A stretch of DNA of 64,000 bases from an uncultured virus (IMG/VR IMGVR_UViG_3300034989_000018). Lineage: Duplodnaviria > Heunggongvirae > Uroviricota > Caudoviricetes. Shown here in pieces: positions 1 to 64,000 of this stretch. The stretch lies in the IMG/VR virus record IMGVR_UViG_3300034989_000018. One strand, written 5' to 3'. Below the pieces are notes generated by a model. The model was not told where the DNA came from. It worked only from the letters and a program-made list of their open reading frames with translations, and did not search any database. Position numbers and translations under genes: made by a program. Within the stretch, counting starts at the first letter, position 1. Each line of letters starts with the position of its first letter.

Positions 1-67
1 AAAAATGTAAAAAATTTTATATCGCCGTTGTAATCTTTATTTTGAGGTTTTTTATTTCTTTTTTTTC

Positions 68-676
68 AAAATTTTTTTTATTTTTTTTTATTTTTTTATA
101 TATAATGAAGAATAAAAAAAAATAAAACTGATAAGTCATGATACAAGCGACTTTAAACAGTTTTTTTTTCTTAATTGACTATTTTTCAAATATATAAAAA
201 GCGTGTAAAACACTCTTTTTACACTCTTTTTACACGGTTTTTTAAAATCTTGAAACCTATGATATCAGAAGCTTAGGATACCTTTTTACACGTTTTACAC
301 TCTTTTTTTTTCATATAGAAAAATAAAAAAAAAAAATAAAAATAAATAATAATAATAATAAGAAGAGAGAGAGGTAATGAGGAAGTATTATTTTATTATT
401 ATTTTTATTTAAATACTGGGTAGTATGATATGAAAGAAAAAGCGTGTAAAGCGTGTAAAAAAGTATTCTAAGCTCCTGATATCATAGGTTTCAAGATTTT
501 AAAAAAGAGTGTAAAAAGAGTGTAAAAAGCGTGTTTTACACGCTTTTTTTTTATTAAAAAAAGTAGCCAATTAAAAGAAAAAACTGTTTAAAGTCTCTAG
601 TATCATGGCTTATCAGTTTTATTTTTTTTTATTCTTCATTATATAAAAAAAATAAAAAAAAAATAAAAAAAAATTT
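68..676. repeat. Large imperfect inverted repeat (~250-bp arms) with TTTTTACAC/GTGTAAAAA iterons; candidate replication origin
   Basis: 68-316 is the reverse complement of 428-676 with scattered mismatches (e.g. 244-268 AAAATCTTGAAACCTATGATATCAG vs 476-500); about ten TTTACAC/GTGTAAA units; A-rich/AG-rich central spacer. Confidence 0.85.
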
Positions 677-957
677 AAGTTTTTAATGTATTTAGAAAAT
701 TTTTTATGCGATTACGGTTTTACGTTTGTCAAGGGATACAAGAGATTTTTTAGTAATCTTAGGAAATTTTTGATGCAATCGCAACGTTGCTTTATACAGT
801 ATTAATGACATTTTATGAAAACACATTTTTTATTTACTACATTGGTTAAAAAAGGCCGAAAATCAATCGAAAATTTCTAGAATGTTTCTTAGCTTCCTTT
901 GTTTTCCAGGTATCCCAAGGAAGCTAAGAAATTTTTTTACATTTTTTCAAAAAAGTA

Positions 958-986
958 TTGACATTGTGTAATTAGTGTAATATACT
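958..986 (+). promoter_or_regulatory. sigmaA-type promoter
   Basis: TTGACA-17 nt-TATACT upstream of RBS AAAGGAG and ORF 1035. Confidence 0.75.
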
Positions 987-1034
987 AATAGAGTAGTAAA
1001 AAAAAAATTAAAATTTAAAGGAGATTAAAAAAAT

Positions 1035-1394
1035 ATGAAAAAATTAGTAATAACAAGTATTGTAATGGTAGTATTGGTATTAGGGGTAGTAGTAAGTTCT
1101 ATATATACGGACTTACGATTTGATATAGGTGTACTAGTAGATTCAGATACAGTATACAGGAATATTAATGATGACAAGGATATTAACGATAATATAGATC
1201 AATATATGTATAAGACAGTAGTGGAAGGTATACCTATAATAATACCTTGTAATGACAGGTATACTATAGTACGTGTCAGCAAGACAAAAGAATCTATAGA
1301 AGTATATAGATTCAGCGATATTATAAGTATATTACTAATAGCAATAATAGTAATATATATGATAAGATTTTTAATTCGATCGAAATTGAAATAG
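1035..1394 (+). CDS. hypothetical membrane protein
   Basis: ORF with RBS; hydrophobic N- and C-terminal segments. Confidence 0.65.
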   Translation: MKKLVITSIVMVVLVLGVVVSSIYTDLRFDIGVLVDSDTVYRNINDDKDINDNIDQYMYKTVVEGIPIIIPCNDRYTIVRVSKTKESIEVYRFSDIISILLIAIIVIYMIRFLIRSKLK

Positions 1395-1655
1395 AATTGA
1401 AATATAATTGTAACATTTGAATTCTTGGGAAATTTTGGAATTTGTAAAAAATGGAATAAAATGTTACAATTGTATGTTTGGAAAATTTTGGAATCGTAAA
1501 AATTCTAGAATTTTCCAAAAGCCTGGGTAGATATCCCTGCAAAAAATATGTACACCAAAATTTAAAATATTAGCTTCCAAAATTTCCTAAGTATTCAAAT
1601 GTTATCCAAGTATCAAGCAACAAAAAAAATATAAGTATTAAGGGGGGTATAATTA

Positions 1656-1859
1656 TTGATTATATTGTTAATATGTATTATATTAGGTCAAACAAGTATC
1701 ATAGGATTCCTATCATATAAGTTGATAGAGATTAAAAAGTTATTAGAAAATGAAAGAATATTGAATGATTTAAAAGTATTAGAAGGTGATAGAAGCAGAA
1801 ATTTCACAAATTTTTATGATTACAGTAATACATTTGAAAATAAGTCGGAACAAGAATAA
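1656..1859 (+). CDS. small hypothetical membrane protein
   Basis: AAGGGGG RBS, TTG start, N-terminal TM helix, followed by terminator-like hairpin 1863-1899. Confidence 0.55.
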   Translation: MIILLICIILGQTSIIGFLSYKLIEIKKLLENERILNDLKVLEGDRSRNFTNFYDYSNTFENKSEQE

Positions 1860-2133
1860 AATAAAAGAATAACCTTTTTTGACCTGGGTTATTCTTTTTA
1901 TGATTGTTAAAATTAACTCGTAAGTAGATTAAATAATTATTTATAATATTATCTCAATTGTTTAATAATGTAAATACCATAATATATAATAAACTAATCA
2001 AATGCAATTCATACATTATCTTTTTTCACTAAAATAAGTAATGAATTAATATATTTAACACCTGAATTGAATAAAAATGTTATAGATTTACAGAAAATAT
2101 AAGAAATTATACATAAAGTTTCATATATTTTAT

Positions 2134-2173
2134 AAAAAGACCTGTATTTTAATAAAATACAGGTCTTTTTTTT
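2134..2173 (+). terminator. intrinsic terminator
   Basis: AAAAAGACCTGTATTT/AAATACAGGTCTTTTT hairpin followed by T-run. Confidence 0.75.
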
Positions 2174-2249
2174 GTATTTTACGTAACATAGGGCATTAAT
2201 ATAAGATATAATGAAATAAAACAATAAAAACTCTAAAGGAGGTAATTTT

Positions 2250-2978
2250 ATGTCAAACGTATTCTCAGATAAATTTGATGATAATTTTACAAATTTTATA
2301 AAAAATTCAGGATATTATAAATCTTACCTTCACACAAGGAGTTGTAGGATTTGTAAATTACCTAAGAAAATACGAGAAAAAATAGACACAATGATATTAG
2401 AGGATTCAGATCATTTAAAAGTTCAATTATATCTAACTGAACAATTTCCAAAAATATTTAAATCTACTAATCATTTAAAAGATTTAATAGATTCACATAA
2501 AAAATATTTACCATACATGTTAGAAGATACAGCAATTAAAACAATTTTTAAGAGAGCAAGGTATATTGTAGAAAATAAAAATATAGAAGATTTAACAGCT
2601 AAAGAAAAAGCTAAAATGATTAGTGAAATAGAAGCAGAACTTATAAAAGAGTATTCAGATATGGAGAATGAAAGAGTATCATTGGTTAATGTAATGTTTA
2701 AAGAAACAATGCCACTTATATTAACTAGATTACATGCTTCAATTGTAGAAGGTACAGCAAAAGAAATTAAGACACTTACAGAAGCAAGTAACATGGTATT
2801 CAAAATGTCAACTGCTATGGCAGCGTCTAATTTATCAACAAAATCAATTGATGAAGAGTCAATTAAACCAGAGCAAGTCGATTTCTCAAAATTAGATGAA
2901 GAACCAGGAGAAACTTTAAAATCAAATGTATTATCATTAACTGAAAGAATTAATAAGGCGACTAAAGGGGTAATATAA
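2250..2978 (+). CDS. putative terminase small subunit
   Basis: Directly abuts the large terminase gene; N-terminal CxxC then helical region. Confidence 0.55.
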   Translation: MSNVFSDKFDDNFTNFIKNSGYYKSYLHTRSCRICKLPKKIREKIDTMILEDSDHLKVQLYLTEQFPKIFKSTNHLKDLIDSHKKYLPYMLEDTAIKTIFKRARYIVENKNIEDLTAKEKAKMISEIEAELIKEYSDMENERVSLVNVMFKETMPLILTRLHASIVEGTAKEIKTLTEASNMVFKMSTAMAASNLSTKSIDEESIKPEQVDFSKLDEEPGETLKSNVLSLTERINKATKGVI

Positions 2979-4517
2979 ATGATACAGCCTGTAAATATAA
3001 AAGTTCCTGAATATCCGTTTCCTACTGATTATATTGATAGATGGGAAAAAGAAACAAAAGCAGTAAGAGATTGTTTTTGGAAGGCAACTTTACAGGAAAG
3101 ACGTAAGTTTGCTAAATTAAATCCTTGTATTTTTGGGGAACAGTATATAAAGCCATATATAAGAAGATGGAATACAGAAACAGCAAAGCATCAATATTAT
3201 ATGATGTTTGAAGCATTACGACATGAATCTATAGTAATTCATATTCCTGTTGAACATGCTAAAAGTACATGGTTTAGTTTAGTATTGCCTTTATGGTTCT
3301 TAATTAATGATAGAAATACTCATGGTGCTATTCTTTCTAATACATCTACACAGGCTAGTGGTTTTTTATCGGCTATAAAATGGCATATAGAGGAGAATGA
3401 TAGGTTGAATAATGATTTTCCAGAATTAATACCAGATTATGATAGAAAATGGACAGAAAAAGAGATAATGGTTGTGAGAGATAAAACAATGCAAGGTCGT
3501 GACCCTTCAATAATTGCAAGGGGAACAGGGAATGCAGTACTTGGAACTAGGCTTGAATGGGTAATAGCTGATGATGTATGTGATTTAGATAATACAGCTA
3601 ATGAAGTTCAAAGACAAAAAACGCTTAGTTGGTGGAATGAGATAATTGACTCAAGGGTAGTTGAACATGGTCGTAAGATTGTAATAGGTACGCTTCAACA
3701 CAATAATGATTTGTTATGTACGTTATCTAGTAATAAGTATTATAAGTATATTTGTTTGAAAGCATTATCCGATAATAAAATTCCACTATGGGATAAATAT
3801 TGGTCTGTATCAAGATTGAAAAAGAAAAAAGAAACCATAGGTTCTTTAGCTTTTTCAAAAGTTATGCAGAATGATAGGATGACTAGTTCAAACAAATCAT
3901 TAAAATCGGAGTGGCTACAATTTTATGGTGTAGGTGAGAAATATAATTTTAATATAACGAATGATGATGTTGATATTTATATTGCAATTGACCCTGCAAT
4001 TGCAGATGATAAAACTACAGCAGAAAAACGAAGACTTAATAAATTTGCACTTGTTGTCGTAGGACTCGATAAAGTTACTAAGCATATGTTTTTATGGGAT
4101 TACGATACAGGTTACTATACTTTTCCAGAGCAAATTAAGTTAATTGATAAATATTATAAGAAGTATTCAAATATAAATATAGTTAAGAAGGTTGGTATAG
4201 AACAGGTAGCATATCAAAAAGCATTGAAACAACAGGCATTCTTGTTAAAGTCTATGCCGCCAGTAGTAGGTATTAATACAGGTACTCAATCAAAATCTAC
4301 TAAAATAGAGAGTTTTGGTGTATATTGTGAAACAAAGAGGTTTTTCATAAAAAAAACACACAATGATTTTATAGATGAATTTATAGAATTTGAACCAGGT
4401 GGAAATTCTCCAAATATACTAGATGCTTGTACTGTTGTAGTAGCCATGATAAAAGGGGTATCTACAGTATCAGATATTAGGATATATCAGAAGAAAAAAT
4501 TTAATTATAATTGGTAA
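2979..4517 (+). CDS. terL: terminase large subunit
   Basis: Walker A-like PVEHAKST, Walker B VIADD, IVIGT coupling motif, nuclease IAIDPA and C-terminal NILDA. Confidence 0.92.
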   Translation: MIQPVNIKVPEYPFPTDYIDRWEKETKAVRDCFWKATLQERRKFAKLNPCIFGEQYIKPYIRRWNTETAKHQYYMMFEALRHESIVIHIPVEHAKSTWFSLVLPLWFLINDRNTHGAILSNTSTQASGFLSAIKWHIEENDRLNNDFPELIPDYDRKWTEKEIMVVRDKTMQGRDPSIIARGTGNAVLGTRLEWVIADDVCDLDNTANEVQRQKTLSWWNEIIDSRVVEHGRKIVIGTLQHNNDLLCTLSSNKYYKYICLKALSDNKIPLWDKYWSVSRLKKKKETIGSLAFSKVMQNDRMTSSNKSLKSEWLQFYGVGEKYNFNITNDDVDIYIAIDPAIADDKTTAEKRRLNKFALVVVGLDKVTKHMFLWDYDTGYYTFPEQIKLIDKYYKKYSNINIVKKVGIEQVAYQKALKQQAFLLKSMPPVVGINTGTQSKSTKIESFGVYCETKRFFIKKTHNDFIDEFIEFEPGGNSPNILDACTVVVAMIKGVSTVSDIRIYQKKKFNYNW

Positions 4518-4533
4518 AAGGAGAGATTTATTA

Positions 4534-5034
4534 ATGAATGATGAAAGATTTAGAGAAATTGAAAAAATTTTAGAATTTGGGAAAATGGTTCTTGACATAG
4601 AGAAAATAATAACGTCAACGAAATACATGAAACAACATCAAAAAGTAATAAGCGTAATGAAGACTATTAAAAATGAATTAGTAAATGAAATATCAAATTA
4701 TTATAAAGAACCTACATATTCAGTAGATAATTCTACAATCACATTAGAATCTTTAAAAGAAAAGGTTATATCAGAACCAATTTTAGAACCAACACCAGAA
4801 TCAGATGTAAAATATACAACTGAGGAAGTTTTAAGTGTTGAAGAACCTGCTAATGTTAATAAATATAAATCAGATATAAATAATAAAATTAAAGAATCAT
4901 TAGCTCATGACGATAAAGTAGAAGATATACAATTTTCTGAGGAAGCTAAGATTAAAAATGAAGATAGTACATTAGTAGAAGTTGCTAAAGAAAAAAGAAA
5001 GAAACCAAATGTTTATTCAAAAAAGAAAAAATAA
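4534..5034 (+). CDS. hypothetical protein
   Basis: ORF with AAGGAG RBS between terminase and portal. Confidence 0.7.
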   Translation: MNDERFREIEKILEFGKMVLDIEKIITSTKYMKQHQKVISVMKTIKNELVNEISNYYKEPTYSVDNSTITLESLKEKVISEPILEPTPESDVKYTTEEVLSVEEPANVNKYKSDINNKIKESLAHDDKVEDIQFSEEAKIKNEDSTLVEVAKEKRKKPNVYSKKKK

Positions 5035-5074
5035 CTTAATAGAATTTTAGATCCTATAGAAAGGAGGGAGGATT

Positions 5075-6832
5075 ATGGCCAAAATTTATGATGCAAATGG
5101 TAAAATTATTTCAATAACTAGAAAACCATCTAAAACGGAATTAGGTGGCACCGGTAGAACATCATCTATATATAAACAAATACAATTGAGTACTGATGAA
5201 TATTTAGCGGCTTTAAAATATCCTAATGATATTTCTATTTATGAAAAAATGGGAAGGTCAGATGCACAAGTGAAAGCAATACTTTTAATGCTTTCATTAC
5301 CTATACGTTCTACTCAATGGTTTATTAGACCAAAAGATGAATCAAGTAAATCTAAAAAGATAGCATCTTTTGTTGAAGAATGTTTATTTGGAGAATATGG
5401 TATAGGTCTTCAATTAGGATTTGATGATTTTATTAGAAATGTAACAACTATGTTTCAATTTGGACATAGTATTTTTGAGAAAGTATTTGAGGTAAAAAAA
5501 AGTAAATTAAAGTGGAAAAAATTTGCTGTTAGACCTCAATCTACAATATACGATATATATTATGACCAGGCTGGGGATTTACAATCAATTGATCAATACA
5601 TGATTCATAATAATTGGGAAACTGTGAATATACCTATACAAAAATTATTGTTTTTCTCACATGATATGCAGCAAGGTAATGTAAGAGGTATATCAGTTCT
5701 CAGGGCAGCTTATAAACATTGGAAGATAAAAGATTATTTATATAAGATTGTAAATATAGGAATTGAAAGAAATTTTGTAGGTACACCAGTACTTACATTA
5801 CCTGAGAATTATACACAAGAAGACAAGGAATTGGCCGATGAAATTGTCACAACATTAAGAAGTTCAGAATATGGTGGAGTCAGATTACCTTATGGATTTA
5901 TATTAGAAATGTTCGAAGGAAAAAGAACATTAGCAGATGTACAGCCATATATAGATCATCAAGATTTAGCAATAGCCAAAAGTATAGTTGCACAATTCAT
6001 GAATTTAGGTTCAGGAAATTCAACTAGTGGCTCTTTTGCATTATCCAGTGATCAATCGGAAATGTTCTTGATGATGTTGGATTCTGCAGCAAAAAATATA
6101 TGTAATATAATAAATTGTCATGCTATACCTGAATTAGTAGGGTATAATTTTGCATCTGATTTATATCCAATACTTTCATTTAAATCTATGAATAGTACTA
6201 AACTTATAAATGCTCTTAAAACTTTAGTTGATGGTAAACTTGTATTACCTGATGATGATTTAGAAGTTTACATAAGGGATATGTTAGATTTACCAGAACA
6301 AAATCCTGCACAGTCTAGAGAAGAAGCAATTGAGCAATTTAAACAAAATAATTTAAGTATTCAACAGGGTAATAATAAGATTCCAGAAACTAATAAGTCT
6401 AAAACACCTATTGATAATACAAGTAAGCAAAATCAATATAAAGATAAAATAAAAAATGATAAGATAAATAAAAAAATGAAAGAGAATTCAAGTAATATTA
6501 AATTTTCTGAAATTTCTATGGAAGCATTAACATGTCTTAAAGATTTAATTAAAAAACAATTGATTAAATTGAATGAGAAAGCACAAGGAATGGACATTAA
6601 TAATTTGTCGAGTATAAAAGTTCAATACAAAGGTGAATTGTCTAAACTTATAAATGATTTATTGAAAAATGAATTAAATTTAAAAGAATCAGATATTAAG
6701 TTTACGGCAAAATCTAATATTATTTCAAATACTATATCAGAAAAAGTAAAATCTATGTTTTTTAATGAATATATCAATAATACTCATTTAGATATAGATA
6801 TAATTACACAAGATATCATAGACGAATTATAA
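5075..6832 (+). CDS. portal protein (Mu gp29/DUF935-like) with C-terminal extension
   Basis: YEKMGRSDAQV, FGHSIFEKVF, GISVLRAAYKHW, IERNFVGTP, GSFALS motifs; position after terL. Confidence 0.88.
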   Translation: MAKIYDANGKIISITRKPSKTELGGTGRTSSIYKQIQLSTDEYLAALKYPNDISIYEKMGRSDAQVKAILLMLSLPIRSTQWFIRPKDESSKSKKIASFVEECLFGEYGIGLQLGFDDFIRNVTTMFQFGHSIFEKVFEVKKSKLKWKKFAVRPQSTIYDIYYDQAGDLQSIDQYMIHNNWETVNIPIQKLLFFSHDMQQGNVRGISVLRAAYKHWKIKDYLYKIVNIGIERNFVGTPVLTLPENYTQEDKELADEIVTTLRSSEYGGVRLPYGFILEMFEGKRTLADVQPYIDHQDLAIAKSIVAQFMNLGSGNSTSGSFALSSDQSEMFLMMLDSAAKNICNIINCHAIPELVGYNFASDLYPILSFKSMNSTKLINALKTLVDGKLVLPDDDLEVYIRDMLDLPEQNPAQSREEAIEQFKQNNLSIQQGNNKIPETNKSKTPIDNTSKQNQYKDKIKNDKINKKMKENSSNIKFSEISMEALTCLKDLIKKQLIKLNEKAQGMDINNLSSIKVQYKGELSKLINDLLKNELNLKESDIKFTAKSNIISNTISEKVKSMFFNEYINNTHLDIDIITQDIIDEL

Positions 6833-7076
6833 AATTGAAAAATAATTGACGAAAAATGAACTACTATGGTACAATTAAGTTATTCTAAATCTTATGAATA
6901 ATACAATCAACAAGTTTCGTCATTAAGTCGATTCGATTGTAAGATTAAAAAGATTTATGAACTTTTCTAGCAATTTAATGAATCTTTTCATTAGAAGAAA
7001 AGAAGACGAATTGTATTAATAGTTTATTTTCGTGTTTAAATATTTCAATTTTAATATAAATAAAGAAGGTGGTTTA

Positions 7077-7592
7077 ATGCCTAGTATAAGACGTATTGAT
7101 GGAAATTATATTAAATCACAAGCGGGTAGTAGTTCAGTCGCTATAACAAGACCAGCTAATACTACAGCATATACAGCAGGTGATGTTGTAGGTACAAACC
7201 CGGCTACAAATTTAGAATTTACAAATATTTTACCAGAATCAAAACAACATTTTTATATAACTGATGCAAAAATAGAAGTAGAAAAGTCAAGCGTCCCTGC
7301 AGGTATGAGTTCATTTACATTACACTTATATGATGCAGCACCGACAGCAATAGCAGATAATTCAGCATGGACTTTATTATTAGCTGATGGAGGTAAATAT
7401 TTAGGTAGTATTCAATTTAGTACTCCTGTAGATTTAGGAACAACTTTAATTTATTGGTTAGAAAATATTAATATAAAGAGGAAATTAGCCACTGGAAGTA
7501 CAAGTATTTATGGTCAACTTGCTACTGATGCAGGATGGACACCAGGGAGTGAAGATGTAATTAATATTGGTTTAGAGACAGTAGGTGCATAA
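7077..7592 (+). CDS. putative virion accessory protein
   Basis: ATG after GAAGGTGG RBS; TRPANTTAYTAGDVVG motif, beta-rich; in head module. Confidence 0.65.
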   Translation: MPSIRRIDGNYIKSQAGSSSVAITRPANTTAYTAGDVVGTNPATNLEFTNILPESKQHFYITDAKIEVEKSSVPAGMSSFTLHLYDAAPTAIADNSAWTLLLADGGKYLGSIQFSTPVDLGTTLIYWLENINIKRKLATGSTSIYGQLATDAGWTPGSEDVINIGLETVGA

Positions 7593-7593
7593 A

Positions 7594-8739
7594 ATGTATG
7601 GTTCAAAAAAAATACGTATAATGCCAAAAAATAAATATGCTACACAAACCTGGAAGACAGATAATATTTCTGCAGGCTCTAGCAATAATAACCAAATAAA
7701 ATTACCTTTTATAGCTACAGGTACATATAATTGTGTAGTTGAATGGGGAGACGGATTAAGTGATTATATAACCACTTGGAATCAAGCAGAAACCACACAT
7801 ACGTATTCATCTATAGGAACTTATGAAGTAAATATAAAAGGTCAGTGTGAAGGATGGCAATTTAATAATAGTGGTGATAAATTAAAATTACTAACTATAG
7901 ATAGATGGGGAGTAGATTTTAGATTAGGTTCTGTAAATAGTAATTTTTATGGTTGTGCCAATTTACAAATTGATACACCTGATTCATTAGATACTTCTGA
8001 TATTACAGATATGTATAGATTATTTTATGAATGTAGTAGTTTAAATGGGGATATAAAGTTCTCAGATACTTCAAATGTAACTAATATGACATACATGTTT
8101 AGAGGTTGTACAGTATTCAATGGTAATGTAACATCATTAAATACTTCAAATGTAACTACTATGGCGGGTATGTTTTATAGTTGTATTGCTTTTAATAAAC
8201 CTGTTAATACTTTTGATACTTCTAAAGTTGAAAATATGTATGCATTGTTTTACAATTGTACAATTTTTAATCAAGATGTTTCTAATTTTGACACTTCTAA
8301 AGTTACAAATATGAGTTATATGTTTAGTGATTGTTTAAATTTTAATCAAGATGTAAGTAGTTTTAATACTGGATTAGTAACAGATATGAGATCAATGTTT
8401 TATGGTACAGGAACATGTAATCCAGATATATCAAGCTGGAATGTAGAAAATGTAACAGACATGAGTTATATGTTATATCAAAAAGTTAATTTTAATAGAG
8501 ATATTTCATCATGGGATATTTCTAATGTAACGACAATGGAAGAAATGTTGACAGGTTGTACAAATTGGTCTACTGCAAATTATGATGCTTCTTTAATTGC
8601 TTGGGACGCTTTAAGTGTCCAAAGTGGAGTTAGTTTTAAATGTTCTTCATATTATACAATTGGGGGTGCAGCAGAAGCATCAAGAACAAATTTAATTACA
8701 AGTGATACATGGTCTATTACTGATTTAGGAGGTGTGTAA
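7594..8739 (+). CDS. BspA-family (DUF285-type) leucine-rich repeat protein with PKD-like N-terminus
   Basis: Repeats of DTSNVTNMxYMFxxCxxFNQDVS; VEWGDG...HTYSSIGTYEV PKD-like motif. Confidence 0.88.
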   Translation: MYGSKKIRIMPKNKYATQTWKTDNISAGSSNNNQIKLPFIATGTYNCVVEWGDGLSDYITTWNQAETTHTYSSIGTYEVNIKGQCEGWQFNNSGDKLKLLTIDRWGVDFRLGSVNSNFYGCANLQIDTPDSLDTSDITDMYRLFYECSSLNGDIKFSDTSNVTNMTYMFRGCTVFNGNVTSLNTSNVTTMAGMFYSCIAFNKPVNTFDTSKVENMYALFYNCTIFNQDVSNFDTSKVTNMSYMFSDCLNFNQDVSSFNTGLVTDMRSMFYGTGTCNPDISSWNVENVTDMSYMLYQKVNFNRDISSWDISNVTTMEEMLTGCTNWSTANYDASLIAWDALSVQSGVSFKCSSYYTIGGAAEASRTNLITSDTWSITDLGGV

Positions 8740-10077
8740 ATGCCATATAATAAAGCACCCGATAGAATTAAAGGTTTACCTTCTCATGCAAGAGATATAT
8801 GGGTTTCCGCTTTCAACAGTGCTTTTAAACAATATAAAGGTGATGAAGAAAAATGCAATAAGGTTGCGTGGGCAGCAGTAAAAAAAGCAGGATATTATAA
8901 GACTGAAAAAGGATGGGTGAAGGCATCAGAAAATTTTTATTATATTTGTTTATCAGAAGCTGAAACATTACCAAAACAAATAGAAATAATGAGGACAGGT
9001 AAATGGAAGCATCCTATATACGAGAATTTAGAAATTACAGGAAATACTATTGATTGTATTATAAAAAATTTCGAAGATAATGTCAGGGGAATTGATATAA
9101 GTTTTGATTTAGAACATGGTGAAACAAATCATAAATCAGAAGCCGTATGTTGGGTAAAGAAACTTATCAAAAAAGGTTCTACACTTTTGGCAGAAATTGA
9201 ATGGACTGATTTTGGTAAAGAAAAAGTAAAAAGTAAATCTTTTAGGTATTTTAGTCCTGAGTTTAAATTTGCATATACAGATGCAGAATCAGGAAAAACT
9301 TATAATAATGTTTTGTTTGGAGGAGCGTTAACTAACAGACCATTTATTAAAAACATGTCTCCGTTAATGCTTTCTGAAACAGTTAATCCAATAGATTTAA
9401 ATGGTGAATTATATTCTCCATGTATAAGTGATAATGAGAAAGGGGATAATGGAATGAATAAGAAACTTTTAGAAGCATTGAAACTTTCAGAAACATCAAC
9501 AGAAGCAGAAATTGAGACAGCAGTAAATAAAATGATTGAAGATTCTAAAAAATTGTCTGAAATATCTGCTGAGAATAAAACTTTAAAAGCAGAAAAAAAG
9601 ACTTTAGAAGAAGAAAAAAAGACTTTAGAAACTGATAAAGCAGCATTGACTACAAAATTAAATGAAGCAATTGGAAGTAAATCAACAGCAGAACAGGAAA
9701 TTGTTAAATTAAATGAAAGTATTAAAAATATTAATTTGAAATTTACAGAGGCGGATTGGACTAATGTTTATACAACTGCATTAAATGAGGGAAGGATGAC
9801 TCCTGCCATGAGTGAAATATTTAAGAAACAATTTATGGTAGACCCTACAGCGACTAGAGAAATGATTAAAGTTTTACCAGTAGTAGTCAAATTAGGTGAG
9901 AGTGGTTCTTCAAATAACGATTCAGACGATAAAAGTTATGTAAAACTTTTTGAAACTGAAACAGCTAAAGTAATGAAAGAATCAAAATTACCTTATGAAG
10001 AAGCTATTTTAGTTGTTGCTAAGAATCAACCAGAATTGGCCAAAAATTCCCATATGGAAAGAAAGGGGTTAATATAA
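8740..10077 (+). CDS. ChaB-domain fused Mu-like prohead protease/scaffold
   Basis: N-terminal LPSHARDIWVSAFNSAF...VAWAAVKK (ChaB-like); DLEHG, EWTDFG, FRYFSPEF, GALTNRPF (Mu gpI-like protease); coiled-coil C-terminus. Confidence 0.85.
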   Translation: MPYNKAPDRIKGLPSHARDIWVSAFNSAFKQYKGDEEKCNKVAWAAVKKAGYYKTEKGWVKASENFYYICLSEAETLPKQIEIMRTGKWKHPIYENLEITGNTIDCIIKNFEDNVRGIDISFDLEHGETNHKSEAVCWVKKLIKKGSTLLAEIEWTDFGKEKVKSKSFRYFSPEFKFAYTDAESGKTYNNVLFGGALTNRPFIKNMSPLMLSETVNPIDLNGELYSPCISDNEKGDNGMNKKLLEALKLSETSTEAEIETAVNKMIEDSKKLSEISAENKTLKAEKKTLEEEKKTLETDKAALTTKLNEAIGSKSTAEQEIVKLNESIKNINLKFTEADWTNVYTTALNEGRMTPAMSEIFKKQFMVDPTATREMIKVLPVVVKLGESGSSNNDSDDKSYVKLFETETAKVMKESKLPYEEAILVVAKNQPELAKNSHMERKGLI

Positions 10078-10446
10078 ATGGAAACTGTATTAAGTAAGTC
10101 TTTTATAGCAGCAGCCGATTATTCTACTACTGGTCAATATAGATTCGTATATCTTAGTGCTGCAGATACTGTAACCCTTTGTGGAGCAGGTACAATGCCT
10201 ATCGGTATTTTACAGAATAATCCTGAACAATACGCTATTGCAGAAGTTATGCTTTTAGGTATATCAAGATTATCTGTATCTGCTGCATGTGCATTAATGG
10301 CAAGATTAGAAAGTGCGGCAAATGGACAGGGCGTTACAACTACAACTGATAAAGACAATGTAGCAGCAGTAGTTATTCAAGAAGCAACTGCAGCAAATGA
10401 TGTTGTTAGAGTATTATTAACACCTGGTTGTATGTTAGCAGGTTAA
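10078..10446 (+). CDS. capsid cement/decoration protein (DUF2190-like)
   Basis: Small Ala/Gly-rich protein with IGILQN motif between protease and capsid genes. Confidence 0.7.
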   Translation: METVLSKSFIAAADYSTTGQYRFVYLSAADTVTLCGAGTMPIGILQNNPEQYAIAEVMLLGISRLSVSAACALMARLESAANGQGVTTTTDKDNVAAVVIQEATAANDVVRVLLTPGCMLAG

Positions 10447-10471
10447 TATTAGAGGAAAGGGGAGATTTTAA

Positions 10472-11422
10472 ATGACACCAACTACTAGTCAAGTGCATTA
10501 TGACCAAATTTTAGGAAACATTAGTATTTTATATAAAAATGGAGATTATATCGGTGATCAAATAGCACCAATAATTCCTGTGACTTTCAGGTCAGATCAT
10601 TATTATGTATTTTCAAAGGCAGACGAATTCAGAGATACAGCGCAGTATAGAGCACCAGGAACATCTTCAAATAGAGATGGATTTGGATTATCTACAGATT
10701 CATATGAATGTAAGGAAATAGCACAATCGACAAGATTAGAGGATGAAACCAGAGCAAATGCAGATGCAGTATTAAGAATAGAATCTGCAAAAACTAGATT
10801 TGTAACTAATAAAATTTCATTAAAAAATGAAGTTCTTTTAGAAGCATTATTTATGACAACAACAAACTGGGATAATTCAACAACACCTCCTGTAACATGG
10901 GATGATTACGATAACTCATACCCTATAACTGATTTTGAAACTGCTATTGATACTGTAGAATCAGGAAATGGATTATCTTGTAATACTTTTATATTAGCTA
11001 AAAATGTCTGGAAAAAATTAAAACATCATCCACAATTGATAGGTAGATTATCAAATGATACTACTAGAATATTATCATTAGATGATTTAAAAAGATTGTT
11101 TGATATAGAGTATATTTATATTGGTAAAGCAAGTAAGAATACTGCTCAAATAGGTCAAACCGCGTCTTATAGTAAAATATGGTCAAAAGATGTTTGGGTT
11201 GGATATATTAATAAAAATCCAGGTCTTGAGGAAGTATCAGCAGCTTACACTTATAAATGGGATTATACTAATTCTCCTGGTGGAGAGCCTGTTGGTATAG
11301 GTGGAGTAAGAAGATGGAGAGACGAAAATATTCATAGTGATATTATAGAAGCATATAGTAGTTTTGACCATAAAATTACTGCAAGTGATTTAGGTTATGT
11401 TATAGAAGGTGCAATAGCTTAA
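10472..11422 (+). CDS. major capsid protein
   Basis: 316 aa; ILGNISILYKN, LKHHPQL, IWSKDVW, AAYTY, DLGYVIEGAI motifs; position. Confidence 0.85.
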   Translation: MTPTTSQVHYDQILGNISILYKNGDYIGDQIAPIIPVTFRSDHYYVFSKADEFRDTAQYRAPGTSSNRDGFGLSTDSYECKEIAQSTRLEDETRANADAVLRIESAKTRFVTNKISLKNEVLLEALFMTTTNWDNSTTPPVTWDDYDNSYPITDFETAIDTVESGNGLSCNTFILAKNVWKKLKHHPQLIGRLSNDTTRILSLDDLKRLFDIEYIYIGKASKNTAQIGQTASYSKIWSKDVWVGYINKNPGLEEVSAAYTYKWDYTNSPGGEPVGIGGVRRWRDENIHSDIIEAYSSFDHKITASDLGYVIEGAIA

Positions 11423-11678
11423 TTAACATAACGTTTATATAAATACATTATGTTAGATTCAAAACATTTTAAAATATTAAGTATATTTCAGAATCTCATG
11501 AATCTCTTGATACTAGTGAATTATAACAAGATTCGCGAATCTAACACAATGTACTTGTGTTAGATTCAAATTAAGTGTTCCTATTTACAATTTTTGTAAA
11601 TAGAGGTCTTCAAATAAAATTTGAAGATATCCTGAGTATTTAAATACTCTGAGTTATCCTTTAAGGAGTGAAAAAATT

Positions 11679-13166
11679 ATGGGTTTAAACGATTTTAATG
11701 CGTATTTTAGAAATGTTACTACTAACAATCTAAAAGTAAATAAAAAAGCAGTATTAGGCAATCAAGCAATTTATGCTAACCAAGGTAATACATATTTTGT
11801 AGATTCTGGTGCTACAGGAGCAGCCGATACAAGAAGTGGGACATCATGGTCAACATGTTTAGCGACTCTTGATGGTGCTATAAATAAATGTACAGCAAAT
11901 CAAGGTGATGTAATTTTTGTAGCCGAAGGTCATACAGAAACTTATTCAACTACTGGTGTTAAAGCTACATTTGATACTGCAGGTATTACAGTTATTGGTT
12001 TAGGTACAGGTTCAGATAGGCCAACATTTAATTTTGGTCATGTAGATGCAACTTGGACAATTTCAGCAGGAAATATAACATTAGTTAACTTATTATTCTT
12101 AACTACTATTGATAGTGTTGTAACATTTGGTACTATCTCAGGTACAGATTGTACTATGATTAATTGTGAATCAAGAGATACTACTGATAAAGAAGTTCTT
12201 GATGCTTGGACAGTTGCTACAACTGCAAATAGATTTAAAGTAGATTCTTATAAACATATAGGATATATTGGTGGTAATGCCAATGATTCAGTATTTCAAT
12301 TATCTGGTGTAGATGATTTCATTATACAGAATTGTATATTTATGACTCAATCAGGTACTACAGCAGGTTCAGCAGTTATTGAATTAGCTACAGAATGTTT
12401 AAGAGGTCTTATAGATAATTGTGTATTTTATGTTGATGGTAAATCTGATTATTCAGATAATATAGTTGATACTGCAGGTACTTCAACAGTAATAGTAAGA
12501 AATTGTTATGATTTAGAAGCAGGTGGTAAATTTTCTGGTGGTGGTAATGGTTCTTCATTTAGTTTAGCAGGTGACGATGTTGGTACTCTTAGTACATCAT
12601 TAGCAACATTACAAGCTGAATTTTCTGGTGCGACAGGTATTGCATCATTTCCAGCAGCAGCAGCACCAGCAAATAATGTTTCAGCAGTAGAAGTAATAAG
12701 AGATATCTGGGAAGTATTAAGGAACGGTACAGGTGGAACTGAACCAGGTACAAATAGAAGTATTATAAATGATGTTAGAGACTACGGTTCAGGTAATGTA
12801 GTAACTAAAGACATTACTTATGATGGTTCAGTATCATATGATGCATTTACAGTTACTGGTGAAATTGCGGTAAAAGTTATAGGTGTTGTTACAACAGCAT
12901 TAACTAATCATGGAGATGGTACGTCTGTTGGAACTGCAACTTCTGCAGCAGGTTTAATTGCATCTACTGCAGGAACAGCGATGCAAACAATAGACCAAAT
13001 ATGGACAGATAATGCACCTTCTAAATTTGAAAGTTATCCAAGTACATATAGTTTATTAAATGAAAATATAGCTGTTGTTGGTACTGCTAATTTAGCAGCA
13101 GGTGTTGTTAAATTATATGCATTTTGGAAACCAATTTCATCAGATGGAAATTTAGTAGCTAGTTAA
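11679..13166 (+). CDS. putative head fibre/decoration protein with beta-helix domain
   Basis: TYFVDS...ATLDGAINKCTANQGDVIFVAEGHTE pectin-lyase-like start; Gly/Thr/Ala-rich. Confidence 0.65.
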   Translation: MGLNDFNAYFRNVTTNNLKVNKKAVLGNQAIYANQGNTYFVDSGATGAADTRSGTSWSTCLATLDGAINKCTANQGDVIFVAEGHTETYSTTGVKATFDTAGITVIGLGTGSDRPTFNFGHVDATWTISAGNITLVNLLFLTTIDSVVTFGTISGTDCTMINCESRDTTDKEVLDAWTVATTANRFKVDSYKHIGYIGGNANDSVFQLSGVDDFIIQNCIFMTQSGTTAGSAVIELATECLRGLIDNCVFYVDGKSDYSDNIVDTAGTSTVIVRNCYDLEAGGKFSGGGNGSSFSLAGDDVGTLSTSLATLQAEFSGATGIASFPAAAAPANNVSAVEVIRDIWEVLRNGTGGTEPGTNRSIINDVRDYGSGNVVTKDITYDGSVSYDAFTVTGEIAVKVIGVVTTALTNHGDGTSVGTATSAAGLIASTAGTAMQTIDQIWTDNAPSKFESYPSTYSLLNENIAVVGTANLAAGVVKLYAFWKPISSDGNLVAS

Positions 13167-13184
13167 TAAAGGTGGCGATATAAT

Positions 13185-13643
13185 ATGTCTTATTGTGGAT
13201 TAGTAGATGTGCAAAAATTATTAAAATGGTTTACATTTAGTTCTTCTTCAAAAGTAACATCAAGTGAAGTTACAAGTTATTTTATACCAGAAGCAGATAA
13301 AATAATAGATTCCAAATTACAAAGAGTTTATGTTGTTCCTATAACAAATGCAGATGATATAGAGATACTTAAATATATTTCATGTAGAATTGTAGCCTGT
13401 GAAATTGCTCATGTTTTAGTACTACAATCAAGTGGGGAAGTATCGCCTATAGTAGATGGATGGTGTGAACGAGCTAAAGAAAAATTAGATGCTATATTAA
13501 CACAAGATATATTATTACCTAATTCTACTTTATTGGACAATTCAGACGGCGGGAGATTATATTCTTTTACTGCACATGGTAGTAGTACATTAGGAGAAGA
13601 TGCACCTGACCCAGTATGGTATATAAATACAAACCAATGGTAA
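13185..13643 (+). CDS. head-tail adaptor (Mu gp36-like)
   Basis: MSYC...EADKIIDSKLQRVYVVPI pattern; position. Confidence 0.7.
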   Translation: MSYCGLVDVQKLLKWFTFSSSSKVTSSEVTSYFIPEADKIIDSKLQRVYVVPITNADDIEILKYISCRIVACEIAHVLVLQSSGEVSPIVDGWCERAKEKLDAILTQDILLPNSTLLDNSDGGRLYSFTAHGSSTLGEDAPDPVWYINTNQW

Positions 13644-13656
13644 AGGGGTGGTTTAA

Positions 13657-14124
13657 TTGTCTATTTATATAAATATAACTTTAGATGGTGTAAGAACAGC
13701 GACAAAAAAAATTGATAGGATAGCAAGTACAGTAAAAGACCTTACACCTGCCTTTAAAAAGATAGGTGATGACTTTAGGAAAACAGAAGATAGAGTTTTT
13801 AAAGGACAAGGTTATTATGGTTCAAGACCAGGGTGGAAACCATTGACTCTACAATATAGGAATTGGAAAAACGCCAATTTTCCAGGCAAACCAATATTAC
13901 AAATGACAGGTAAGTTAAGGAATTCATTAGCGACAAAAGGAAATAATCATGTTGAAAGAATTACTAAAAATTCAATAACAATAGGTACTAGCGATCGCAA
14001 GGCTATGTGGCATCAAAAAGGTAATAGTAGGGGTTTACCTGCTAGACCACCTATAACATTTACTAAATATCAAGGCGATAGATGGGCTAATATAATTAAA
14101 GATGAAATATTGAGAGGATTATAA
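13657..14124 (+). CDS. virion morphogenesis/tail completion protein (Mu gpG-like)
   Basis: WKPL...ILQMTGKLRNSL...WHQKG...LPARP motifs. Confidence 0.8.
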   Translation: MSIYINITLDGVRTATKKIDRIASTVKDLTPAFKKIGDDFRKTEDRVFKGQGYYGSRPGWKPLTLQYRNWKNANFPGKPILQMTGKLRNSLATKGNNHVERITKNSITIGTSDRKAMWHQKGNSRGLPARPPITFTKYQGDRWANIIKDEILRGL

Positions 14125-14126
14125 TT

Positions 14127-14594
14127 ATGAATACTGAATATATTTTAAATAATACAAAATCAATGTTAGAAGATAATTTATCTTCTATGCTTACTACTTT
14201 AAAAGTAGAAGCTAGTAGTTCAATTACTTCTCCTGCTCCTGCGGAATTTAATATCGGGGAATATGATCCTGATATATTAACTACATTTCCTTCAATATTA
14301 ATTTGGAGTCCTACGTCTGAAAAAATTACAGATGAATATGGATATCAAAATAGACGTGTATATATACATGTTTTAAGTTGGATTTTAGATAATGATAAAA
14401 ATGATTTACATATTCATTTAGTTAGATATGTTGATTCAGTATTGCGAATAATGAGAAATGAAACTAATTGGAATACAGGTTCGCATAATCCTGTTGTAGA
14501 GCGTTCAGATAATACTGATTTATATAGACAAGAAACTGTTGGATATGCTCAAGGTTGTTTAGTTGAAGCGACTGTAGATTATATCTTATCTTAA
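14127..14594 (+). CDS. putative tail terminator protein
   Basis: Size and position immediately before the tail tube gene. Confidence 0.55.
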   Translation: MNTEYILNNTKSMLEDNLSSMLTTLKVEASSSITSPAPAEFNIGEYDPDILTTFPSILIWSPTSEKITDEYGYQNRRVYIHVLSWILDNDKNDLHIHLVRYVDSVLRIMRNETNWNTGSHNPVVERSDNTDLYRQETVGYAQGCLVEATVDYILS

Positions 14595-14603
14595 TGAAAG
14601 GAA

Positions 14604-15503
14604 GTGAGTTTTATGACTATGACACCGTCAAACGTACATATAGGTGCAGGAACATTAACATTGAATCCTGACAGCTCACCTGTATCTTTTGAATCATCAC
14701 AAGATGGTGCAACATTATCGTATAATGCTGAAATTGAGCCAATTTCTGTAGACCAGGTATTATCACCAGTAGGATATTATATACCTGGTGAAGAATGTAC
14801 ATTTGAAATGATGGTTGTTGAATCAACTGCAATTACATTACAATATGCTCTTGGTGCAACTGATCAATCAGTTACTACTCAAGAAGCAGATGAAACACAT
14901 AAGGCATATACAGAAATTAAATTTGGTGGAAATTATACATTAACAGATTATGTTTTAGAATATAAAGCAAGAAAAAGAAACCAATCTAATTGCTATGTAG
15001 TAATTAGATTATATATTGTAAATATTAGCCCTAATCTTGAAGCAGTTTATAAGAAAGATGGAGTTACAGTTTATAAATTAACATTTAAAGCTGTTGCAGA
15101 TACTACAAAATCAGTAGGTCAACAGTTAGGATATTATAGAAATGAAACTTCTGATGTAACAACTGGAACACCTACATTAGCCGTTTCTAGCACTGACCCG
15201 GCAGATGCAGCATCGTCAGTAGCTATTGATGTAGGTACTATTGATATAGTATTTAATAGAAATGTTAGTCCACAATCTATTATAAGTGGTAATTTTGTAC
15301 TTATGACAGCAGCAGCAGTGGAACATACTACAACTGTGGCATTTACAGGTGATGCAGGGACAAATGTAACTGTAACAATAGTAGGCAATTTATCAAATAG
15401 TACTACATATATACTGGTAATCAGTGAAAATGTAAGAGCATTAGACGATGATCAAGGAATGGCGGCAGATAAAATTATAGATTTTGAAACGGCTGCGCCA
15501 TAA
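14604..15503 (+). CDS. major tail (tube) protein with C-terminal Ig-like domain
   Basis: NVHIGAGTL tube-like start; C-terminal VSSTDPADAA...IVFNRNV...LSNSTTYILVI Ig-like (Big_5-type) pattern. Confidence 0.8.
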   Translation: MSFMTMTPSNVHIGAGTLTLNPDSSPVSFESSQDGATLSYNAEIEPISVDQVLSPVGYYIPGEECTFEMMVVESTAITLQYALGATDQSVTTQEADETHKAYTEIKFGGNYTLTDYVLEYKARKRNQSNCYVVIRLYIVNISPNLEAVYKKDGVTVYKLTFKAVADTTKSVGQQLGYYRNETSDVTTGTPTLAVSSTDPADAASSVAIDVGTIDIVFNRNVSPQSIISGNFVLMTAAAVEHTTTVAFTGDAGTNVTVTIVGNLSNSTTYILVISENVRALDDDQGMAADKIIDFETAAP

Positions 15504-15526
15504 TATAGGAAGAGAGGTTTATTAAC

Positions 15527-15985
15527 GTGAATAAAAATGAAAAATTAAAAATATATGAGAAATTTAAGGAAAGAAAAGAAGAAGATGTTATAAAAAATGC
15601 AGGAGAAACTTATAATTTTGGGAATACTACAGTAACTATAAAAGAATTACCCTGGTTAAAAGCAGATGAATTCGAAAATGTTGTCTTAAAATATATTAAA
15701 CAATTGTCAAATATTTTGAAGATGGAAATAAATGAAGAAGATTCATTATTTTCAATATTAAAAAAAATAAATATTGGTGAATTATTAGAAAAAGTAATGA
15801 AAGATATTTTAAGAGATGGTTTAGTTGAATTAGCAACAATAGCTACTCAAGGTGAAGTTACAATGGATACTATTATATCATCTAATGCAACAAAAAGAGA
15901 AGTGGGTAATATAGTAACTAAAGCTATTTCCTTAAATTATGAGTACTTAAAAAACTTGATTCCCCTAGCAACTCAATCATTATAG
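15527..15985 (+). CDS. tail assembly chaperone (gpG-like)
   Basis: Between tube and tape measure genes; ends at slippery site A AAA AAC (15949-15955). Confidence 0.75.
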   Translation: MNKNEKLKIYEKFKERKEEDVIKNAGETYNFGNTTVTIKELPWLKADEFENVVLKYIKQLSNILKMEINEEDSLFSILKKINIGELLEKVMKDILRDGLVELATIATQGEVTMDTIISSNATKREVGNIVTKAISLNYEYLKNLIPLATQSL

Positions 15986-16242
15986 AGTCTTATGAGTCGC
16001 AAGGATGGGGTGATGTATTTGATTTATTAATGAATCAATATACATGGTCTTTAGAATATTGTATGAATTTAACTAGAGGTCAAATAGCATTATTTATAAA
16101 TAAAATAAATAAAAGAAGACTTGAAGATATAAATTTCCAAAAAGCTATTCATGGTATCAAACCGGATAGAAAAGGCTTGAATCTTGAAGGTGCTGTTCCA
16201 ATAGAAGATATATTGGACGAACAAGAAACATTACCAATGTAA
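15949..16242 (+). CDS. -1 frameshift extension of tail assembly chaperone (gpGT-like)
   Basis: The -1 frame is open from the slippery heptamer into ORF 16030-16242. Confidence 0.75.
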   Translation, partial: KKLDSPSNSIIIESYESQGWGDVFDLLMNQYTWSLEYCMNLTRGQIALFINKINKRRLEDINFQKAIHGIKPDRKGLNLEGAVPIEDILDEQETLPM

Positions 16243-16293
16243 CCGATTTATTTTTTTATAAATCGGTTTATTTTATAGAAAGGAGGTTTTATT

Positions 16294-19038
16294 ATGGCTA
16301 CTACTACAATCGGCGATTTGTTGTTAAGAATGGAAGTAAATGGTGATAGACAAGTATTAACAGCTTTACAAAGAATCATAAGATATACTGATAATGTAAG
16401 TAGGTCTACAAGAAATTTTGGAAATACTTCAAGAACTGCTAATCAACTATCAAGTATATTTAAGACTACATTAAAAAGTATGATAGGTGTTTTTGCAGCA
16501 TTAAAAATAGCTAATATCGCAGGAGATGCGATAAGTTATTTTGTTGATCAAATAAAACAAGGAATTAAAAGGGGTTTAGAATATAATACAGAACTTGAAT
16601 ATACTACAGCAGCAATAGAAGCATTAGTCGGAAGTACAAGTAAAGCAAAAAAAATGACTCAAGAAATGATAATTTTAGCAGCAGAAACGCCGTTCCAGAT
16701 TACTCATTATGCGAAAGCAAGTAAGACTTTACTAGGTTATGGAGTTGCACAAGAAGATGTAATAGATTCTATGAAGATGCTAGGTAATATTTCATTAGGT
16801 AATACCACTGCATTTGATAGATTATCTTTAGCTTATGGACAGATAATATCTAAAGGTAAACTTCAAGCAGAAGAAGTAAGACAGATGGTAAACCAGGGAT
16901 TTAACCCTTTGAAATTTATAGCAGAGAAAACAGGGGAGTCACTTGGAGAACTACAAGCAAGGATGAAAAAAGGAAAAGTAACATCAGATGAAGTAACAAA
17001 AGCATTACAAAGAGCTACTAGTGGCTCAGGTAGATTTAAAAACACTATGGAAGCATTGAGTAATACTTATAAAGGTCAAAGTGAAAAGATAAAAGAATAT
17101 GGAGATATATTTTGGGGAAAAGTAACAAAACCATTATACGATATATTAGCATCAGAAGTATTACCTGCGGTATTAGCTGGGGTTAAAAGATTAACTGCAG
17201 GAGTTGATGTTGTTTATAATACGTTAGGGAAAGTAATATCTAAAGTAGTTAAATTTTTTAAAGCATTTGTAACAGGAGATACTCACGCAATTTATGAATC
17301 ATTAAAAAATTTAATACCTAAAGAATTTCAAAACTTATTGTTTAAAGCATATGTAATCATTCTAAAATTAAGGAATGGATTAGGATTTTTAGCAGATAAA
17401 GCAGAAGTTGCATTTAGTAAATTAAAAAGTAAAGCAGGAGATGCATTAAATTATTTTAAAGATATGTTTGAATCTAAAGCATTACCCGCAATTGAAGATA
17501 TGATTAATGCTCTTGTTAAAATGGATATGAAACCATTTTTAGATGCTTTTAATGCTTTAAAAAATTATTTAAAATCATTAGAACCAACAATAGAAAAAGT
17601 AGCAAAGTTCTTTATAAAATTATTTATAAATAGTATGACAGAAGGCTCTAAAATTATTAAATTTTTTGCGGATAACTTAGGTAGTATAGTCGACCATATA
17701 ATATCATTTGCTAAAACAATGAGAAATTTATATACAGGAGCTATAAAAATCGTGCTAGATGGATTAAAAGACTTTGACATGGCAACTATAAGCAATGCAT
17801 GGGATAAATTCAAACAATCATTCGCAGGATTAACACCTTTATTTAAAGTATTAGGAGTTATACTAGGTGTAGTAACTGCATTATTAAGAGGAGTATTCTT
17901 AGGTTCATTAAAAGGTATTATTGCATCATTTGATAATGTAATAGCAGTAGTATTAAATCTAGCAACTGCATTAATTAGTTTTATTGGTTTTTTTGTACAA
18001 GGTTTTATAGCTATTTTCACAGGTAATGCCGAAAAAATGGACGAACTTTGGAGTCAAATGTGGCAAAGTTTGAAAGATGCAGTAATCAACTTTGGTATAG
18101 CGATATGGGACGTTCTCAAAAGTGTAGTAACTGGAATTATAGACTTTTTTAAACTGTTATATAATGAATTAATAGGTCATTCAATTATACCTGATATGAT
18201 TAATGGAATAATTAATTGGTTTAAAAAATTACCTAAAAAATTATTAAATATAGTATCAAATATATTTAATTCAGTAAAAAATAAATTTAATAATATGAAA
18301 AATACTGTAGTACGTATTTCAAGTGGTATTTATTCAGGTGCTAAAGATAAATTTAATAGCATGAAAAGTGCTGTAGTAAAAGTAATAGGTAATTTATATT
18401 CAGGTGTTAAAAATAAATTTAATAGTATGAAAAGTACTGCCAGCAATATTTTTTCAAGTATATATAATACTGTAAAAAGTAAAATTTCATCTATGAGAAA
18501 TATTGTAAATGATAAAGTTAATTCAATAAAAACTATATTTAGTAAACTTAAAACTAAAATAAAAGATTTAACAAACTTTAGTTTATTTAAATCAGGTAAA
18601 AATTTGATACAAACTCTTATAAATGGAATAAAAAACAAAATTCAATCGGTTAAAAATGTAGTCAATTCAATATCTTCTACTATTAAAAGTTATTTAGGAT
18701 GGACTTCACCTACTAAAGAGGGTGCGGGCAAAGATAGTGATGAATGGATTCCTAATTTAATGAACATGATGCTAGATGGATTTAAAGAATATAAGAAAAA
18801 ACTTGCTAATGCTGCTAATATGGTATCTGGTAATATATCAGCAGGTCTAACAGGTATGGTGAATGGTATTAGCAATAGTATACCTGGTATAACAACAGCT
18901 ACACCCGGTAATGTATCATCAAGTAATGCTATTGTATTAAATGTTTATGCTGATTCTATGACTAATGGTAGAGCAGTTGGAAAACAATTAGTAAAAGAAT
19001 TGAATGATTTAGGTGTTCTGACTCACAAAGGAGGTTAA
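16294..19038 (+). CDS. tail tape measure protein
   Basis: AAETPF, LAYGQIISKGKLQAEEVRQM tape-measure domain; long amphipathic repeats; SPTKEG end motif. Confidence 0.93.
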   Translation: MATTTIGDLLLRMEVNGDRQVLTALQRIIRYTDNVSRSTRNFGNTSRTANQLSSIFKTTLKSMIGVFAALKIANIAGDAISYFVDQIKQGIKRGLEYNTELEYTTAAIEALVGSTSKAKKMTQEMIILAAETPFQITHYAKASKTLLGYGVAQEDVIDSMKMLGNISLGNTTAFDRLSLAYGQIISKGKLQAEEVRQMVNQGFNPLKFIAEKTGESLGELQARMKKGKVTSDEVTKALQRATSGSGRFKNTMEALSNTYKGQSEKIKEYGDIFWGKVTKPLYDILASEVLPAVLAGVKRLTAGVDVVYNTLGKVISKVVKFFKAFVTGDTHAIYESLKNLIPKEFQNLLFKAYVIILKLRNGLGFLADKAEVAFSKLKSKAGDALNYFKDMFESKALPAIEDMINALVKMDMKPFLDAFNALKNYLKSLEPTIEKVAKFFIKLFINSMTEGSKIIKFFADNLGSIVDHIISFAKTMRNLYTGAIKIVLDGLKDFDMATISNAWDKFKQSFAGLTPLFKVLGVILGVVTALLRGVFLGSLKGIIASFDNVIAVVLNLATALISFIGFFVQGFIAIFTGNAEKMDELWSQMWQSLKDAVINFGIAIWDVLKSVVTGIIDFFKLLYNELIGHSIIPDMINGIINWFKKLPKKLLNIVSNIFNSVKNKFNNMKNTVVRISSGIYSGAKDKFNSMKSAVVKVIGNLYSGVKNKFNSMKSTASNIFSSIYNTVKSKISSMRNIVNDKVNSIKTIFSKLKTKIKDLTNFSLFKSGKNLIQTLINGIKNKIQSVKNVVNSISSTIKSYLGWTSPTKEGAGKDSDEWIPNLMNMMLDGFKEYKKKLANAANMVSGNISAGLTGMVNGISNSIPGITTATPGNVSSSNAIVLNVYADSMTNGRAVGKQLVKELNDLGVLTHKGG

Positions 19039-19041
19039 ATA

Positions 19042-20505
19042 ATGGGTATAAGACATGTATATCTTGGTGGAAATAAAGATACAGGTACAGAAGTACAAAT
19101 TGAACAAAATACATGGTCTGTTAATGAAAATGTTGGTACTAAATCAACTTTTTCATTTACCATTAAATATTTGAATGGTGCAACAATTGATGCTGGTACA
19201 GAAGTTACATTCTATGAAGATACTACTTTTTTATGGGGAGGGTATATAAAAGATTTAGATGATTATTCACCAAGTATAGGAAGATTAGAATATAGTGTTG
19301 TTGCTACAGATTATAATGAATTAGTGGAAAGAATTTTAATTGTAAAAGGATTTAGTAATTATACTATAACTGAGATGGTGACATATTTGATAGATAATTT
19401 CTTTGCAAGTTATGGTATTACAGCAGGTACAATAACACCTACGACTATTATAAATAAAGTACCTTTTTCATATGTATATGGTAATTCTGCTTTAAATCAT
19501 TTAAAAAGTTTTGGTAACTATGTTTGGAATGTAAATAAGAGTAAACAATTATCTTTTCAAATTATAGGATATTCTATATCAAGTACTCCTATTGTTGATT
19601 CATCATTGACAAGTATTATAAATAATTTTAGAAGAAAAAGAACAATGGAAAATTATAGAAACAGACAATACGTAAAAGGTCAAGATAGATTATCTGTAGT
19701 GCAGTCACAAAAAAAACCTACTCCGCCACCTGATTCTAGTAGCAGAGAATTTTTTGTTAAATATAAAATTGGTTTAGAACCTTTGATAGAAGTTAATACA
19801 GGTAGTGGATGGGTAGTACAAGATGTCGGTGTCAGGGGACTGGATGAAGGAGAAAGTAAACAATGGTGGTGGAGTTATGGAAGTTCTCAATTAACACATG
19901 ACGAGAATGAATCAGTGTTAACAGCAACAGACCAAATAAGGGTTACATATTATGGTCTTATACCATTAATCATTGTTGCACATGATACAAATGAAATAGC
20001 AACAAGAGGTTATTATGATGCTTATGCATACAACAGCAAATTAGAAGACTTAACAGATGCATTACAGTATGGTCATAATCTACTTGAAAAATATGCTAAT
20101 ACAGCAGATACATTTACTTATAGAACATATAGCAAAATATATGAACCAGGTGAGCAAGTATTAGTAAATATGAGTGATTTAAGAACTGTATATGAATACT
20201 TTTTAATAAAAAGTTGTACATGGACTCCTAGGAGTGTTAATGCAATAACGTATGATTATGAAATTTTAGATAGTCCGAATACTGGTGGATGGGAAGATTT
20301 TTTCAAGAATCTTATTGAAGCATCAAGAATAAGTGTAGATACTGATGAAATAGTAGTTTATGTACATGATATAGATGAAACAATATCTCAAGCAGGTCAA
20401 TATGTGTTTAGTAAAATAGACCCTCTTGAACCTGCTGATACATTATTTCCAAGTGATAGTTTAGTACCTGGTGCAATTGTTGATACTGATACTGTAAATG
20501 ATTAG
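19042..20505 (+). CDS. tail tip/baseplate hub-like protein
   Basis: Directly after tape measure; beta-rich, YRNRQYVKG. Confidence 0.65.
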   Translation: MGIRHVYLGGNKDTGTEVQIEQNTWSVNENVGTKSTFSFTIKYLNGATIDAGTEVTFYEDTTFLWGGYIKDLDDYSPSIGRLEYSVVATDYNELVERILIVKGFSNYTITEMVTYLIDNFFASYGITAGTITPTTIINKVPFSYVYGNSALNHLKSFGNYVWNVNKSKQLSFQIIGYSISSTPIVDSSLTSIINNFRRKRTMENYRNRQYVKGQDRLSVVQSQKKPTPPPDSSSREFFVKYKIGLEPLIEVNTGSGWVVQDVGVRGLDEGESKQWWWSYGSSQLTHDENESVLTATDQIRVTYYGLIPLIIVAHDTNEIATRGYYDAYAYNSKLEDLTDALQYGHNLLEKYANTADTFTYRTYSKIYEPGEQVLVNMSDLRTVYEYFLIKSCTWTPRSVNAITYDYEILDSPNTGGWEDFFKNLIEASRISVDTDEIVVYVHDIDETISQAGQYVFSKIDPLEPADTLFPSDSLVPGAIVDTDTVND

Positions 20506-20516
20506 GAGGGATTAAT

Positions 20517-21035
20517 TTGTATATTATACATAAAAAATTAGAAAAAAAACACCCTATAATAACAAAATCAAAATCTATAGAAACATCTAAGATTGATGGA
20601 ATATATAATTTTTTTTCAATTAAAGATGGATTGAAGAAAAAAATTGATGAAAAGCATAATCTTGTAATGACAGATGTACATTATAGAATAGCTAGAGCAT
20701 TTTTAGGATATTCATTAAGTTTTTATTATGAAATTAAATATTGTGCTATAGGTACAGATAATACAGCAGTTACGGCGACCGACCCTATACTTGGCACAGA
20801 AGTATTTAGGACTCCATATGTAAGTTTAACAAATGCTACTACTACAACGGTGAATGCTACATTTTATATAATTACAACAGATTATACAGGTTCTATTGAA
20901 GAAGTAGGTTTATTCTGTGGAAGTTCGGCAACATCTGCAGCAGATACAGGTAACTTATTATCTCATGTATTATGGAGTTATACTAAATCTAGTGGAGAAG
21001 AATTATTAATAGAATATACAATGACATTAAGTTAA
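20517..21035 (+). CDS. tail-associated protein
   Basis: HNLV...YCAIGTDNTAVTATDPILGTEVFR...IEEVGLF pattern common in tail-fibre-adjacent proteins. Confidence 0.7.
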   Translation: MYIIHKKLEKKHPIITKSKSIETSKIDGIYNFFSIKDGLKKKIDEKHNLVMTDVHYRIARAFLGYSLSFYYEIKYCAIGTDNTAVTATDPILGTEVFRTPYVSLTNATTTTVNATFYIITTDYTGSIEEVGLFCGSSATSAADTGNLLSHVLWSYTKSSGEELLIEYTMTLS

Positions 21036-21040
21036 AGGAG

Positions 21041-21454
21041 ATGATTTTATTGAAGACATTAGTTTCCAATATAGAAGTAAAAGAAGAAAATAAAGAAAAC
21101 GGTAATTTAAAAAATGATTTTAAAATAAATGCAGAAGTTAATTTTATGAAATCTTTACTTGATCTGGTTAAATCAGGCAAAGATATAACAATTAAAAAAT
21201 TAATATTCAATAGAAAAGATATAGTATTTGAAAGTGATGTTATAGCTATAGAACCAGATACACAAAATAAAGTTATATTAAAAGAAAAAATTAAAAAAGA
21301 TTGTTATAATGCTATATCAATTATTGAAATTCATGAATATGTAAAAGGACATACAAAAGAAAAAAAAGAAATTATGCCTAAAGTAATAGATGGTAAAGAT
21401 GTACTAAGTGAATCAAGAATACCTAATAAAAATAGAAATTTAAATATAAAATGA
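21041..21454 (+). CDS. hypothetical protein, paralog of 23195-23545
   Basis: Shared FKxNAExNFxKxxLDxxKxGxxIxIKK. Confidence 0.7.
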   Translation: MILLKTLVSNIEVKEENKENGNLKNDFKINAEVNFMKSLLDLVKSGKDITIKKLIFNRKDIVFESDVIAIEPDTQNKVILKEKIKKDCYNAISIIEIHEYVKGHTKEKKEIMPKVIDGKDVLSESRIPNKNRNLNIK

Positions 21455-21461
21455 GAAGGAG

Positions 21462-23180
21462 ATGATTATATTGTCTAATTATGCAAATTGGACACCTGTA
21501 GCATATGTTAATCTTTCTGCGCCTCATATTACACCTACTAATCTTAATAAAAATGAAGAAGCATTAACAAATATAATGGGTGAATTAAACTCATATAATG
21601 CAACATCTATGAAGCAAGCATTGGATTATGGTATTGAAAATAATGTTAAAGAAATACATAATTTTGAGAATATAAGTGATTTTACTACTACTGGTACTAT
21701 GTCACTTGGCCAAGCGACATCATCAGGTGTTATTTCTGGAATCGGTGGCATTACTATGCAAAGTAATACAGCATCAGCATCTAGTATTGGTGTATATGAT
21801 AATATAACATCTATTGATTTGACTGCTTATCCTTCTGGTGCTAGTGCTAGTATATCAGATTATATTGTATTATGTTTTAATGTATCTGATAGTACAGTAT
21901 TTACTACTTTACTTTTACGTTTAGGTGATGATGATTCTAATTGTTATTATAAATATATGTCATTATCTACTGGGTGGAATTTTTATAAGGCTAAAAAAAG
22001 TGACTTTGGTACTGATGGTACACCTTCTGGATGGAATGATATAACATTTGTAAGAATTTATGTTTCTACAAAAAACAATAGTCAATCAGATTATATCATA
22101 CTCAATAAATTGTATTTAATAAGACGAATTTCAGATACTACAATACCAAGCTCTTTAATGGTAAATGATGGTTCAGGTAATTATAATACTAATATGTATT
22201 TAACTGGTGATGAATATATAGTAATGTATTATGACAAAAAAATTGGAAAAAAAGGCTTACATAATGCAAGACCATATTCATATGATAAAGTAGTAATAAT
22301 GAATGATGTAAACTCATTCTCATTTAAATGTGAAATGTATTCTAAGATAGATTATTACGGTGGTACTATATTATGGTATATAGACTATAATAATTGGGTA
22401 TCGATAGCTATTGAAAATGATTTAACCATTTATGAATATATAAATGGCTCAGGTTCTTATGTTGTTGTAGGAACATTATCAGGCAATATTGAAGCAGGAG
22501 ATAGAATGGAATTATGGATAGATAAGACAGCAGATAACATTATAAGGGCAAGATTAGAAGTAGATGGGATGAAACCTGTATATGCTGAGTATGCATGTTC
22601 TTTTGCGTCGACTTTAGGCGGTGATTTAGCAATTACCCATGATAATGTAAATCAATATTATTTTCTTACCGATTATGTTGCCAGTAATAATCCATCTATT
22701 CCATTATCTAATTGGAGTAAGGCAATAAATATAATAGTTACTAAATATTATGATCAATCTTTATCATCCAGTACTACTTTACAAAATGATAATGAATTAT
22801 TTATTAAATTGCCTTCTAATAGTCTTTTTGAAGTTGAATTAGTATTAATATATAGTTGTACAAGCGTTACACTTGATATGAAAGTTGCTTGGTCCGCTAG
22901 TGGAGATTATGAATTATTTAGTGATGGTAGGTCAATAATAGCCACTGGTAGCGATACAACATCATATACTGATATAAACGCGTATATGAATAGTTATGCT
23001 CTTCCTACAGCAATTACAGTAGGTACTACAGCGACGGGAGAACTTCCACATTTTGAAAAGATATTAATTAAGACAGGTGATAGTGGGTGTAAACTTCAAT
23101 TACAATTAGCTAAACATGCTGTTAGTGCAACACCTTTACAAATTGATAAAGGATCATATATTAAGGCAATTAAATTATAG
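21462..23180 (+). CDS. putative tail fibre/receptor-binding protein, copy 1
   Basis: TNLNKNEE N-terminal anchor; beta-rich; paralog of 23538-25244. Confidence 0.7.
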   Translation: MIILSNYANWTPVAYVNLSAPHITPTNLNKNEEALTNIMGELNSYNATSMKQALDYGIENNVKEIHNFENISDFTTTGTMSLGQATSSGVISGIGGITMQSNTASASSIGVYDNITSIDLTAYPSGASASISDYIVLCFNVSDSTVFTTLLLRLGDDDSNCYYKYMSLSTGWNFYKAKKSDFGTDGTPSGWNDITFVRIYVSTKNNSQSDYIILNKLYLIRRISDTTIPSSLMVNDGSGNYNTNMYLTGDEYIVMYYDKKIGKKGLHNARPYSYDKVVIMNDVNSFSFKCEMYSKIDYYGGTILWYIDYNNWVSIAIENDLTIYEYINGSGSYVVVGTLSGNIEAGDRMELWIDKTADNIIRARLEVDGMKPVYAEYACSFASTLGGDLAITHDNVNQYYFLTDYVASNNPSIPLSNWSKAINIIVTKYYDQSLSSSTTLQNDNELFIKLPSNSLFEVELVLIYSCTSVTLDMKVAWSASGDYELFSDGRSIIATGSDTTSYTDINAYMNSYALPTAITVGTTATGELPHFEKILIKTGDSGCKLQLQLAKHAVSATPLQIDKGSYIKAIKL

Positions 23181-23194
23181 AAAGGAGTAAGATC

Positions 23195-23545
23195 ATGAAT
23201 CATATAACAATTAATACAGAAATAAAAGAAGAAGATAAAGTAGATGGAATATTGACAGAAGAATTTAAGTTTAATGCAGAAGCTAATTTTGCTAAAGTTA
23301 TATTAGATTTTATTAAGGAAGGAAATGAAATAAGAATAAAAAAATATACCTGTATAGAAGAAAAGGATAAGTATATTTGTACAGCAACAATTGTATTGAA
23401 AAAAACAACAGATAAAAAAGGAAGATTATCACATAAAGGATGCAGGTCCTCTAATTTAATATTAGACAATAATAAGATTAAAATTGAAAAAATTATATAT
23501 GATAAAAAATCAAATGTTAAAAAGGAGGCCATCGATAATGTCTAA
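23195..23545 (+). CDS. hypothetical protein, paralog of 21041-21454
   Basis: Shared motif; AAGGAG RBS. Confidence 0.7.
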   Translation: MNHITINTEIKEEDKVDGILTEEFKFNAEANFAKVILDFIKEGNEIRIKKYTCIEEKDKYICTATIVLKKTTDKKGRLSHKGCRSSNLILDNNKIKIEKIIYDKKSNVKKEAIDNV

Positions 23546-25244
23546 TTTTGCTAACTGGACTGAGACAACATTTGTAAATGGAACTACTCCACCTATAAAT
23601 GATACAAATTTAAATAAAAATGAAGAAGCATTAACAAATATAATGGGAGAATTAAATTATTCAAATTCTATTAATTCTTATAATATGTTAGATTATGCTA
23701 TAGAAAATAATGTTAAAGAAATACATAATTTTGAGAATCATAGTGACTTTGGTACATCAGGAACAATAACAGCATCTACAGTCAAATATACAGATGTATT
23801 GTGTGGTATAGGCGGAGTTAAAATGTTAGAAAATGATAATTCATCAGGTGTTATAACAATTGATGATACTATAGCAACTATTGATTTAACTGTTTATCCT
23901 TCTGGTGCTGCTGAAGGCTCAGATGATAAAATTTTATTGATTGTTTATATTTCAGACCATAGTTATATAAGTTCAATAAAAATAAGATTAGGTAATAATT
24001 CATCAAATTATTATTATGCAACTTGGTCTACTACTGCTAGTGGATGGATAATGTTACATATTAATAAAAGTGCATTTGATACTACGGGTTCTCCTTCTGG
24101 ATGGAATTCTATTAGTTATGTATACATTGATGCTACTACCACCGCCAATGCACAAGATGAATTTATCATAGTCAATAAATTATGTATGATAAGAGATGTA
24201 TCTGGAATAACATCATCATTTATTGTAAATGATGGTTCTGGAAATTATGATGAATCACCATGGATTGGAAATGATACTTATACACTAGTTTATTTTGATA
24301 AAAAAATAGGTAAAAAAGGTTTCTTTTATGCTTGGGAAGAACCGACTGATATGATAGAAATAATGAATGATGTAAATTCATTCTCATTTAAATGTGAAAT
24401 GTATTCTAAAATAGATACATATGGCGGTAGTGTAATATGGTATATTGATTCATCTAATTATATAAGAATTGACATACATGATGATTTAAAAATATATGAA
24501 AATGTAAGTGGTTCAGGTTCTTATGTTGCTACAGGCTCATTATCTGGTAGTATTGAAACAGGAGATAGGATGATGTTGTGGATTGATAAAACTCCAGATA
24601 ATGTTATAAGAGCAAGATTAGAAGTGGATGGGATGAAACCTGTATATGCTGAATATGCAATCACTCTTTCAGCCATAGAAAGTGGAGATGTAGGATTTAC
24701 TACAGGTGCTAATAATCAATATTTTTTCGTAACTGATTTCACAATAAGTAATAATAACATGATACCATTGATAACCGATGGTAAAAGTGTTCCAATAAAT
24801 GTTATTAAATACTATGATGAAACAGTTGTAGAAAGTACGACAACACAAAACGATGATGAATTATTTATTAAATTGCCTTCTAATAGTTTATTTGAGGTAC
24901 AATTAGTATTAATTTATAGTAGTTCAAGTGATACACCAAATTTAAAAACTCAATGGTCAGTAAGTGGAGATTATGAAGTATTTCACGATGGTAAAGTTTT
25001 TATAGGTGCAAGCACTAATACTGCTTATATGAGTGATGTATCATTATATATGAATAATTATTTATTAACTTCTACGGTTTCTATAGGTGCGCTTGCATCA
25101 GGAGAAATGCCTTATTATGAGAGATCAATAATAAAAACTGGGGACAGTGGTTGTATTCTTCAATTTAAATGGTCACAAAGCACATCAGATGAAACAGCAA
25201 TACAAGTCGATAAGGGAAGTTACATAATAGCATTTAAATTATAA
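23538..25244 (+). CDS. putative tail fibre/receptor-binding protein, copy 2
   Basis: ATG after AAAGGAGG; collinear paralog of 21462-23180. Confidence 0.7.
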   Translation: MSNFANWTETTFVNGTTPPINDTNLNKNEEALTNIMGELNYSNSINSYNMLDYAIENNVKEIHNFENHSDFGTSGTITASTVKYTDVLCGIGGVKMLENDNSSGVITIDDTIATIDLTVYPSGAAEGSDDKILLIVYISDHSYISSIKIRLGNNSSNYYYATWSTTASGWIMLHINKSAFDTTGSPSGWNSISYVYIDATTTANAQDEFIIVNKLCMIRDVSGITSSFIVNDGSGNYDESPWIGNDTYTLVYFDKKIGKKGFFYAWEEPTDMIEIMNDVNSFSFKCEMYSKIDTYGGSVIWYIDSSNYIRIDIHDDLKIYENVSGSGSYVATGSLSGSIETGDRMMLWIDKTPDNVIRARLEVDGMKPVYAEYAITLSAIESGDVGFTTGANNQYFFVTDFTISNNNMIPLITDGKSVPINVIKYYDETVVESTTTQNDDELFIKLPSNSLFEVQLVLIYSSSSDTPNLKTQWSVSGDYEVFHDGKVFIGASTNTAYMSDVSLYMNNYLLTSTVSIGALASGEMPYYERSIIKTGDSGCILQFKWSQSTSDETAIQVDKGSYIIAFKL

Positions 25245-25309
25245 CAAAACACCTATTTAAATAGAGATTTTTGTTGTATTATATACAAATAGAAAGGAAG
25301 TGATGCTAT

Positions 25310-26082
25310 ATGTCATTATTACAAAAAGATGTTTTAATTATTTGTAATGATGGTCATCGGATGGCCTAGAAACTGCAGGCAAAAGGACTCCTAAGTTTAA
25401 AGATGGTTCTGTAATACGTGAGAATGAATTTAATCATCCTACCAAAACTATATTTATACAAGCCTGTAAAGATTTTGGATTTAATACATATGATGTATCA
25501 CCAGAGAGAACAGATACACCATTAAAAACACGAACAGATAGAGCAAATAAACAATATGATTCAGGTAAATATAAAGTATATATTTATGTTTCATGGCACT
25601 TTAATTCTATAGGTGTTAGATGGTCAGACAATGTGGGTGGTATTGAAACATTTTATCATAATTCTAGTATCGAAGGGAAAAAATTAGCAACAGCGATACA
25701 CAAACAATTATTAAAAGGTACGAATCTAAAAGATAGGGGAGTAAAAAAAGATACTATAATATATAAAAGTGGATTTCACGAACTAAGAGAAACTAAAATG
25801 ATAGCAGTTCTTTTAGAGTGTGGATTCATGAGTAATCATGTTGAAGCAAATTTGATGAAAAATGTATCATATCAACATGAATGTGCAATAGAAGCATTAA
25901 AAGGTATTTGTGATTATCTTGGTATTAAGTATAAAGAACAAAATAATATAAGTAAATTAGAAGAATATACAAAAATAATCTCACCTGAGTATTGGGAAGT
26001 ATGGATGAAGCATTTTAGAGCATCGTCAAAATTACCTTGGGAAGATTTTTTATTTAATGCATTGAATAAAAAAATACCTTGA
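25310..26082 (+). pseudogene. N-acetylmuramoyl-L-alanine amidase (Amidase_3) endolysin, frameshifted at 25358-25362
   Basis: Frame A: MSLLQKDVLIICNDGH then TAG at 25367; frame B: GLETAGKRTP...ENEFN...SWHFNS...LECGFM; removing CGGAT restores DGHGLETAGKRTP. Confidence 0.85.
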
Positions 26083-26107
26083 TTTAATGTAAAAAGTGTT
26101 ATATAAT
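26079..26107 (+). promoter_or_regulatory. promoter of the tRNA/ncRNA island
   Basis: TTGATT-17 nt-TATAAT. Confidence 0.7.
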
Positions 26108-26196
26108 GTTTATATTAAAGGTTCGTTCTAAAAAAGAACATTATTATCCGGGCGGACTTCTTATTAAAAAAGGGACAGTACCCCGGGTAATAACTT

Positions 26197-26267
26197 TGGA
26201 ATATGGTGTAATGGTAACACATATGATTTTGATTCATATATTTTGGGTTCAAGTCCTGATATTCCAG
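26197..26267 (+). tRNA. tRNA-Gln(TTG)
   Basis: TGGAATA/TATTCCA acceptor, GTGT/ACAC D stem, TATGA-TTTTGAT-TCATA anticodon arm, TTCAAGT T loop; no encoded CCA. Confidence 0.88.
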
Positions 26268-26487
26268 TTTGAACCAACATAGTATTAAAACAGGTTGCGT
26301 AAATTCAATGACTATGATATCAAGGTTTACGACTCAGTGTATGGAGTCTATATAGGATTCGTGAGAAATCCAATAATACACAATCTCACAAGTTAGCCGG
26401 GAACGTTTTATAATATGGTACAATTGTTTACTATTAAATTATATTATCCCACAAGTTTTATTATAAACAAAAATTCTAGTACCGGCT
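26268..26487 (+). ncRNA. unidentified pseudoknotted structured RNA, copy 1
   Basis: Homologous to 26768-27047 with a compensatory change; AACC/GGTT, CATAGT/ACTATG, GTGTAT/ATACAC, GTGAGA/TCTCAC, GCCGG-GAA...AGTA-CCGGC. Confidence 0.7.
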
Positions 26488-26495
26488 ATTTTTAA

Positions 26496-26568
26496 CGCAG
26501 TGTAGCCAAGTGGTAAGGTATCGGAGTCATATTCCGGATAATCGCGGGTTCAAATCCCGCCACTGCTA
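26496..26568 (+). tRNA. tRNA-Met(CAT), initiator-like
   Basis: CGCAGTG/CACTGCT with unpaired C1:T72, TCGGA-GTCATAT-TCCGG anticodon arm, GCGGG-TTCAAAT-CCCGC T arm. Confidence 0.88.
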
Positions 26569-26693
26569 ATATGGAGGTAAAACTCGTAGACATAATTTGG
26601 TAGTTGTCTATTCCGCTTGGGGACATTAATTACCAAGACGCACCGCGGTATGATGGTATTTATATTCATACTACTACCTAAAATTATAAAAAC

Positions 26694-26767
26694 GCCTGGT
26701 AAATTAATGGTAAAGAAAAATTATCGACGGATAATTAATATCTTTGGTTCGATTCCAAAGTCAGGCT
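26694..26767 (+). ncRNA. tRNA-like element (pseudo-tRNA, non-canonical anticodon arm)
   Basis: GCCTGG/TCAGGC acceptor, AATGGTA D loop, TTTGG-TTCGATT-CCAAA T arm; anticodon arm AATTATC-GACG-GATAATT has no 7-nt loop. Confidence 0.7.
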
Positions 26768-27047
26768 TTTGAACCAACATAGTGTAAAATAATATTATAT
26801 AATTTAATTGGGAGAAGCCCTTTCGTAAGATTCGGCGGTATTGGTTCAAGTCCAATTGTAATATTAAAACAGGTTGCGTAAACTCAACGACTATGATATC
26901 AAGGCTTGCGGCTTAGTGTATGGGCCTATAGGGTTCGTGGGAAATCCGAAAATACACAATCCCACAAAATTAGCCGGGAAAGTTTTTCATGGTACGGTTG
27001 TTTACCGTTAAATACATTTTTAAAGCCATCAAATATCTAGTACCGGC
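26768..27047 (+). ncRNA. unidentified pseudoknotted structured RNA, copy 2 (interrupted by a tRNA-like insert)
   Basis: Same modules as 26268-26487; GTGGGA/TCCCAC replaces GTGAGA/TCTCAC. Confidence 0.7.
26793..26864 (+). ncRNA. degenerate tRNA-like insert
   Basis: TATTATA/TGTAATA acceptor-like stem, ATTGG-TTCAAGT-CCAAT T arm; D and anticodon arms degenerate. Confidence 0.6.
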
Positions 27048-27252
27048 AAATTGACTCAACTACCATGTGTAGAAAAGAGACTCTAATTACGCTAATTAAA
27101 AGTGTTTTTTGCAAGAATATTTATATTTTTAATTATTTGAAGAAGATTTAGTCCTTATAAATTAATAATTGTTTAATGTTCAATGTTTCATGTCCCCGGT
27201 TACGGTTGATATCAATCAGATTCGGGGACTTTATCAAAGGGGACTATATAAA

Positions 27253-27360
27253 ATGATAGGAATAAAACAAGAAGTAATACAACACACAATTGATTTTATT
27301 TTATTATTGTTAACTAGCTTTGGCGTAATTAACAGTCCAGATAACAAAGGAACTTTATAG
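27253..27360 (+). pseudogene. holin-like C-terminal fragment / mini-holin (35 aa)
   Basis: MIGIKQEVIQHTIDFILLLLTSFGVINSPDNKGTL resembles the last TM helix and FG(I/V)xNxPxxK end of small clostridial holins; AAAGGGG RBS. Confidence 0.5.
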
Positions 27361-27380
27361 AAAGGTAGGGTTTGTTTATT

Positions 27381-27941
27381 ATGAATTATGAAAAAAATAG
27401 CTGTGAAACACAAGAACAAACAATAATAAGATTAATTAAAGAAAATAATAAACTACATGAAGAAATAATAATAAAAGAGATTATGACAGAAGGACACAGT
27501 AAAGGACATGAAGAAACGATAACAAAATTAACAGAAGAAAACAATAAACTACATGAAGAAATAAAAATATTAAGTAATAAATTAATCGTATATAATAACA
27601 TGCTTAAACATATTGAGTATAGTGTAAAATCAACAGTTGACCAAGTTAGAGATGATATATTTCAAAAAAAAAAAATAAAAAATGAAAGTGAAAGTGAGGA
27701 GATAATAATGAATAAAAACAGATACGATTTAAAACAAATGGAATTTGATGCAAATTCGATGTCAAGAAAGGCTTTTAAAGCAAAATATATGGAAAATTTT
27801 GATAATTGTTTAAAAGCTGGTGAAGATTATGCAAACTTAATGGAGATAGCAAGCCAACTAGGGATAAAAGACCCACAATCGATTGCTAATAAAGCAAGCA
27901 AAGAAGATATAGAAAGATGGCACGCGACCATTAATGGGTAA
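27381..27941 (+). CDS. hypothetical coiled-coil protein (possible second start at 27708)
   Basis: ENNKLHEEI repeated twice; internal GAGGAG RBS plus in-frame ATG after an A12 tract. Confidence 0.6.
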   Translation: MNYEKNSCETQEQTIIRLIKENNKLHEEIIIKEIMTEGHSKGHEETITKLTEENNKLHEEIKILSNKLIVYNNMLKHIEYSVKSTVDQVRDDIFQKKKIKNESESEEIIMNKNRYDLKQMEFDANSMSRKAFKAKYMENFDNCLKAGEDYANLMEIASQLGIKDPQSIANKASKEDIERWHATING

Positions 27942-28109
27942 GTTAAGATAGAGAGCCGTTGATACTGGCTCTCTTTTTTATACTAGGGGAATTTTAAATG
28001 CCAGGGAAAAGAAAATTAGGAAAATCAAACAATTTTGATAATGGATTGTGTAAATCCTATAGATAGCTCTGGGTGGATATCACCCTTTTAATAAATTGGA
28101 GGATTTAAA

Positions 28110-28301
28110 ATGGATGAAAAAATGATAAATGATATTTGCAAAATGATTTCTGGCGAGGTTGAAAGTGGTTATAAAAATGAAAAATGTAAAATTTGTAAAT
28201 TAGATTGTCAGGGTATTTATGTTGATTATGCACCATTTCATGATATTACAAGATGTGTATTAACAGATGAAGAAATTGATAGTTATTACTTGGGTGATTA
28301 G
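28110..28301 (+). CDS. small hypothetical protein
   Basis: GGAGG RBS; Cys-rich. Confidence 0.6.
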   Translation: MDEKMINDICKMISGEVESGYKNEKCKICKLDCQGIYVDYAPFHDITRCVLTDEEIDSYYLGD

Positions 28302-28403
28302 AAAGGTAGGTTAAACAATGACATTATATCCAGGTTGTTAAATTAAGTCAATCAGTTTTAGAAGAGGAAGTTTTATACATGTTTTACTGGAAGGAGGGTA
28401 AAA

Positions 28404-28967
28404 ATGGATTTAGGAACATATTTAGAGGAGTTAAAAAATACAAGAACTATAGAAGAGGCAACAATCAGTTTAAATAATAAAAAAATTATTATTAAAACTA
28501 ATAAAGAGCAGACAAAAATTATATTAGACGGAATCGATATTGAATTAACAAAAAACACTAAAGTTGATAGTCAGATACTTGAGCATTTAACCAATTATAA
28601 ACAATTACTGTCTGAATATTTAAACGAAAAATACCAAGAAAACTCAAAACAAAACGTTGAATTAAGTAAAATAACTACAGCATTTCAATTTACACCAATT
28701 GCTTTAAATAAAATTTATTCAAAAGCCTTAAAACCACTAACTAGAATAGTTATGTTTTTTAAGGGAATATCTGAGCAGGATATAATAAATAATAATATAA
28801 AAGAAATTATTTTAGGAAGTTTACTTAAAGCAACATCCGAAAATATGGTAGAAATGTTACAACATAAAATATTAAAAGATATAAACTCAATTTGTAAGAG
28901 AATAATAGATGAATCAGTTAAAACCTGCCAAATGGATAAAGATATCCTTAATGGAAAATTAATATGA
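28404..28967 (+). CDS. hypothetical protein
   Basis: AAGGAGG RBS, 187-aa ORF. Confidence 0.7.
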   Translation: MDLGTYLEELKNTRTIEEATISLNNKKIIIKTNKEQTKIILDGIDIELTKNTKVDSQILEHLTNYKQLLSEYLNEKYQENSKQNVELSKITTAFQFTPIALNKIYSKALKPLTRIVMFFKGISEQDIINNNIKEIILGSLLKATSENMVEMLQHKILKDINSICKRIIDESVKTCQMDKDILNGKLI

Positions 28968-29102
28968 ACTATAGTAAAATGGTTTAATTTATCATATATG
29001 TATTATATAATAAATTGTAAATTTTAAATTTTAAATACTTCAAAGTTTTTTTTAATTTAAATAAGTTATATAAATACTGGAAAGTCGAACCAGTATTTTT
29101 TA

Positions 29103-29131
29103 TTGACATGATGTAATACACGCGTTATAAT
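29103..29131 (+). promoter_or_regulatory. consensus sigmaA promoter
   Basis: TTGACA-17 nt-TATAAT directly after terminator hairpin 29073-29101. Confidence 0.85.
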
Positions 29132-29221
29132 GTAGATAAATATTTATTAATATAATCATGTTTTTCTAATAAAACCTTGAGTATTCAGGGTTTTAAATTA
29201 TAAAAAGGAGATTTACTGACA

Positions 29222-29962
29222 ATGTCTAAAGCTTATAAATTAAATCAAATAATAGCAATAGAAAAAGAAGTAACAGCTAGAACCAAACAGAACATTTCAA
29301 ACATTTATAAATTATTTCAAAAAAATGACTTGTTTAATGGATTTACAAAGAAATATCAACCACTAAATGATGAAGGTGAAAAGTTTGCGGATGAAAATAA
29401 AAAAGTAATTGCTAATGTTGAATCTTTATTAAATTTAATTGTAGAATCAAAAACTGAATCTTTTGACTTTACATTGACTAAAGATACAGGAAATACCAAT
29501 GCTTTTTCTGATATAATAGTTGATGATGTTACTATTGTTAAACATGTACCTGTCACATTTATCATCTATTTAGAAAAACAGTTAATAGATATTAGGACAA
29601 TGATAAACTCTTTGCCTACTTTAGATATAAATGAAGATTGGAAACCCGATATAAATAGCAATATATTTAGAACTGATTCAATTCAAACACATAGAACTAA
29701 AAAAGTGCCTAAAGTTTTAATTAGATATGAAGCGACAGAAAAGCATCCAGCACAGACAGAAGTGTATAATGAAGATGTTATCATAGGTTACTGGAATACT
29801 GAAAAATTATCAGGTGCTATGCCAATTCCAAATAAAGAAAAATTGTTAAAGAGAGTTGAAAAACTCATAAAAGCTGTTAAAATGGCACGTGAAACAGCTA
29901 ATAGTATTGAAGTAGAAAAAAAATATATAGGGAATTCAATATTTAAATATTTGTTTGAATAA
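29222..29962 (+). CDS. conserved uncharacterised protein associated with a downstream tRNA-mimic RNA
   Basis: KLNQIIAIEK...YQPLNDEGE...VPVTFIIYLEKQL...RTKKVP...EATEKHPAQ...GYW...SGA...ARETAN motifs match a family I recall from Actinobacteria and phages (recalled as DUF7873; unverified). Confidence 0.85.
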   Translation: MSKAYKLNQIIAIEKEVTARTKQNISNIYKLFQKNDLFNGFTKKYQPLNDEGEKFADENKKVIANVESLLNLIVESKTESFDFTLTKDTGNTNAFSDIIVDDVTIVKHVPVTFIIYLEKQLIDIRTMINSLPTLDINEDWKPDINSNIFRTDSIQTHRTKKVPKVLIRYEATEKHPAQTEVYNEDVIIGYWNTEKLSGAMPIPNKEKLLKRVEKLIKAVKMARETANSIEVEKKYIGNSIFKYLFE

Positions 29963-29973
29963 ACTTTTAATAT

Positions 29974-30046
29974 GGGATGGTAGCTCAATTGGTAGAGCTT
30001 AGGATTAAAAATCCTAAAGTTGATGGTTCAAATCCATTCTATCCCA
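29974..30046 (+). tRNA. tRNA-Phe-like with atypical AAA anticodon
   Basis: GGGATGG/CTATCCC acceptor, GCTC/GAGC D stem, TAGGA-TTAAAAA-TCCTA anticodon arm, GATGG-TTCAAAT-CCATT T arm. Confidence 0.85.
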
Positions 30047-30193
30047 TTTGAGATAAGCTAAGACTCAAGTTAAATAAAAGCTATTTTTGGAGGTTCGAAT
30101 CCTTTCCACGACTTTAATTCTACTATTTGAAATGTCGTGGTGATGCAATGGCAGACATTAGCTATTAAAATTTAAATTTAAGTTATTCTCAAA
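30047..30193 (+). ncRNA. circularly permuted tRNA-mimic module 1
   Basis: Order: AGCTA, T arm GGAGG-TTCGAAT-CCTTT, CCACGAC, linker, GTCGTGG, D arm, TAGCT; closed by TTTGAGA/TCTCAAA. Confidence 0.8.
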
Positions 30194-30200
30194 AAGTTTA

Positions 30201-30447
30201 GTATAGTATATTTGTTTAAATCGATTTGTATTGGTAATTATGGTTTTACATTGGTTCGAATCCAATTTCTTGCTTTTAAAAACAGGTAATTAATTATGAA
30301 ATGTATATATTTAATATTTTCTTTTTTTTAGGGGGTTAAAGAATACTAATCCCCTACAATATGCAAGAATAGCATAGTGGTTATGCAGACCATATAAAAT
30401 TGAACCATTACATTAAATGTCGTTAAACATTGAAGATATATACATTT
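30201..30447 (+). ncRNA. circularly permuted tRNA-mimic module 2
   Basis: TATGGTT, T arm ATTGG-TTCGAAT-CCAAT, TTCTTGC, 89-nt linker, GCAAGAA, D arm GCAT-AGTGGTT-ATGC, GACCATA; long outer stem. Confidence 0.8.
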
Positions 30448-30472
30448 TAAAATGATTTGGCAAAAATCATAT

Positions 30473-30504
30473 AACAAGGCATCATGGAGAAGATGCCTTG
30501 TTTT
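30473..30504 (+). terminator. intrinsic terminator ending the protein-RNA unit
   Basis: AACAAGGCATC/GATGCCTTGTT hairpin plus T's. Confidence 0.75.
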
Positions 30505-30737
30505 AATATATCAGGATAATAAAATATTGTTATAATTAAGATTTTTCTAGTATAATAAAATTGTTAGTAAATCTCTTTGTTGCAGACTGTTTTTATAGAC
30601 CTGTTTACTAAACAGGTCTATTATTATGTAAATTTTACATATTATGTTTATTTTTTTTCATTATATTATGCATTACTTGACATAATGTAAAAAGTGTTAT
30701 AACATTATAAATAAAGATTAAAATAGGAGGGGTAGGA

Positions 30738-31661
30738 ATGATTGATAGGAAATATAATTTTAATACGCAGTATATTAACAAATTAATAAAGACTAATGAA
30801 TTTACAAATAGAAAAAAAATATGTGAAAGATTAGAAATAACTGAAAACGCGTTAAATCTTAAAATAAGTCGTCGTACTCTAATTTATATAAATGAAGCAA
30901 TAGAATTATCAGATGAATTACACATGAATGTAATTGATGTATTTTGTCCAACACAGCAAATGATGTTTGAAGTGTATTATAATGATTATAATATAGAAAA
31001 ATATTATGATAAAAAGTCTTATAATGATTTCAATTTAAATCAAAAATACTTAAAACAATTATTAAATGATAAAGGAATACATATCAATGAATTATGTAAT
31101 TTATGGAGTTTAAAAATTGTATCTATCTATGACAAATTAAGAGGCGATACAAAAATAACAGTAAAAGAAGGTATTTTATTAAGTAGTTATATGGAATTAC
31201 CTGTTGAAAAAATATTTTGTCCAACAAATAATGAATTAATTCATGTAATATCAAAAGAATTTAATAAATCTTTAAAAAAAAGTAATGAATCAGATAAATT
31301 GATAATTAATAAACATTTAATCGAAGGATTTAACATGAATAACATAAATGTTAATAAACAATATATCTCAAACTTGTTGTACATGGAAAACAAAAAATCG
31401 AAGGACTTATCACAAATATTAAATTTATCTTTATCACATATATATAATAAATTAAATAAGAAAATAGATTTCGAATTTGATGAAGTTTGGAAAATATCAG
31501 CATTTCTAAATTTACCAATAAAAAAAGTATTCAATCCAACATCTAAGGATATTACTGATCTAACAATAAAAGTAACAAATGCAAAAAAAGAAAGACAAAA
31601 ACAACTGGCAAAAAATGCTGCTGATAGAAGAAAGAAAAGAAAACAAAAAAAATCAAAATAA
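30738..31661 (+). CDS. transcriptional regulator with three tandem XRE-like HTH domains
   Basis: Three repeats, ending ...VFCPT, ...IFCPT and ...VFNPT, each with HTH spacing; basic tail. Confidence 0.75.
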   Translation: MIDRKYNFNTQYINKLIKTNEFTNRKKICERLEITENALNLKISRRTLIYINEAIELSDELHMNVIDVFCPTQQMMFEVYYNDYNIEKYYDKKSYNDFNLNQKYLKQLLNDKGIHINELCNLWSLKIVSIYDKLRGDTKITVKEGILLSSYMELPVEKIFCPTNNELIHVISKEFNKSLKKSNESDKLIINKHLIEGFNMNNINVNKQYISNLLYMENKKSKDLSQILNLSLSHIYNKLNKKIDFEFDEVWKISAFLNLPIKKVFNPTSKDITDLTIKVTNAKKERQKQLAKNAADRRKKRKQKKSK

Positions 31662-31699
31662 TAAATCCTTTTATTACACTAGAAAGGAAATTCATTACA

Positions 31700-32308
31700 A
31701 TGTTAAATAATTTATCAAGATTAGGAGACTTTAGAAAAATATATCAAAAAATAGATGATTTAGATAATAAAATAACTAAATTGATAAGAAACACCAATGT
31801 TCATTTATATAAAATAAACAATAGATGGGGTGTACATATTACAAATAAAGATATAGCATTTGAAGACCTTGAAAAATATAAAGACAAAATTATCTCTTAT
31901 CCCACACCTGAGCAAATGCACAAATATATAAAAGATAATACATCTTTTAAATATGGTTACTGGCAACATGGAGTATCAATAGAAAAAACTATAACTACTC
32001 ATGAATTATCTAGTATCATAAATAAACATAATTCTATTATTGTTAAATTTATAGATGAAAATATAGATAAGTTTAAACTACTAGATGAAATAGTTGTAGG
32101 TAATATTACTGGGAAACAATGTAATAACTTTAAACTTCTTAAATTTTATTTTCTAACAGAAAAACAATTATTTTTCTTTTTATTTGCATTTCCTTGCATA
32201 TTTCATGAAGAAAATAAATCTGAGAAATTATTAGAAATTAAATTTTTTATTACAGTAAACTATAAAAAAGGTATAAACTTATTAGAACTCATTAGAACTT
32301 ATTATTAA
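31700..32308 (+). CDS. hypothetical protein
   Basis: 202-aa ORF with AAAGGA RBS. Confidence 0.65.
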   Translation: MLNNLSRLGDFRKIYQKIDDLDNKITKLIRNTNVHLYKINNRWGVHITNKDIAFEDLEKYKDKIISYPTPEQMHKYIKDNTSFKYGYWQHGVSIEKTITTHELSSIINKHNSIIVKFIDENIDKFKLLDEIVVGNITGKQCNNFKLLKFYFLTEKQLFFFLFAFPCIFHEENKSEKLLEIKFFITVNYKKGINLLELIRTYY

Positions 32309-32321
32309 GTTCTAATTTTTT

Positions 32322-32660
32322 ATAAAAACGTGTAAAGCGTGTAAAAAACACTATTTTTACACGCTTTTTTAATTGTCTGAATCGCTTTATATTATTGGTC
32401 TTGAAATACTTTTTACACTCTTTACACTCTTTTTTTTCTATTTAGAGAATAAAAAAATAAAATAAAAAAAAAGATAGATAGAGAGATGATGTATTATATA
32501 TTTATTATTATTTCGGAATCTGGTAGTCAATATGAAAATAGGGTAAAAAACAGTGTAAAAAGTGTAGATAAAATTAAGACTCTAGTAATACCAATGGTTT
32601 TAAGATTTTTTTTTAAATTTTTTTTACACTCTTTTTTATAAAAAAACGTGTAAAAAAAAA
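32322..32660. repeat. second iteron cluster homologous to 68-676; candidate origin or replication enhancer
   Basis: About nine TTTACAC/GTGTAAA units in both orientations around the same A-rich/AGAGAG/CTGG(G)TAGT..ATATGAAA spacer. Confidence 0.8.
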
Positions 32661-32737
32661 ATAACATATAATTTTTGGTTGCATTATTTGATATAAAGTG
32701 ATACTATATAAATACTTAAAAAAAAGGAGTTGTAAAG

Positions 32738-32944
32738 ATGAATAAATTAAAAAATAAATTAAAAGTAAACAAACAACATATGAAGAAAATATCATTATAT
32801 TTATCTGTAGATATAATTAAAGAATTAAAAGAATTATCTAAATTTAATGAAATTAGTATCAATAAAGTAGCTGCTCATTTAATACATACTGGATATGAAC
32901 AATCAAAAGAAGAAAAAAAATCAGGTAAAGAAAAAGCATCTTAG
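32738..32944 (+). CDS. ribbon-helix-helix (Arc/CopG-like) DNA-binding protein
   Basis: KKISLYLSVDIIKELKELS...ISINKVAAHLI. Confidence 0.65.
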   Translation: MNKLKNKLKVNKQHMKKISLYLSVDIIKELKELSKFNEISINKVAAHLIHTGYEQSKEEKKSGKEKAS

Positions 32945-32997
32945 ACGCTTTTTTATTATCTTAATAAAGGACGTTCTTAAAACGTTAAGGAGGAAAT

Positions 32998-33228
32998 ATG
33001 AAACATATACTAACTAAATCAAGATTAACAAGATTGTTTTTTAGAGGTGTAAAGGGTACAGGAACTAAAGGAAATACTAAAGAATATAAGGTCAAGCGGG
33101 CATTACGTCAGGATGGAAATAGTTTTACTGTAGCTATTCCACCTACAACAGTAGAAGATTTAAATTTATATGATGGTGTAAATATAGAGAGAAAAGGCAA
33201 GCAGGTAATAATTACGAAAGGGGGTTAA
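32998..33228 (+). CDS. AbrB/MazE-like DNA-binding protein
   Basis: RQDGNSFTVAIP...EDLNL...VIIT. Confidence 0.7.
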   Translation: MKHILTKSRLTRLFFRGVKGTGTKGNTKEYKVKRALRQDGNSFTVAIPPTTVEDLNLYDGVNIERKGKQVIITKGG

Positions 33229-33230
33229 GT

Positions 33231-35639
33231 ATGAAAGCAAATAAAGATTTAAAATATTCATATATATATAATAGTACAGTTACTAGCACTCATGGATGGA
33301 AGACATTTCAGGATACGTGGGAAAACATTATTAAAATGTTATCAACATGCGTAATGCAGGATTATACAAGACAAGAATATTTAGATAATAAAAAACAATT
33401 GGCTCATAAGAAGGATATAGGATGTATTTTATTTGGGAATTTAGAAGGTGATGTAAGGAAAGAAGATTATATTATATATAGAGATATAATAGCATTAGAT
33501 ATAGATGATTGTGACGAATCTATATGGGATAAGATTAATAAAATACCATATGAGCATTTCTGGCATACAACACATAGTCATACCGAAGAAAACCCAAGAA
33601 TAAGAATATTCTTACCATTAAAAGAAACCATAATGAATAAGAGTGATTACAGGATAATTACACAAGAATTATCCAGGAAATTAGGGTTCAAGCAATTGGA
33701 TTCTAATAGATGGGAAGAAATTGATAGAGCATCCTTCAAGTATAATCAGGTAATGTTCTTACCATCAACACCAATTGATGTAAATTTCAAAAGTAAACAT
33801 GTTGAAGGTAAACTTGTTGATCCTAAAGAATTTTTATTAACTCCTGAGCAGGATAAAAGAAAAGTAAAGTATGCAGCTAAGAAGACGATAGATGAAATAA
33901 ATAAAAAAGACAAAATAGATTTGAATAAAAAACTAGGTGGAATCAAAAGTCCTCATGATATGCCTGAAAATGAAGTTATACATAAATTCTGTAAAAAATA
34001 TAATATTCATGAAGTCATAGAAAATTTTTTAGATGATGTTTATAAAAAAGGAACTCAGAAAGAATGTTATACATATTGTGAAGGTTCAACGGAAAATGGA
34101 TTAAAAGTATATCCAGATAAAAAAGGTAATTATGCTACATATGCTTATAGTTTTCATAATACAGACCCTTTAAATGATGATCACTGCCACAATGGATTTA
34201 ATATGCTAAAGATACATAGATTTAAAGGCGATGTAACTAAGACAATCAAATATGTTAAAGAAAATTTAGGATATAAAAATGTTGAGGCAGCATTTGAAGT
34301 AGAAGCAGGTCACGAAGCAGATTATCATTATTATGATGATAATGGTAAATTGAAATTAAATTATAAACAAATTGTAGAACATTTAGCAAATGACCCAGAA
34401 CATAAGACTTTTAATACTGAGAATGGATTTTATATTTATAAAGATGGTGTTTATAAATCAACTACCTACAATATGGTAAAAAAATTTATAGCAAAACATT
34501 TACATGAAAAATATCAAGGTACATCACCGGTTAATGAGGTATTCAATAGATTATTGAGGGAAGAAGAAAAAATAGATATACTAAATAAAAAAGATAATTT
34601 AATAGTGTTTAATAATTGCGTTTTAGAGTTTAATAAAAAAGGAATTTATGAAATTAAAGAGCATAGCTTAGAATATATGAATACACATAAATTTTATTAT
34701 GACTTTAATCCTGATATTCATTGTAGTGTATGGGAAAAATTTTTAAATGAAGTATTACCTAAAGACCAACAAAAATTACTACAGGAAATCATAGGTTATA
34801 TAATGCTACCTAGCAATAAAATAAAAAAATTCTATGGTTTATATGGTGTTGGAGATTCTGGAAAATCACTAATATTAAACACTCTAGTAAAGATATTAGG
34901 AAAAGAATCAGTAGCAGCCGTAACCCTTCAAAAACTTGCAAACCCTAATCTTCGATTTGCTTCTGCTCCATTATATGGAAAATTAGCAAATGTAGTAGGT
35001 GACTTATCATCAGCGCCATTAAAAGATACTAGTCTAATTAAAATGCTTACAGGTGAAGATTTAACCTCGGGTGAACGGAAAGGATTAGACCCATTTGAGT
35101 TTTATAATAAAGCTAGATTAATATGCAGTATGAATAATTTGCCACCAACTTATGATAAGAACAATGAATTTTTTAATAGATTCATTATCATTCCTTTTGA
35201 AACTGCTATACCTAAAGAAGATCAGGATGAACATTTAATTGATAAATTTGATATGATTGGAGTAATAAACTGGGCTATCAAAGGTCTTCAAAGACTATTA
35301 TCAAATAAATTAAAATTCTCAACAAATGAAAAAAATGATAGTGTTATATTACAATATAAAAAAGATAATAATAATGTACTCCAATTTATAGATGATGCAC
35401 TAATAGAAGAAGAAAATAATAATGTTAAATCTATAGAAATGTATAACTGGTATAAACTATTCTGTAAAGAAAATGGATATTCTCCATTAGGCAGGAATAA
35501 ATTTATAAACGAAGCAAAATTGTGTGATATAGAATACTCAGAAAATTGTTTTGATAAAGATGGTAAAAAATTCAGAGGGTTTAAAAATATAAAGTTGAAA
35601 GACCAGGCTAAAGAAGATTATATAAGGATTATTATCTAA
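33231..35639 (+). CDS. primase-helicase, P4 alpha/D5 (SF3) family
   Basis: N-terminal ALDID, HTTHSH..ENPRIR primase motifs; GVGDSGKS Walker A, IKMLTGED, SMNNLP, FNRFIIIPF; C-terminal winged-helix-like region. Confidence 0.92.
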   Translation: MKANKDLKYSYIYNSTVTSTHGWKTFQDTWENIIKMLSTCVMQDYTRQEYLDNKKQLAHKKDIGCILFGNLEGDVRKEDYIIYRDIIALDIDDCDESIWDKINKIPYEHFWHTTHSHTEENPRIRIFLPLKETIMNKSDYRIITQELSRKLGFKQLDSNRWEEIDRASFKYNQVMFLPSTPIDVNFKSKHVEGKLVDPKEFLLTPEQDKRKVKYAAKKTIDEINKKDKIDLNKKLGGIKSPHDMPENEVIHKFCKKYNIHEVIENFLDDVYKKGTQKECYTYCEGSTENGLKVYPDKKGNYATYAYSFHNTDPLNDDHCHNGFNMLKIHRFKGDVTKTIKYVKENLGYKNVEAAFEVEAGHEADYHYYDDNGKLKLNYKQIVEHLANDPEHKTFNTENGFYIYKDGVYKSTTYNMVKKFIAKHLHEKYQGTSPVNEVFNRLLREEEKIDILNKKDNLIVFNNCVLEFNKKGIYEIKEHSLEYMNTHKFYYDFNPDIHCSVWEKFLNEVLPKDQQKLLQEIIGYIMLPSNKIKKFYGLYGVGDSGKSLILNTLVKILGKESVAAVTLQKLANPNLRFASAPLYGKLANVVGDLSSAPLKDTSLIKMLTGEDLTSGERKGLDPFEFYNKARLICSMNNLPPTYDKNNEFFNRFIIIPFETAIPKEDQDEHLIDKFDMIGVINWAIKGLQRLLSNKLKFSTNEKNDSVILQYKKDNNNVLQFIDDALIEEENNNVKSIEMYNWYKLFCKENGYSPLGRNKFINEAKLCDIEYSENCFDKDGKKFRGFKNIKLKDQAKEDYIRIII

Positions 35640-35804
35640 GACTGGTCAAAAATTTAATTACAAGAATTATTAAGTTTTTATTGTTGCAAAAGGTTACTAT
35701 TGGCAGTTAGTAGCCTTTTAATGAATTTTTACAATTATTTCACTATCTCAATTAACATCATTATACCTTATATACTTTCTAAAATCAACATATTTAAAAA
35801 TCAA

Positions 35805-35833
35805 TTGACTTAATGTAATTAGTGTAATATAAT
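35805..35833 (+). promoter_or_regulatory. sigmaA-type promoter
   Basis: TTGACT-17 nt-TATAAT. Confidence 0.75.
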
Positions 35834-35864
35834 GTAATCAATTCATTTAAGGAGGATTAAAAAA

Positions 35865-36197
35865 ATGATTGATTATAAATTAACAATAAATACAGATGAT
35901 AATAGTTCTACATATGTTTGGAGTGCGAATAAATCATATTTAGGCAAGTTATTATATGAAACATGTATCGAAGATATGGTAGTAGTAGGTGAAAAGGCGA
36001 TTATTTCAAAACATGTAGCATCTTTTGAAATAAGTAAGATCAAGTATTTGGATGAAAAGTACGATGATAGAATTCAATCAATAGAAATAGAGTATAAAGA
36101 TAATGATTTATTAAAAATTATAAAAGAATTTGTAGATACATACAAAAAAATAAAAGAAGAAGAAGAAAAGGATGATATAAATGAAAATGATAATTGA
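35865..36197 (+). CDS. hypothetical protein
   Basis: AAGGAGG RBS. Confidence 0.7.
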   Translation: MIDYKLTINTDDNSSTYVWSANKSYLGKLLYETCIEDMVVVGEKAIISKHVASFEISKIKYLDEKYDDRIQSIEIEYKDNDLLKIIKEFVDTYKKIKEEEEKDDINENDN

Positions 36198-36489
36198 ATT
36201 AAATGAAACAATAACTTTAAAAGAAATAATGCAATTACGAAAAAGTCTTAAAGAATCAGGAGTAGATGGGGATTTAGTAAAGTGTGATGAAGAAAAATTT
36301 ATTCTTGAATTAAGTTTTACTCAAGATATATCCGTGGATATTTTATTAAATATTGTAGAAGGTAAGGGTAATATTATACTTAAAAAAAGTAATATGGATG
36401 AAATACTAGAAAGAATAAATATTCAAAATCCTTTTGTCGCTATGACAAGTGATTTAGAAAAAATGGGACTTGTTAAGAAAGGTGAGTGA
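36181..36489 (+). CDS. hypothetical protein
   Basis: Overlapping operon gene. Confidence 0.65.
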   Translation: MKMIIELNETITLKEIMQLRKSLKESGVDGDLVKCDEEKFILELSFTQDISVDILLNIVEGKGNIILKKSNMDEILERINIQNPFVAMTSDLEKMGLVKKGE

Positions 36490-36495
36490 TTAAAA

Positions 36496-36678
36496 TTGTA
36501 TTTAAATGATCAAAAAAAATGTCCTATATGTGGAAAAAATTGCTATGTAAGTGAAAAATCTCAAGATTATGATTATGCTTGCTCTGACTCCAATTGTGAG
36601 TTTTGTATAGGTTATAATGCTTATATGGAAAAAAATTGTTATCAAATAAAACACTCACATAAAAGATTTTTAAGTTGA
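36496..36678 (+). CDS. small zinc-finger-like protein
   Basis: CPICG...CSDSNC. Confidence 0.55.
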   Translation: MYLNDQKKCPICGKNCYVSEKSQDYDYACSDSNCEFCIGYNAYMEKNCYQIKHSHKRFLS

Positions 36679-36700
36679 AAAGAATGGGAGGATTAAAAAA

Positions 36701-36955
36701 ATGAAATATAAATGTGAATCTTATGAAGTAGACGCTTTTAGATTCGGGTATGAAAATCCCCCACATTGGTTTTTAGATATGGTAGGAAAAAATAAAATAA
36801 ATTATACAAACGATAGCTTGAATTTATGTTACTTAGAAACTACTAAGGGTATAGAAATAGCCAATAAAGGGGGTTATATCTGTACAACTGACGATAATCT
36901 TCTATTTCAAATAACTTATAATGATTTCCATACTTATTTTAAAAAGAAGGAATGA
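36701..36955 (+). CDS. conserved phage hypothetical protein
   Basis: VDAFRFG...PHWF...LETTKG...ANKGGYI pattern; GGGAGG RBS. Confidence 0.65.
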   Translation: MKYKCESYEVDAFRFGYENPPHWFLDMVGKNKINYTNDSLNLCYLETTKGIEIANKGGYICTTDDNLLFQITYNDFHTYFKKKE

Positions 36956-37167
36956 ATAACTTAGAAAGGAGCAAAAAAATGACTTTAGAAGAAGCAAACA
37001 AAAATATCGATAGGAAGGTAATATATACTCCATTTCCTGAATGTGGCCTAAAGGATAAAGAAACAGGAGTAATCACAAGTACTAATGAATCATTCGTATT
37101 CGTTAGGTATGGTAGTGATATTAATTCTAAAGCAACAAGACCGGGTGATTTAGAATTTGAAGTATGA
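36952..37167 (+). CDS. small SH3-like hypothetical protein
   Basis: VIYTP...ETGVITSTNESFVFVRYG...ATRPGDL. Confidence 0.65.
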   Translation: MNNLERSKKMTLEEANKNIDRKVIYTPFPECGLKDKETGVITSTNESFVFVRYGSDINSKATRPGDLEFEV

Positions 37168-37269
37168 TATAATATTATAAAGGTTCATTTATAATTAATG
37201 ATGTAATATCTAATAATTAAGTAAAGAACACCTGTATATACAGGTGTTCTTTTTGTATGTAACTGTCAT

Positions 37270-37298
37270 TTGACATGATGTAAACCATGTTATATAAT
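37270..37298 (+). promoter_or_regulatory. consensus sigmaA promoter
   Basis: TTGACA-17 nt-TATAAT after terminator 37223-37254. Confidence 0.8.
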
Positions 37299-37325
37299 GT
37301 AAATTAAAATCAAAGGAGGATAAAA

Positions 37326-37739
37326 ATGACAAGTATAGAATTTTATAATAATTTATATGAATTAATCAATTCCAGAAAAGAACGTATTATATCACAATAC
37401 AAAACTAGAAAAATACGGAAAATAGATGAAATGTATACTATGTTTGAATCACAAAATAGATTAATGCAGATACAAAAAAAGACCAGGACCAAAAGATATA
37501 GAATTGACAAAAATATATATAATGAATGGGAAATTTTAAATATTACAGATTATACATGGTCTAATTTAACAATTGAAAATGTAGACTTATATTCGATTAT
37601 AAACCATAAGGGTTCTACAGTATGTCATAAGATATTAAAAGTATTTGCCAGCGGGGAATTGCACATAAGTGTTTATTATGTTGATAGAAAAGAATTCGAT
37701 AATGTAGCTAATTTAATTAAGGAGGTAAGGATAGTATGA
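37326..37739 (+). CDS. hypothetical protein
   Basis: AAGGAGG RBS. Confidence 0.7.
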   Translation: MTSIEFYNNLYELINSRKERIISQYKTRKIRKIDEMYTMFESQNRLMQIQKKTRTKRYRIDKNIYNEWEILNITDYTWSNLTIENVDLYSIINHKGSTVCHKILKVFASGELHISVYYVDRKEFDNVANLIKEVRIV

Positions 37740-38104
37740 ATAAACCTAAGAAAATAATAGTTATGGATTTTGATGGTGTTATACACAGTTATAAATCAGG
37801 ATGGCAAGGTATTGATGTAATTAATGATGAACCAGTACCAGGAGTTAAAGAGTTTATAAAGAAGCTTAGGAAATATTATCAAGTACATGTATTATCAAGC
37901 CGGACTGCATCTCTATTAGGTAAAGATGCTGTTATAAGATGGTTAGATAATTATGGTATAGAAGTTGATAAAGTGGCATCAGTAAAGCCACCAGCGTATC
38001 TGTCAATAGATGATAGGGCAATTTGTTTTAATGGTTCATTTGATGGTCTAAAAGAACAAATTGATACATTTGAACCCTGGACTAAAAAGAGGAAATTATT
38101 ATGA
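37736..38104 (+). CDS. HAD-superfamily phosphatase
   Basis: MDFDGVI motif I, SSR motif II, KPPA..IDDRA motifs III/IV. Confidence 0.85.
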   Translation: MNKPKKIIVMDFDGVIHSYKSGWQGIDVINDEPVPGVKEFIKKLRKYYQVHVLSSRTASLLGKDAVIRWLDNYGIEVDKVASVKPPAYLSIDDRAICFNGSFDGLKEQIDTFEPWTKKRKLL

Positions 38105-38538
38105 ATGAAAAATCATTATTTAAGTCATTTAAATCATTATTTAAGTCACTTAATGAAGTATTTAAACCAGATAAAATTTCAAGAATATTGATAGAGGTAA
38201 ATAAATTATTAGCAGAAGAAAAATTAGATTTCAGGATAGATTATTTAACAGATGAATATAAGATACATGAAATGAAACAATTCTTGATATTTGAAAAATA
38301 CAAAGATAAATATAAAGATTTAAAAGTAAATCGTATTGATATACATTGTTATAAACCTATGGAAAATATAGCTTTAAAGAGTTTTGATGCTGAAAAAATA
38401 ACACCAGAAGATACATATACTATAGAAACATATTTTATAAAATTGAAACATATTGCAAAAGCGTATCATATATTAGGTTATGCAGAACTAGATGAAACAG
38501 GTAAACAATTTATATATAAGTTAGGTGATAAAAAATGA
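38101..38538 (+). CDS. hypothetical protein
   Basis: ATGA overlap in operon. Confidence 0.65.
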   Translation: MNEKSLFKSFKSLFKSLNEVFKPDKISRILIEVNKLLAEEKLDFRIDYLTDEYKIHEMKQFLIFEKYKDKYKDLKVNRIDIHCYKPMENIALKSFDAEKITPEDTYTIETYFIKLKHIAKAYHILGYAELDETGKQFIYKLGDKK

Positions 38539-38762
38539 TTAAAAAAGATTATTATATTAAACTTAATGATTTTAATTTATTTATAAGAGATAGTAACGCT
38601 GATACACTACATTTGAATGTTTATAAAAATATATATAATAGCATCTCAATGAAATTAAATATCAATTTCAATCACTTATTATTAAATGAGGCTGATATTA
38701 AAACAATTGAAAAAGGATTTTTATTTTTATTAAATAATAGTAAGGTAGGTGAAAAATTTTGA
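38535..38762 (+). CDS. hypothetical protein
   Basis: ATGA overlap in operon. Confidence 0.6.
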   Translation: MIKKDYYIKLNDFNLFIRDSNADTLHLNVYKNIYNSISMKLNINFNHLLLNEADIKTIEKGFLFLLNNSKVGEKF

Positions 38763-38992
38763 AATTAACTCCTGAAAATGTGTTTAGATTAAAAAATATA
38801 CATGATAATGAATTATTAGCTATTTTGTCATTAGTAGCCTATGGCGAATATGATGATTTACCAGAACTAAGTAAAAATAGAATTCGAATTAAATTACAAG
38901 ATTTAAAAATATCTTTAAATTATATAATAACTCAATATTTGAAGGAATCGGAAAAAATGTATAGGGAGATTGATAAAAATGAAAGAATATAA
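38759..38992 (+). CDS. hypothetical protein
   Basis: Overlapping operon gene with AGGTG RBS. Confidence 0.6.
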   Translation: MKLTPENVFRLKNIHDNELLAILSLVAYGEYDDLPELSKNRIRIKLQDLKISLNYIITQYLKESEKMYREIDKNERI

Positions 38993-39278
38993 TTATATAT
39001 TTTATTTAAATTTAGTAGATATGAATAGGATGATAAAAGTAAGTGAATTCGTCCCATTTCCATATAAGACTAAAAAACCTATAAATACTACAGAAAAATA
39101 TTTCAACAATTGTGAAGAAGTAATGAAATTAACCAAAAAAGAATTAGAGTTTCCTAAATTACAATTATTCAAGAATATAAAACAAGGACTACTATCAATA
39201 GGAATAATAGATACAAGTAATATTGCTGTAGTGGTAGTACACATGTTGTCTTTAGGGGAGGTAGATATAAATGATTGA
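38979..39278 (+). CDS. hypothetical protein
   Basis: GGGAG RBS. Confidence 0.6.
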   Translation: MKEYNYIFYLNLVDMNRMIKVSEFVPFPYKTKKPINTTEKYFNNCEEVMKLTKKELEFPKLQLFKNIKQGLLSIGIIDTSNIAVVVVHMLSLGEVDIND

Positions 39279-39501
39279 TGGAAAATCATATTTTAAATTA
39301 ATTTCAATAGATTTAGAAAGAGATAAGAGATTTGAAAATTTTATTTTAGTTTTTAGGTCTACGGATAGTTGTTTAAGAGAAAATATAACATTGAAAATGT
39401 ATTCTGAACAATTTGAAACAGCTAATATGCAAGTAGGAAAAATATATCAAATTAATATTAATGATTTTAAAGAATGCGATGGTGAAGAAGATGACAGTTA
39501 A
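39271..39501 (+). CDS. hypothetical protein
   Basis: GGGGAGG RBS. Confidence 0.6.
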   Translation: MIDGKSYFKLISIDLERDKRFENFILVFRSTDSCLRENITLKMYSEQFETANMQVGKIYQININDFKECDGEEDDS

Positions 39502-39916
39502 AGAACTGATTACCTTGTTAGAAGGTAATGAATATGGAGGTGCTGTAGGTAAAGAAAGGGTTATTAATGTATATGTAAATGGAAAGTATTATCCAGAACC
39601 AGAGATAACCCTTGATGGTTGGGGTGATGGTTTAGTTACTGAAATAACAATAAATATAAAAGGTAATGAAAGGATGAAACTTGAATATGGAACAGAAGAA
39701 TTTTTTATAGGATTATATGAAAGTGAAAAACAAATAAAAGAAGATATAGATTATCTTATTAAACTTTGGGAATTAAGGAATCATGATTATCTTAATTTAG
39801 AAGTTTACCTTCTACAAGAATGTATAACAGTATCATGTAGACTAAAAGAAACTTTTAAAAAAAGGAATATGTTAAATAAAATGGAAAAGAAGGCACTACA
39901 TGATGAAAGAAGGTAA
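39491..39916 (+). CDS. hypothetical protein
   Basis: MTVKELI start common in phage small genes. Confidence 0.6.
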   Translation: MTVKELITLLEGNEYGGAVGKERVINVYVNGKYYPEPEITLDGWGDGLVTEITINIKGNERMKLEYGTEEFFIGLYESEKQIKEDIDYLIKLWELRNHDYLNLEVYLLQECITVSCRLKETFKKRNMLNKMEKKALHDERR

Positions 39917-39919
39917 TAC

Positions 39920-40201
39920 ATGATGAAAGATGTGATAAAAGAAATAGAGAAAGATGAAATATACTCACTTTGTATTAATTTTGTATCACATACAGGTTCA
40001 ATATTAGACGGGACTAATAAATTTACATTGGATAAATGGGGAGAAAATTTTACAAGTTCTAAATTTTCAGATGCTTTTCTTGAAGAATTTTTTCAATTGT
40101 TGAAAAAGTATTATGTAGGTTATTATCAACATGGGTATAATCTTGTCACTTTAATTTCAATAGATAAAGAAAAACAAAAGGAAGAAGGGGATTCACAATG
40201 A
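39920..40201 (+). CDS. hypothetical protein
   Basis: Operon gene. Confidence 0.6.
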   Translation: MMKDVIKEIEKDEIYSLCINFVSHTGSILDGTNKFTLDKWGENFTSSKFSDAFLEEFFQLLKKYYVGYYQHGYNLVTLISIDKEKQKEEGDSQ

Positions 40202-40473
40202 ATAAACAAGAATTATTAAATAAATTAAAAGATAAAGTATTTGAAATATCTAAAAGTCAAGGGTTTTTAACTTATTTATACAAAGATATTAAATATACTT
40301 ATGGTGTTTCAGTATTTGATGAAAAAATTATATTCAACGTATTTGAAGTTAAAAAGAAATTATTTGGTAAACAAGACTATAAAGCAATAAAATTATATGA
40401 ACTAACTCAAAAAGAATTTGAAATATTGATGTATAATACACTTCAAAATTTTATTGAAAAAAATAAGATATAA
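40198..40473 (+). CDS. hypothetical protein
   Basis: ATGA overlap. Confidence 0.6.
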   Translation: MNKQELLNKLKDKVFEISKSQGFLTYLYKDIKYTYGVSVFDEKIIFNVFEVKKKLFGKQDYKAIKLYELTQKEFEILMYNTLQNFIEKNKI

Positions 40474-40484
40474 GGAGATTTACA

Positions 40485-40889
40485 ATGAATAGATTTAAAC
40501 ATGTTGAAGCATATTGTTTTATGGAATATACATGTGAAAAAAACCATAAACATATTGAAATATTATGGAATTCTAGGGATGGTGTTACACCATTTGTAAT
40601 ACAATGCAATCAATGTGATGGCATGATGCAACATAGCAATTGGCAACATGATACAAGATATATTACAAATACTTTAAACCATTTGAAAGATGGCCAAAGA
40701 TATTTTGTTGATATAGATGAAAAATTATATATTAAAAATATTAAAAAATTAATTGAAGAATATAAATCAGATGAAGAATATATAAAATATTTAAAAAGTA
40801 ATATATATAAAGCATTAAATGGCAGATTTAGAGAAGTTGTAAATCTGGGTGAACCAGGAATAAAAACATATAAGAAAGAGGTAATATAA
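40485..40889 (+). CDS. conserved phage zinc-binding hypothetical protein
   Basis: EAYCFMEYTC...WNSRDGVTPFVIQCNQC. Confidence 0.7.
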   Translation: MNRFKHVEAYCFMEYTCEKNHKHIEILWNSRDGVTPFVIQCNQCDGMMQHSNWQHDTRYITNTLNHLKDGQRYFVDIDEKLYIKNIKKLIEEYKSDEEYIKYLKSNIYKALNGRFREVVNLGEPGIKTYKKEVI

Positions 40890-41491
40890 TGAGAAAAATA
40901 CCAACATTATTTAAACGTGACCCAGAAACAGGATTAGTTACCCAGGAAATTACACCTGGATATGAATGGGTTGTTGAAGATTCTAAAAATACTATAGCTA
41001 CTAGACAATATGATGGAATAACATGTCTTATTAAACGTGATAGGATTTATAAAAGATATGATTGTAAGAAAGGTGAAAATCCACCAGCGGGTTTTATTCC
41101 TGCACAAGAACCAGATAAAATAACTGGACATTATCCAGGATGGTTAGAATGTAATCCTAATAATCCAGAAGATAAATATTATTTTGAAGGATTATTGAAT
41201 TTATATGAAACTGAGGCTCAATATGATACTTTTTATAGATTTTTTAATAGTACTTATGAATTAATAGGTGAAAAAATACGAGGGAATCCAGAAAATATTA
41301 TGGGACACCAATTAATATTACATGGTCGTGAAATAATTCAAATAGGTAAGATATCTTATAATACTATAAAAGAATATCTTAAAATAACTGATATAGAAGG
41401 TATAATTTTCTATTATGGTAATATATGTGCTGCGTATGCTACCATGTGTAAAATTAAAAAGAAAGATTTTGGATTCAAGAGAGGTAATTAA
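40889..41491 (+). CDS. RNA ligase-like protein (DUF5565/Rlig1-like) with motif-I Lys replaced by Gln
   Basis: MRKIPTLFKR...ATRQYDG...KRYD...TYELIGEKIRGNP...IEGIIF...KIKKKDF. Confidence 0.7.
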   Translation: MRKIPTLFKRDPETGLVTQEITPGYEWVVEDSKNTIATRQYDGITCLIKRDRIYKRYDCKKGENPPAGFIPAQEPDKITGHYPGWLECNPNNPEDKYYFEGLLNLYETEAQYDTFYRFFNSTYELIGEKIRGNPENIMGHQLILHGREIIQIGKISYNTIKEYLKITDIEGIIFYYGNICAAYATMCKIKKKDFGFKRGN

Positions 41492-41613
41492 ATATCAAAA
41501 AAAGTTTAATAATGATAATATCCATTTTGGTGTTGACATATCCATTATGGTATTATATAATAATATTAGAGGTCATGAGTTAACCTAATTACACTTAGAA
41601 AGGAGTATAACAA

Positions 41614-41787
41614 ATGGGGTTTTTTAAAATACAATGTGAAATTACAAGTTGCCCATATCAGGAACCATCTAAAAACGGTGGATATTGTAACAAAGGAATT
41701 TTTGATAAGTGCCCACAAACTACACGACCAGGTAATGAGAGAGTTAAAGATTATCACAATAAAAGACGTAACAAGTATAAAAAATAA
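41614..41787 (+). CDS. small Cys-rich hypothetical protein (57 aa)
   Basis: AAAGGAG RBS; promoter TTGACA-17-TATAAT at 41533; MGFFKIQCEITSCPY... Confidence 0.55.
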   Translation: MGFFKIQCEITSCPYQEPSKNGGYCNKGIFDKCPQTTRPGNERVKDYHNKRRNKYKK

Positions 41788-41839
41788 GTAACTGGTGGGA
41801 TACAAACCCACCTGTTTTTAATAAAGGGGGTAATTTTCA

Positions 41840-42301
41840 TTGAATAATAAATTTATTTTAGATGTATGTTGTGGAAGTAAAATGTTTTATTTTGATAAAA
41901 ACAATAAAAATACTGTGTATATGGATAATAGAGAATATGAAGATATTCTTTGTGATGGCCGAAATTTAGAAGTAAATCCTGATGTAATAGGTGATTTTAG
42001 AAATATCCCATATGAAAACAATTCTTTTAGATTAGTCGTGTTCGACCCTCCTCATTTATTACGAGCTGGTGAGAAAAGTTGGTTAGCGAAAAAATATGGA
42101 AAATTAAATGAAAATTGGAAAGAAGATATAAAAACAGGGTTTTCTGAATGCTTTAGAGTTTTAGAAAACCATGGTATTTTAATTTTTAAATGGAATGAAG
42201 AACAAATTAAGTTAAAAGAAATATTAAAATTAACTCAACATGAGCCTCTTCTAGGAAATAAACGAAATAAAACTCATTGGATAGTATTTATAAAAATATA
42301 G
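41840..42301 (+). CDS. class I SAM-dependent (putative DNA) methyltransferase
   Basis: ILDVCCGSKMF SAM-binding motif; VFDPPH catalytic motif; LIFKWNE. Confidence 0.88.
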   Translation: MNNKFILDVCCGSKMFYFDKNNKNTVYMDNREYEDILCDGRNLEVNPDVIGDFRNIPYENNSFRLVVFDPPHLLRAGEKSWLAKKYGKLNENWKEDIKTGFSECFRVLENHGILIFKWNEEQIKLKEILKLTQHEPLLGNKRNKTHWIVFIKI

Positions 42302-42311
42302 GAGTGGTATT

Positions 42312-42566
42312 ATGTATAAAATAAAATCAGACGAACTAAGATTATTTATTAAAAATAAAGGCTTCACAATAAAAGCAATTTCAAAAAGTATGAGTTTACA
42401 GCCTACTAGTTTAAGTCGTAAAATAGCCAATGATAGAAAATTTACGATTAACGATCTAATAATGATCTGTGAGATCGTCAACATTGATATCTGCGACTTT
42501 ATAAAAAATTTTTTAATTAAAGAAATTAATGTAGAAGCTGAAATTATTAAAAAAGGAGATAATTAA
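42312..42566 (+). CDS. XRE/Cro-like HTH regulator
   Basis: KGFTIKAISKSMSLQPTSLSRKI...FTINDL. Confidence 0.75.
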   Translation: MYKIKSDELRLFIKNKGFTIKAISKSMSLQPTSLSRKIANDRKFTINDLIMICEIVNIDICDFIKNFLIKEINVEAEIIKKGDN

Positions 42567-42567
42567 A

Positions 42568-42744
42568 ATGACATATTGTGATAGATGTGATGGTGATTTA
42601 ATATACATTAGTGCTGATGATACGTGGTTATATTACAGATGTATTGACTGTGAGAATAATATGAAATTCAGTAAAAAAAGAATAAAAGAAAAAGAAGAAG
42701 AAGAATATGAAAGATTAAAAGAAGAAAAAAAGAAATATAGATAA
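42568..42744 (+). CDS. small zinc-ribbon protein (58 aa)
   Basis: CDRC...CIDC; AAGGAG RBS. Confidence 0.55.
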   Translation: MTYCDRCDGDLIYISADDTWLYYRCIDCENNMKFSKKRIKEKEEEEYERLKEEKKKYR

Positions 42745-42763
42745 TGAAAGAGAGGCGAATTAA

Positions 42764-42973
42764 ATGAAAAATGATTATATGTGGTATAAATCAAAGAAAA
42801 TTTGCATTCAATGCAAAAAGAAAAAAGCCCATAAAAACAGGGTAAGATGTTTGAATTGCCTTGAAAAAGATAGCTTATATAGATACATAAAAAGAAATGA
42901 AGGTGAATTAAATGTCAAATATAAGAAAGATATGGATATTAAAAGAAAAAATAAGACTAAAAAATATGATTAG
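42764..42973 (+). CDS. small zinc-finger protein
   Basis: CIQC...CLNC. Confidence 0.6.
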   Translation: MKNDYMWYKSKKICIQCKKKKAHKNRVRCLNCLEKDSLYRYIKRNEGELNVKYKKDMDIKRKNKTKKYD

Positions 42974-43273
42974 ATTATTTGATTATATGCTATCTCAATA
43001 CCATGCTATGTATGGAGATGAGACAAGATTAGGGGTTCTGGAAGCATATAAGAATAATCTAATCAATCGCGAATATGCAATTAGAGAATTGCAAGAATTG
43101 GAGGAAAATTAAATTATGAAATTTAAAATTCCTTGAACCAAAAAGTTATAAATTTGCTAAAAAAATTGAAATAGTTGATTTAATGGAAAAAATTTTAAAT
43201 CATAATAAACTAAATCAAATATCAATTTTTGATATTGATATGAAAATTAATTAATGAAAAAGAGGTAATATAA

Positions 43274-43561
43274 ATGTCAAATGAATTAAAAAAGAAGTTT
43301 AAAATCGGTGACAAAGTAAAAATTAAAAAATGTGATGAAGATTTATTTTTCATTGCCGGAATACATAATCATATGACAAAAGAAGCTATAAAAATATATT
43401 TTAGTATTGCTCTTATCACCTTTAAAATTGATAGTTGTTGGAAAGAAGAATTAATCGGTGAGATTTATTTAGTAGGAAAAGAAAATCATTATATTATTAA
43501 AAGTGAAAGTAAATATCATGTATTTTGTAATGATTATGAAGAAATGGAGTTAATGATATAA
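43274..43561 (+). CDS. hypothetical protein (KOW/SH3-like start)
   Basis: KFKIGDKVKIK. Confidence 0.6.
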   Translation: MSNELKKKFKIGDKVKIKKCDEDLFFIAGIHNHMTKEAIKIYFSIALITFKIDSCWKEELIGEIYLVGKENHYIIKSESKYHVFCNDYEEMELMI

Positions 43562-43890
43562 ATGTTAAGAAGAGTATTAATTTTTAATAATAAAACAAAA
43601 GAAGTATTATATGAAGGATATTTAATACAATTTATAAATGATAAAGATGATTTTTATGCACTTGTTGAGCTGGATGATGGTACTATAATTATTCCATATA
43701 TTCAAAATATTAAATTTAAATATCCAACTGAGGTGTAAAATTATGAAAGAATGTAAATATACAATTCCTAAAGAAATATCATTACACGATAACCGGTGTT
43801 GGTTTGGCTATTGTATTTATTGCAACAAATATATAAATTTTTGCGAATATTTAAATAAATATATTTGTTGTGATTGTTGCAATTTAAAAG

Positions 43891-43929
43891 AAAAAAAACC
43901 TAGTTTTTAATTATCTAGGTTTTTTTTTC
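43891..43929. terminator. bidirectional terminator
   Basis: A-run-CCTAG/CTAGG-T-run between convergent genes. Confidence 0.7.
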
Positions 43930-45417
43930 TTATTTTGCAACTTTTTCATTTGTTTTATTATTTATTCTTGTTCTTCTAGTTGTAGTATTTTCTGTAAATG
44001 CTAAACCATCATTTACTAAATTTTTTCTGACCTTTTTCCAATCATTATCTTTAGTAATTAAATGTTTGAAAGTTTTTTTTGATATGACTTCATTTTCTTT
44101 TAAAGCTTTTACTTGATTTTTAATAATTGCATATTTATCCCAAAATGTTAATTCCTCAGGTTCTAAATTATCTTTAAAAAATTTTAAGCTATCTTTAAAA
44201 TTTTTAGGATTATCCTTAGAATTTTTTAGGCTATCCTTAAAATTTTCAGGATTATCCTTAGAATTTTTTAAGCTATCCTTAAAATTTTTAGGATCATCTT
44301 TAAATGTTTTTGACTTATCCTTAAAATTAATTGAATGTTTTAGGTTATCCTTAAAATTTTCTGGGTTATCCTTAAAATTTTTAGGCTTATCTTTATCTTG
44401 ACTAGAAATTCCTAGTATACCTTTGGTATCACTTGTTTCTAGCTGTTTTTTATCCTTAAAATTCTCAGGCTTGCTTAGGCTACTTATATTATTATCCTTA
44501 AAATTTTTAGGATTATCTTTAAAATCATTTAAAATTTCTAAGCTATACTCAGATGGTTTAAGGTTATCCTTAAAATTTTCTGGGTTATCCTTAAAAAATT
44601 TTAGGTTATCCTTAAAATTTTCTGAGTTATCCTTAAAAATTTTTAGGTTATCCTTAAAATTTTCTGGGTTATCCTTAAAAAATTTTAGGTTATCCTTAAA
44701 ATTTTTTCTTATCTCAAAATATGGTTTCATTAATTTTATCCTCAACCAATCAAAAAAAATTGTTTTTAACATATGCAAGATTGATATTTTATCCTGCATT
44801 TCATTTTCGATAGGTGTAGTAAAATTTTTATGTTTTTTATCGTGTTTTAAAGTATTTATTGTTATAATACTAATATCAAGCATAATACATATTAAAATAG
44901 TAACTATCTTACCTATTAAAGGTGTATCTAATCTTATTACTTTAATTAAGGTGTTATAATTTCCAATGATACTAATAGGGACTAGTATCATTGTTATCAT
45001 ATTTATAACACCATAACTTTTATTAAAATATAAATATACCTGAGTCTTAATAGCAGCTACATAAAAAGTAAGTATTTGAATAATTGTTAAAATTACTATT
45101 AAGGTAATTGATAGAAAACTAACATAAAACAATCCATATCCCATAGGTGTTAATATAATAGAAGACAGCATCAATAAAAATAATAAAACTGTCATAAATT
45201 TAGTATTAGCTATACTTTCAAGATAATTTAATTTAGATTCTACTTTATCATGTTCTATTTTTAAATTAAAATTTTCTATTTCATTTTGTTTTAATTCAGT
45301 TTCAAACATTAAATTTTCTATTCTATTTTTTACATTTGTTTTTCTTATATCATTTTTAAATTTGTTGCAAAAATCTATTAAACTTACTACTACATTAGGT
45401 TTTTCTTTTTTATCCAT
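43930..45417 (-). CDS. multi-pass membrane protein with heptapeptide (xxNFKDN) repeats
   Basis: Four hydrophobic helices then about twenty FKDN-type repeats; GAAGGTG RBS before ATG 45417. Confidence 0.8.
   Translation of the reverse strand: MDKKEKPNVVVSLIDFCNKFKNDIRKTNVKNRIENLMFETELKQNEIENFNLKIEHDKVESKLNYLESIANTKFMTVLLFLLMLSSIILTPMGYGLFYVSFLSITLIVILTIIQILTFYVAAIKTQVYLYFNKSYGVINMITMILVPISIIGNYNTLIKVIRLDTPLIGKIVTILICIMLDISIITINTLKHDKKHKNFTTPIENEMQDKISILHMLKTIFFDWLRIKLMKPYFEIRKNFKDNLKFFKDNPENFKDNLKIFKDNSENFKDNLKFFKDNPENFKDNLKPSEYSLEILNDFKDNPKNFKDNNISSLSKPENFKDKKQLETSDTKGILGISSQDKDKPKNFKDNPENFKDNLKHSINFKDKSKTFKDDPKNFKDSLKNSKDNPENFKDSLKNSKDNPKNFKDSLKFFKDNLEPEELTFWDKYAIIKNQVKALKENEVISKKTFKHLITKDNDWKKVRKNLVNDGLAFTENTTTRRTRINNKTNEKVAK
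44161..44705. repeat. 21-bp coding tandem repeats
   Basis: TTATCCTTAAAATTTTCTGGG / TTATCCTTAAAAAATTTTAGG units in two blocks. Confidence 0.9.
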
Positions 45418-45598
45418 TAATTTCACCTTCTTCATCATAATTGACATATCTTTCGTTATATTTGTACTTTTTTATGTCTTTAATTTCTTTGCCTTTAGTT
45501 TTATATAAGTTTTCAATAGCTTTATTATTCGTAGATTCAATAAAAAATGTCTTACTACCAGTAACAAAAGCAAACAGAGCTTTTATTGTTTTTTTCAT
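45410..45598 (-). CDS. small hypothetical protein
   Basis: Overlaps both neighbours in the minus-strand operon. Confidence 0.6.
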   Translation of the reverse strand: MKKTIKALFAFVTGSKTFFIESTNNKAIENLYKTKGKEIKDIKKYKYNERYVNYDEEGEING

Positions 45599-45747
45599 TC
45601 CTTAACACCTTCCTTTTTTTTACCTATACTACTTAATAAATGTCTATAAGCTTCAGCCTTAGTAGTTAAATTATTTTTCCTTTGATATTCAACAATATTA
45701 TCCTGTTGATCTTTAGTAATTCTTATCAACTCTTTTATAAGTTTCAT
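45595..45747 (-). CDS. small ribbon-helix-helix (CopG-like) protein (50 aa)
   Basis: MKLIKELIRITKDQQDNIVEYQRKNNLTTKAEAYRHLLSIG; AAAGGAAG RBS; ATGA overlap. Confidence 0.55.
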   Translation of the reverse strand: MKLIKELIRITKDQQDNIVEYQRKNNLTTKAEAYRHLLSSIGKKKEGVKE

Positions 45748-46128
45748 TAAATACACTTCCTTTCTTCATAATAATTATCAACCTCTTTATGCATCCTGTC
45801 TTAGCTTCCTTCTTTTCTTTAATTTTATAGTATAACTAATGTATATCTAAAATATATCTAAAATATATCATATATATAAGTCATATGTCAATTTAAAAAC
45901 AATTAGTAAAAAAATATATGAAATATTTATTTTTTTTTTTTTGCTAGGTTTAAAAATTCTTGCTAGGATATTGAAATTGCATCTAGCAAAGCTTTTTATT
46001 CTTTGCTAGGTTTAATTTTGCAATGAACCTAGTAAAAACATCAATTTACATTATTTTTACAAAATACTTGACATACTGTAATTATTGTAATAATATTATA
46101 TTACTAACAATACAAAGGAGGATTTAAG

Positions 46129-46674
46129 ATGAATAAGACAATTAAATTTTATTATCAATTTATACCACCATGTAATTGGTATAGTAATTGCAGAATGATA
46201 TTAAAAGATAATTCATGGAATGAAGTTAGAAAACAAGTAATAAAAGAACATGATAATAAATGTTATTGGTGTAATGAAAAAATGAAAGGATTACATTGTC
46301 ATGAAGTATTTGTATTTGAAAATGATATACAAGTATTAAAAGAATTTATACCATTATGTCCTACATGTCATGAAGCTACACATATACGGCAAACAGTTTT
46401 TAAATATTCTAATATACCAGATTATATTGAAAAGCATATAAAAAAGATTACAAATAAATCATGTAAAAGAGATATTTGTAATTTTATAAAAGATGTAAGA
46501 AAAGATTTAAAAAAATATATGTTAGATTTATCTTATGTAGTTAAATATGCTAAAGAAAAAAATATACCTTTAGAATCTGATTTTAAAAAATTAGATAAAT
46601 ATAATATAAAAGACTATATAACATTAAAACCATATAAAAATATGAAACTATTTAATTTTAGCAATTCTTATTAA
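46129..46674 (+). CDS. HNH endonuclease-like protein
   Basis: CYWC...LHCHE...LCPTCHEATH. Confidence 0.8.
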   Translation: MNKTIKFYYQFIPPCNWYSNCRMILKDNSWNEVRKQVIKEHDNKCYWCNEKMKGLHCHEVFVFENDIQVLKEFIPLCPTCHEATHIRQTVFKYSNIPDYIEKHIKKITNKSCKRDICNFIKDVRKDLKKYMLDLSYVVKYAKEKNIPLESDFKKLDKYNIKDYITLKPYKNMKLFNFSNSY

Positions 46675-46695
46675 AAATAAAGGAGTTGATTGAAG

Positions 46696-47106
46696 ATGAG
46701 TAAGACAATAAAGAAGATAATGAAATTATTGGAAAAAATGACACCTGAGCAACAAAAGAATGAATTGTTCAGGTTAGAACATAAGAATAAAGTAAATTGT
46801 GTAATATACTTAGAAGTTTTGAATAATGGTAAATTAAAAATATATGAGATAATGGAACAGCCTTGGATTGAATATGATATGTGGAACGACATAAATGATG
46901 AAGTTGAGAAATTAAAAAAATCAGGAATTGATATAACTAATAGCAATGTAATATTATTATATTCATGTTCAGTAACTGAGGATTTTGATTATTACTTAAA
47001 TTTAGTAGATTATTATATTATAGAAAAAAATATTGATGAGGATTATACATTAGAAGACATAGAAGAAGACATAGAAGAAGATGAACTTCCAGATAAATAT
47101 TTATAA
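46696..47106 (+). CDS. hypothetical protein
   Basis: AAGGAG RBS; acidic C-terminus. Confidence 0.65.
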   Translation: MSKTIKKIMKLLEKMTPEQQKNELFRLEHKNKVNCVIYLEVLNNGKLKIYEIMEQPWIEYDMWNDINDEVEKLKKSGIDITNSNVILLYSCSVTEDFDYYLNLVDYYIIEKNIDEDYTLEDIEEDIEEDELPDKYL

Positions 47107-47148
47107 AAAAGATTAAAAGAATAATGAAAACAATAAAGGAGTGATAAT

Positions 47149-47385
47149 ATGGCATATAGAGAAATGACATTACAAGAAAAAATAGAAGAATTAAATGAAA
47201 GTTTTACAAATAAATCTCCTAGTGAAGAACAGATTCAAAAGATTAAAAGTATCAGGGAGAGTTATAAAAAAACTGGTGAAACTATTTTAAAAAATTGCCC
47301 TAATTCACGTAATTTATCTATTGCTGTAACAGCTTTAGAAGAAAGTCTTCATAGGGCAATAAAAAGTATAATATTAGGAAAATAA
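47149..47385 (+). CDS. Acb2/Tad1-like helical-hairpin protein (putative anti-defence nucleotide sponge)
   Basis: FTNKSP...IRE...CPNSRNLSIAVTALEESLHRAIKSI resembles the CPxSRExSLAxTKLEE family. Confidence 0.6.
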   Translation: MAYREMTLQEKIEELNESFTNKSPSEEQIQKIKSIRESYKKTGETILKNCPNSRNLSIAVTALEESLHRAIKSIILGK

Positions 47386-47404
47386 AACGAGAGGGAGTAT
47401 TAAA

Positions 47405-47647
47405 ATGTTTACTAGAAAAAAATTAGAACAAAAATTAAACAAGGAATATAAAATATGTATAACTACAGTACGTTTATTACCATCGGGAGCAATTGAAACA
47501 ATTGTCAATTATCAAAATTTAGAGGATAAAAAAAAATATCTTTTAAGTGCGTATGATGAAAAATTAAGATTAAAGACAATGCAAGATATTATATTATTAG
47601 ATTGTATAGTTATTTCAAGATATGATGTTGATATGATGAAAAAATAG
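47405..47647 (+). CDS. conserved phage hypothetical protein
   Basis: VRLLPSGAIETIVN...KKKYLLSAYDEKLRLK. Confidence 0.65.
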   Translation: MFTRKKLEQKLNKEYKICITTVRLLPSGAIETIVNYQNLEDKKKYLLSAYDEKLRLKTMQDIILLDCIVISRYDVDMMKK

Positions 47648-47662
47648 AAAGGAAAAAATATC

Positions 47663-47848
47663 ATGGGTTGGTGTGCAATTGATTTTTGTAATGATGTGTG
47701 GAGTTTATTTAAAAAATATGTACCTAAAAAGCAGCAAAAAAGAGTAGCTAAAAAGCTAATTGAAATGTTCGAGGAATATGATATGGACGATATGTGTGGA
47801 GATTCAGAAGTAGAAATTGATGCAGGTATTAAATATGATGATGAATAA
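47663..47848 (+). CDS. small hypothetical protein
   Basis: MGWC...IEMFEEYDMD. Confidence 0.6.
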   Translation: MGWCAIDFCNDVWSLFKKYVPKKQQKRVAKKLIEMFEEYDMDDMCGDSEVEIDAGIKYDDE

Positions 47849-48170
47849 GAAATCTAAAGAGTCATTATTAACTTTTGTAATTGTTGCATTATCTGCAACA
47901 ATTACTTTTATATCGCCATATAAAACTTATATTCCTTTTTACATAATTATCTTGCTAGGTAGTAGATTGTTGGCAAAAATTATTTTGTTTTTCAAATAAA
48001 TTTGGCAAACAATTGTTCACATAGCAACAAAATAAACATTTATTTTTAATTAATTTACATTATTTAAAAAAATACTTGACATAATGTAAATAGTATAATA
48101 CGATTACCTTATTAAAATATATGAATTGTTCAGGTTAGAACATAAGAATAAAAGGAAAGGAATGTAACTG

Positions 48171-48449
48171 ATGGAATTATTTATAAATATAATTACAAAT
48201 TATATTGTTGTACTACCAATTTATTTAATAGGTTATTTTAAACTATCTGAAGATTATAAAATATTTAAAGATTTACTAATAATCTTATTTATGATTGTTA
48301 CGCCATGTATGACTATTGCTAAGCATGTATTTAATATACAAAGAAATATAATAAATACTATTATAATAATACTTATAATGTTTATTATTTCTTTACTATT
48401 AGTAATAATCAAACATATATTTTTTAGAAAGGAAGGTAATCAAAAATGA
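48171..48449 (+). CDS. small membrane protein
   Basis: Three hydrophobic segments; promoter at 48076. Confidence 0.6.
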   Translation: MELFINIITNYIVVLPIYLIGYFKLSEDYKIFKDLLIILFMIVTPCMTIAKHVFNIQRNIINTIIIILIMFIISLLLVIIKHIFFRKEGNQK

Positions 48450-48826
48450 ATAAAAAAATTAGAGATATAATAATAGCTTATGATCATAATCATGCAAGGT
48501 TTATTTCATGCCATAATCATGTAGATATAAGGAAAGCAATAGTATTCAAGCATCATGGAGAATCATCGGATTGTTTGAATGTTAAAGAAAATTTTACATA
48601 TCCTAATCCTAGATTAAATTCACAATTTCAACAATTAAAAGGGTATTCTGGAATATTTTGTTTCCATTTTGAACATTCAACATGTGAAATAATAGATACA
48701 CCTAGATTATGGGAATTGATTTATGATTTATTAACAGCTTATGATGTTAAATATCGCATTTTAGCAGATGAAACATTTGCTAGATTATTATCAAAAGTAT
48801 CAAAAGATATTGTAAAGAAAGGATGA
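48446..48826 (+). CDS. hypothetical protein
   Basis: ATGA overlap; His-rich. Confidence 0.65.
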   Translation: MNKKIRDIIIAYDHNHARFISCHNHVDIRKAIVFKHHGESSDCLNVKENFTYPNPRLNSQFQQLKGYSGIFCFHFEHSTCEIIDTPRLWELIYDLLTAYDVKYRILADETFARLLSKVSKDIVKKG

Positions 48827-49023
48827 TAAAAATGAGAGAATTAAAAACAGGCAATGTTAAAAGTATGAAGAATAAACAAAATGCAATAAACAGTTCGAAG
48901 AATTCAAAAAAGAAAAAATATAATTTTTGTAAATATTGTGGTACATTTACAAAAGACACAGTAAAACAATGGTGTACTAATTTACATCATGAGTTCAATA
49001 AAAAACATTATAAAGGAGATTGA
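48823..49023 (+). CDS. small hypothetical protein
   Basis: Operon gene with CxxC. Confidence 0.5.
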   Translation: MIKMRELKTGNVKSMKNKQNAINSSKNSKKKKYNFCKYCGTFTKDTVKQWCTNLHHEFNKKHYKGD

Positions 49024-49025
49024 TA

Positions 49026-49280
49026 ATGGATAAAAGTAAAGAAATAATGAAAATAATAATAGATAACCTTGAGTTATCTATGGATATTTTAACAGAAAAT
49101 AAACATTATAAAGCTGCTGAAAGTATCGAAAAAGCTATATATCATTTAAATAATGATAAAATAGCAAAAGAACTTGAAGAATCAACAAAAATGGAAGCAT
49201 TAAAAGATTTTGGAGAATCAATGAAAATGAGTATTATTGAAGATTTAAAAGAATCGGGGGAATCAGAAGTTGAAATATAA
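49026..49280 (+). CDS. hypothetical protein
   Basis: AAGGAG RBS. Confidence 0.6.
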   Translation: MDKSKEIMKIIIDNLELSMDILTENKHYKAAESIEKAIYHLNNDKIAKELEESTKMEALKDFGESMKMSIIEDLKESGESEVEI

Positions 49281-49695
49281 TAAATTTATACATAGTTTTG
49301 ACCCAGGAGAATCTACTGGATATATAAGATTCAATAAACAACAAGGTATTATAGAGTCCATGCAAATTTTATTTAATTACAAAGGCATTAATATTATATT
49401 AGAAACTGTAGAACCTGGCGATATCATTATATTTGAAAAAAACGTAGGAAAAATGACTACTCAAGATCAGTTTGATATGTGTAAAAAAGTAGGTTATATA
49501 GAAGGATATTGTGAAGTTAATAAGTTAAATTATTATCAAAATCCACCGTCTTTAAGACGCGGATTCAAGAAAATAGCAGAAAAATATATAAAAAGTAATT
49601 TTGATAAAGATTCATATAAAGTACATAATATTGATGCTTTTGCCCACATACTGTGGTACTTAAATAAACATGAAGGGATTGAAAAATTCAGATGA
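49270..49695 (+). CDS. RuvC-like Holliday junction resolvase
   Basis: SFDPGESTGY, IIFE, HNIDAFAH acidic motifs. Confidence 0.7.
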   Translation: MKYNKFIHSFDPGESTGYIRFNKQQGIIESMQILFNYKGINIILETVEPGDIIIFEKNVGKMTTQDQFDMCKKVGYIEGYCEVNKLNYYQNPPSLRRGFKKIAEKYIKSNFDKDSYKVHNIDAFAHILWYLNKHEGIEKFR

Positions 49696-49724
49696 TTAAT
49701 TTTAGAAAAGGAGAATAAAAAATA

Positions 49725-49970
49725 ATGAAATTTTTTATATTTTACTGGATAATAGGTTTAATACTAGGATATATTTTAATACCTAAAGCAACTAAAAAAT
49801 TAAAAAAAGAACATGAAGGATATAGAGATTTTTTTTCAAGATTTGTACAAGATTATGGAGATAATATAATTATTCTCATGATACCGATATTAATAGTATC
49901 CTTCATATATCCCTTTATACTTATGTCATCTTTAATAAAAAAAATAAGAGGGAAAGGAGTAAATAAATAA
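49725..49970 (+). CDS. small membrane protein
   Basis: Two TM helices. Confidence 0.6.
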   Translation: MKFFIFYWIIGLILGYILIPKATKKLKKEHEGYRDFFSRFVQDYGDNIIILMIPILIVSFIYPFILMSSLIKKIRGKGVNK

Positions 49971-51625
49971 TGCATATATCAATCAAAAGAAAAAGATTAT
50001 ATATAGAATCTGATAATTTAAATAATATCGAGTCTCACCAATTAATCGGTTGGACTCCTAATTATCTTAAGGGATATGCCAGTATGAATCTAGATATACA
50101 GGCTCTTTGTAATCTTCTCAAACAAACATCTGAAAAACCAAACGCTACAGAAGAAGTAAAAACATGGTATAAACAGGAAATTGAGAAAAATAAATTAGCT
50201 CTAAATCAAAAAAGAGCTAATTTATATAATTTAAATAAAGAATTAAAAGAATATCAGTTAGAAGCAATAAACTATTTTTTAAACGTTAGGAATTGTATCA
50301 TAGGTTACGACATGGGTTTGGGAAAAACACTAATAGGTATCAATTGTATTAAAGCAATAAAAGCATACAAGACAATGATAGTATGCCCAAGTTACCTTAA
50401 ATATTCATGGGGTAAAGAAATTAAAAAATGGTCACCTAAACTTACTTATACTATTATTGATGGTACACCAGAACAAAAGGAACAACAGTTCAAAGAACAC
50501 CAGGAACAAAAGAGGATTATCTTAATAATTAACTATGAACAAATAAGGGTAAAAACTAAGAAAAATGGTAAGGTAATAGAAATTAATGTACATGAGTATA
50601 TCCAGAAGACTAAATTTGACCTGGTAATTTGGGATGAAGCGCATAGATTAAAAAGCAGAGATAGCCATATATCTAAAGGTGCTTATGCTATTAATGCCAC
50701 AAATAGACTTATGCTAACAGGCACACCAATCACTAAAAATTCTGGTGAAATTTATGGTCCTTTGAAAATATTAGATAGGCAAAGATTTACAAGCTATTGG
50801 ACTTTTGTTAAATATTATTGTCATGTATATGAGGGTTTTAAAGGTCTTGATGTAGGTCATGTTATAAGACCTAAAGAATTTAAAAACTTATTAAATAGAT
50901 ATATGATCAGGAAGTTGAAAGAAGATGTAGCAAAAGAATTACCTGATAAAGTTTATATAAATATTCCAGTTTATATGAATGACAAGCAAACCAAATATTA
51001 TAATGATGCACTAGAAGACTATTTAAATCCATCAGGAGACATAATTGAATCAGATGTAGAAAAGTTTATTAGGATATGTCAGATTGCTCAAAATCCTGTA
51101 ATTTTAGGCGGACATGATGTATCTTGTGTAAAAGATGCAACTATAAATCTTATAGATGATATAGGTGAAAAAAATATAATGGTAGCATGTACATATATAG
51201 AAATGTCTAAGAATATTCAAAAATCATTAGAAAATAAATATCCTGGAAGAAATGTGTATCTTATAAATTCACAAGTAAGAAATAGACATGAAATAGTAGA
51301 AAAATTCAAAGAAGATGATACTGCGATTTTAGTAACTACTATTAAATGTTTGGCCGAAGGAGCAAATCTTGATTGCTGTGATTACATCATCTATGATGAT
51401 ATTGAATGGAATTGTGGAGTCAATCTACAATTTGAAAACAGGATTCACAGAATGACTAGTACCAGGACAAAATTTTATTATTTTATAATTGTACAAAAAA
51501 CAGTACATCAATATAAACACAATAAGATAATGAGTGAAAGTAAAAGTGCTAAAGCTGCTCTGGGTGATTCAGATTCAAAAGTAATCAGAAGAATCATGAA
51601 AGACTTTAGGAAAGAATTAACATAA
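49970..51625 (+). CDS. SNF2-family DNA helicase
   Basis: DMGLGKT, WDEAHRLK, LTGTP, EGANL, QFENRIHR. Confidence 0.92.
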   Translation: MHISIKRKRLYIESDNLNNIESHQLIGWTPNYLKGYASMNLDIQALCNLLKQTSEKPNATEEVKTWYKQEIEKNKLALNQKRANLYNLNKELKEYQLEAINYFLNVRNCIIGYDMGLGKTLIGINCIKAIKAYKTMIVCPSYLKYSWGKEIKKWSPKLTYTIIDGTPEQKEQQFKEHQEQKRIILIINYEQIRVKTKKNGKVIEINVHEYIQKTKFDLVIWDEAHRLKSRDSHISKGAYAINATNRLMLTGTPITKNSGEIYGPLKILDRQRFTSYWTFVKYYCHVYEGFKGLDVGHVIRPKEFKNLLNRYMIRKLKEDVAKELPDKVYINIPVYMNDKQTKYYNDALEDYLNPSGDIIESDVEKFIRICQIAQNPVILGGHDVSCVKDATINLIDDIGEKNIMVACTYIEMSKNIQKSLENKYPGRNVYLINSQVRNRHEIVEKFKEDDTAILVTTIKCLAEGANLDCCDYIIYDDIEWNCGVNLQFENRIHRMTSTRTKFYYFIIVQKTVHQYKHNKIMSESKSAKAALGDSDSKVIRRIMKDFRKELT

Positions 51626-51667
51626 TACTTATTGAATTAAATTAATTACATTTTTTCAAAAAAAGTG

Positions 51668-51696
51668 TTGACATTCTGTAAGAAGTATTATAGAAT
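51668..51696 (+). promoter_or_regulatory. sigmaA-type promoter
   Basis: TTGACA-17 nt-TAGAAT. Confidence 0.75.
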
Positions 51697-51742
51697 AATA
51701 ATTGTTCAAGAGAACACAAAAATACTAAAAATATAAAGGAGA

Positions 51743-52492
51743 ATGAAAATGGCTAAAAAAGACACAAAAATCAATTATATATTAAAAGGCGTGAACACTA
51801 ACACAATACAATTTTCATGTTTGTTAGATGGTCAATACAAATCAAAGAACGGTGATTTTGTAAGGGTGCCTAAAGATGATTATAAACAAGAGTTAAAGCA
51901 CAATGACAAATTAGAACATAGGGCAGAAATAGTTATTAATAATAAATTACCTGATGGTAGTATAAATCCTACCATAAGAGAAATTAAAAATATTATAATT
52001 GAACTATGGAAAGAACACAAGATTCCTAAAACTGGAATTAGCTGTTTTAGAGATGGAGATAAAAAAGCAAAAGAATTAGAAAGTAATGAAAAGAATGGAG
52101 ATAGGCTTTTAGGTACATATTTTTTAAAAGTTCATTCTAAATATGACATAAAATTTTATGACAAATATGTAAGACAATACAAACCAGAAGAAGATGCTGA
52201 ATTAGATGGGAAATATTGCAATGCAGTATTACAGTTCAAAAATTATGACAATGGAACAAATATAGGTGTTACATGCTTTATAACTAAAATACAAGTATTT
52301 GACCAAAACCCTGCATTTGAATTTGATATAAGTGCAGAAGATGCCTTCGATGCTGTACAGTTTGGAGAAGATGAAAAAGAAGAAGTTTTACAAAAAGCTG
52401 TTGATTCTAAAACAACTAAGTTACCCACATGTGAAGATTTATTACATGGATTACCATTGGATGATGATGACGATGATTCACCATTTAACTAA
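51743..52492 (+). CDS. single-stranded DNA-binding protein (DUF2815/T7 gp2.5-like)
   Basis: FRDGD, GKYCNAVL, NIGVTCFITKIQV; acidic tail DDDDDDSPFN; next to DNA polymerase. Confidence 0.75.
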   Translation: MKMAKKDTKINYILKGVNTNTIQFSCLLDGQYKSKNGDFVRVPKDDYKQELKHNDKLEHRAEIVINNKLPDGSINPTIREIKNIIIELWKEHKIPKTGISCFRDGDKKAKELESNEKNGDRLLGTYFLKVHSKYDIKFYDKYVRQYKPEEDAELDGKYCNAVLQFKNYDNGTNIGVTCFITKIQVFDQNPAFEFDISAEDAFDAVQFGEDEKEEVLQKAVDSKTTKLPTCEDLLHGLPLDDDDDDSPFN

Positions 52493-52578
52493 AGCATTTT
52501 AAATAATATAAAATATAATACGTGGGTAACTTAGTTATCCATGTATTTATTTTAATAAAAAATGGAGGTTTTTTAGAA

Positions 52579-52983
52579 ATGGATGAAAAAAAATATTTTT
52601 ATGATGTTGATGGATTATTTAAATTAATGAAACCATTTAAGACTTCTACAGATAACATTAAATCATTTGACAAAAAAGCAAATAATAGAAGTGCTTGTTT
52701 ATTCATATCCATTTATCGTGGATACCCTAAGACACAAATACGTGTAGACTTATGTAAAGAAAAAAATCATCATGGAGATTTAATAAGTATATCAGATATA
52801 ATTTACAGGTCGTCAATACCCGGATTATACGAATATTGTAATGAAACAATAGAGATAATTCAAAATTGGCAAAAAGGTCATAATCTTATTTTAGAAATAG
52901 ATAAAGAACTTATTAAGATGGATATAGAAAATATAGAGAAAGTTAAAGAACTTATTGAGATGAATATCTTAATAAGATATTAA
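52579..52983 (+). CDS. hypothetical protein
   Basis: GGAGG RBS before ATG 52579. Confidence 0.65.
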   Translation: MDEKKYFYDVDGLFKLMKPFKTSTDNIKSFDKKANNRSACLFISIYRGYPKTQIRVDLCKEKNHHGDLISISDIIYRSSIPGLYEYCNETIEIIQNWQKGHNLILEIDKELIKMDIENIEKVKELIEMNILIRY

Positions 52984-52998
52984 AGGAGTTGATATTAG

Positions 52999-55902
52999 AT
53001 GATAACAGAAAATTTAAAGTATCAGGTGTTTGATACAGAATGTCTTAAAGGTTCTTATTTCTCTTACCAATGGAGAAATGAGAATATGGAAGAATCAAAA
53101 ATGATAGAGTGCAAAACTGATGAAGATTGCTATAAATTCTATAACAATCTCAAAAAAGCTAACAGGGCTATGTATTGCTATTCAATTAACTACGACAAAA
53201 CCATGCTTAATGCTCTTTGTAAATTCGTTGAAAAAGGAATTACCGATATTCCGACAAAATTAAGAAGAGTTAACGATTATTTGATAATGGGAGAATTGAA
53301 CTACTTTAGAATCAATACAGAATTCTGGTGTAATTATTATTATAGACTAGAAATTCAATTTGATAATAAAACTGAGTTATTTAAAGAATCAATAAAAAGA
53401 ATAAGTTTAAATGAAAATGATAAATATATTACATCTTTTTTAGAAGAATTTCCTTACTTGTTAGGACAATCTAAAGTTTTTAAAAACCTTAATATTATAG
53501 ATGTTCCTAAAATGCTTTATTACTTCACAATAAGAAAAGATGGTGTGCTACGAATGAATATATCATTAAAAAAATTACAATTATATGAGGAACAAACTAA
53601 TATTACTCATGACTTTGAGAAGTCATTTGACTTTGAAGAGCTTGTAAAAGATGGTAAATATAAACAATTTAAAAAATATGCTTTAAATGATAGTGACTTT
53701 CTATTCAGGTATTTTCAAAAAAAATGTCTTCCTATCATTGAAAATAGAGTCAAGGCATGTGAGGCAATTAAAATGTTTGATGAATCATTTGAACCTACAG
53801 AACGAATGATTCACAGTGAAAATAATACAAACTTATTAATTAATGCGTTTTCGCTTAAACAAAAACAAAATGATAAAAAAGTACAATATGAAGATAATAC
53901 ACTTGAATTAGATGAATTAACATATGGTGAAATGTTAGATGAATTAAATGAATTAACTGAAAAATCAAATGGTACATATGAAACCGAATTTATAAGCGGA
54001 GAATTAATACCTGTGGGTACTGATTATTTCATTAAAGAATTTAATGAAATTATAGAAAAATATGAACACTTTAAAAAACCTAAAAATAAGTTTGGTATAG
54101 ATTTCAAAAAAGCACTTGAATATAAAGATGTTATTGATATGACAGAATACATAAAACCCACCGGCTATGAAAAATTTGATAATTTTGTAAAATTTGTTGA
54201 TATGCATCCTTATGTTACAAAAGATAAAAAATTAAAAGAATTATACTGTGAATCATACGAAAAAGAGTATATTAATGATGATAAGCAACAAGAACATGAA
54301 GGCCAAATACAGGTAATAGTAGATTCATTTGATACTTTTAATCTGTTTGGGACTACAGTTACAATAGGTCTTGGTGGTATACATGGAGCAATAGAGAAAT
54401 ACATAAATGAAAACTTATGGCATCTAGATTACAGGAGTCTGTATCCTAGTATAATTATCTTATTCGAGAAATATTATGGAAAAATAATAAAAATGCCATT
54501 ATACAAAGCACTCTATAATTTTAGGAACTTTGAAGTTAAAGTACAACTAAAAGAAATAGATGAAAAAATAAATGCTATCTATACTAAAATAGATGAAGGA
54601 GGTAATGATGGAGCAGATATAATGGAATATCAAGGTGAATTACAAGAATTAGAAGAATCAAAGAATAGATTAGAGTACTTATCTGACGGTTGTAAATTGC
54701 TTCTAAATAGCTTATATGGACTAATAAATTCAGAATTCAACTTTAGTATATCCCACAAACAATTAGGACGTTTTATATGTTTATATGGTCAATACAGGGT
54801 AATCGAATTATGTAAACTAATCATGAAAAATAGTCCACAAAGTAAATTACCAAACATAAACACTGATGGAATAATAATAGATAATATAGATAAGTTTATC
54901 TGTAGTGAAATAGCAATCCAGGATAAACAAGATGACATAGTAATTTTAGGTATAAACAAGATTGATAAAATCATACAAAATGATGTAAATAATTATATAA
55001 AAATAACAGAAGGTAAGACGAAAACTAAAGGCAACGCTTATAGAACAGGTATAAAACAAGCATTCCATAGATTTGAAAAGTTAACATGTAACATAAGTAA
55101 TGCTTTAAAACTTATTAATCATGAAAAACCAGAAGTATTGCCTGTTTTATTCCATAATACAGCTGTAAAATCTACTATCAAATTAGAAGATGAAGAAACC
55201 AGTAAAAATAAAGTATATTATCTTACTACTCAGGACAAAGGTAAAATAGCAATCAAATGGATTGCAAATCCTATTGTATTAACATGGGGAGGAGAATACA
55301 TGTATTTCACAACAAATAAGGATGATGCAGACCCACAGATGTATCTAAAGTTTGCACAAATCACCAAAGATAAGATAATGAACTTCACACTTACAGAAAC
55401 AGATAATATAAAATATTATCCTTATGAATTAATAGAAGATACAGATAATAGTAATTTAAAGAAAAAGAAAGACATAAGGAAAATGTTAAATAAAATAGCT
55501 AAAGGATTCATTTGTATCAATGGGTTAAATGCTGATATTAAACAAATCATGGTCGATGATTTGAAACCAGTAAAAGAACTTAGTAATTACACCATGACTA
55601 AGATAATAAATAGTACAGAAGTTAAAGGATTCAGCCTTAAAAATGATGAAGAATTTACTTGTTTAGCTACAAATAACAAAAAGGATATTAAAAGACTTGA
55701 TGAACTAAATACATTCAAGGTAACCCATAAATCAGGACACGTAATGTATGTATTAAAAAATGCAGTATTCATGGACTTAGATAAATATAATAAGGTTAAT
55801 ATAGTAAATGCTGATTATATACCAGTAATCACATTAGATGGCGAATTCACTTGTAATCTACAGGAAATAAAAGTTTATAGTGAGGAAGGAGTAAAAAAAT
55901 GA
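52999..55902 (+). CDS. polB: family B DNA polymerase with 3'-5' exonuclease
   Basis: Exo motifs DTE, NYD, YALND; polymerase motifs DYRSLYPS, KLLLNSLYG, NTDG. Confidence 0.9.
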   Translation: MITENLKYQVFDTECLKGSYFSYQWRNENMEESKMIECKTDEDCYKFYNNLKKANRAMYCYSINYDKTMLNALCKFVEKGITDIPTKLRRVNDYLIMGELNYFRINTEFWCNYYYRLEIQFDNKTELFKESIKRISLNENDKYITSFLEEFPYLLGQSKVFKNLNIIDVPKMLYYFTIRKDGVLRMNISLKKLQLYEEQTNITHDFEKSFDFEELVKDGKYKQFKKYALNDSDFLFRYFQKKCLPIIENRVKACEAIKMFDESFEPTERMIHSENNTNLLINAFSLKQKQNDKKVQYEDNTLELDELTYGEMLDELNELTEKSNGTYETEFISGELIPVGTDYFIKEFNEIIEKYEHFKKPKNKFGIDFKKALEYKDVIDMTEYIKPTGYEKFDNFVKFVDMHPYVTKDKKLKELYCESYEKEYINDDKQQEHEGQIQVIVDSFDTFNLFGTTVTIGLGGIHGAIEKYINENLWHLDYRSLYPSIIILFEKYYGKIIKMPLYKALYNFRNFEVKVQLKEIDEKINAIYTKIDEGGNDGADIMEYQGELQELEESKNRLEYLSDGCKLLLNSLYGLINSEFNFSISHKQLGRFICLYGQYRVIELCKLIMKNSPQSKLPNINTDGIIIDNIDKFICSEIAIQDKQDDIVILGINKIDKIIQNDVNNYIKITEGKTKTKGNAYRTGIKQAFHRFEKLTCNISNALKLINHEKPEVLPVLFHNTAVKSTIKLEDEETSKNKVYYLTTQDKGKIAIKWIANPIVLTWGGEYMYFTTNKDDADPQMYLKFAQITKDKIMNFTLTETDNIKYYPYELIEDTDNSNLKKKKDIRKMLNKIAKGFICINGLNADIKQIMVDDLKPVKELSNYTMTKIINSTEVKGFSLKNDEEFTCLATNNKKDIKRLDELNTFKVTHKSGHVMYVLKNAVFMDLDKYNKVNIVNADYIPVITLDGEFTCNLQEIKVYSEEGVKK

Positions 55903-56357
55903 ATAAAAAAGAGATTTATTGTTTAATAAGATATTTTGAATTAGAAGCAGGAGAAGATTTTTTTGACCAGAATGAAACTATAATACAGCCATACCAATTA
56001 ATATTTTGGCTGCTTGGTAAAAAGTACATAACACCTAAACAATTTAATTTAGCAGTATCAGAAAAATTATTAGGTCTTAATGAAATATTTACAGGATATG
56101 AGAAAGAATATGCTATATTTCCTAATGGTGAGGCCGAAGAAATACCAGAAAAATATAAGTACTACATCATAGCTGAATTAATGCAAGATTGTGAAGTATA
56201 TCAACATAGACTAAAAAAAATATTAGAAGAACATAATTTAGTTATAAATGCTTTAGAAATACCAAATAAACAATGGCATGAATACAGAAATACAGTAAAC
56301 GATGAATATAAAGAACTCAATAAACTTACAATAGAAAGGATTAAAAATAATGAATGA
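55899..56357 (+). CDS. hypothetical protein
   Basis: ATGA overlap. Confidence 0.65.
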   Translation: MNKKEIYCLIRYFELEAGEDFFDQNETIIQPYQLIFWLLGKKYITPKQFNLAVSEKLLGLNEIFTGYEKEYAIFPNGEAEEIPEKYKYYIIAELMQDCEVYQHRLKKILEEHNLVINALEIPNKQWHEYRNTVNDEYKELNKLTIERIKNNE

Positions 56358-56625
56358 CATAGAAAAATATAAGAATAAAAAAGTCTATATAGTCTTTGAT
56401 GAAGAAGGTAACAGGAAAGCCATTGGAAATGGTAAAAATATTTATATTTCTGAAGCTCGTATAAAAGGAAGTCTTACTCAACAAACAAAATATTACCTGC
56501 ACGATGGAATTGAAGAACTTATAAAAAGATTTGGGAGATATACAATAAGGACCTATGAATTAAAAGATACTGGAGAAGAAATAACAATCGAAGATTTTAT
56601 TAAAAATGAAATAAAAAAAAACTAA
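56350..56625 (+). CDS. hypothetical protein
   Basis: Operon gene. Confidence 0.6.
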   Translation: MNDIEKYKNKKVYIVFDEEGNRKAIGNGKNIYISEARIKGSLTQQTKYYLHDGIEELIKRFGRYTIRTYELKDTGEEITIEDFIKNEIKKN

Positions 56626-56651
56626 ATCATATATGTAAAGGAGGATAAAAA

Positions 56652-56996
56652 ATGAACTATGATGAAGCAATATCAAAAAATATGGATGAATTAAACAATG
56701 TTTGTACAGAATTAGACAGACTTATGGGAAGAAAAAAACATCTACTAATTCAAACAGAAGAATATAAAAGAGAAAAGAATAAAAAAGGATTAATAATTAC
56801 AGACCATAGCATTGTCAGTTACTTTAAAAGAGTATTAGGATTCAATATCGAAGAAATAAAAGAGCGAATAATTAAACAAGATTTAAAGGGACGATACAAG
56901 GTAATGGGCGACGGTATTTTCGATCAGGGTGATTTCAGAGTCGTAGTAAAAAATAATTCTACCATAACTATTTTAAATAAGGAGATTAAAAAATAA
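56652..56996 (+). CDS. hypothetical protein
   Basis: ITDHSIVSYFKRVLG motif; AAGGAGG RBS. Confidence 0.65.
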   Translation: MNYDEAISKNMDELNNVCTELDRLMGRKKHLLIQTEEYKREKNKKGLIITDHSIVSYFKRVLGFNIEEIKERIIKQDLKGRYKVMGDGIFDQGDFRVVVKNNSTITILNKEIKK

Positions 56997-57078
56997 ACTG
57001 TAAATAAAAAAAATAACATGACTGTTATTATTATAACAGTCATGTTACAATATAAGAAACTGTAAAGGAGTTAAGATA

Positions 57079-57468
57079 ATGAAAATTAGACAACTGACAA
57101 AAGACCATAAAAAATATTATGATGGTAGGTTGAAATATATAGCACCTACAAGTAAGTATGAGTTTATAAACTTATTTGATGAGAGAACTGAAGTAGATTT
57201 TGAAGAAGTGAAAACCCAAATCATAAAGTTACGTGAGGAATTCTATGAATTGATGGCAGAACCTACATATACAATAGAATTTAGAAAAGAGCTGTTTGAC
57301 TTAATAAATGCGGGAATCAATTTAGCTCATTGTCTTAGCTTGTATTATGATAAAAACCATAAATACAAGAATGATTATGAGATTTATAACCGTCATGTAA
57401 ATAAAATAAACCGCAGACTATTAAACCCTGATTATAACTGGGGAATTAAATTAGAAAAAGAGTATTGA
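57079..57468 (+). CDS. MazG-like nucleotide pyrophosphohydrolase
   Basis: KLREEFYEL...KELFDL EExxE/ExxD pattern. Confidence 0.5.
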   Translation: MKIRQLTKDHKKYYDGRLKYIAPTSKYEFINLFDERTEVDFEEVKTQIIKLREEFYELMAEPTYTIEFRKELFDLINAGINLAHCLSLYYDKNHKYKNDYEIYNRHVNKINRRLLNPDYNWGIKLEKEY

Positions 57469-57534
57469 AATGTATCATTGGTGTATGATAGAAAAAAAGT
57501 GTCCAGATGATTGTAAAAGAGAGGATGATAAATA

Positions 57535-57828
57535 ATGGGAATTATAAAAAAATACGACTTACAATGTGATTTTTGCGAAAATAAATTAAGTGATGATTAT
57601 AAAGAAGTACAAGAGTTTGATATGATAGGACAAATTATGCATTTTGCGAAAGATAATTTATGGGACTATAAAAAATTGAAAGGAATTCAAAAACAAAAAT
57701 GGAGATGTCCTGAATGTAGAACAAAAAAAGCAGGTGAAGAAAAAGAAGAAAAAGAAGAAGAAGAAATAAATTATTATTATAAGTTTACAAATTTATTTGA
57801 GGGTTCAGAATTTGAAAAAAAGGAGTGA
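57535..57828 (+). CDS. zinc-finger hypothetical protein
   Basis: CDFC...CPEC. Confidence 0.65.
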   Translation: MGIIKKYDLQCDFCENKLSDDYKEVQEFDMIGQIMHFAKDNLWDYKKLKGIQKQKWRCPECRTKKAGEEKEEKEEEEINYYYKFTNLFEGSEFEKKE

Positions 57829-57833
57829 TGTAA

Positions 57834-59771
57834 GTGTACAAAAAAAATAAATATGATAATAAAAGCCTACATTTAGGGCACGACTTATCAAAATTAATAT
57901 TTAATTTAAATAAATTAATAAATAGGAAAATAAAAGCAATTGGATTTCCAATTGTCTTCTTTTTATTTTATATGATCCTAAATGAAAAAATAAAAAATTC
58001 GACTCTACATAATCATACACATTTTTTAATATTTATGATAATACTTATTTATATTATTTGCTACATTACCTCGTTGATCTTGTTAAATGAGTACTATAAT
58101 ATAAAGTTTTTCCATGCAAAAGTAATAACAGGCAATCAATATATAAACTTTACTAACTATACTAAATCTAATAAATATGAAAAAATATGGTTATTTACGA
58201 CTAATGTACCTGTCAAATACTTGATTGCTAATAGTGATATAGTTGCTAATGTATTAAAAAATCATGTAGTAGAAATTAGACAACGTAAACATAGTTTTAC
58301 TATGATAGAAATTATTACATCTAGCAAGGTAATTAATTATAAGGAACTTGCTAAATTTGGAGATAGTAATATTATAAAATTACAATCAGCCTTTAAATTA
58401 AATGGTATAAATATATATAATTGCTCACAAGAACTTGAACAATACAAAGATACTATTTATTTTGATTGTGATGAAAAAAAATTAAGTTTACTAAAGGTCC
58501 TGGATGAAATTAAACACCTTACTGCTATAAGTAACATGACTATATATAGCAATCAGAACACCGACTTTAAGCTAATTATAGAAAAACCTGTCGGAATTAT
58601 TGATTTTACTGAGTTGCTAATAGAAAGCGACTTAGATAAAGAAACTAATATCTTGCTAGGTATAGATAACAATAATAGAGAAATAGCAATAAGTATTTTT
58701 GATATATATCATAGTATTGTAGCAGGTAGCACAGGGTATGGAAAAAGTAACCTAGGACACGTAATAATTAGTAGTTTATTAAAATCAGGTCTTGATATAG
58801 TAAATGTTTTACTAGACCCTAAAAAATCCGAACTTAAAAGGTATCGTGATATTCAAAATGTATTCTATTCAGGTGATAAAAAAGAAATAATTAAAATCCT
58901 CGAATTATTAGTAATTGAAATGGATAAAAGAAATATCTTATTCGAACAGGATAAATTTATAAAAGATATAGATACATGGAATATAAAAATGAAACATAAT
59001 AAATTACCTTATATTGTTATCTACATCGAAGAAATAGCTGATTTGATTTTATCAACTGACAAAGAACTTAAAAAATCATTTGAAAACTCAATAATAAGAC
59101 TTACTCAATTAGGTAGGTCTACAGGATTTAGATTATTTCTTAGCACTCAATTTCCAAAAAAAGAAATCATTAATACAGTTATAAAAGCTAATTGCGCCAC
59201 TAGATTTGGATTTGGTACAATTACTAACATAGAATCAAGAGTAATTTTAGACGATGATAAATGTAAAGGACTTAACAAAGGACAAATGATTTTACAAACT
59301 AATGATATAGAAATAAAAATTAAAGTGCCTTTACTAAAAAATAATGTTATCGAAGATATTGTTTATTATCTTGAAGACTTGGATAAATTAGCTAAAAAGA
59401 CCATGAGTATATATTTTATATCGAATATGTCAAATACCCTAAATAACTGTAAGTTAGACGTTAAAAAAGATATACCGAATATACCGAATATACCGAATAA
59501 TATAAATAAAAAAGTTAATATAAATAAAGATAAAGTATTACTCATACGAAAATACAATATCGAAAATGAAAAAGATTTGTTAAATTTTTACATAGATTGT
59601 AATGAAAATAATCAAATATTATCAGTAGATAAAACTTTAAAACATATAAATATAGGTAAAACTAAATTACAAGAGTTCAGAAAAAAATTAATAACAGATG
59701 AATATTTAATTGTGGATAATAAAAAAGTATTCTTAAATAAAAATAAATTAAAAAATTATAAAATATTATAA
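57834..59771 (+). CDS. FtsK/SpoIIIE-family DNA translocase with two N-terminal TM helices
   Basis: AGSTGYGKS Walker A, LLDPK, EMDKR, YIVIYIEE Walker B, GRSTG, STQ, IKAN. Confidence 0.88.
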   Translation: MYKKNKYDNKSLHLGHDLSKLIFNLNKLINRKIKAIGFPIVFFLFYMILNEKIKNSTLHNHTHFLIFMIILIYIICYITSLILLNEYYNIKFFHAKVITGNQYINFTNYTKSNKYEKIWLFTTNVPVKYLIANSDIVANVLKNHVVEIRQRKHSFTMIEIITSSKVINYKELAKFGDSNIIKLQSAFKLNGINIYNCSQELEQYKDTIYFDCDEKKLSLLKVLDEIKHLTAISNMTIYSNQNTDFKLIIEKPVGIIDFTELLIESDLDKETNILLGIDNNNREIAISIFDIYHSIVAGSTGYGKSNLGHVIISSLLKSGLDIVNVLLDPKKSELKRYRDIQNVFYSGDKKEIIKILELLVIEMDKRNILFEQDKFIKDIDTWNIKMKHNKLPYIVIYIEEIADLILSTDKELKKSFENSIIRLTQLGRSTGFRLFLSTQFPKKEIINTVIKANCATRFGFGTITNIESRVILDDDKCKGLNKGQMILQTNDIEIKIKVPLLKNNVIEDIVYYLEDLDKLAKKTMSIYFISNMSNTLNNCKLDVKKDIPNIPNIPNNINKKVNINKDKVLLIRKYNIENEKDLLNFYIDCNENNQILSVDKTLKHINIGKTKLQEFRKKLITDEYLIVDNKKVFLNKNKLKNYKIL

Positions 59772-59944
59772 CTATAAATCTTAGCTTCCTAAAAATCAAT
59801 AAAAAAATGCACACAAAAAAAAGACCGTCAATTGACGGTCTTAAATATTTAATAAAAATTTAAAACACTGACATATTTTTTTAAATATTACCAACATTAA
59901 TATAATAGGTAATATAAATATTGTTGCAAACATTAATATAATTT

Positions 59945-60454
59945 TCATTGCATTTTCTCCTTTACTGATTTAATTTTACTGAAAATGCTTTCTTTATGTA
60001 CTAAAGTCATAAATTTATTATAAAATGAATCTAATTTATCATCATTAAACCCCATAGGATTTCTAACTTGATATTGAACGTCTATTTTATTAGACTCATT
60101 AACTGATAAATATTTTTCACAAATTCTGAAATCTTTAATATATATTGTTTCAAGATGTATTAAAGGTTTCTTTTTTTCAAATGGTGCATCATAATCTTTA
60201 TTATCTACCATTTCAGTCCAAGAAAATTGTATCTTTTGTTCTTCCAGTAAATACAGATAATTATTTATATCATGTATTATATATTCTTTCATTTTTTTAT
60301 TATCATATTCATACGATAACCAATCATATAATAAAGTTTTCAGTTCTTTAGAAGTCATCGATTTTATTTCTAAATTATCTCTTTCTTTTATAAAATCATT
60401 TAACTCTAATACGCATTGCACTAGAGTATCTTTAGATATTTTGTTTAATAACAT
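59945..60454 (-). CDS. hypothetical protein
   Basis: AGGAGG RBS on minus strand. Confidence 0.7.
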   Translation of the reverse strand: MLLNKISKDTLVQCVLELNDFIKERDNLEIKSMTSKELKTLLYDWLSYEYDNKKMKEYIIHDINNYLYLLEEQKIQFSWTEMVDNKDYDAPFEKKKPLIHLETIYIKDFRICEKYLSVNESNKIDVQYQVRNPMGFNDDKLDSFYNKFMTLVHKESIFSKIKSVKEKMQ

Positions 60455-60522
60455 TTCTTAATCCTCCTAAAATTTTAATATTTACTCTTTAATTTTTTTA
60501 AATTTATTTGCCTAAAACAATA

Positions 60523-60774
60523 TTATTTTTCCTCCTTATTTGCTTTCGATACTATCTTTTTTAAATGATTACATGTTTTCCATGCATCATTTAACTTCCA
60601 ATCTTTTATTACTTCATAAGTATGTTTTATATAATTACCTGTTCTTATATTTATGATAGCTTTCTCTTTATCATAATCACCATCATAAAAATTATCTGTT
60701 ACTAAATAAATTGTAACACTATCATTTTTCTTTGTTATCCAGTCACCTGACTTTACTTTTTTTGTATAAGACAT
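60523..60774 (-). CDS. hypothetical protein
   Basis: AAAGGAG RBS before ATG 60774. Confidence 0.6.
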   Translation of the reverse strand: MSYTKKVKSGDWITKKNDSVTIYLVTDNFYDGDYDKEKAIINIRTGNYIKHTYEVIKDWKLNDAWKTCNHLKKIVSKANKEEK

Positions 60775-60856
60775 TTTTATATCTCCTTTTAATTTTATTT
60801 TTCTATTAATATAGAAATGCTTATAAGGCGATTTTAACGCCAAATAAGCTAATATT

Positions 60857-61285
60857 TTATGTACCTGATACCATATCACATAAATCATTATATGCCTGTA
60901 TATAATAATGATCTTTGTTTAAATCTTTATACTCTTTTAAATCTTTTTTATAGTCTATTATCTTTAAACAAATTTCTTCAAATGTTATTTGGTCAATTTC
61001 AATATCAACAGTCAGATAATAATTTCTTAAATTCTTTACTGTTGAAGTATCTAATAGTTGTAATGTATAATCACGTACTAAGTTATATATAGATAACTTA
61101 GTACTCTCTTGCTGCTTTTTATTACCTGTCAATATTACTTGTATATCTTCTGTTACTTCAAATAGTTTCTTATGTTTATAATGACTATGGAGTTTGTCAT
61201 AATAATTCTTGTAATTTGATTCTAAAATTGCACATTCGTTATAAATTTTAAAATAATCTTCACCTTTCATTTTTATTTTACCCAT
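60857..61285 (-). CDS. hypothetical protein
   Basis: GAGGAGG RBS. Confidence 0.65.
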   Translation of the reverse strand: MGKIKMKGEDYFKIYNECAILESNYKNYYDKLHSHYKHKKLFEVTEDIQVILTGNKKQQESTKLSIYNLVRDYTLQLLDTSTVKNLRNYYLTVDIEIDQITFEEICLKIIDYKKDLKEYKDLNKDHYYIQAYNDLCDMVSGT

Positions 61286-61426
61286 TATTCTTCTCCTCCT
61301 CTATTTTAGATAATGATGTTAACATGTTTTTTATTCTCCTTTTCCTTTTTTTATAATTAATCATATATAAGATATTGTGAATATCTTTATATATGATTGA
61401 AATAACTTAGCAAGCTTTTAAACTTA

Positions 61427-61765
61427 CTAAGCTAATAAATTAAACTGTTTGTCAAAATCTAGATCACTTAAAGAAATTAATTCAAATTCCAGCTTCTTTA
61501 GTTGCCTTAAATTATATGTTTTACTAGTATCAATCTTAAAGCCAAAATCAAGCCGATTTAACAAATTATTAATTGATTCTAGTATTTTATAGTATTTATA
61601 TATTTCTTTAAGTTCTGTGTTTAATTTTAGCCTTGATTCATATATTAAAGTTAATAAAGATTTTGACTTAAAATTAATAATAGAACCATTTAAAACCATT
61701 TGTATATGAGTTTTATCAAGTTCTATTATTGTTAGAATTTTTAATATTAATTCTACTCTCATCAT
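61427..61765 (-). CDS. hypothetical protein
   Basis: AAGGTG RBS. Confidence 0.6.
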   Translation of the reverse strand: MMRVELILKILTIIELDKTHIQMVLNGSIINFKSKSLLTLIYESRLKLNTELKEIYKYYKILESINNLLNRLDFGFKIDTSKTYNLRQLKKLEFELISLSDLDFDKQFNLLA

Positions 61766-61794
61766 AAAAACACCTTTTAATATGATTTTTATTT

Positions 61795-62079
61795 CTAAAT
61801 TATTTCTAAACCTGAATAAGATATTAAATAAACTTTATATTTATTAAAACTTCTTATAGGTGTATTATAATCCCATTCAAAATTTAAGAACTTATTTAAA
61901 TTATTAAAATTTTCTTTAAATATTTTATACATATTTTTTTCTTCCATCATTTCAAAACTTAAATAATAGTCATTTGTATGTATTGAAATATTATGTATAA
62001 ATGTAAAATCATTAAGTGTATTTTTTATTTTATTCATATCTTCAAAAACTTTTTCTTTACTAATTTGTGTCTTACTCAT
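61795..62079 (-). CDS. hypothetical protein
   Basis: GGAGGAGG RBS. Confidence 0.65.
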   Translation of the reverse strand: MSKTQISKEKVFEDMNKIKNTLNDFTFIHNISIHTNDYYLSFEMMEEKNMYKIFKENFNNLNKFLNFEWDYNTPIRSFNKYKVYLISYSGLEII

Positions 62080-62098
62080 TGTTTTTAGTCCTCCTCCA

Positions 62099-62431
62099 TT
62101 ATTTTATTTCGATATATAATTTATTATCAAGTGAATATCTCCATGCATATTCATTGCAGATGTAAGAAAAATAAGCAATACCAATTTCCCAAGATTCATG
62201 AGAAAACATATTACTATTTGTCCATTTGTCTCTAGTGTTGTAGTAGTTCAAATGATCTATTAATGTCATTTTAGCATCAATATGATTTTCACATCTGTAA
62301 TAATTTTCAAACATTTTTATTTCAAAGTGTTCAAAAATTTTTTCATCAATTTTTTTTAAGCATGTTCCAAAATGCTCAGATGATAGTATTTCTACTATCA
62401 TACCGTTTTTCAATTGTTCTATTAATCTCAT
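62099..62431 (-). CDS. hypothetical protein
   Basis: AAGGAG RBS. Confidence 0.65.
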   Translation of the reverse strand: MRLIEQLKNGMIVEILSSEHFGTCLKKIDEKIFEHFEIKMFENYYRCENHIDAKMTLIDHLNYYNTRDKWTNSNMFSHESWEIGIAYFSYICNEYAWRYSLDNKLYIEIK

Positions 62432-62509
62432 TGTTTTTTATCTCCTTTTTATTTTTTATTTTTTTATTGAAACAAGTGATCACGCTTTGACACGTGATTA
62501 CCTTAGATA

Positions 62510-63136
62510 CTAGATTATCAAATAATTATTTTCCAATTGTGCATATCTTTCATGTAAATCATCTAGATTGTACAATTTTTCATTTAATACTTCAGAATCT
62601 TTAATTAAACGCCATCCTAATGGATGACTTTTTTCATTGTCAATTCTTTTGATTTGATAACCAAAAGAATTGAATCTTTTTTCTAAATTATCAATATGAT
62701 CATTAGCAGTTATGTAAAAACTAGGATGTTGAATTTCAAATGATTCTTCGATTAATTCTATGTCTATTAATCCATATTGCCAATTTTCATTTTGTTGTTT
62801 AAAATACTCTCTTATCTCTCTCTTTGAAAGATTTAAAGTATCTTTAACATTATTCACTGTTTCTACTTCATAATTTGTAAAATCTATAAAGTAGTCAATT
62901 CCTCCTGTATTCCCTAATTTAATTCCTTTTTGTCCTAGTTTATAATTTAATTTTTTTGTAGAAATTAAATAATAAACATCCCAAATGTTTCTTCCTCTGT
63001 TATTTCTTCTAGTTGTGTATGCTTCTAACCTAATTAAATAGGCTAGAATGTTTTTTGTTTTTTTGCCTTTAACAGCATATATTATGCTATTAGAAGTTTC
63101 CTTATTGTTTTTTATTGATGTTATTTTTTCAATCAT
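62510..63136 (-). CDS. hypothetical protein
   Basis: AAGGAG RBS. Confidence 0.7.
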   Translation of the reverse strand: MIEKITSIKNNKETSNSIIYAVKGKKTKNILAYLIRLEAYTTRRNNRGRNIWDVYYLISTKKLNYKLGQKGIKLGNTGGIDYFIDFTNYEVETVNNVKDTLNLSKREIREYFKQQNENWQYGLIDIELIEESFEIQHPSFYITANDHIDNLEKRFNSFGYQIKRIDNEKSHPLGWRLIKDSEVLNEKLYNLDDLHERYAQLENNYLII

Positions 63137-63202
63137 TATTTTTTATCTCCTTTTTTTTATTGAAATACCCTTGTAAACTTTGATATTCACAAGGATAAAA
63201 AT

Positions 63203-63517
63203 TTAAAAATCTTTGTGGTAATTATCGAGGATATGAGATATTTTAAATTTAAAGTCTACTGTTATATAAACTATATATTTAAAATAATCATAGTCCTCCA
63301 TATATTCATTCTTATAAAAGTGATGTTTATGATAGTGTTCTTTTATTATAAGAACATTATCATCTTTAAATATAATGATATTATCTTTATATTCATATTC
63401 ACTATATTCTATTGGTTTTAATTCTGGCATATCTGCCTTATCTTCAACAATTACAATATCATCAATTGATTCTTTTAAATTAATTGATTTTAATATTTCC
63501 TTTAATTTAATTTTCAT
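63203..63517 (-). CDS. hypothetical protein
   Basis: AAGGGAG RBS. Confidence 0.65.
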   Translation of the reverse strand: MKIKLKEILKSINLKESIDDIVIVEDKADMPELKPIEYSEYEYKDNIIIFKDDNVLIIKEHYHKHHFYKNEYMEDYDYFKYIVYITVDFKFKISHILDNYHKDF

Positions 63518-63602
63518 TATTTTTCATTCTCCCTTTTATTTTTATTTTTATTGAAAAAAATTACTGCAATGTGATTTACAGTAATTTTGGTTACATTAGT
63601 AT

Positions 63603-63893
63603 TTAAGAGTATTTAAGTTCTAATAATTCATCTCGAAAATAGATTGAAACATTCTTTCTACCATGTCGTATTACCTTAGTATGATTATATTTCATGGTGG
63701 ACAATAGATTCATTAAACCTGTTGTACTTTGTTTTAAATTAGTACCACCTATTTTAACGAACTTCTTATCACTAAGAAATTGCAATGATAACAAGTATTC
63801 TTGTATCATTTCATCATAATTATCTTTGCCATATTGCATATAGTTTAAAACTTCAAGTATATTCTTGATATTAAACCAATCTGAATCATGCAA
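63603..63893 (-). CDS. hypothetical protein (start uncertain)
   Basis: Open frame in the same leftward gene array. Confidence 0.45.
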   Translation of the reverse strand: MHDSDWFNIKNILEVLNYMQYGKDNYDEMIQEYLLSLQFLSDKKFVKIGGTNLKQSTTGLMNLLSTMKYNHTKVIRHGRKNVSIYFRDELLELKYS

Positions 63894-64000
63894 AAAATGA
63901 TTGTTTACGATTTTTAAGTTTTCTAACTCAAAGCTAAAATGAGTTGAAAACTCATTATAATTTTGATAACAATTAATCTTGTTATCAAAAATATTCTCAA

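Follow-up and report, generated by a model that had tools for sequence, protein, structure and literature searches.

A stretch of non-coding phage DNA that begins twice directly behind the 3' end of a tRNA or tRNA-shaped element raises the question of whether it belongs to the element in front of it or specifies an RNA in its own right. The window, the 64,000-nt stretch of phage DNA analysed here (26.5% GC), has ORFs for a terminase, portal, major head protein, tape measure and endolysin, followed by a primase-helicase, a DNA polymerase and other replication genes, and its RNA genes follow the endolysin gene (25633-26082) in a row on the + strand, ahead of the next ORFs (Table 1). The first-pass annotation placed here two diverged copies of a non-coding unit of ~220 nt, each opening with the same sequence immediately after a tRNA or tRNA-like 3' end, and proposed that the unit is a structured RNA.

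The RNA gene row in the window

The two copies are where they were said to be, and both are matched by the covariance model R1. The 16-mer TTTGAACCAACATAGT lies at 26268-26283, directly after tRNA-Gln, and again at 26768-26783, directly after tRNA-like 1. Aligned with MAFFT, the stretches 26268-26495 and 26768-27060 have 76% mean column identity and differ by one ~80-nt insertion in copy 2, which is tRNA-like 2. The length of ~220 nt is that of a composite, since the conserved family consists of the ~120-nt core only, here called unit A, and the hairpin that follows it, module C, is optional. The supposed local duplication was not borne out: copy 2 is at least 95% identical to the copies of four other contigs (L020, L028, L115 and L016) and clusters apart from copy 1.

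Table 1 Elements of the RNA gene row and helices of the two unit A copies (window positions)
Feature	Position	Strand	Evidence and remarks
Sigma-70-like promoter sequence, TTGATT / 17 nt / TATAAT	26079..26107	+	10/12 consensus positions; ahead of the RNA gene row
tRNA-Gln (UUG), CCA not encoded	26196..26268	+	ARAGORN; Rfam tRNA 61.5 bits; precedes copy 1
Unit A copy 1, conserved core	26270..26393	+	model R1 133.9 bits, E 2.8e-23
Copy 1 helices H1, K, H2	H1 26272-26275/26293-26296; K 26278-26283/26311-26316; H2 26298-26303/26326-26331	+	
Copy 1 helices H3, PK1	H3 26332-26335/26344-26347 (ACTC/GAGT); PK1 26337-26342/26376-26381	+	
Copy 1 helices H4, PK2	H4 26355-26359/26367-26371; PK2 26361-26366/26384-26389	+	
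Module C copy 1	26396..26486	+	GAA/AGUA (loop-E-like) over 5-bp GCCGG/CCGGC stem; optional hairpin
tRNA-Met (CAU), CCA not encoded	26496..26568	+	ARAGORN, Rfam; follows copy 1 and its module C
Unit B, second conserved non-coding element	26572..26690	+	between tRNA-Met and tRNA-like 1
tRNA-like 1	26694..26767	+	fold: 6-bp acceptor stem, 7-bp stem with GACG tetraloop replacing the anticodon arm, T-arm
Unit A copy 2, 5' strand	26770..26783	+	H1 5' half AACC 26772-26775; K 5' half CATAGT 26778-26783
tRNA-like 2, within H1 loop of copy 2	26793..26864	+	Rfam tRNA 31.8 bits, E 0.0002, gathering score 29
Unit A copy 2, remainder	26865..26969	+	R1 match 26848-26969, 123.3 bits, E 2.8e-21
Copy 2 helices H1 3', H2, K 3'	H1 3' 26872-26875; H2 26877-26881/26906-26910; K 3' 26890-26895	+	
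Copy 2 helices H3, PK1	H3 26911-26914/26922-26925; PK1 26916-26921/26952-26957	+	
Copy 2 helices H4, PK2	H4 26931-26935/26943-26947; PK2 26937-26942/26960-26965	+	
Module C copy 2	26973..27047	+	GCCGG-GAA...AGTA-CCGGC; fold z = -2.25

The two tRNA-shaped elements depart from ordinary tRNAs in different ways. tRNA-like 1, which is also present in L116, has a fold z of -2.8 (1 of 200 shuffles was equally good); it was missed by ARAGORN and has no Rfam tRNA match at E <= 10. tRNA-like 2, likewise not called by ARAGORN, has an aberrant anticodon-loop region of 13 nt, and its 3' end resembles the 5' strand of unit A. An insertion of the same kind occurs in L016, where model R1 bridges it (match 80-280). 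Unit B folds with z = -1.4; its ~115 nt are also found between two unit A copies in L094/L095/L120, and an exact 25-mer from it occurs in only 2 IMG/VR contigs.

The promoter-like sequence ahead of the row is a consensus match only, in a region that holds 13 such sites against 9.7 expected. A TTGATT/TATAAT sequence also lies upstream of tRNA-Thr in L092/L094, and in L117 a promoter-like site upstream of the tRNA has 11/12 consensus matches. No terminator-like site was found on the + strand within 25900-27500.

Module C, which had been described as a loop-E/bulged-G motif conserved between the copies, does stand in both; as a part of the family it was rejected, being an optional appendage without covariation. 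It occurs in 5 distinct sequences, is missing from most unit A homologues, and has in common only the 5-bp closing stem and the GAA/AGTA flanks, with 0 covarying pairs. The inner part of the copy 2 hairpin is absent from the near-identical phage contig G001:C5 and from L016. What lies 3' of unit A varies by lineage: module C and tRNA-Met as in the window or, in the place of module C, unit B, a tRNA-like element, A-rich hairpins or a terminator-like hairpin.

Fold and coding potential of unit A

Judged from aligned sequences, the core of unit A is made up of four hairpins (H1-H4) and three H-type pseudoknots (K, PK1 and PK2), of which PK1 and PK2 interlock at its 3' end. Read from the sequences, each pseudoknot has the same geometry, in which 1-2 loop nucleotides are followed by 6 pairing nucleotides and then by the 3' strand of the hairpin. 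All pairings proposed for this part of the unit in the first pass are present, among them the complementary loops CATAGT/ACTATG that form K, and the kissing and pseudoknot pairings covary. One of them had been misread: GTGTAT/ATACAC, taken for a stem enclosing the next hairpin, is a pseudoknot, because GTGTAT is the loop of helix H3 (ACTC/GAGT), which had been overlooked.

A covariance model, as suggested in the first pass, gave covarying pairs. This model, R1, was built from 18 sequences with only the four hairpins given as structure and the pseudoknots left out. Its 21 matches, re-aligned, gave 20 distinct rows in which 37 pairs in seven helices were counted. Standard pairs fill 98.2% of the 739 cells, a share that drops to 30.7-46.2% on sliding the 3' partners by 1-3 columns, and 14 of the 37 pairs have changed on both sides. 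In a shuffle control, which ignores the shared ancestry of the rows, none of 500 shuffles equalled the alignment in pairing, in numbers of double changes or in covariation score, and 15 of 500 did so in the number of further pair types. Most double changes fall in H2 (5 of its 6 pairs) and H3 (all 4); H1, K and PK1 have one such pair each and PK2 has two, while H4 varies on one side only. The changes in K (UA to CG in 5 rows), PK1 (UA to GC in 1 row) and PK2 (GC to AU at two positions) mean that each helix absent from the aligning model nevertheless has at least one double change. In L001 the PK2 strands are others, AGCTG/CAGCT, for which the column alignment gives no credit.

The 20 rows form 9 clusters at 95% identity, with a mean identity of 83% and a minimum of 66%, and in so small and close-knit a family many invariant helices are uninformative. 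Nested minimum-free-energy folding of the single copies was no better than that of shuffled sequences (z = -0.5 and -1.1), which is expected of a pseudoknotted RNA and lends the fold no support either. Many pairs on the + strand are G-U, with UG occupying one H3 pair in 15 of 20 rows and GU one H4 pair in 12 of 20; on the other strand these would be A-C mismatches, so that the + strand RNA is the selected molecule. The unit had also been called non-coding, which agrees with the finding that every reading frame is interrupted in at least one member. Complementarity of the conserved single strand AUAUCAAG to the loops of neighbouring tRNAs or tRNA-like elements was looked for by eye and dropped, a 7-nt complement being seen in L010 only.

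Known families do not account for unit A. Searched with Rfam 15 (cmscan), the whole window gives 3 tRNAs only at the gathering score. At E <= 10, the region 26000-27300 gives 7 matches, with no GOLLD, ROOL or ribozyme family among them; the tRNA matches lie only at 26197-26267, 26496-26568 and 26793-26864, and a few sub-gathering matches at chance level (E 3.7-4.8) touch the unit edges. Unit A itself is not a cloverleaf, on which ARAGORN agrees, and ARAGORN finds no tmRNA in the window. Twelve related loci gave 13 Rfam matches at E <= 0.5, with no family on unit A and no GOLLD, ROOL, ribozyme or riboswitch. Word searches of the literature, which covered the preprint 10.64898/2026.10.21.760802 by terms, found no description of the motif, and seven unit A contig ids are absent from the readable tables of PMC10690425, which catalogues 10,006 candidate RNAs of viruses. 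By these comparisons unit A is a previously uncatalogued RNA family, one that may be among the unnamed candidates of that catalogue. An array of RT-templated non-coding RNAs, as in retrons, DRT2 and UG27 (10.64898/2026.09.22.753630), was considered and rejected because no RT gene was found; neither the 51 window ORFs scanned with Pfam nor the 28 scanned with PHROGs, which cover all 16 ORFs of at least 300 aa, include an RT domain.

Relatives of unit A and the elements upstream of it

The core, at 116-124 nt, was found in 12 contigs of IMG/VR and 8 from metagenomes, and in a single one of 185,579 species genomes. In IMG/VR, the exact 16-mer gave 30 loci, of which 6 are real and 24, in DNA that looks coding, are due to chance; of 54 loci with the 5'-strand pattern 5 are real, of 11 with the 3' pattern 10, and of 10 with the combined 5' pattern all. 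A relaxed 3' pattern gave 20 loci, 11 of them real, namely the 10 known contigs and, from the 10 others, L145, which is real by model R1. All 8 loci from a pattern scan of metagenome contigs were real, as was 1 of 7 from the genome collection. The family size is a lower bound, since pattern scans catch only relatives that keep the typed motifs. Two further loci (L062 and L074) have 26 nt in common with the 5' part of unit A and no R1 match, and were treated as chance. Cultured phages gave no unit A: with blastn, 26100-27250 had one match in 50,697 records, 60 nt long and inside tRNA-Gln.

The sole locus from the genome collection is a MAG contig of ~69.7 kb, a terminally redundant phage genome. 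Reading a host from this MAG was rejected as unsafe; the phage contig has 24-26% GC against 34-36% in two of the other contigs, and so says little about the host.

To judge from sequence, unit A is spread across unrelated phages. Three of its carriers, the phage contigs G002, G003 and G004, measure 38-42 kb, and two of them have terminal repeats; the terminase of the window has no match in any of the three. They have only a few proteins in common with the window, at 31-47% identity, besides an ORF of 95 aa with 80% identity in G004, and no protein common to all four genomes was found. In these contigs the DNA of unit A is 72-96% identical to that of the window; in G003 no nucleotide match is better, and in G002 there is no other. 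Each genome carries 0 to 2 copies, which are not dispersed. In L092/L094/L120, weak 26-bit R1 matches further downstream are truncated 3' fragments of another copy, fused to other sequence. Such truncated and recombined copies, the clustering of copy 2 and the missing inner part of module C in G001:C5 mean that the RNA row is a mosaic of exchangeable modules.

The surroundings on the 5' side are constant. In 9 of 9 clusters the 5' strand of unit A starts a few nucleotides past the 3' end of the acceptor stem of a tRNA or tRNA-like element, as the first-pass annotation had reported for the window. In 3 of the 9 this element is a canonical tRNA (Gln, Thr or Met), 3-7 nt upstream and with no encoded CCA; all 4 canonical tRNAs seen upstream or downstream of the unit lack an encoded CCA. 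The other 6 clusters have a non-decoding tRNA-shaped element with a GACG-capped stem, long inserts or an otherwise aberrant middle. These assignments differ in kind, as the elements of L028/L115 reach 31.8 bits with the Rfam tRNA model and the others were judged by their folds and by eye, including those of L001 and L010 with fold z of -1.4 and 0.0. The exception is one extra copy (L094b/L120b) that comes after unit B. The 38-42-kb contigs have exactly one unit A each and no tRNA called by ARAGORN, and keep the cassette of tRNA-like element plus unit; the tRNA-like element exists there only together with unit A. The last bases of unit A in L010 open a terminator-like hairpin of 11 bp with a T-run, after which comes an ORF.

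Proposed processing and action of unit A

We consider it probable that unit A is a stable, trans-acting non-coding RNA of ~120 nt that is freed by processing of the RNase P/RNase Z type, which would make it a new family of the kind of T4 RNAC and RNAD. Its transcript would start with the tRNA or tRNA-shaped element, which would serve as a handle that recruits RNase P, and the tRNA-processing enzymes of the host would free the RNA, as the first pass had supposed. The 5' end would arise from an RNase Z-type cut behind the discriminator of the upstream element, which has no CCA; at the 3' end, RNase P would cut at the next tRNA or tRNA-like element, or transcription would stop at a terminator. 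The RNase Z-type cleavage is proposed because no CCA is encoded; the action of RNase Z on CCA-less precursors is established for Bacillus-type bacteria and may not be the way of this host. The freed RNA would be locked by its pseudoknots, with both ends buried in helices. During infection it could act in trans as a stable folded particle, binding some component of the host. A host target is argued by the movement of unit A between unrelated phages with no co-inherited phage protein; our guess would be a factor that belongs to the machinery for tRNA/RNA handling or for defence.

A bolder version of this proposal, which we regard as doubtful, is that the cassette joins a non-decoding handle to a triple-pseudoknot effector that disarms or hijacks a host factor recognising tRNA-like RNA, or to a new catalytic or self-assembling RNA. 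If true, it would give bacterial viruses an equivalent of the herpesvirus TMERs and MALAT1/mascRNA, and the cassette would hop between unrelated phages because of this action on the host factor, which could be the ribosome, an enzyme of repair or processing, or a defence nuclease that targets tRNAs.

The constant place of unit A could also mean that it is a cis-acting 3' trailer that helps the upstream tRNA to mature, to stay stable or to gain its CCA. The steady spacing of 3-7 nt behind the acceptor stem and the lack of an encoded CCA in all four canonical tRNAs would fit such a role, which is nonetheless unlikely when the upstream element is non-decoding in 6 of 9 clusters, with a GACG tetraloop or large inserts for an anticodon arm, and when three phages without tRNA genes keep the cassette. 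In addition, one copy comes after unit B, and most phage tRNAs do without a trailer.

A role as a building block of an RNA-only assembly is suggested by GOLLD and ROOL, structured RNAs of phages and prophages with pseudoknots and kissing loops that often lie near tRNA islands (PMC12286853). In ROOL, according to the same source, one pairing first taken as tertiary turned out to be quaternary, and covariation is blind to the difference between intra- and intermolecular pairing, so that K (CAUAGU/ACUAUG) could pair between molecules. The GOLLD linker sometimes nests tRNAs (PMC12286853), as the H1 loop of copy 2 nests tRNA-like 2; were this element excised, the two pieces of the copy would have to pair in trans. 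However, the geometry of K, with 2 loop nucleotides and a 6-bp stem, suits an intramolecular H-type pseudoknot, and unit A is 5-7 times smaller than GOLLD and ROOL, which run from several hundred to more than 800 nt, a difference in length already remarked on in the first pass, and has no match to them in Rfam. We therefore think an assembly quite unlikely.

Nor do we give much credit to unit A as a new self-cleaving ribozyme that cuts at its own 5' border without host enzymes, which seems very unlikely. Interlocked pseudoknots and highly conserved junction nucleotides are typical of small ribozymes, and a place exactly at the processing junction would fit. The tRNA-shaped handle, however, already accounts for cleavage, no Rfam ribozyme matches at E <= 10 in the window region or at E <= 0.5 in the 12 relatives, and the order of the helices, in which a loop pairs downstream three times over, is unlike the topologies of the HDV-like, twister, pistol and hatchet ribozymes.

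The mobility of unit A might instead be read as conservation at the DNA level, as a recombination, att or origin site or a selfish mobile cassette, with an incidental RNA fold. tRNA 3' ends are classical integration sites, and the resemblance of the 5' strand of the unit to the 3' end of tRNA-like 2, the passage of the unit between unrelated phages, the greater likeness of copy 2 to the copies of other phages than to copy 1, and the truncated and recombined copies in L092/L094 would all agree with this. Selection on DNA would leave unexplained the compensatory changes that keep seven helices and the G-U pairs on one strand only, and the 0 to 2 copies per genome are not dispersed; we hold this reading to be highly improbable. 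Least probable is a cis-regulatory leader or riboswitch for the downstream gene, for which the compact, pseudoknotted, aptamer-like fold and the succession of unit, terminator-like hairpin and ORF in L010 might speak, since the downstream neighbour differs between lineages, an alternative pairing of unit and terminator is absent, and no riboswitch family matches.

For the processed, trans-acting RNA that we favour, the nearest parallel in kind is in T4, where RNAC and RNAD are described as stable and of unknown role (PMC3014915, PMC9697503). Like unit A, RNAD (species 2, 119 nt) and RNAC (species 1, 139 nt) are non-coding, ~120-140 nt long and on the strand of the tRNAs. In the T4 annotation, rnaD (71053-71171, minus strand) starts 2 nt past tRNA-Arg (71173-71247) and is followed by rnaC; likewise, unit A starts at 26270 and tRNA-Gln ends at 26268. 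Unlike the T4 RNAs, unit A also occurs in phages without tRNA genes, behind a non-decoding tRNA-like element. The likeness is one of kind only, with no homology of sequence or structure: run with filters off on 70.7-72.7 kb of T4, model R1 had no match on rnaC or rnaD at E <= 10, its best (9.5 bits, E 0.18) lying in segB.

To our knowledge, none of the small folded RNAs of phage tRNA rows, from T4 onward, nor GOLLD or ROOL, has an assigned function. With ~120 nt and a well-supported fold, unit A is small enough for structure work and for mutate-and-rescue experiments, and in the phages without tRNAs a single cassette of handle and RNA, to which L010 adds the terminator-like hairpin, can be cloned and tested. 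It thus offers a tractable entry to two questions, the role of such RNAs and the use of tRNA-shaped elements purely as processing handles.

Handles of this sort have an analogue in the TMERs of murine gammaherpesvirus 68 (MHV68), in which a tRNA-like element lies upstream of pre-miRNA hairpins and the first cut is made by tRNase Z (PMC4045068); in them a virus keeps non-decoding tRNA-like elements solely as tRNase Z handles. The unit A cassette resembles them in that a viral, non-decoding tRNA-like element, here a putative handle, lies directly upstream of a non-coding RNA. TMERs belong to a eukaryotic virus and have a pol III promoter and a miRNA cargo, whereas unit A has a bacterial-virus setting, a sigma-70-like promoter sequence and a pseudoknotted cargo, and the parallel is one of analogy, without homology. 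Tandem pseudoknots linked to a tRNA-shaped module are also known from the upstream pseudoknot domain of the TMV 3' UTR and from PK2-PK4 of tmRNA. These have in common with unit A three H-type pseudoknots in a row beside the tRNA-shaped module; unit A differs in the reversed order, with its pseudoknots placed after the tRNA-shaped module, in the lack of a CCA end and in the setting of a DNA phage.

Elements surrounding unit A

Between the tRNA-Met and tRNA-like 1, the tRNA-shaped element directly 5' of the second copy of unit A (the pseudoknotted RNA core), the window carries a second non-coding element, unit B, which in L094, L095 and L120, three related loci, is flanked by two unit A copies. 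Within unit B, the TTGGTA of a loop segment is complementary to a downstream TACCAA, such that the two could pair. Unit B was detected in close relatives of the window phage only.

The tRNA-shaped elements upstream of unit A possess an acceptor stem and a T-arm, with a stem of 6-7 bp capped by a GACG tetraloop in place of the anticodon arm, and some also carry inserts of ~95 nt. None of them was called as a tRNA by ARAGORN. Elements with the GACG-capped stem cannot function in decoding, and may instead represent processing handles or decoys.

Coordinates of features in the window and in related loci
Feature	Window	Related loci	Description
Unit B	26572-26690	L094 ~1556-1668; also L120	~115 nt, conserved, non-coding
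tRNA-shaped elements	26694-26767	L116 ~155-228; also 5' of unit A in L020, L028, L090, L097, L114, L115, L119	
Truncated unit A 3' fragment		L092 ~1585-1689; L094 ~1819-1924; L120 1089-1193	
Hairpin-containing stretch	~27165-27366		precedes first downstream ORF; GTCCCCGG ... CGGGGAC
G004-like segments	42889-43940		42901-43102, 43247-43568, 43560-43879
tRNA-Phe	29973-30047		ARAGORN; Rfam tRNA 70.9 bits
RNA ligase-like ORF	40889-41491		PHROG 'RNA ligase' family phrog_14301, E 2e-54
Structural-region ORF	7585-8739		DUF285 repeats ('Mycoplasma protein of unknown function')

Fused and shared segments

The truncated fragment retains the 3' strands of hairpin H4 and of pseudoknot helices PK1 and PK2 of a further unit A, joined to the same element that occupies window 27050-27120, 3' of copy 2, and this fusion looks like a recombination scar. 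Hairpins immediately 5' of it match the wcaG RNA below threshold (27.5-28.8 bits vs a gathering score of 42).

The hairpin-containing stretch, which may be a regulatory element for the next gene, is 79-81% conserved in G004, one of three phage contigs of 38-42 kb, and is also seen in L020, L028, L090, L097, L092 and L119, in phages with little else in common. The three G004-like segments share 89-95% identity with their G004 counterparts, whose order and orientation differ; outside them the two genomes are barely related. Partly non-coding, these segments have the look of modules that are mobile or have been exchanged.

Genomic setting of the phage

The sole match in the genome collection is G001:C5 (L154, L155), a ~69.7-kb contig that is a complete phage genome binned together with its MAG. 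Both of its ends repeat window 43930-44513, and its GC content is 24-26%, compared with 34-36% in two further contigs of the MAG. In the window, the DUF285 repeats of the structural-region ORF hint at a low-GC host.

No Pfam family matched the RNA ligase-like ORF. The tRNA-Phe has the unusual anticodon AAA, and a DUF7873 ORF (29222-29962) ends 11 nt before it.
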